A DNA stretch of 23,480 nt from the NCBI GenBank assembly GCA_037924335.1, contig JAXSMZ010000024.1, positions 1 through 23,480 on the forward strand, read 5' to 3'. Below are positions 1 to 23,480 of the stretch, piece by piece (position 1 is the stretch's first letter; the number at the start of each line of letters is the position of its first letter). Origin of the DNA: Aquificaceae bacterium (GTDB lineage Bacteria; Aquificota; Aquificia; Aquificales; Aquificaceae). Made by a program: the position numbers and the translations under genes. The notes beneath the pieces are model-generated. The model was not told the DNA's origin and made no database searches. It worked only from the letters and a program-made list of their open reading frames with translations.

Positions 1-957
1 ATGTATAGACATGGGGGTCTCCTGCGGGGGTGGTTTGATGAAGTCAGTGATTCCTTTTTTTTTTGACATAACAGAAGCCACTATGGACAAAAAGGCAGCG
101 CTTAAAACGAGAAGAAGAGATACTAAGACTGGTATGTGGTAAAAGTCTGATATTAGTATCTTAAACCCTATGAAACCAAGTATGAAGGAAAGTCCATAAT
201 GAAGGTAATGGAACATTGGAAGTATTGCGTTTGCAGCAAAGTATAGAGAACGTAGCCCAAGTATGGCGAATATGTTAGAGGTGTAAACAACAAAAGGGTC
301 CTTTGATATGGCAAGTATGGCTGGCACAGAATCTACCGCAAACATGATATCTGAGAATTCCACAAAAAGAAGGGCTAAAAAGATAGGTGTGGCATAAATC
401 ATTTTACCCTCTCTTATGAAAAACCTCCCCTTATCCACCTGAGGTCTCATAGGGAGAACCTTTGTGGCAATTCTGTAAAGAAGGGTTTCCTCTGGATGGA
501 ACTCCCTCTCCTCAGTTGTCAAAAGCTTGACGGCAGATATTATTAGGATGATTCCAAAGATGTACATGACCCACTCAAGCCTTTTTACAAGCTCTATACC
601 TAAGAATATAAAAATTCCACGAAAAACTGTTGCACCAAACACTCCCCAGAAGAGGACTTTGTGCTTATACTCCTCTGGTATACGAAAGTAGGAGAATATG
701 AGTATAAAAATAAATATGTTGTCTAAGCTCAAGGACTTCTCTAATATGTAACCGGTGAGATACTCCATGACTGGACTTCTACCCTTGGCATAAAGAACGT
801 ACAAACCAAAGCCAAGTCCTACAATTATCCAAAAGAGAGAAAGCAGAAGGGATTCTTTTACAGATATCCTATGGGGCTTCCTATGAAAAACAAAGAGGTC
901 AAGGAAAAGAGAAGCGAGAACAAAGCTTCCAAACACTATCCATTCTGGGTTTAGCAT
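1..957 (-). CDS. terC: TerC family (Alx/MeeF-like) integral membrane protein; 3' end runs off the left edge
   Basis: Not in the ORF track because it has no stop in the window. Manual translation from ATG at 957 gives MLNPEWIVFGSFVLASLFLDLFVFHRKPH...YLTGYILEKSLSLDNIFIF...HKVLFWGVFGATVFRG...LFVEFSDIMFAVDSVPAILAISKDPFVVYTSNIFAILGLRSLYF. EKSLSxDN and DxxFAVDSVPA are TerC signatures. The frame is open to position 1. Confidence 0.93.
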   Translation of the reverse strand, partial: MLNPEWIVFGSFVLASLFLDLFVFHRKPHRISVKESLLLSLFWIIVGLGFGLYVLYAKGRSPVMEYLTGYILEKSLSLDNIFIFILIFSYFRIPEEYKHKVLFWGVFGATVFRGIFIFLGIELVKRLEWVMYIFGIILIISAVKLLTTEEREFHPEETLLYRIATKVLPMRPQVDKGRFFIREGKMIYATPIFLALLFVEFSDIMFAVDSVPAILAISKDPFVVYTSNIFAILGLRSLYFAANAILPMFHYLHYGLSFILGFIGFKILISDFYHIPVLVSLLLVLSAAFLSIVASVMSKKKGITDFIKPPPQETPMSIH

Positions 958-996
958 TGGGATATATTATATAGAATACAGGAGGTAGTTTTTAAA
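958..996. promoter_or_regulatory. 39-bp divergent control region between terC and nrdB
   Basis: TATAAT on the minus strand at 971..966 lies 8 nt before the terC ATG. Shine-Dalgarno AGGAGGT on the plus strand at 980-986 lies 10 nt before the nrdB ATG. Confidence 0.6.
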
Positions 997-2025
997 ATGG
1001 AAAGGGTAATGATCTTCAATCCCTCGGGAGACAGGGAAGCAAGCAAAAGGTCAATAGTGCTTGGAAATCCTACAAATATAATGGAGCTAAACAACATCAA
1101 GTATCAATGGGCTTTTGAGCTTTACAAGACTATGGGATTTACCAACTTTTGGATACCAGAAGAGATACCTATGCAAGAGGATAAAAAGCAGTACGATAAT
1201 GAACTTTCACCCTACGAAAGGAGGGCTTATGAGCTAGTCCTTAGCTTTTTAATAGCCCTTGACAGTTATCAGGTTAACATGCTCAAAGAGTTTGCAAGGT
1301 ATCTTTCAGCTCCTGAGCTTGTCATGTCCATAACAGCACAAGAGTTTCAGGAAGCTCTTCATTCCTATTCATACCAGTTTATTTTAGAAAGCGTAGTATA
1401 CCCAGAAAAGGCTGATGAGATATACAACTACTGGAGAGAAGATAAGGTTCTGATGGAGAGAAACCAAGTTATAGCCGAGCTATACAACGAATTTATTAGA
1501 AAGCCTACAGAAGAAAACTTTATAAAAGCTGTCTTTGGCAACTATGTTTTAGAAAGTCTATACTTTTACTCTGGCTTTGCCTTTTTTTACACGTTGGGAA
1601 GACAGAACAAGGTTAGGAGCACAGTTCAGCAGATAAAGTATATAAATAGGGATGAGCTGACGCATGTAACCTTGTTTAGGAACATAATAAACGCCTTAAA
1701 AGAGGAGCAGACTGAGCTTTTCACTCCAGATATAGAAAGGTGGATATACGACTTCTTTAGGTTTGCTACAGAAAAGGAGATAGAGTGGGGTAAGTATGTA
1801 ACTCAGAATCAAATACTAGGTATAAATAATGCCTTAATAGAAAGGTACATAAAGTACTTAAGCAATTTAAGGCTAAGTCAAATTGGATATAAACCACTTT
1901 ATCCCGATATAACAGACAATCCTATGAAGTGGATAGACACTTTTAGAACTATAAACGACACAAAAACAGACTTCTTCCAGGCAAAGCCTCAGACCTACGC
2001 AAAAAGAAGCGAGTTAAGGTGGTGA
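997..2025 (+). CDS. nrdB: Class Ia ribonucleotide-diphosphate reductase beta (R2) subunit
   Basis: Ferritin-like R2 motifs: FWIPEEI, LIALDSYQ (Asp ligand), QEALHSYSY (Glu/His ligands plus radical Tyr), LESLYFYSGF, YINRDELTH and the C-terminal KTDFFQAKPQTY. Strong SD present; no intein. Confidence 0.95.
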   Translation: MERVMIFNPSGDREASKRSIVLGNPTNIMELNNIKYQWAFELYKTMGFTNFWIPEEIPMQEDKKQYDNELSPYERRAYELVLSFLIALDSYQVNMLKEFARYLSAPELVMSITAQEFQEALHSYSYQFILESVVYPEKADEIYNYWREDKVLMERNQVIAELYNEFIRKPTEENFIKAVFGNYVLESLYFYSGFAFFYTLGRQNKVRSTVQQIKYINRDELTHVTLFRNIINALKEEQTELFTPDIERWIYDFFRFATEKEIEWGKYVTQNQILGINNALIERYIKYLSNLRLSQIGYKPLYPDITDNPMKWIDTFRTINDTKTDFFQAKPQTYAKRSELRW

Positions 2026-3504
2026 TCTTCTCGTCAAAAACAGAAAAACCAGCGTCAGAAGTATGCTCAAGAGAGCTATATAAGATGCATCTTTCAAGGC
2101 ATCCTGTACAGCATAGGTGCCAGATAGGGTGCTTTGAAACTGCCCTAAAGCTACCTTATACCTAAGCATATTTAGATGGGACGCTTCCTGCATAAAATGT
2201 GTAAAGGTATCGGAGACCAAAGCTGACCTTATACCGTTTATCTCATCGTAATGAAAGGCTTTGCCCGTCTCAAGCCTATAAGTTGCTATTGATGTAGCTA
2301 TGGATGCTCCCATCAGTCTTGCATAGTTGTAAAGGGCTGTACCTATGGGGATCTGGTGCTGTTGGAGACTTTTAAAGGCCAATGCCGTAAGCGGTGCAAA
2401 GAAAAAACCCATACCGCTTCCTAGGAGACACATGTAGAAAAAGATCTTTACCTTTGGTGTGTAATAATCAAGGTGGGAAAGGAAAAAGAATAGAGTTATG
2501 AAAAGTATAGTTTGGGAGATAAGTAAGAGTATCTTGGGTTCCATCTTATCGCTCAGTCTACCACCCAAAAGTGCAAAGACACCAAGAAGAAAGGCATAGC
2601 CCAAGAAGTTTAAACCCGTTTGGAATGTAGGTACATTCCTTAAGCTTTCTAGGTATATAGGTATGAGATAAATAACTTGAAAGAAGACAAAGCCAAATAT
2701 TACTAGGAAAGTAATGACAGCGTACAGATAGTTTGGTTCTTTAAATATGGAATAATCTATCAATGTACTCTCTCCAATCAGTTCAAATAAGATAAAAAGC
2801 AAAAAGAAGATCACTGTTAAAGTGAAGGCATAGAAGCTCTTCATTGAATAGAACCAACCCCAGCTCTCACCTTTGGAAAGAAAAACTATGAAGCTTATGG
2901 AGGAGACAGAGATGGACAAAAAACTCGGAAGATTAAAAGGAACTCTTACCTTCTGTCCCATGTCTGGAAGCATAAGGTAAGCCACCGGTAAAAGCAGGAC
3001 CACTATAGGTATGTTCATATAAAATATCCATCTCCATGAAAAATACTCTACCATGTAACCGCCAACCGTTGGACCAAGCCCAGGAGCAAAGGCAACAGCC
3101 ATAGCATAAAAGCCCATAGCTGTACCGCGCCTTTCTGCTGGAAAAAGGTTAAAAAGTATAGACTGGGAAGATGGTATGAGTAGGCCTTCACCTGCACCCT
3201 GTAAGAACCTAAATAGGACCATCTCCTCAAGACTGGAAGATTGCCCAGATAGAGCACTACCTAAACTGAAGAGAAGAAGTCCAAGAATGTATGTGCTCTT
3301 AAGACCCAGACGCGCAACTGTTGTGTTGAAAGCGAGTATGGTTATAGCCGTTGCAACTATATAGCTGATAGCTACCCATTCTATACCGTACATATCCGTT
3401 TGCAATGGGGCTATCATCTTTGGTATGGCGACGTTCGTGCTTGTGATCCCCAAAACAGCTAGGAATGTACCAAGGACCACTAGGAAGGCATAGAACCAAG
3501 CCAT
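2014..3504 (-). CDS. DHA2 (EmrB/QacA) family MFS efflux permease, divergent second paralogue
   Basis: About 14 hydrophobic segments with motifs FRFLQGAGEG, APGLGPTVGGY and WRWIFYMNIP. Start moved from the track's 3573 to ATG 3504 (MAWFYAFLVV), which gives a 25-bp rather than 94-bp overlap with the upstream gene and aligns with its paralogue's TM1. Confidence 0.88.
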   Translation of the reverse strand: MAWFYAFLVVLGTFLAVLGITSTNVAIPKMIAPLQTDMYGIEWVAISYIVATAITILAFNTTVARLGLKSTYILGLLLFSLGSALSGQSSSLEEMVLFRFLQGAGEGLLIPSSQSILFNLFPAERRGTAMGFYAMAVAFAPGLGPTVGGYMVEYFSWRWIFYMNIPIVVLLLPVAYLMLPDMGQKVRVPFNLPSFLSISVSSISFIVFLSKGESWGWFYSMKSFYAFTLTVIFFLLFILFELIGESTLIDYSIFKEPNYLYAVITFLVIFGFVFFQVIYLIPIYLESLRNVPTFQTGLNFLGYAFLLGVFALLGGRLSDKMEPKILLLISQTILFITLFFFLSHLDYYTPKVKIFFYMCLLGSGMGFFFAPLTALAFKSLQQHQIPIGTALYNYARLMGASIATSIATYRLETGKAFHYDEINGIRSALVSDTFTHFMQEASHLNMLRYKVALGQFQSTLSGTYAVQDALKDASYIALLSILLTLVFLFLTRRSPP

Positions 3505-5027
3505 GACCTGACCCTTCTCTTCATGTACAAAAAGAGCAAAATGAATAGGGGTAAAGAGCCCAAAAGTCCCCAAAGACCTGCTGAGAAAAAGGTTCTCTGG
3601 AAAGAGTCTGAATAAGCATATAGCTGTTGTATACCATAGAACACAGCCTCCGCCTTATCTTCTGGAAATAAGCTCGTAAGCCCCTGAAGGTAATCCATAA
3701 CTATATTGTGATTTTGAACCTCGACAGACCTTTGGAAGTTCTCCCACATATACCTTTGTAAGTCATTGGTTGCCAGAGCAGTACCAAAAGACCCTCCCAC
3801 AAACCTTATGTAATGCATAAGGCTTATACCAAGCGTTGTTTTCTCTCCAAGCTTTTTAAGAGCCAGAGTAGTAGTGGGTGCAAAGAAAAAGCCCATACCA
3901 ATGCCCATGACTATTAGGCTCAGAGAAGAACTCCAGGAAGGTGTAAAGTAGTTAAACTTTGGGACTATAAAGAGCGCTGAGTAAATGTAAAGGAAGGTGG
4001 CGACTGTAAGAGAAAGTATCTCCGACCTTTTGTCTGCAATCATACCAGCAACGGGTGAAGACAGACCAATGGCAAGAGCCATGGGAAGTATATGAAGCCC
4101 AGTATGCATGGTTGATATACCTTTCAGATTCTCGTAGTAAAGTGGTATAAGGTAAAAGACCTGATACATAGAAAAGCCAAGCAAGAAGCAGTAAATTAGA
4201 AAAGCTACAAAAAACTCCTTTATCCTAAATATAGAATAGTCAATGAGAGGTTCCATCGATAAAAGCTCTGAGAGAAAGAAAAGCAGAAGGGAGAAAACAG
4301 ATATAAGGGACATATAAAGTATGAAGTCTGAGTTCCACCAACCTTGCTGCTGACCCTTGGAAAGAACGATGAGCAAAGAAACGGTGAACATGGATACAAA
4401 GCCAAAGGATATGAAGTTAAGCCTAAAGGTCTCCTGTGGCTTTTGATGGGGAAGGGTCAGAAAGGCAAGCAGGAAGTTTATTATCCCTATGGGCAGGTTT
4501 ATGTAAAATATCCATCTCCAGTTTATGTGCTCTGTTATGTAGCCACCTAATGTAGGACCCAAGGCTGGTGCAAAGCTCACACCAAGCCCGTATATGCCCA
4601 TGGCAAGACCTCTCTTTTCTGGTGAATAGACACTAAAAAGAAGGGACTCTGCACTGACAACTATGAGAGCCTCACCAAAGCCCTGGACAGTCCTTGATGC
4701 GATCATAAGGTCCAGAGAGGCTGCCTGACCACAGAAAAAGGATGCAAAGACAAAAAGGAAGAGACCTATAAGGAATACCCTCCTTAGACCTATTTTGCTT
4801 TCAAGCCAATGGACTATAAGAATACCAGAGGCTGCCATGGTCATGTAAGCTGTTATCACCCATTGGACTCCGTAAAGGTCTGTGGACAGAGGGGCCATCA
4901 TCTTGGGAACTACTATGTCTACTATTGTGGTATCAAGTATGGCCATAAAAACACCTACCATAAGAGATAAGGTTATAAGCATCCTCTCCAAAGGGTTAAC
5001 TTGCTCATAAAGTGGCTTTTGGTTCAT
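3480..5027 (-). CDS. emrB: DHA2 family MFS efflux permease EmrB
   Basis: Motifs FMAILDTTIV (motif D1), WVITAY, RTVQGFG, APALGPTLGGYIT (motif C) and WRWIFYINLPIG. Directly follows an EmrA-type adaptor with an ATGA overlap. Confidence 0.92.
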   Translation of the reverse strand: MNQKPLYEQVNPLERMLITLSLMVGVFMAILDTTIVDIVVPKMMAPLSTDLYGVQWVITAYMTMAASGILIVHWLESKIGLRRVFLIGLFLFVFASFFCGQAASLDLMIASRTVQGFGEALIVVSAESLLFSVYSPEKRGLAMGIYGLGVSFAPALGPTLGGYITEHINWRWIFYINLPIGIINFLLAFLTLPHQKPQETFRLNFISFGFVSMFTVSLLIVLSKGQQQGWWNSDFILYMSLISVFSLLLFFLSELLSMEPLIDYSIFRIKEFFVAFLIYCFLLGFSMYQVFYLIPLYYENLKGISTMHTGLHILPMALAIGLSSPVAGMIADKRSEILSLTVATFLYIYSALFIVPKFNYFTPSWSSSLSLIVMGIGMGFFFAPTTTLALKKLGEKTTLGISLMHYIRFVGGSFGTALATNDLQRYMWENFQRSVEVQNHNIVMDYLQGLTSLFPEDKAEAVFYGIQQLYAYSDSFQRTFFSAGLWGLLGSLPLFILLFLYMKRRVRSWLGSMPS

Positions 5028-6154
5028 TTCTTCACCCTTTCTATCTCTACCTCGCCACCCATGCCAACCCTCAAAAGAGATATATCTCCCTTAACGACCC
5101 TTATCTTAATGGGGATCCTCTGCACCACTTTTGTAAACTCACCAGCGGATACGTCCCTTGGAACTAAAGCAAAGGTTGCAGCGGAAGCTGGGCTTATGCT
5201 TTCAACAACACCTTCAAATACCCTGTTGGGATAGGCATCCAGTCTTATGTAAGCTTTACATCCTTCTTGAACACCCCTTAGCTTAGACTCCTCCATAAGA
5301 ACCTCAACGTACAGAGAACCATCCTTTATAAGGGAGTAGACGGGCATTCCTGGTTTTACTACATCACCGATACTTATGTACCTTCTTGCCACAACACCAT
5401 CAAAAGGAGCCAGTAGCTTGGTGTATCTTAGGTTGTTCTTGGCCAGCTCTTCCTGCCTTTTTAGGCTCTCTATCTCCTTTTCCATGGCTTCTATTTGAGC
5501 CTTTAACTCCTTTTCCTTAAGGAAGGCTATGCGAGAGAGCTTTACCCCTTCCAAGGACTTTTTGTACACTACCCTCAGCTCATCAATGCTCTTTTTCAGA
5601 CTTCTATCCTGTTCCAAAAGGATTCTGTACCTTGTGTCTGCTTCCTCATAGGTCCTTCTGGGTATAACGCCAGATTTTAGGAGGTTTTCGTATCTTTCCC
5701 TGTCCTTTCTGGCAAGCTCTAACTCTGTTTGAACCTTGGCAAGCTGACTTTTAAGGGCTTCCTCCTTTTCCAGTACCTCTTTGGTTGTGAGCTCTGACAT
5801 GGAATAGTTGGTTTTGAGCTCCCCAGAGACCCTGCTTATCTGGATAAGGAGCTGACTCCTCTGTGCCCTAAGGCTTTCTATCCTTGCTCTTATGGATTCA
5901 AGCTGGGTCTTATAATCTATAGGGTCTATCTCTGCCAAAAGATCCCCTTCCTTTACTTTGTTACCCACATCTTTATACAGCTTTATGACCTGTCCAGAAA
6001 CGTTTCGGAAGCCTACGTTGGAAAGCTCATCAGACTTTACAAACACAGCATCCGTTATGGCATAGTCTATCCTGTACTTTATCCACCTTGCGGCTAAGAA
6101 AGTAAAAAGGATAAGTAGCAAGATTACAAAGGCTATACCTATTCTCCTCCTCAT
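5024..6154 (-). CDS. emrA: EmrA/HlyD family periplasmic adaptor with a long alpha-hairpin
   Basis: N-terminal TM anchor, TDAVFV, lipoyl half-motifs (VSGQVIKL..., APFDGVV), a long coiled coil and the EmrA-specific SPASAATFALVP...GEFTKVVQRIPIKI motif. Confidence 0.93.
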   Translation of the reverse strand: MRRRIGIAFVILLLILFTFLAARWIKYRIDYAITDAVFVKSDELSNVGFRNVSGQVIKLYKDVGNKVKEGDLLAEIDPIDYKTQLESIRARIESLRAQRSQLLIQISRVSGELKTNYSMSELTTKEVLEKEEALKSQLAKVQTELELARKDRERYENLLKSGVIPRRTYEEADTRYRILLEQDRSLKKSIDELRVVYKKSLEGVKLSRIAFLKEKELKAQIEAMEKEIESLKRQEELAKNNLRYTKLLAPFDGVVARRYISIGDVVKPGMPVYSLIKDGSLYVEVLMEESKLRGVQEGCKAYIRLDAYPNRVFEGVVESISPASAATFALVPRDVSAGEFTKVVQRIPIKIRVVKGDISLLRVGMGGEVEIERVKK

Positions 6155-7416
6155 AGCTTACCTCCGATGGCACGTAGGAGTTCAAAGTAAGCCTTGATGT
6201 ACTCATAATAGGTTGTTGCTCTATCCTTCCTGGCCTTGGTCAAACTTGCCTCCGCTATGAGAAGGTCAGTGAGGCTTATGATCTGGTTCTTGTACTGCTC
6301 CTCTGAAAGTTTATAGTACTCCTCTGCGTACCTCAGAGCACTCTCTGCAACCTGCAAGTTGTCTTTGCTGGTGAGGAAGTTCTCGTAAGCTCTTTTTACC
6401 TCAAGTTTTACCAAGCTCTCTGCGTCTTTAAGCTTGAACTGGATGCCCCTTTCTTCCTCTTCCCTGCTCAAAAGCCTGTAGTAAGGCTCTAAAGATTGGA
6501 ATTCAACGCTTAGACCCGCCGATACCCCGTAAACACCCTTTGGAGTCAGTATAGGGTTCTGGTCTGAATAGATGTACTCAGCCTGCAAGAAAAACTTAGG
6601 AAGATACCTGCTTATTTCCACATCCTTTGACCTTTTTGCCTGGAAAACACGCTCCTTATAGGCTGCCAAGATGCCTCTCCTCTGAAGGGCTATACTATAA
6701 AGTTCTTCTAAGCTTGGAAGGTCCCTCATTTCTACCTTTACTGGCTCTATGCTTTCGAGCTCCTTCTCAGATACACCAGTAAGTTTTGAGAGTCCTGCAA
6801 GGGCTACCCTATAGTTCCCCTCCGAATCTCTCATATCCCTTTGAACCTCAGCAAGCCTTACCTGTGCTTGGAGAACATCAGTTATGGCCACAATCCCTTC
6901 TCTGTAAAAGGCTTCTGCTCTTTTTAGCTGGGATTCTACAGCTTGAAGCTGTTTTCTGCGGACTTCCACAACTTCTCTGCTTGAAAGCACATCCATGTAA
7001 GCCTTTATAACATCCGTTTCTATCTCCAACTTCTTTTCCTCGTATAGACTTTCCTGAGCCTTTACCTCTAAGCGAGATATGTCTATCTTAGCCTCTCTTG
7101 TACCCCCATCGTAGAGAATCTCTCTAAAGCCTGCGTTAAAACGTTTATAGCTCTGCTTCGTTGATTCGATGGGTGGAATGCTAAAGATGGAAATGTCCAT
7201 CCTCTGCTTTTGTGAAAACCAGCTCTGCGAAGTGTTAAGGAAAAAGGTTGGAAAATAAAGGTTCATGTCTGCCTTAAGGCTGTAGCGAGCCGATGCTACT
7301 GTGCTCTCCTGAGCCTTTAGCTCTGGGTTGTTCTTAAGAGCCTCTCCTAAGACATCCTTTAAGGTCAAAGAGAAGGAGAATGAAACTGTGAAGAGTAAAG
7401 CAACCAGTAACCTCAT
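6151..7416 (-). CDS. TolC family outer membrane efflux protein (probable EmrAB partner)
   Basis: Signal peptide, LTLKDVLGEALKNNPELK, and two OEP repeats (YFPTF.../YLPKF..., GIVAITDVLQAQ / IISLTDLLIAE). Confidence 0.92.
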   Translation of the reverse strand: MRLLVALLFTVSFSFSLTLKDVLGEALKNNPELKAQESTVASARYSLKADMNLYFPTFFLNTSQSWFSQKQRMDISIFSIPPIESTKQSYKRFNAGFREILYDGGTREAKIDISRLEVKAQESLYEEKKLEIETDVIKAYMDVLSSREVVEVRRKQLQAVESQLKRAEAFYREGIVAITDVLQAQVRLAEVQRDMRDSEGNYRVALAGLSKLTGVSEKELESIEPVKVEMRDLPSLEELYSIALQRRGILAAYKERVFQAKRSKDVEISRYLPKFFLQAEYIYSDQNPILTPKGVYGVSAGLSVEFQSLEPYYRLLSREEEERGIQFKLKDAESLVKLEVKRAYENFLTSKDNLQVAESALRYAEEYYKLSEEQYKNQIISLTDLLIAEASLTKARKDRATTYYEYIKAYFELLRAIGGKL

Positions 7417-7985
7417 CCTTTTATCCCTTTGAAGATTATTTCCAGTCCTTCGTTTACAAACTCAATAAGTTTATTGAGCCCTACCTTTTCCTTTAGCAGG
7501 TAATCCAGATAGATGATCCTTACATAGCCCATTATGAGATTTGCCAAGTTCTCCACGTTTTTGTACTTGAATAGTCCGCTCTCAACACCCTTGCTGAGAA
7601 TTTCCATAAGAAGCTCCCTTATCCTTTTGGTCTTTTTAAAGTACATCCTCCTGAACTCTTCGTTGGTTCCCACAAGCTGGAAGAGAAATATGTAAGCTAT
7701 GTGCCTCTCTTCATACATTATCTTGAAAAAATCAACTATAGCGTTCCTTATTATATCCTCCACATGGTCTTCTTTATGTGCATACTCTTCCAGAAGCTTT
7801 ATGGACTTCTGTGACATTATGTTGACCAGCTCCTTGAATATGTCCTCCTTGCTTTTAAAGTAAAAGTAAAAGGTTCCTTGGGATAGTCCTGCATGGGAGA
7901 CTATATCCGAGACCTTTGTCTCGTGGTAGCCTTTCTGTGAGAAGAGCTTTTTAGCAGACTGAAGTAATCTCTCCCTTGTATTCAT
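7413..7985 (-). CDS. TetR/AcrR family transcriptional regulator
   Basis: N-terminal HTH: RERLLQSAKKLFSQKGYHETKVSDIVSHAGLSQGTFYFYFKSKEDIF; 190 aa. Confidence 0.96.
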   Translation of the reverse strand: MNTRERLLQSAKKLFSQKGYHETKVSDIVSHAGLSQGTFYFYFKSKEDIFKELVNIMSQKSIKLLEEYAHKEDHVEDIIRNAIVDFFKIMYEERHIAYIFLFQLVGTNEEFRRMYFKKTKRIRELLMEILSKGVESGLFKYKNVENLANLIMGYVRIIYLDYLLKEKVGLNKLIEFVNEGLEIIFKGIKG

Positions 7986-9202
7986 CTTGTGAGCCTATCG
8001 TAAGAAGAAAGGTCGCTCATGTAAAGGTATAGGAGCATGTAGTAATTGCTGAGCGTCTGGTTGTAGTTGTTTCTTGCGTCCAGAACCTCCAGCTGTGTTC
8101 CCACGCCGTACTTGTACCTTTCTGTGGCAAGCCTTAGAGCTTCTTCCGCTGCTTTTAGAGATTCTTCTGTAGCCTTAATCTGCGCCCTCAGGGATGTTAT
8201 GTCCTCAACGGTTTTCTTCAACTGTGCCTTTATCCTGTACTCTGTATCCAAAAGGTTCTCCTTCTGCTTCATATAGTCTATGTTAGCCTGTGCTATGTTT
8301 GCCTTTCTGTAAAAACCGTCAAAGATCTTGTAAGAGAGCTGAAAACCAAAGGTGTAGCCGCTTATCCACTCAGTCCCGCCTGTGAAACTCCTTCTTCCTG
8401 TACTTCCCTGATAAGTAGCAAAGCCAGAGATGGTAGGAAAGTAAGCATCTTTTGCAACGTCTATTTTTCTTTCGAAAACGTCAAGACTTTTCTTTGCTAC
8501 AAGTATGGTACTGTTTCCTTCAACGCCCCTGCTAAGGTCTATTTTTTTCTCTTCAAACCTTAGGCTTCCCTCTGGTTCTACATCCTTTTCTACCCTAAGA
8601 TAAGCCTTGAAGTCTTCAAGGGATCTTCTGTAGTCCGCAAGAGTCTGCTCGTACTGTGCCCCTGCACTTTCGAGCTGTGCTTTGCTTCTGAAAAGCTCCA
8701 CCTTAGGCTTTATACCAGCTTTGTACTGGTTTTCCACAAGCCTGTAGTTCTCTTCCCAGTAAGATAGGTTCTCCTTTGCAAGCTTGACAACCTCTTTTTT
8801 GTAAAGCAAGGCGTAAAACATCTGCTTAGTTTGATTTTCCACATCCCTCTTTATGTCTTCAAGTATATATTTCTGTAATTCCTTGCTAAGACTTGCTACC
8901 TTTAGAGCATCAAAGAGAGACTTATCAAATATGCTCTGGCTTAGCTCAAAAAGATAAGAATGCCTATCCCTTGGTGTGAACCCAAAGGAAAGGGACTTAT
9001 CAAACCTTGTATAAGAGTAAGAGAGACTTACATTAGGCAAGATGCCAGACCTTGCCTTCGTTATATCCTCCTCGGTTCTTTTGAGGTCAAGCTCTGCAAG
9101 CCTTATGTTTGTGTTGTTCTTAAGAGCTATGTTTAGAGATTCTTCCAGCGTGAGAGCTTTCACCAACGTAAAAGAAAATAGCAAAAGTATCATATATCTC
9201 AT
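7982..9202 (-). CDS. TolC family outer membrane efflux protein (probable RND partner)
   Basis: Signal peptide ending VKA, LTLEESLNIALKNN, and OEP repeats (ILPNVSL / YFPTISG, ERYKYGVGTQLEVLDAR). Confidence 0.92.
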   Translation of the reverse strand: MRYMILLLFSFTLVKALTLEESLNIALKNNTNIRLAELDLKRTEEDITKARSGILPNVSLSYSYTRFDKSLSFGFTPRDRHSYLFELSQSIFDKSLFDALKVASLSKELQKYILEDIKRDVENQTKQMFYALLYKKEVVKLAKENLSYWEENYRLVENQYKAGIKPKVELFRSKAQLESAGAQYEQTLADYRRSLEDFKAYLRVEKDVEPEGSLRFEEKKIDLSRGVEGNSTILVAKKSLDVFERKIDVAKDAYFPTISGFATYQGSTGRRSFTGGTEWISGYTFGFQLSYKIFDGFYRKANIAQANIDYMKQKENLLDTEYRIKAQLKKTVEDITSLRAQIKATEESLKAAEEALRLATERYKYGVGTQLEVLDARNNYNQTLSNYYMLLYLYMSDLSSYDRLTR

Positions 9203-10239
9203 TTCACTCTTACCTTTGTCCCCTGATTGAGAACAGATGCATTTTCAACGGCTATAACATCATCATCCTTCAGATTAGCTTTTACGTATACATAGCCTTC
9301 ACCTTGCTTTAGAACATTTACAGAAACAGGCTCCACTGCATCCTTTATTACCTTCCAAACTACCTTCCTGTTGCCCAAGAGAACCACTGCGTTCTCTGGA
9401 ATTTTAAAGCCTTCTTGAACGGATACTGGTATGCCTACCTTTGCGTACATGTCTGGCCTTAGCTCACCCTTTGAGTTTTCTACGTAAGCCTTTATAGTTA
9501 TCATCCTGCTTTTATCGGCCACTGGTGATAGGAAAAAGACCTTACCCTTGAAGTTTCCAACACCATCCACTTTTACATCCACATAATTTTCTTTTTTAAC
9601 ACTGCTCAAGAGCTCTTGGGGTACTTGGAAGACTACCTTTATGGGGTTTAACGTTACCAGCCTGAAGGTTTGAGATTGGGGAGTGAGGTAATCTCCTATG
9701 TTTACAAACTTTTGAGCCACGTAGCCTGAAAAGGGAGCATACAGGATAGTTCTTCTTAGCTGTAGCTGGGCGTTTTTGAGCATTGCTTCTATGGACCTTA
9801 CTTGCTCTCTGTAAACTTCCATTTGAGTCTTTGCATTTTCCAGCTCTTCTTTTGCTATCAGCTCCTTCTCGTACAGAAACTTTCTCCTTTCGTACACAGA
9901 CCTTTGATTTTCGTAGTTAACGCGTGCCTGCATGAGCTCACTGCTAAGCTGTCTTACAGTATTCTGATAGTCAGAGTCATCAAGCTTTAGAAGGGGCTGT
10001 CCCGCTCTTACATTGTAACCTTCATCCACAAAAAGACTTATCACCCTTCCGCTTACCTCTGGTCTAAGAACCACATCCTTTTCGGCCTCAAAGTAAGCTT
10101 TAGTAGAGTAGAAGACCTCCACAGGCTCTTTTTTTACACGATATGTAGATATATCTACAGCTCTCTCTTGAGGGGCTTGTGTCTGTTTATTGGAGCAACT
10201 AAAAATGAGCAAGCTTAAAAAAAGGATAAATCTCATCAT
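9199..10239 (-). CDS. RND efflux periplasmic adaptor (AcrA/MexH-like lipoprotein)
   Basis: Lipobox LLIFS-C after a hydrophobic stretch, plus RPEVSGRV, APFSGYV and LRPDMYA motifs. Start moved from 10263 to ATG 10239 (or 10236) because the track's first 8 codons lie inside the promoter. Confidence 0.92.
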   Translation of the reverse strand: MMRFILFLSLLIFSCSNKQTQAPQERAVDISTYRVKKEPVEVFYSTKAYFEAEKDVVLRPEVSGRVISLFVDEGYNVRAGQPLLKLDDSDYQNTVRQLSSELMQARVNYENQRSVYERRKFLYEKELIAKEELENAKTQMEVYREQVRSIEAMLKNAQLQLRRTILYAPFSGYVAQKFVNIGDYLTPQSQTFRLVTLNPIKVVFQVPQELLSSVKKENYVDVKVDGVGNFKGKVFFLSPVADKSRMITIKAYVENSKGELRPDMYAKVGIPVSVQEGFKIPENAVVLLGNRKVVWKVIKDAVEPVSVNVLKQGEGYVYVKANLKDDDVIAVENASVLNQGTKVRVK

Positions 10240-10293
10240 GGTACCTATTATAGCATATTGCATATTGACTAGTCAATCAGTTATAATAGACCC
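10240..10293. promoter_or_regulatory. Overlapping divergent sigma70-type promoters
   Basis: Minus strand: TTGACT (10276..10271), 18 nt, then TATAAT (10252..10247) with an extended TG. Plus strand: TTGCAT (10258-10263), 18 nt, then TATAAT (10282-10287). Confidence 0.78.
10264..10277. promoter_or_regulatory. Perfect 14-bp palindrome ATTGACTAGTCAAT, candidate TetR operator
   Basis: Exact inverted repeat seen in the sequence. It covers the -35 of the leftward promoter and the spacer of the rightward promoter, and a TetR gene lies in the leftward operon. Confidence 0.72.
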
Positions 10294-13200
10294 ATGCATA
10301 GATTTTTCATAAGAAGGCCTGTCACAACATGGATGTTCATGTTCTCCTTCATACTGCTCGGTTTTTATGCTTACAGAAACATACCCGTAGATAGACTTCC
10401 AGATGTAGACTTTCCTGTGGTCACTGTAACGACCACATACGCTGGTGCAGACCCTCAGGTTGTGGACACTAACGTAACTAGGAATGTAGAAGATGAGATA
10501 TCTACCATAAGCGGTATAGATTCTGTAGTATCACAGAGCTACGCAGGGCTTTCTAGGGTGATCATAACCTTTGTTTTGGAAAAGAATGTAGACGTTGCTG
10601 CTCAAGAAGTAAGGGATGCAGTTCAAAGAGCCTACAGGAAGATGCCAGTTGGCGTTGACCCACCTGTGGTAAGGAAAGTAGACACAAGCGGAGCACCTAT
10701 CTTAGCCATTCACCTTCACTCAAAAACTGCCGATTACCAAACATTGGCATACTATGCCGATAAGGTGATAAAGAGAGAGTTCGAAAGGATAAACGGTGTT
10801 GGAGAGGTTGGTATTGGTGGCTTCCGTGACAATGTCCTATGGGTAAGGATAGACCCTCAAAAGCTTTACTCTTATGGGCTTACGGCTCAGGATGTGTTGG
10901 AGACTTTGCAAAAAAACCATCTTGATGTACCATCGGGAGCTATCTATGGGAAGGATAAAGAGTACATACTCAGATTTTTTGGAAAAGTTAAGGACCCAAA
11001 GGAGTTGGAGAATGCTTACATAAGCGGAAACGTAAAACTTGGAGATGTAGGAAGGGTAGAGTTTACAGAGGATGAGAAAAGGGGAATGGCAAGGTTTAAG
11101 GGAGAACAGTCTGTTGCGCTCATCATATACAAACAGTCAAAGACAAACACAGTAAAGGTTGCCGATGCGGTCGAAAAGAGGATGAAGGAGCTAAATAAGG
11201 AGCTTCCACCAGGTATACGCATGGACGTGACCTTCGATTCCAGCATATTCCCAAAGGAAAGCCGTACAGCTGCAATAGAGGAGATCATGATAGGTAGCAT
11301 CCTAACAGGATTGGTTGTTTTCCTCTTCTTGGGAAGTCTAAGACTGACCTTTATTCCTTTCTTTGCCATACCTGTAACTCTTCTCAGTGCCATATTCTTC
11401 CTGTACTATACAGGAAACTCTTTAAATACCTTTACTCTGCTGGCTCTTGCCGTGGCTGTTGGTATAGTGATAGATGACGCTGTAGTTGTCCTGGAGAGCA
11501 TATACAGGAGAAGAGAAGAAGGACTTTTAGGGATAGAGGCAGCAGAAAGGGGTACAAGTATAGTCATATTCGCTCTTCTTGCCTCTACATCCTCATTGGT
11601 CATCATATTCTTGCCTATAATATTCCTAAAGGGTGTTATAGGTCAGTTTTTCTCAGGCTTTGCTATCACTTTGGTCGTAGCCATAGCAGTCTCTTACATA
11701 GTTGCCATTAGCTTTACACCTATGGCAAGTGCAAGGATGATAAGGGAAGTTAAAGAAAATCCCTTTATGAGAGCTTACGGAAAGTTTGAGAACTTCTTTG
11801 ACAAAGTTTTAAGATGGTCCCTCGACCATAAGATGATAGTTTTGACCATCTCTTTCCTGAGCGTACTTATCGGTTTGGAGTTTTTAAGATTAACAAAGAG
11901 GGAGTTCTTCCCGATAGTTGACGAAGGGATGATCATAGTAAGGTACGAAACCCCAGTAGGTTCTTCCTTTGAGTTTACTGACAAGAAATCAAGGGAGATT
12001 GAAAGCATACTGCTTAAAAACCCATACATAGATAGGTTCGGTGTCGCCATAGGACAGGGTGTAGCTGGAAGGCCTGATGTAAACGGCGGTATGGCCTTTA
12101 TATTTCTGAAGGATAAATCCTTAAGGCCTCATCAAACTGTCATAATGAACCAACTAAGAGGAGAGATGAGTAAGTTAAAGGATGTGAAAATAAGCGTTGA
12201 GACTTTCCCCATTGTTATGGGCATGGGAAAACAGACGGACCTAACCTACGTTATAAAGGGAACATCTCTGGACGAGCTTTACAGAGTATCCCAGAGAATG
12301 GTAGATGAGTTTAAAGCAGAGGAGGGATATAAGGATGTGGATACAGACATGAGGCTCAACGAGCCGCAGATACAGATAAAGGTAGACAGAGAAAAGTTGG
12401 GAGATCTAGGAATAGATGTACAGAGTGCAGGAATGACCTTGAATATCCTCTTTGGAAAGTTCAAGTTTGGAACCTACGAACTGGGAAGCGAAAGCTACGA
12501 TGCTTACATAAAGGCTGACGAGAGCTTCGTCAAAAACTGGGAAAACTTGAGTAAAGTCTACTTAAGGTCAAAGGACGGTAGCCTAATACCCATTACTCAG
12601 GTGGTCAGCTACAGCATAGCACCTGGCTTTCATAGTATAAACAGGTACAACAGACAGTACTCTTTTACCTTTTATGCAAACCTTTCTGGAAAAGACTTGG
12701 CATCGGCTGTTCAGGATGTAGAAAGTTGGTTAAGAAACCATCTCCCACCGGGCTACAGTTTTGAGCCAGCAGGACAGACAAAGGAGTTCAAAAAAGCCTT
12801 TGGAGGTTTAGCCTTTTCTCTGATAGCAGCCGTAATAGGTGTATATATGGTTCTTGCAAGCCTCTTTGAAAGCTACAGACATCCCTTTACAGTTCTTCTG
12901 ATGCTCCCTTTTGTTCTCTCTGGTACTTTTGGACTCTTATATATTACTGGTACATCTCTAAGCGTGCCATCCTACTTTGGTGTTATACTCCTTGTGGGAA
13001 TAGTAGTAAGGGATGCAGTCCTCTTCATAGAGAGGATCATACAGCTCAAAAAGGAGAAATATCAAACAAGAGAGGCCATCCTGCAAGCAAGGAAGGAAAG
13101 GCTAAGACCCATTCTCATGACAACGCTTACCATAGTCTTTGCTCTTATTCCTGTGTCCCTTGGTCTCACAACAGGCTCAGAGCTAAGAAAACCATTGGCC

Positions 13201-13308
13201 ATAGCCATAATAGGTGGTATAGCCTCAGCCCTTCCTCTTAGCCTTTTAGTTCTTCCGGTAGTTTACGAGCTTTTTGATAGCATAAGGTTAAAGCCCAAGA
13301 AAGTTTGA
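10294..13308 (+). CDS. RND (AcrB/AcrD/AcrF, HAE1-like) efflux permease
   Basis: FIRRPV start, PDVDFPVVTV, TM4 VGIVIDDAVVVLE, TM11 RLRPILMTTLT and RKPLAIAIIGG; 1004 aa. Confidence 0.96.
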   Translation: MHRFFIRRPVTTWMFMFSFILLGFYAYRNIPVDRLPDVDFPVVTVTTTYAGADPQVVDTNVTRNVEDEISTISGIDSVVSQSYAGLSRVIITFVLEKNVDVAAQEVRDAVQRAYRKMPVGVDPPVVRKVDTSGAPILAIHLHSKTADYQTLAYYADKVIKREFERINGVGEVGIGGFRDNVLWVRIDPQKLYSYGLTAQDVLETLQKNHLDVPSGAIYGKDKEYILRFFGKVKDPKELENAYISGNVKLGDVGRVEFTEDEKRGMARFKGEQSVALIIYKQSKTNTVKVADAVEKRMKELNKELPPGIRMDVTFDSSIFPKESRTAAIEEIMIGSILTGLVVFLFLGSLRLTFIPFFAIPVTLLSAIFFLYYTGNSLNTFTLLALAVAVGIVIDDAVVVLESIYRRREEGLLGIEAAERGTSIVIFALLASTSSLVIIFLPIIFLKGVIGQFFSGFAITLVVAIAVSYIVAISFTPMASARMIREVKENPFMRAYGKFENFFDKVLRWSLDHKMIVLTISFLSVLIGLEFLRLTKREFFPIVDEGMIIVRYETPVGSSFEFTDKKSREIESILLKNPYIDRFGVAIGQGVAGRPDVNGGMAFIFLKDKSLRPHQTVIMNQLRGEMSKLKDVKISVETFPIVMGMGKQTDLTYVIKGTSLDELYRVSQRMVDEFKAEEGYKDVDTDMRLNEPQIQIKVDREKLGDLGIDVQSAGMTLNILFGKFKFGTYELGSESYDAYIKADESFVKNWENLSKVYLRSKDGSLIPITQVVSYSIAPGFHSINRYNRQYSFTFYANLSGKDLASAVQDVESWLRNHLPPGYSFEPAGQTKEFKKAFGGLAFSLIAAVIGVYMVLASLFESYRHPFTVLLMLPFVLSGTFGLLYITGTSLSVPSYFGVILLVGIVVRDAVLFIERIIQLKKEKYQTREAILQARKERLRPILMTTLTIVFALIPVSLGLTTGSELRKPLAIAIIGGIASALPLSLLVLPVVYELFDSIRLKPKKV

Positions 13309-13345
13309 TAATGTGAGCTCAACTTGTGTTAAATAATTTAATGCT

Positions 13346-16300
13346 ATGATAAAAAGTCTTTTCTTGGAGCTTTGTCCTAACTGCGGAGGAAACATAGATG
13401 CAGAAAGGCTCAGCAAAGGTCTACCCTGCGAAAGATGTATGCCCTTTGAAAAGGGACATGTATGCGATGTGCTAAAAGAAGGTGAGATAAAAAGACTCTG
13501 TGAAATTGAAGATAAAGTAAGAGAGTGGGAGAAGACCTTTGAAAGGTACATAAAGTCAAGACCTTGGAGTTTGCAATCTCTTTGGGCGAAGAGAGCTATC
13601 CTCGGTAATTCCTTTGCCCTTTTGGCTCCAACTGGAGTAGGGAAAACATCCTTTGGATTGAGCTTTGCTCTCTATATGGCGAAAAGGAGAAAAAAGTCTT
13701 ACCTTATCCTGCCTACAAAGCTCCTCGTGGACCAGACCTCAAGAAAGCTAAAAAGCCTAGGAGTTGAGGAAAGAGACATTCTCGTTTTTGACAAGGAGAG
13801 CAAAAAGAGAAAGGAAGAAAAGAAGAAAAGGCTCAAAGATGGGAAGTTCCTCATACTTGTTTCTACTTCCATGTTCTTCTACAAAAATATTGAAATAATG
13901 CCGAAGGATATATCCTTTTTGTTTGTGGACGATGTAGACTCCTTTTTAAAAACAGCAAAGAACATAGATAAGGCTCTTTATCTTCTTGGTTTTTCAGAGG
14001 ATGATGTGCAGAAGGCTATGAAGCTGATAAGGCTTAAGGAGAAGTTCAAAAAATTAGAAGAGGACTGGAAAGATATAGAAGAGTTATCTAAGGAAGTAAG
14101 CGAGATTTCAAAGAAAGCAAAGGGTGTTCTTGTTGTTTCCTCAGCCACATCCAACCCAAGGTCAAGCAGGATAAAGCTTTTCAGGGAATTCTTAGGCTTT
14201 GAGGTTGGGACACCAACCTTCTATCTGAGGAATATAAAAGACCTATACTCTAACTTTCAAGAGGGGTCTTTAGGGAGTTGGGTCAGAAGGTTAGGTAAAG
14301 GTGGCCTTATCTTTCTCCCCTCCGATATGGGAAAGGAGAAGGTCAATGAGGTCATAAAAGAGTTAGAAAGAGGGGGTATAAAGGCTGTTTCTTACGAGGA
14401 CTTGGGCGAAGAGAACCTGAGGCTCTACGAAAAGGGTAAGATAGACGTCCTAGTTGGAATAGCATCTTACAAAAACCCTTTGGCAAGAGGTTTAGACCTT
14501 CCTCATGTGGTGAGGTATGCCCTTTTCTACGGTGTTCCCAAGATGGTCATATCCTTGGAGTTTGAAAAGAACCTTTCACATCTTCTTTGGGCTTTAACAT
14601 CCATAAGACCTCACATAGCCAAAAGGCTCAGCGAAAGCATAAAAAAGGTAGACCAGTGGATAACAAAGCTCAGAAGCTACCAGTATCTGAGCGAGGATTA
14701 CCTAAAGGAGAGGCCAGAGCTTGAAAGGAAGATAGGAGAGCTAAGGAAGGAGATAGAGGACTTTTTGACAAGTCAAGAGGTCTTGGAGATACTAAAGCTG
14801 TCCGATGAGATAACCCTCAGGTATGAAGAGGGAGAGCATTACCTTGTTGTCTCAGATGCTACTGGATATTTGCAGGCAAGCGGTAGGACTTCAAGGATGT
14901 ATGCTGGGGGCATAACGGAAGGTCTCTGTATAACGTTGGTGGATGACCAAAGGGCTTTTAAACACCTTCAGAGGAGGGTAAGATGGTGGAGCGATGAGAT
15001 AAGTTTTATTCCCATGGATAACATATCCTTAGATGAGGTTTTGCAGAGGATAGACCAAGACAGGGCAAAAGTGAGGAGATTCCTAAAGGGTGACGTACCA
15101 GCTCAAAACCAAGAAGTTCTAAAGCCTGTTCTCATAGTAGTAGAATCCCCCAACAAGGCAAGGACTATTGCCAACTTCTTTGGGAAAGCTATAAGGCGTA
15201 GGGTGGGAAACCATGAAGTCCTTGAAACATCCGTAGAAGACAGATACCTTATGATAACTTCTTCCTTTGGTCATGTTCTGGACCTTGCCAAGGATGTGGG
15301 CTTTCATGGTGTTTATATAAACGATTCATTAGTTCCGGCTTACGCCGTCATAGAAGGTAAGAGGGAGATAGTAGACAGTCTTAGGAAGCTTGCCTCCGAA
15401 GCTTCTGAAATCCTCATAGCAACAGACCCAGACACGGAGGGAGAAAAGATAGGATGGGACCTTATGGAGCTCTTAAAGCCATATACCAAGAACATAAGAA
15501 GGATGGAGTTTCATGAAGTTACAAAAAAGGCCATAATAAAAGCTTTAAAAGAACCAAGGGATTTTAACATAAACCTCGTTAAATCCCAGATAGTTAGGAG
15601 AGTATCCGATAGATGGGTAGGCTTTGAATTTTCAAGGTCTTTGCAGCAAGCTTTCTCCAAAAACTGGCTTTCAGCCGGCAGGGTACAAACTCCTGTACTT
15701 GGTTGGATAGTAAATAGGGAAAAAGAATACAGAAGGAAGGTTTACAAGGTTTTTGCAAGCGCGAGAGAAGGGGAGAAGAGTTTACGCTTTGAGTTTAGCT
15801 TTGAAGACAAAAAGTCAGCCCAAGAGTTCTACCAAAATCTCCATGAGATAAGGATAAAGTTGATTAACGTAAGGGAGGAGACAAAAAACCCACCACCACC
15901 TTACAGCACTGATACGCTTTTAAAGGATGCCAACTCCAAGCATAGGTTTTCTGTCCCAAAGACCATGCAGCTTGCCCAAACGCTCTTTGAACTTGGCTTT
16001 ATAACCTACCATAGAACTGACTCTGTAAGGGTTTCAGACTTTGGAATAAACTTGGCGAAGGAATACATAAGGGAGGAGCTGGGCGAGGAATACCTTACTC
16101 CAAGGACTTGGCAAGAGGGGGGAACTCATGAGTGTATAAGACCTACAAAGGTCATGGAGGCTGAGGAGCTACGCTCCATGATGCTAAGCGGTCAGCTGGA
16201 AGGTATAAACAAAGAGCATGTGATGCTGTACGACCTTGTTTTCAAAAGGTTCATGGCAAGTCAAACAAGACAAGTGAGATTAAAGGTTGCAGATGTTCTA

Positions 16301-16774
16301 ATAGAGGCTTTGGATAGAGAGCTAAAGCTAACCCTCACCACTCAGATAGTAGAAGATGGTTGGAACAGACTTCTTCCTATTGAACTACAACCTTTTATGG
16401 AAGGAACTTTTAAGGTACATGCGGAAATAAAAGAGCTTCCAAAAGCCTTTCTATATACGCAGGGAGATATCATTCACGAGATGAAGGCAAAGGGGATAGG
16501 AAGACCGTCCACCTATGCCTCCACCATAGAGAAGCTTCTCAATAGGGGCTATGTGATAGAAGTAAAGGGTTTTCTAATACCAACTAAGCTTGGAAAAGAA
16601 GCTTACATGTACATGAGCAGTAGGGAAGATATGAAATCCTTTGTTTCAGAAGAGTTTACAAGGCATTTGGAGTACCTCATGGACATGGTTGAGGAGGGAA
16701 AGGTAGACTATGAGAATATACTTAAGGATTTATACAATAGTATAATATCCTTGGAATCTCTATTGGAGGTGTAA
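13346..16774 (+). CDS. rgy: Reverse gyrase (SF2 helicase-like domain fused to type IA topoisomerase)
   Basis: N-terminal CPNC...CERC Zn finger, Walker A APTGVGKT, DDVD, SAT, RGLDLP, QASGRTSR, Toprim VESPNKA and ATDPDTEGE, SAGRVQ, catalytic ITYHRTDS and GIGRPSTY. Confidence 0.98.
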   Translation: MIKSLFLELCPNCGGNIDAERLSKGLPCERCMPFEKGHVCDVLKEGEIKRLCEIEDKVREWEKTFERYIKSRPWSLQSLWAKRAILGNSFALLAPTGVGKTSFGLSFALYMAKRRKKSYLILPTKLLVDQTSRKLKSLGVEERDILVFDKESKKRKEEKKKRLKDGKFLILVSTSMFFYKNIEIMPKDISFLFVDDVDSFLKTAKNIDKALYLLGFSEDDVQKAMKLIRLKEKFKKLEEDWKDIEELSKEVSEISKKAKGVLVVSSATSNPRSSRIKLFREFLGFEVGTPTFYLRNIKDLYSNFQEGSLGSWVRRLGKGGLIFLPSDMGKEKVNEVIKELERGGIKAVSYEDLGEENLRLYEKGKIDVLVGIASYKNPLARGLDLPHVVRYALFYGVPKMVISLEFEKNLSHLLWALTSIRPHIAKRLSESIKKVDQWITKLRSYQYLSEDYLKERPELERKIGELRKEIEDFLTSQEVLEILKLSDEITLRYEEGEHYLVVSDATGYLQASGRTSRMYAGGITEGLCITLVDDQRAFKHLQRRVRWWSDEISFIPMDNISLDEVLQRIDQDRAKVRRFLKGDVPAQNQEVLKPVLIVVESPNKARTIANFFGKAIRRRVGNHEVLETSVEDRYLMITSSFGHVLDLAKDVGFHGVYINDSLVPAYAVIEGKREIVDSLRKLASEASEILIATDPDTEGEKIGWDLMELLKPYTKNIRRMEFHEVTKKAIIKALKEPRDFNINLVKSQIVRRVSDRWVGFEFSRSLQQAFSKNWLSAGRVQTPVLGWIVNREKEYRRKVYKVFASAREGEKSLRFEFSFEDKKSAQEFYQNLHEIRIKLINVREETKNPPPPYSTDTLLKDANSKHRFSVPKTMQLAQTLFELGFITYHRTDSVRVSDFGINLAKEYIREELGEEYLTPRTWQEGGTHECIRPTKVMEAEELRSMMLSGQLEGINKEHVMLYDLVFKRFMASQTRQVRLKVADVLIEALDRELKLTLTTQIVEDGWNRLLPIELQPFMEGTFKVHAEIKELPKAFLYTQGDIIHEMKAKGIGRPSTYASTIEKLLNRGYVIEVKGFLIPTKLGKEAYMYMSSREDMKSFVSEEFTRHLEYLMDMVEEGKVDYENILKDLYNSIISLESLLEV

Positions 16775-16775
16775 G

Positions 16776-17177
16776 ATGCTGATCCACCCATTGTTTGCTT
16801 ACACTACATTGGTTGTGGCGCTGGTCGTTTTCCTGCTCTATCTGCTTAACTTTACCCTACTCAAAAATGCATCAGTTTTTAGATACACTATCATGCTTCA
16901 TGGTCTTCTGATAGTCCTTTCAATCTCTGCAGTGCTTGCAGGCTTTGCTGTGTCAAAGGTTCCCCTTGTTCAGTCTAAGATACCTTTCCTATGGGGATTT
17001 CCACATAAATGGAACGGCGTGCTCTTATTCCTTTACGCTTTAATCTCCTTTATCTTTATCTGGTTCAAGGGGAAGGACATGGGAAGAAAGGGGGTCATCA
17101 TAAGCCTTATAGGTTTGCTTCTTGTTATTTTCCAGCTTATAACTGGATGGATGCTGAGACTCGTATTCTTTGCATGA
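16776..17177 (+). CDS. Hypothetical 4-TM membrane protein with three histidines
   Basis: 133 aa with four hydrophobic helices. SD GGAGGT lies inside the rgy 3' end and the ATG is 1 nt after the rgy stop. No family confidently recognised. Confidence 0.8.
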   Translation: MLIHPLFAYTTLVVALVVFLLYLLNFTLLKNASVFRYTIMLHGLLIVLSISAVLAGFAVSKVPLVQSKIPFLWGFPHKWNGVLLFLYALISFIFIWFKGKDMGRKGVIISLIGLLLVIFQLITGWMLRLVFFA

Positions 17178-17183
17178 TATAAT
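17175..17183 (+). promoter_or_regulatory. Extended -10 element (TGATATAAT) for nuoH
   Basis: TG-n-TATAAT at 17175-17183, 7 nt before ATG 17191, with no SD in between. Confidence 0.65.
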
Positions 17184-17190
17184 AGTGAGC

Positions 17191-18198
17191 ATGGAGCTGG
17201 CTGTTCAGTTTTTTATAACCCTTCTTAAAGTAGTTTTTCTTTTGGGTGTTCTTCTGGGCATTGGAGCTTATCTGACATGGTTTGAGAGAAAGCTGGCTGG
17301 GCATATACAGGCAAGGATGGGACCCAAGCTCGTTGGACCTTTTGGACTTTTACAACCCCTCGCAGATGGTATAAAACTCCTCACTAAAGAATCCATAATA
17401 CCAAAGTACGCAGATAGAGCCATTTACTACTTGGCCATAGTCCTATCTCTCACACCTACACTCCTACTTTTTTCCGTTGTCCCCATAGGTCCTAGCTTTT
17501 GGGTCTTTGGTTATGAGATAAAACCCTTGGTTGCCGATATAAACATAGCCGTTCTTTTTATATTTGCAATGGGTTCGCTCGCAGTTTACGGCACCATCTT
17601 CTCAGGTTGGGCATCCAACTCCAAGTATGCCTTTATAGGCTCCCTAAGAAAGGCGGCCGTTATGATAGCCTATGAGGTTGTCCTTGGTTTTTCAGTCTTG
17701 GGTGTGATACTCCTTGCAGGAACTATGAGCACCACAGGAATAGTAGAAGCACAGATGAGGGATGGGGTATGGTACATAGTCTACCAGCCAGTTGCCTTTG
17801 TGCTCTTTCTCTTCTGCATGCTTGCAGAGTCTGGGAGAGTTCCCTTTGACATACAGGAGGCAGAGGCTGAGCTGGTAACAGGCTACAACATAGAGTATGG
17901 AGGTATGAGGTTTGGGATATTCCCCTTGGCAGAATGGTATCTGAACGTGATAGGTCTTTCTGCCCTTGCTGTGATCCTCTTCTTTGGTGGATGGTCTGGA
18001 CCGCATATCTTTGGACCTTTTTCTCCATACTTGTGGTTTCTTGTGAAGGTCTTTGCCCTTGTCTTCTTTGTTCTGTGGCTCCATTGGACGCTCCCAAGGT
18101 TTCAGGCAAGAGATATAACCGAAATAGCATGGAAGATACTGCTTCCCTTATCTCTTCTTAACTTAGTTTTAACTGCTGTTGTTGTATACCTCTTATAA
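17191..18198 (+). CDS. nuoH: NADH-quinone oxidoreductase subunit H (stand-alone paralogue)
   Basis: Motifs ERKLAGHIQARMGP, QPLADGIKLLTKE, GWASNSKYAFIGSLR, AESGRVPFDIQEAEAELVTGYNIEYGG and TLPRFQ. Start taken at ATG 17191 rather than the track's TTG 17170. Confidence 0.95.
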   Translation: MELAVQFFITLLKVVFLLGVLLGIGAYLTWFERKLAGHIQARMGPKLVGPFGLLQPLADGIKLLTKESIIPKYADRAIYYLAIVLSLTPTLLLFSVVPIGPSFWVFGYEIKPLVADINIAVLFIFAMGSLAVYGTIFSGWASNSKYAFIGSLRKAAVMIAYEVVLGFSVLGVILLAGTMSTTGIVEAQMRDGVWYIVYQPVAFVLFLFCMLAESGRVPFDIQEAEAELVTGYNIEYGGMRFGIFPLAEWYLNVIGLSALAVILFFGGWSGPHIFGPFSPYLWFLVKVFALVFFVLWLHWTLPRFQARDITEIAWKILLPLSLLNLVLTAVVVYLL

Positions 18199-18215
18199 GC
18201 TTATATTAAAAAGGT

Positions 18216-20225
18216 ATGCTCAAAATAGAAGAAAAAGTTAGGGGGATTTTAAAGGGTTTGGATGTTGAAGAGAGAATAAAAGGGGAGGATATGGATGCCC
18301 TAGTAAGCCGTATACTTGAAAGGCTCAAGGATGATATGTCTGAAGGAGAACTTTTTGACCTTATAGAGGAGGTCCTTTTAGAAAGTCCTTATAAGGAAAT
18401 AGCAAAGTCCTTTATTCTTGAGAGAGAAGGCATAAAGCTCGTTGAAAGGTATATGAACAGAGAAGACTGGGAGGTAAGAGAGAACAGCAACATGACTTAC
18501 TCCCTTCAAGGGCTTAACTTTTACTTAACTTCTCATGTGAGCAGGAGCTACTGGTTGAGCAGGGTATACCCAGAGAGGATAAAGAAAGCCCATGTCAATG
18601 GTGATTTTCATATCCATGAACTACAAGCCCTTAGCGTTTACTGTGTAGGATGGGACCTCTGGGACCTTTTGCTCACAGGGTTTGGAGGTGTTCCCGGTAA
18701 GGTTGAGAGTAGACCTCCAAAGCATTTCACTTCTGCACTTGGTCAAGCTGTTAACTTCTTGTACACGTTGCAAGGTGAAGCAACTGGTGCTCAGGCTTTC
18801 TCCAACTTTGATACACTCCTGGCACCCTTCATAAGGTACGATGGACTAAACTATGTACAGGTAAAACAAGCCATTCAGGAGTTTATTTACAATTTGAACA
18901 TACCAACAAGAACGGGTTTTCAAGCTCCTTTTACAAACCTAACCTTTGACCTGAAAGTCCCAGAGTATTACAGGCACCAGGGTGTTATAGTTGGGGGCAT
19001 GGTTAAGAATGAGACCTATGGAGAGTTTCAAGAAGAGATGGACATGCTAAACAGGGCCATATTTGAGGTTATGGTTGAGGGAGATGCAAAGGGAAGGGTT
19101 TTTACCTTTCCTATACCCACTTACAACATAACAAAGGATTTTGATTGGGAAAATCCAAACTACGATGGTCTATGGAAGATGAGCGGTAAATACGGAATAC
19201 CCTACTTTGCCAACTTTATAAACTCTGACATGAAGCCTGAAGATGTGAGAAGTATGTGCTGTAGGCTTAGGCTTGAGGTTAAAAAGCTTGAAAAGAAGGG
19301 AGGGAGTTATTTTGGAGCCAATCCTCTTACTGGTTCTATAGGGGTTGTAACTATAAACTTACCCAGGTTAGGGTACATCTCCAAGTCTGAAGAGGACTTT
19401 TTTGGAAGGCTTGAAGAGCTTATGGATCTTTCTAAAGAGAGCCTTGAAATAAAAAGGAGGGTTTTGGAAGAGCTCACAGAAAAAGGGCTCTACCCTTATT
19501 CAAAATTCTACCTAAGAAGTGTAAAGGAAAGGTTCGGAGAGTATTGGAAAAACCATTTTTCTACTATAGGAATAATAGGAATGAACGAAGCATGCCTAAA
19601 CCTTTTTGGTAAACCCATATACACGGACGAGGGTAGAACCTTTACTATTAAGGTCCTTGATTTCATGAGAGAAAAGCTTATAGAGTTTCAAGAAAAGACT
19701 GGGAACAATTACAACCTTGAGGCCACGCCGGCAGAGTCCACATCCTATAGGCTTGCCAAAATAGACAAGACCAAGTTTCCAGATATAATAGTTGCTAACG
19801 AGGATAGATACAAAAAGGGGGCTGAGCCATTTTATACAAATTCTACACAGCTCCCAGTGAATTACACGGATGACCCTTTCGAAGCGCTTGACCTTCAAGA
19901 TGAGTTTCAGATACGTTATACGGGTGGAACAGTACTTCACTTTTTTGTTGGAGAGAGAATATACGATGCAAGAGCCCTTAGGGACTTTGTTAAGAAGGTA
20001 TGTGAGAACTACAAGCTACCCTACTTTACTATAACACCAACCTTCAGCGTCTGCCCCAACCATGGCTATATACCGGGTGAGAAGGATAGATGCCCACTTT
20101 GTGCTGAAGAAACAGAGATATACTCAAGGGTTGTTGGATATCTAAGGCCAGTCCACCAATGGAATGAAGGAAAAAGGGAGGAATTTAAGATGAGAAGAAC
20201 CTTTAGAGTGGATAGAATAACATGA
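18216..20225 (+). CDS. nrdD: Anaerobic (class III) ribonucleoside-triphosphate reductase
   Basis: ENSN, AHVNGDFHIH, YCVGW (C143), finger loop SMCCRL (C348/C349), EATPAES, YTNST, Zn ribbon CPNH...CPLC and glycyl-radical motif YSRVVGYLRPV (G641). Confidence 0.96.
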   Translation: MLKIEEKVRGILKGLDVEERIKGEDMDALVSRILERLKDDMSEGELFDLIEEVLLESPYKEIAKSFILEREGIKLVERYMNREDWEVRENSNMTYSLQGLNFYLTSHVSRSYWLSRVYPERIKKAHVNGDFHIHELQALSVYCVGWDLWDLLLTGFGGVPGKVESRPPKHFTSALGQAVNFLYTLQGEATGAQAFSNFDTLLAPFIRYDGLNYVQVKQAIQEFIYNLNIPTRTGFQAPFTNLTFDLKVPEYYRHQGVIVGGMVKNETYGEFQEEMDMLNRAIFEVMVEGDAKGRVFTFPIPTYNITKDFDWENPNYDGLWKMSGKYGIPYFANFINSDMKPEDVRSMCCRLRLEVKKLEKKGGSYFGANPLTGSIGVVTINLPRLGYISKSEEDFFGRLEELMDLSKESLEIKRRVLEELTEKGLYPYSKFYLRSVKERFGEYWKNHFSTIGIIGMNEACLNLFGKPIYTDEGRTFTIKVLDFMREKLIEFQEKTGNNYNLEATPAESTSYRLAKIDKTKFPDIIVANEDRYKKGAEPFYTNSTQLPVNYTDDPFEALDLQDEFQIRYTGGTVLHFFVGERIYDARALRDFVKKVCENYKLPYFTITPTFSVCPNHGYIPGEKDRCPLCAEETEIYSRVVGYLRPVHQWNEGKREEFKMRRTFRVDRIT

Positions 20226-20968
20226 GCTTTGCGGGTTACAAAGAACACTTTCAGAAAGAAGATCCTTACTGCCTTTTTAAAATAGGCGGTCTTCAGAGGT
20301 TCACCCTAATAGATTATCCTGGGAAAGTAGCGTGTATAGTCTTCACTCAGGGATGCAACTTTAGATGCCCATACTGTTACAATGTGGAGCTTGTCCTCCC
20401 CGAACGTTACGGTGTTCTCATACCTCAAGAGGAGGTTTTTTCATTCCTGATGGAAAGGATAGGAAAGCTAGATGGTGTTGTCATAACTGGTGGAGAACCT
20501 ACTTTGCAAAAGAAGGGCTTGGAAGGATTTGTTGAAAGAGTCAAAGCCCTTGGTTTTTCTGTAAAGCTCGATACAAACGGTGCTTTCCCCGATGTTGTAA
20601 AGAGCCTTTTAGATAAGGGGTTAGTTGATTACATAGCCATGGATGTTAAAGCTCCGTTGAAGAAGTACGACCAGGTTGTTAGAGCAAAGGTGGATACAAA
20701 GAGGATAGAGGAAAGCATAGGGCTGATCATGGATTCTGGGGTAGATTACGAGTTTAGGACTACGGTTGTAAAGGACCAACTCTCAAGGGATGACCTAATC
20801 CAGATAGGAATCCTTGTAAAAGGTGCAAAGAGATATTACCTTCAAAGATTTATACCTGGGAAAACGCTGGACCCAGAGTTTACAAACAAGACCACTTACA
20901 CAGAGAGGGAGTTTGAAGACATAGCCAAAGAGCTGAAAAAGTACGTCAAGGAATGTTATGTTCGATGA
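20222..20968 (+). CDS. nrdG: Anaerobic RNR activating radical SAM enzyme
   Basis: IDYPGKVACIVFTQGCNFRCPYCYN (CxxxCxxC), GVVITGGEPTL, KLDTNG and YEFRTT. ATGA overlap with nrdD. Confidence 0.94.
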   Translation: MSFAGYKEHFQKEDPYCLFKIGGLQRFTLIDYPGKVACIVFTQGCNFRCPYCYNVELVLPERYGVLIPQEEVFSFLMERIGKLDGVVITGGEPTLQKKGLEGFVERVKALGFSVKLDTNGAFPDVVKSLLDKGLVDYIAMDVKAPLKKYDQVVRAKVDTKRIEESIGLIMDSGVDYEFRTTVVKDQLSRDDLIQIGILVKGAKRYYLQRFIPGKTLDPEFTNKTTYTEREFEDIAKELKKYVKECYVR

Positions 20969-22211
20969 CCTCTTTGCATTCCAAAAGCACATAATTTCCA
21001 TTGAACTCTTTACCTTCAACCAGAACATTGCAAGATGAAAAATCAGATGCATAATTCTTCTTTGTTACAATGAGAGCCTTTTGTCTTACATCTGGTTTTT
21101 CCAAAAATCTTATACATCTCTGGGAGTAAAAGACCAAAGCCGAATCTTCTGACCTGTAAAAGTAAACGTCTCCAATGTAATTCTTTATAATGGGATAGGC
21201 CCTTGGCGTAAACCTATCTTTTTCGTAAAAGTAAGAGTAAGATAGAAGAAAAAGTAGAAGAGGAAAAGCCAAATAGACTACTCTCTTTATGTACTTCTCT
21301 GTGGCACAGTGAGATAGCATAATGGCTAATGGTGGATAGGAAAAGAGAAGATAGTGATGTAGCCTGTTCTTGGCAAGGCTAAAAAAAACAAGCACATAAA
21401 GGAACCAAAAGATATAGGGAAGTAGCTCTTTCCTTAATACCCTTATGAGCTTTGGGTATAGAGGGATATAAAAGGCTGTTGATGCAAGAATTACGAGAAG
21501 GTAGTAATAAAAGGGATAATTGTGGACACTTCTCTGCCCTGTGTATCTCATAATGTTTTCGTAGATAAAAAAATTGTAAAAGTAGAGATAGCCAAACTTG
21601 TAAAACATATAAAAGTACCAACTCCCACCTACAAGCAGAAAGAGGGAAAAACCCCTAATCGTGAAAATTCTTAAATCCCTCTTCCAAAGTATATAGACAC
21701 CTAAGGGAAGTAAAAAACCAACTGGACCTTTTGTCAAAAAGGCTAAAGCTATGAAGATCCAGCCTATGCTTGTTCTTTTCTCCAAGAAAAAGTAAAGCCC
21801 CCCTATCATAAAGAAGTTAAGAAGCATCTCAGGAACAACACCCCTTGACTCTATCCAAAGATGGGGAAAGGTCAAAAGGATGAGAAAGCCCCTTTTTGCT
21901 AAAGTATCCCCAAAGTTCTCCTTTGCTATCATGTAGGTAAAGAGGGCAACTCCAACTGCTGAGAGTCCAGAGATCAACCTCGCTGAGAACTCGCTCAGAC
22001 CAAAGAGATGCGAAGAGAGAATTACCATCCAGTAAAGAAGTGGTGGCTTTTCAAACCTTGTATTGCAGTTATAATAGGGCACCAAAAGGTTACCATCTTT
22101 TATCATGTTTAAAACAGCATCCATGTTCCTTCCTTCATCAAGGGACGTAAAGCTCAAAAACCAATTTCCAAAGACAAAAAAATAGAAGGAGAATAGAACA
22201 AGGCTAATCAT
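20946..22211 (-). CDS. ArnT/GT39 (PMT-2) polyprenyl-phosphate-sugar-dependent glycosyltransferase; candidate lipid A galacturonosyl transferase (RgtF/RgtD-like)
   Basis: Motifs DEGRN, RFEKPPLLYW, FGLSEFSARL and LAFLTKGP in a multi-TM protein. Coupled to the PAP2 gene by an 8-bp overlap. Sugar specificity is inference. Confidence 0.88.
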   Translation of the reverse strand: MISLVLFSFYFFVFGNWFLSFTSLDEGRNMDAVLNMIKDGNLLVPYYNCNTRFEKPPLLYWMVILSSHLFGLSEFSARLISGLSAVGVALFTYMIAKENFGDTLAKRGFLILLTFPHLWIESRGVVPEMLLNFFMIGGLYFFLEKRTSIGWIFIALAFLTKGPVGFLLPLGVYILWKRDLRIFTIRGFSLFLLVGGSWYFYMFYKFGYLYFYNFFIYENIMRYTGQRSVHNYPFYYYLLVILASTAFYIPLYPKLIRVLRKELLPYIFWFLYVLVFFSLAKNRLHHYLLFSYPPLAIMLSHCATEKYIKRVVYLAFPLLLFLLSYSYFYEKDRFTPRAYPIIKNYIGDVYFYRSEDSALVFYSQRCIRFLEKPDVRQKALIVTKKNYASDFSSCNVLVEGKEFNGNYVLLECKEVIEHNIP

Positions 22212-22719
22212 AAGCTGATCTTAACATCATTTTAACCAACTTATAGGAAAAGATGCCTATAAGAGCACCAGAGATCACATCTAGGGGAAAATGAACTCCC
22301 AAGTATACCCTTCCGTATGCTATTAGGAAGGCGTAAGCAAATAAAAGAAATTTCAGGATAAAGGGGGCTCTTTGAGAGAAAAAGCAGGCAAGCAAGAAGG
22401 CCATAGCTGTATCCCCCGATGGGAAAGACCTATGGTAGAGACTCTCAAGAAGGTAGACATCCTTTAGCATGCTTGCTGGCCTTGGTATATCAAATAGGGA
22501 TTTTAGGAGGGTTACTGTAAGGCTTTCCAGGGCTACAGAAAAAACAAAGAGCTTTAATCTTTTCCTTTGAAACATGAAAACGAAAAGCAAAGCAGGAATC
22601 AGCACCCATCCCTTCCCAAGAAGGTAAAAGCTGCTAAAAAACTCATCGAGCAATGGATGTCTTGCATGGTTTATAAGGTAAAAGAGCTCCACATTTAGGA
22701 TAAGGTTCTCTACGTTCAT
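22204..22719 (-). CDS. lpxE: PAP2 family lipid phosphatase, probable lipid A 1-phosphatase LpxE
   Basis: C1 K73-x6-R80P, C2 PSGD (variant of PSGH), C3 R137-x5-H143-x3-D147; 171 aa. Adjacent to an ArnT-like transferase, matching my recollection of the Aquifex aeolicus lpxE context. The family call is firm; the symbol is less so. Confidence 0.72.
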   Translation of the reverse strand: MNVENLILNVELFYLINHARHPLLDEFFSSFYLLGKGWVLIPALLFVFMFQRKRLKLFVFSVALESLTVTLLKSLFDIPRPASMLKDVYLLESLYHRSFPSGDTAMAFLLACFFSQRAPFILKFLLFAYAFLIAYGRVYLGVHFPLDVISGALIGIFSYKLVKMMLRSAYD

Positions 22720-22870
22720 AGCCTAATATGGTGAACTACTCCATCCTATAGAAGATGGAGCTTCCTGTGGAGTTTGCAGGTCTTAAGCCTGCCTTATCCA
22801 CAGAGGCTGGTTCACACTCAGCCACTACGAGGTATGGCACTGAGCCATTCCCCCATACTTGGTATCTTCT
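22711..22870 (-). ncRNA. Predicted TnpB omega-RNA (reRNA): scaffold to 22731 plus flank-derived guide; 5' and 3' limits approximate
   Basis: Four consecutive hairpins at 22857..22826, 22823..22805, 22803..22765 and 22760..22739. The loop GUGAAC (22815..22810) is complementary to the terminal GUUCAC (22736..22731), as in the known omega-RNA pseudoknot. Confidence 0.8.
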
Positions 22871-23479
22871 TGGCACTGGAATATGAGAAAAGCTAAGAGT
22901 AAAACCTGCTTTCCTCAAAATGTTTAAGCTACCATTAGTGTCTGCATTAATCGCTTTGCCATCCCTTGTCAGATATAGCCCTCTCTTTATCCTCTTGCCT
23001 GAAGCAGATGCTTGAGAGGTATAAGCTTCATCTGCTTCTACATAATGAATGCTATACTTTTGGCATTTGTGCTTTATGAGATCTCTGAGATAGCCAAGAG
23101 GAATAAAGATCATGTTTTGATTGTTCTTTTTGCCAAGATTGGGTTCATAAAAGATAGAGGAGTTGTTGCCTACCACTACACAATCTATGCCATTTACAAG
23201 GCAATACTCCACTACCATCTTGGCTGTCTTATGCATGTAATCTCTTATCTGGTTCTTCCTTTTTTCTTGAACAACCGCCAGCCTCTTGGTAATAGTCTTT
23301 ATATCTTGCTTTGCATAGACTGATTTTATCCTTACCAACTCTTTGTTAAACCACTGATTTATGGATTTAAGTTTTCTGCCATCTACTATGAAACTATTAT
23401 CATCTGTATCAGTGCATGTAGCAAGATTGTCTATTCCAAAGTCTATTCCAAGTGCTTTATATGGTTTTGTTTGGTCTTT
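22736..23479 (-). CDS. tnpB: RNA-guided endonuclease TnpB, 5'-truncated by the window edge
   Basis: The frame is open from 23479, upstream of the track's TTG at 23338: ...KALGIDFGIDNLATC (RuvC-I)...FIVDGRKLKSINQWFNKE...IRDYMHKTAK...VVVGNN...NLGKKNNQN...DEAYTSQ...GKRIKRGLY...INADTNGSLNILRK (RuvC-III). Confidence 0.95.
   Translation of the reverse strand, partial: KDQTKPYKALGIDFGIDNLATCTDTDDNSFIVDGRKLKSINQWFNKELVRIKSVYAKQDIKTITKRLAVVQEKRKNQIRDYMHKTAKMVVEYCLVNGIDCVVVGNNSSIFYEPNLGKKNNQNMIFIPLGYLRDLIKHKCQKYSIHYVEADEAYTSQASASGKRIKRGLYLTRDGKAINADTNGSLNILRKAGFTLSFSHIPVPRRYQVWGNGSVPYLVVAECEPASVDKAGLRPANSTGSSIFYRME
22739..22760 (-). repeat. Subterminal right-end hairpin (TnpA recognition palindrome)
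   Basis: CTCCATCTT-CTAT-AGGATGGAG is a 9-bp stem with one G-T pair. Eight nt (TAGTTCAC) follow it to the element end. Confidence 0.82.
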
Positions 23480-23480
23480 T

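Follow-up and report, generated by a model that had tools for sequence, protein, structure and literature searches.

The window examined here, a 23,480-nt stretch of DNA, is the whole of contig C24, one of 39 contigs in a 1.53-Mb Aquificaceae assembly (G000), and contains the 3′ part of a tnpB gene (22736..23479, minus strand) that encodes RuvC-I to RuvC-III and a C-terminal tail overlapping a predicted omegaRNA. The frame runs for 247 open codons from the contig end to a stop codon at 22738..22736, and since the window is an entire contig the 5′ part of the gene lies beyond its end. A PAP2-family phosphatase gene (22204..22719, minus strand; PF01569) starts 11 nt past the right end of the element; six of six other genomes of the genus have this gene without an adjacent tnpB, one of them with just 94 nt of upstream sequence. 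Outside the element, a reverse gyrase gene (13346..16774, plus strand; TIGR01054, 1354.5 bits against a cut-off of 471.7) indicates a high-temperature host and bears out what the initial annotation had said of it. Eighteen of the 19 sequencing runs containing the stretch are labeled hot-spring metagenome, and no RNA sequencing run was found among the matches listed. The nearest named relatives of the TnpB, again among the matches listed, come from an Aquificales bacterium, a Hydrogenobacter sp., Thermotogaceae and two archaeal MAGs.

Profile searches assigned the gene product to TnpB (NF040570, 118.5 bits, cut-off 100), with PF01385 and PF07282 also above cut-off; a phmmer search of the PDB with the fragment gave no match below E 0.02, and a profile search of the PDB did match. 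Codon read-out on the minus strand placed all four motifs where the initial annotation had put them. The RuvC-I Asp (GAC, 23441..23443) in GIDFG is D13 of the fragment and D204 in a second version of the gene on contig C23, described below. At the canonical RuvC-II Glu position there is a Gly (GGC, 23168..23170; G104) in VVVGNN, 91 residues past the first Asp, and 47 residues further on lies the relocated catalytic Glu (GAA, 23027..23029; E151, Glu342 in C23 numbering) in ADEAYTSQ, a column that pairs in a profile alignment with the Pro preceding xYTS in AsCas12f1. The RuvC-III Asp (GAC, 22940..22942; D180, Asp388 in C23 numbering) falls in NADTNG, a motif of the NADxN type. The zinc-finger segment, YTSQASASGKRIKRGLY, is free of cysteines, as had been claimed. 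Judged by these motifs, the window TnpB is of the rearranged RuvC-II type, lacks a zinc finger and has all three catalytic residues present; its features also agree with the text description of the RIIr-5 clade (PMC10691335). Kinship with Fanzors or pro-Fanzors was rejected because RuvC-I reads DFG, whereas the definition needs DPG together with Ealt, and assignment to Cas12f or type V CRISPR systems was rejected on the score (NF049972, 24.3 of 450 bits) and on the transposon right end downstream of the gene. The label "compact" also had to be dropped, since the protein would measure about 438 aa in its deleted and 455 aa in its C23 form, compared with 408 aa for ISDra2 TnpB and 415 aa for Geobacillus homologues.

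To place these features we aligned 442 distinct proteins, drawn from the best 120 of 5513, 47 of 47, the best 120 of 2236 and the best 150 of 3247 matches together with cluster members; three of the searches feeding this set were queried with the deleted protein, and two of these used words from the junction region. Among the matches listed, the RuvC-II column holds Gly in all 435 homologues with a residue there (7 gaps) and the relocated column holds Glu in 430 of 432 (10 gaps, two other residues); the RuvC-I column is Asp in 428 of 430 (12 gaps, two other residues) and the RuvC-III column in 430 of 431 (11 gaps, one other residue). Fifteen of the 442 did not cover the segment from the Glu to the third catalytic residue (Asp3). 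A CxxC..CxxC arrangement was present in one of the 427 listed homologues that did, and at least two cysteines in 17 of the 427. By this alignment none of the three features (Gly at RuvC-II, a relocated Glu and no zinc finger) sets the window TnpB apart from its clade, a very large branch in which they are the usual state; the rearrangement and zinc-finger loss have both been published. The Glu-to-Asp3 spacing was 35–65 residues in all 427 covered homologues among the matches listed (mode 48) and 34 or less in none of them, and in all 74 measurable genome loci it was 46–56 (6 of 80 loci were not measurable). The two shortest listed homologues, P0329 and P0440 (spacing 35–36), are rich in Cys, and no Cys-poor one among those listed falls below 40. 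P0329 and P0440 are distant homologues in which four or five cysteines accompany the relocated Glu and an RGLY hairpin, and from these sequences they are possible intermediates linking zinc-finger and zinc-free forms.

Contig C23 of the same assembly opens with a full-length version of the gene, in which 454 codons are open to the contig end. The window and C23 versions are 87% identical over 790 nt, and neither exact protein is present in a collection of 15 billion proteins. C23 carries 51 extra nucleotides, placed after the Ala-Ser-Ala that follows YTSQ and before SGKR, so that by alignment the extra-short segment of the window is an in-frame 51-nt (17-residue) deletion relative to C23. The junction (23003..23004, minus strand) lies in the zinc-free TNB segment, 8 residues past the catalytic Glu, and shows no microhomology or repeat at the chosen placement. 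The Glu-to-Asp3 spacing is 29 in the window and 46 in C23. C23 has the segment typical of the zinc-free branch (at least 40 residues, an Asp-x-acidic motif and an aromatic residue before SGKR), and the window allele does not; on sequence it is a clade member by descent that has lost the segment feature. The columns deleted are among the best conserved in the listed homologues (acidic residue 354 in 99%, Asp352 in 87%, Pro357 in 84% and Phe/Tyr367 in 96%), although the deleted stretch also includes a variable middle, columns 358–366, that is gapped in 16–20% of them. The segment is kept in four of four JGI matches, two of which are close relatives, and all 17 residues are kept in eight of eight close relatives covering it. 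The deletion was absent from every other protein or locus examined, and a 23-mer specific to the window, taken from beside the junction, had no match in a metagenome scan. The initial annotation had described an unusually minimal TnpB with a segment shorter even than in Cys-less homologues; the second half of this description agrees with our counts (29 against at least 40 in the Cys-poor homologues listed), but the layout is normal for the clade and the additional shortening is a private deletion that removes residues conserved in 84–99% of the listed homologues.

Other rare residues occur near the deletion (Ser143 in 6 of 433 listed homologues, Ala149 in 0 of 433 and Val49 in 2 of 433), and the deletion sits at the edge of a tract (23004..23206, minus strand) that is 84% identical to C23, with 32 of 203 bases differing and flanks 99–100% identical. 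Codons 91–159 differ from C23 by 17 synonymous and 12 non-synonymous codons, and about half of all codon differences between window and C23 are synonymous (19 vs 23). Identity to C23 forms a mosaic over four tracts (90.6, 100, 84.2 and 98.9%). The 23004..23206 tract would fit recombination or a strain mosaic, and strain recombination or mis-phasing appears, from this pattern, to have shaped the window haplotype. Elsewhere in the family, four Geobacillus homologues of 284–289 aa (P0121, P0123, P0128 and P0129) have a common in-frame deletion removing RuvC-II and the TNB region; P0121 is recorded on 8 contigs, which indicates that this nuclease-dead form has spread or persisted. A literature search that took in few subscription papers found no report of the window's deletion or of removal of the zinc-free segment.

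A structure model of the fragment, built with a 150-sequence alignment, has a RuvC fold with a mean pLDDT of 84.8. Its structural matches are the RuvC lobes of Cas12f, TnpB and Fanzor2 (Z 16.6 for AsCas12f, 13.8 for ApmFz2 and 12.5 for ISDra2). The block at residues 151–160, which holds the catalytic Glu and the junction, drops to a pLDDT of 59 between blocks of 97 and 90, a dip without a matched control, as the single-sequence AlphaFold2 model of C23 reached a pLDDT of 37 and an alignment gap alone can lower confidence. The distal hairpin is modeled at about 90, and the C-terminal tail over the omegaRNA at 50–60.

The right end of the transposon (22731..22761, minus strand) consists of a subterminal hairpin (22761..22738) and a terminal TTCAC (22735..22731). 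Similarity to other copies stops at 22731, at the TTCAC after the hairpin, which marks the end of the element, and many contigs in four runs also break there. The predicted omegaRNA scaffold (22731..22900, minus strand; 5′ limit approximate) overlaps the tail of tnpB. Its region folds with a z-score of −3.74, none of 200 shuffles being equally stable, and 11 of 53 predicted pairs show two-sided change across five related copies; compared with Rfam it gave no family at gathering score and one chance match. The predicted guide, flanking host DNA 3′ of TTCAC (22711..22730, minus strand), covers the start codon of the PAP2-family gene; its length follows known TnpBs. On C23 the left end has TTTAT and the GAAGA guide, and its hairpin is broken (−2.1 kcal/mol compared with −8.5, −9.0 and −9.5 in three intact left ends). 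Elements of the Geobacillus-group homologues have the same TTTAT, left-end GAAGA and right-end TTCAC. No TnpA was found between the left end and tnpB on C23, and a weak test did not find a minus-strand sigma-70-like promoter between the left end and the ATG. No Y1 TnpA was found in the 39-contig assembly with PF01797 and NF033573, for which controls matched in 6 and 5 of 14 genomes; as there are intact short elements with this right end, a TnpA may lie in repeats that were not assembled. The assembly likewise has no TTTAT or TTTAA site followed by a 10-nt seed match, one mismatch allowed, as is expected if the target is the empty site.

Several further observations concern the element family as a whole. 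In the hot-spring subclade (window 22736–22900; L032, L033, L042 and L132) the frame runs through the omegaRNA and stops inside the right end, and this read-through adds a low-confidence C-terminal tail of 40–60 residues; because the tail DNA co-varies as RNA structure, the tail is probably a by-product. Near-identical members of the subclade (the P0001 cluster, P0004 and P0006) are labeled Thermofilaceae, Nitrososphaerales archaea and Thermotogaceae, which reflects either cross-domain transfer in hot springs or mis-binning. The assembly contains gene-free short elements of about 125–230 nt (C2:113611-113839, C4:2101-2326, C23:8380-8604 and C20:9569-9695), with a left end after TTTAA and a right end TTCAC, that resemble PATEs as these are described in PMC10055086. 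In some of them a part that looks like the omegaRNA of a canonical TnpB element is retained, and these could be guide donors in trans. The right-end motif has a summed depth of 1289–3873 across four hot-spring runs. There are 23 matches to the TNB-domain profile (PF07282) in the assembly, several at contig ends (e.g. C37, C39, C27 and C1), and the TnpBs at C37 and C39 have canonical Cys motifs and the same right end as the zinc-free TnpB. The left-end guide co-varies with the TAM, GAAGA with TTTAT and GAAGT with TTTAA (C23, L001:1363-1417; C4/C2/C16), as expected from guide–TAM pairing in IS605 ends. From these ends, two TnpB lineages with different TAMs (TTTAA and TTTAT) appear to use one transposase, none being found in the assembly.

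The relation between the two versions of the gene was approached through their flanks. In a relative (G006) the DNA ahead of the PAP2-family gene is uninterrupted, its last 11 nt are similar to the window flank, and the predicted guide matches the 3′ side of this empty site. An ungapped scan of 3,062,564 positions of G000 with the 24 nt that precede this site placed their best match (19/24) precisely on the left flank of the C23 element, with TTTAT at its end; one position scored 19/24 and one 18/24. With all 83 nt of the upstream flank in G006 as query, blastn did not match the C23 flank. Since the left flank on C23 and the right flank in the window rebuild one G006 empty site, C23 and C24, which share a 790-nt overlap, are read as overlapping through the element. 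If this one-site reading holds, the insertion lies between a YnfA-family gene (C23) and the PAP2-family gene (C24), the left end on C23 would belong to the window's copy, the missing 5′ half is C23:790-1362 and the deleted protein has about 438 aa. C23:790-1362 has no stop and no frameshift. The YnfA-family gene was not found with the query used in four of four genomes of the genus. The assembly yielded a single left end and a single 5′ half for this type of TnpB. Depth of the shared stretch relative to the host flank was 22.3 vs 20.2 in run X5, 5.8 vs 8.3 in X1, 12.1 vs 8.5 in X2 and 8.2 vs 5.7 in X6; the ratios (1.1 in X5, 0.7 in X1, 1.4 in X2 and X6) are nearer one copy than two, depth being a poor measure of copy number and the indication a weak one. 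From flanks and depths together, we judge it quite likely that a mixed population carries one insertion in two allelic versions. The G006 empty site (L123:60-94) reads TCTAT, a single change from the predicted TAM TTTAT. In the L033 and L042 genomes the element sits before a nearly identical 3′ flank, which suggests one insertion kept across a species-level split.

Taking these results together, we consider that the window probably holds a decaying deletion allele of an immobilized, non-autonomous IS200/IS605 element and that the deletion is probably damage. TnpB with its omegaRNA is reported to cut the TAM-flanked empty donor site, favoring retention of the element (PMC10055086). By analogy with known TnpBs, the intact enzyme would bind an omegaRNA read from the right end, recognize TTTAT next to a guide-matching sequence, that is, the empty donor site left by excision, and cut it with Asp204/Glu342/Asp388, so that the element is retained. 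If C23 and C24 are neighbors and a mixed population holds both versions as alleles, the broken left-end hairpin would make excision rare and would relax selection on the nuclease. The deletion would then remove the conserved core of the zinc-finger replacement right behind the catalytic Glu and would most likely be damaging, weakening or abolishing cleavage; RNA-guided binding may remain. This account draws on the spacing of 29 against 35–65 and the loss of conserved columns (homologues among the matches listed), the broken left end, the low pLDDT at the Glu block, the rare residues nearby and the precedent of large in-frame deletions in Geobacillus homologues. Several features pull the other way: the triad, frame, right end and omegaRNA fold are intact, and the deletion preserves the reading frame; the model retains a RuvC fold, with the distal hairpin at a pLDDT of about 90; zinc-finger enzymes work with a spacing just 5–7 residues longer (34 from Glu467 to Asp501 in ApmFz2, 35–36 in P0329 and P0440); and synonymous changes make up about half of the differences from C23, unlike what long decay would leave. 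In addition, a contig of run X1 bridges the junction and window-type alleles are near host depth in X2, where the junction itself is not seen, so the allele is not vanishingly rare.

Much of the same evidence could be read as an active, naturally minimal variant, in which the loss trims a surface loop, leaves the Glu positioned between both Asp residues and does not stop cleavage. The intact D-E-D triad, frame, right end and omegaRNA would suit this, as would the mean pLDDT of 84.8, the structural similarity to AsCas12f (Z 16.6) and ApmFz2 (Z 13.8) and the variable columns 358–366, gapped in 16–20% of the listed homologues. TnpB is reported not to grip the distal duplex through its TNB domain, which in ISDra2 is an insert of 33 residues with four Cys that makes no contact with that duplex (PMC10097598), so some shortening might be tolerated. 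Against this, none of the 427 covered homologues among the matches listed is this short and Cys-poor shortening among them ends at 40; natural shortening leaves in place the Asp-x-acidic motif and the aromatic residue ahead of SGKR, which this allele has lost; model confidence is low exactly at the Glu loop; and the left end is broken. We therefore regard an active minimal variant as unlikely, and it is equally doubtful that the deleted allele still folds and cuts at high temperature. Activity of the deleted TnpB is, on its sequence, unlikely rather than disproved.

The mosaic identity to C23 and the 790-nt contig overlap raise the prospect that the junction is an assembly artifact, a mis-phased path through a strain mixture with no cell carrying the deletion. 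The sole listed contig that bridges the junction has a depth of 4.17 and carries C23-type bases beyond it on the 3′ side; it comes from run X1, possibly the source sample. This contig was assembled separately, however, and crosses the junction without a gap over 336 nt, with 153 and 183 nt on either side; it differs from the window at 5 other letters, of which the three listed agree with C23. Runs X1 and X5 also have contigs with additional sequence at the junction point, and X6 has loose ends at this point; in X5 and X6 part of 23060–23339 is uncovered at 85% likeness, a gap on which we place no weight. The junction offers no repeat or microhomology that would enable a 51-nt skip, and mis-phasing accounts for the flanking alleles but not for the junction. 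An artifact is thus improbable; the bridging contig indicates that the junction exists in reads, which is not proof of wide spread.

TldR is the name given to RNA-guided repressors derived from TnpB, and the window protein could be such a binding-only derivative or on the way to becoming one, since the deletion adjoins the catalytic Glu, the N-terminal recognition half is spared if the C23 5′ part is common to both alleles, and the predicted guide overlaps the start of the PAP2-family gene. But the guide overlaps that gene merely because the element sits there, in cis it follows TTCAC and not TTTAT, the assembly has no seed-matched site, the allele is conserved in no relative examined and the catalytic residues are unmutated, all of which make this reading very improbable. 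That the same damage lies in one of two copies within a single genome, in tandem or split by a later rearrangement, would suit the depth ratios of 1.4 in X2 and X6 and the 23 PF07282 matches to other TnpB fragments, but the flanks rebuild one empty site, a single left end and a single 5′ half were found and the ratios in X5 (1.1) and X1 (0.7) are lower, so that we give it very little credence.

By itself the locus adds little: a rearranged active site and a lost zinc finger are the rule throughout a very large branch, and thermostable TnpBs, one of them rearranged, have already been characterized. The intact C23 version nevertheless joins a full-length TnpB and a reverse-gyrase host to a predicted TAM (TTTAT) and omegaRNA and makes an entry for a screen of heat-stable nucleases. 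The proposal that the locus encodes a thermostable RNA-guided nuclease candidate is upheld as regards the host, which has reverse gyrase, but it fits the intact C23 version better than the deleted one, and the intact allele is the better tool candidate. The two versions, a naturally occurring pair, could also be used to ask whether TnpB requires its zinc-free TNB segment. Should the deleted allele prove active, its 29 residues would be the shortest Glu-to-Asp (TNB) segment among the TnpBs examined, the zinc finger and its zinc-free replacement would both be dispensable, and the alleles would be a matched pair for TNB function.

Comparison with published systems places the locus among known rearranged nucleases. 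That the catalytic Glu is relocated in some TnpB clades and in Fanzors, as the initial annotation had held, is well documented: the RIIr-5 clade is described as having Gly and an alternative Glu (PMC10691335), and the same is true of TnpB2 (PMC10530073), of the set defined by Ealt with D-phi-G (PMC10711439) and of the Fanzor2 ApmFz2. As described, the RIIr-5, TnpB2 and Ealt sets resemble the window TnpB in Gly, NADxN, D-phi-G and IS605-type ends, and in rearranged TnpBs the alternative Glu lies about 45–50 residues past the Gly, compared with 47 in the window; unlike these sets as described, the window TnpB lacks a zinc finger and has a private 17-residue deletion. According to the PNAS survey, the zinc finger has been lost in some large branches, is conserved in major clades except RIIIr-4 and is unclear in function (PMC10691335). 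ApmFz2 (PDB 9b0l) has the triad Asp324/Glu467/Asp501 with Gly416 (PMC11832414; bioRxiv 2026.06.23.733943), giving rearranged spacings of 92 and 51 against 91 and 47 in the window, and is structurally similar (Z 13.8); Fanzors are described with DPG in RuvC-I (PMC10711439) and a zinc finger, whereas the window TnpB has DFG and none.

Among thermophilic enzymes, TvTnpB (TvoTnpB) from Thermoplasma volcanium is reported to have the alternative Glu, a 60 °C optimum and no collateral activity (bioRxiv 2023.06.13.544871; PMC10530073), but it differs from the window element in its TAM, TGAC, and in having an associated TnpA. ISDra2 TnpB and SisTnpB1, the latter reported as a thermostable TnpB active at 37–85 °C, share the domain order and the right-end omegaRNA of the window; ISDra2 TnpB has the canonical Glu278, a four-Cys TNB (PMC10097598) and, at 408 aa, a shorter chain than the roughly 438 aa that the window protein would have. 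The closest comparison is with a 415-aa Geobacillus/Anoxybacillus TnpB (P0088 and P0456), which is 45% identical to the C23 version over 415 aa and like the window protein in its Gly/Glu layout and zinc-free segment, but unlike it in a spacing of 48 and in the absence of a long C-terminal tail. This protein is possibly the GstTnpB2 of ISGst2 (WP_047817673.1; PMC10055086), an accession absent from the cluster members among the matches listed; the catalytic Asp of the 415-aa protein is residue 195, compared with the reported D196 of GstTnpB2. ISGst2 is reported with the TAM TTTAT, left-end GAAGA and right-end TTCAC (PMC10055086), the same signals that we found at the ends of the element described here.
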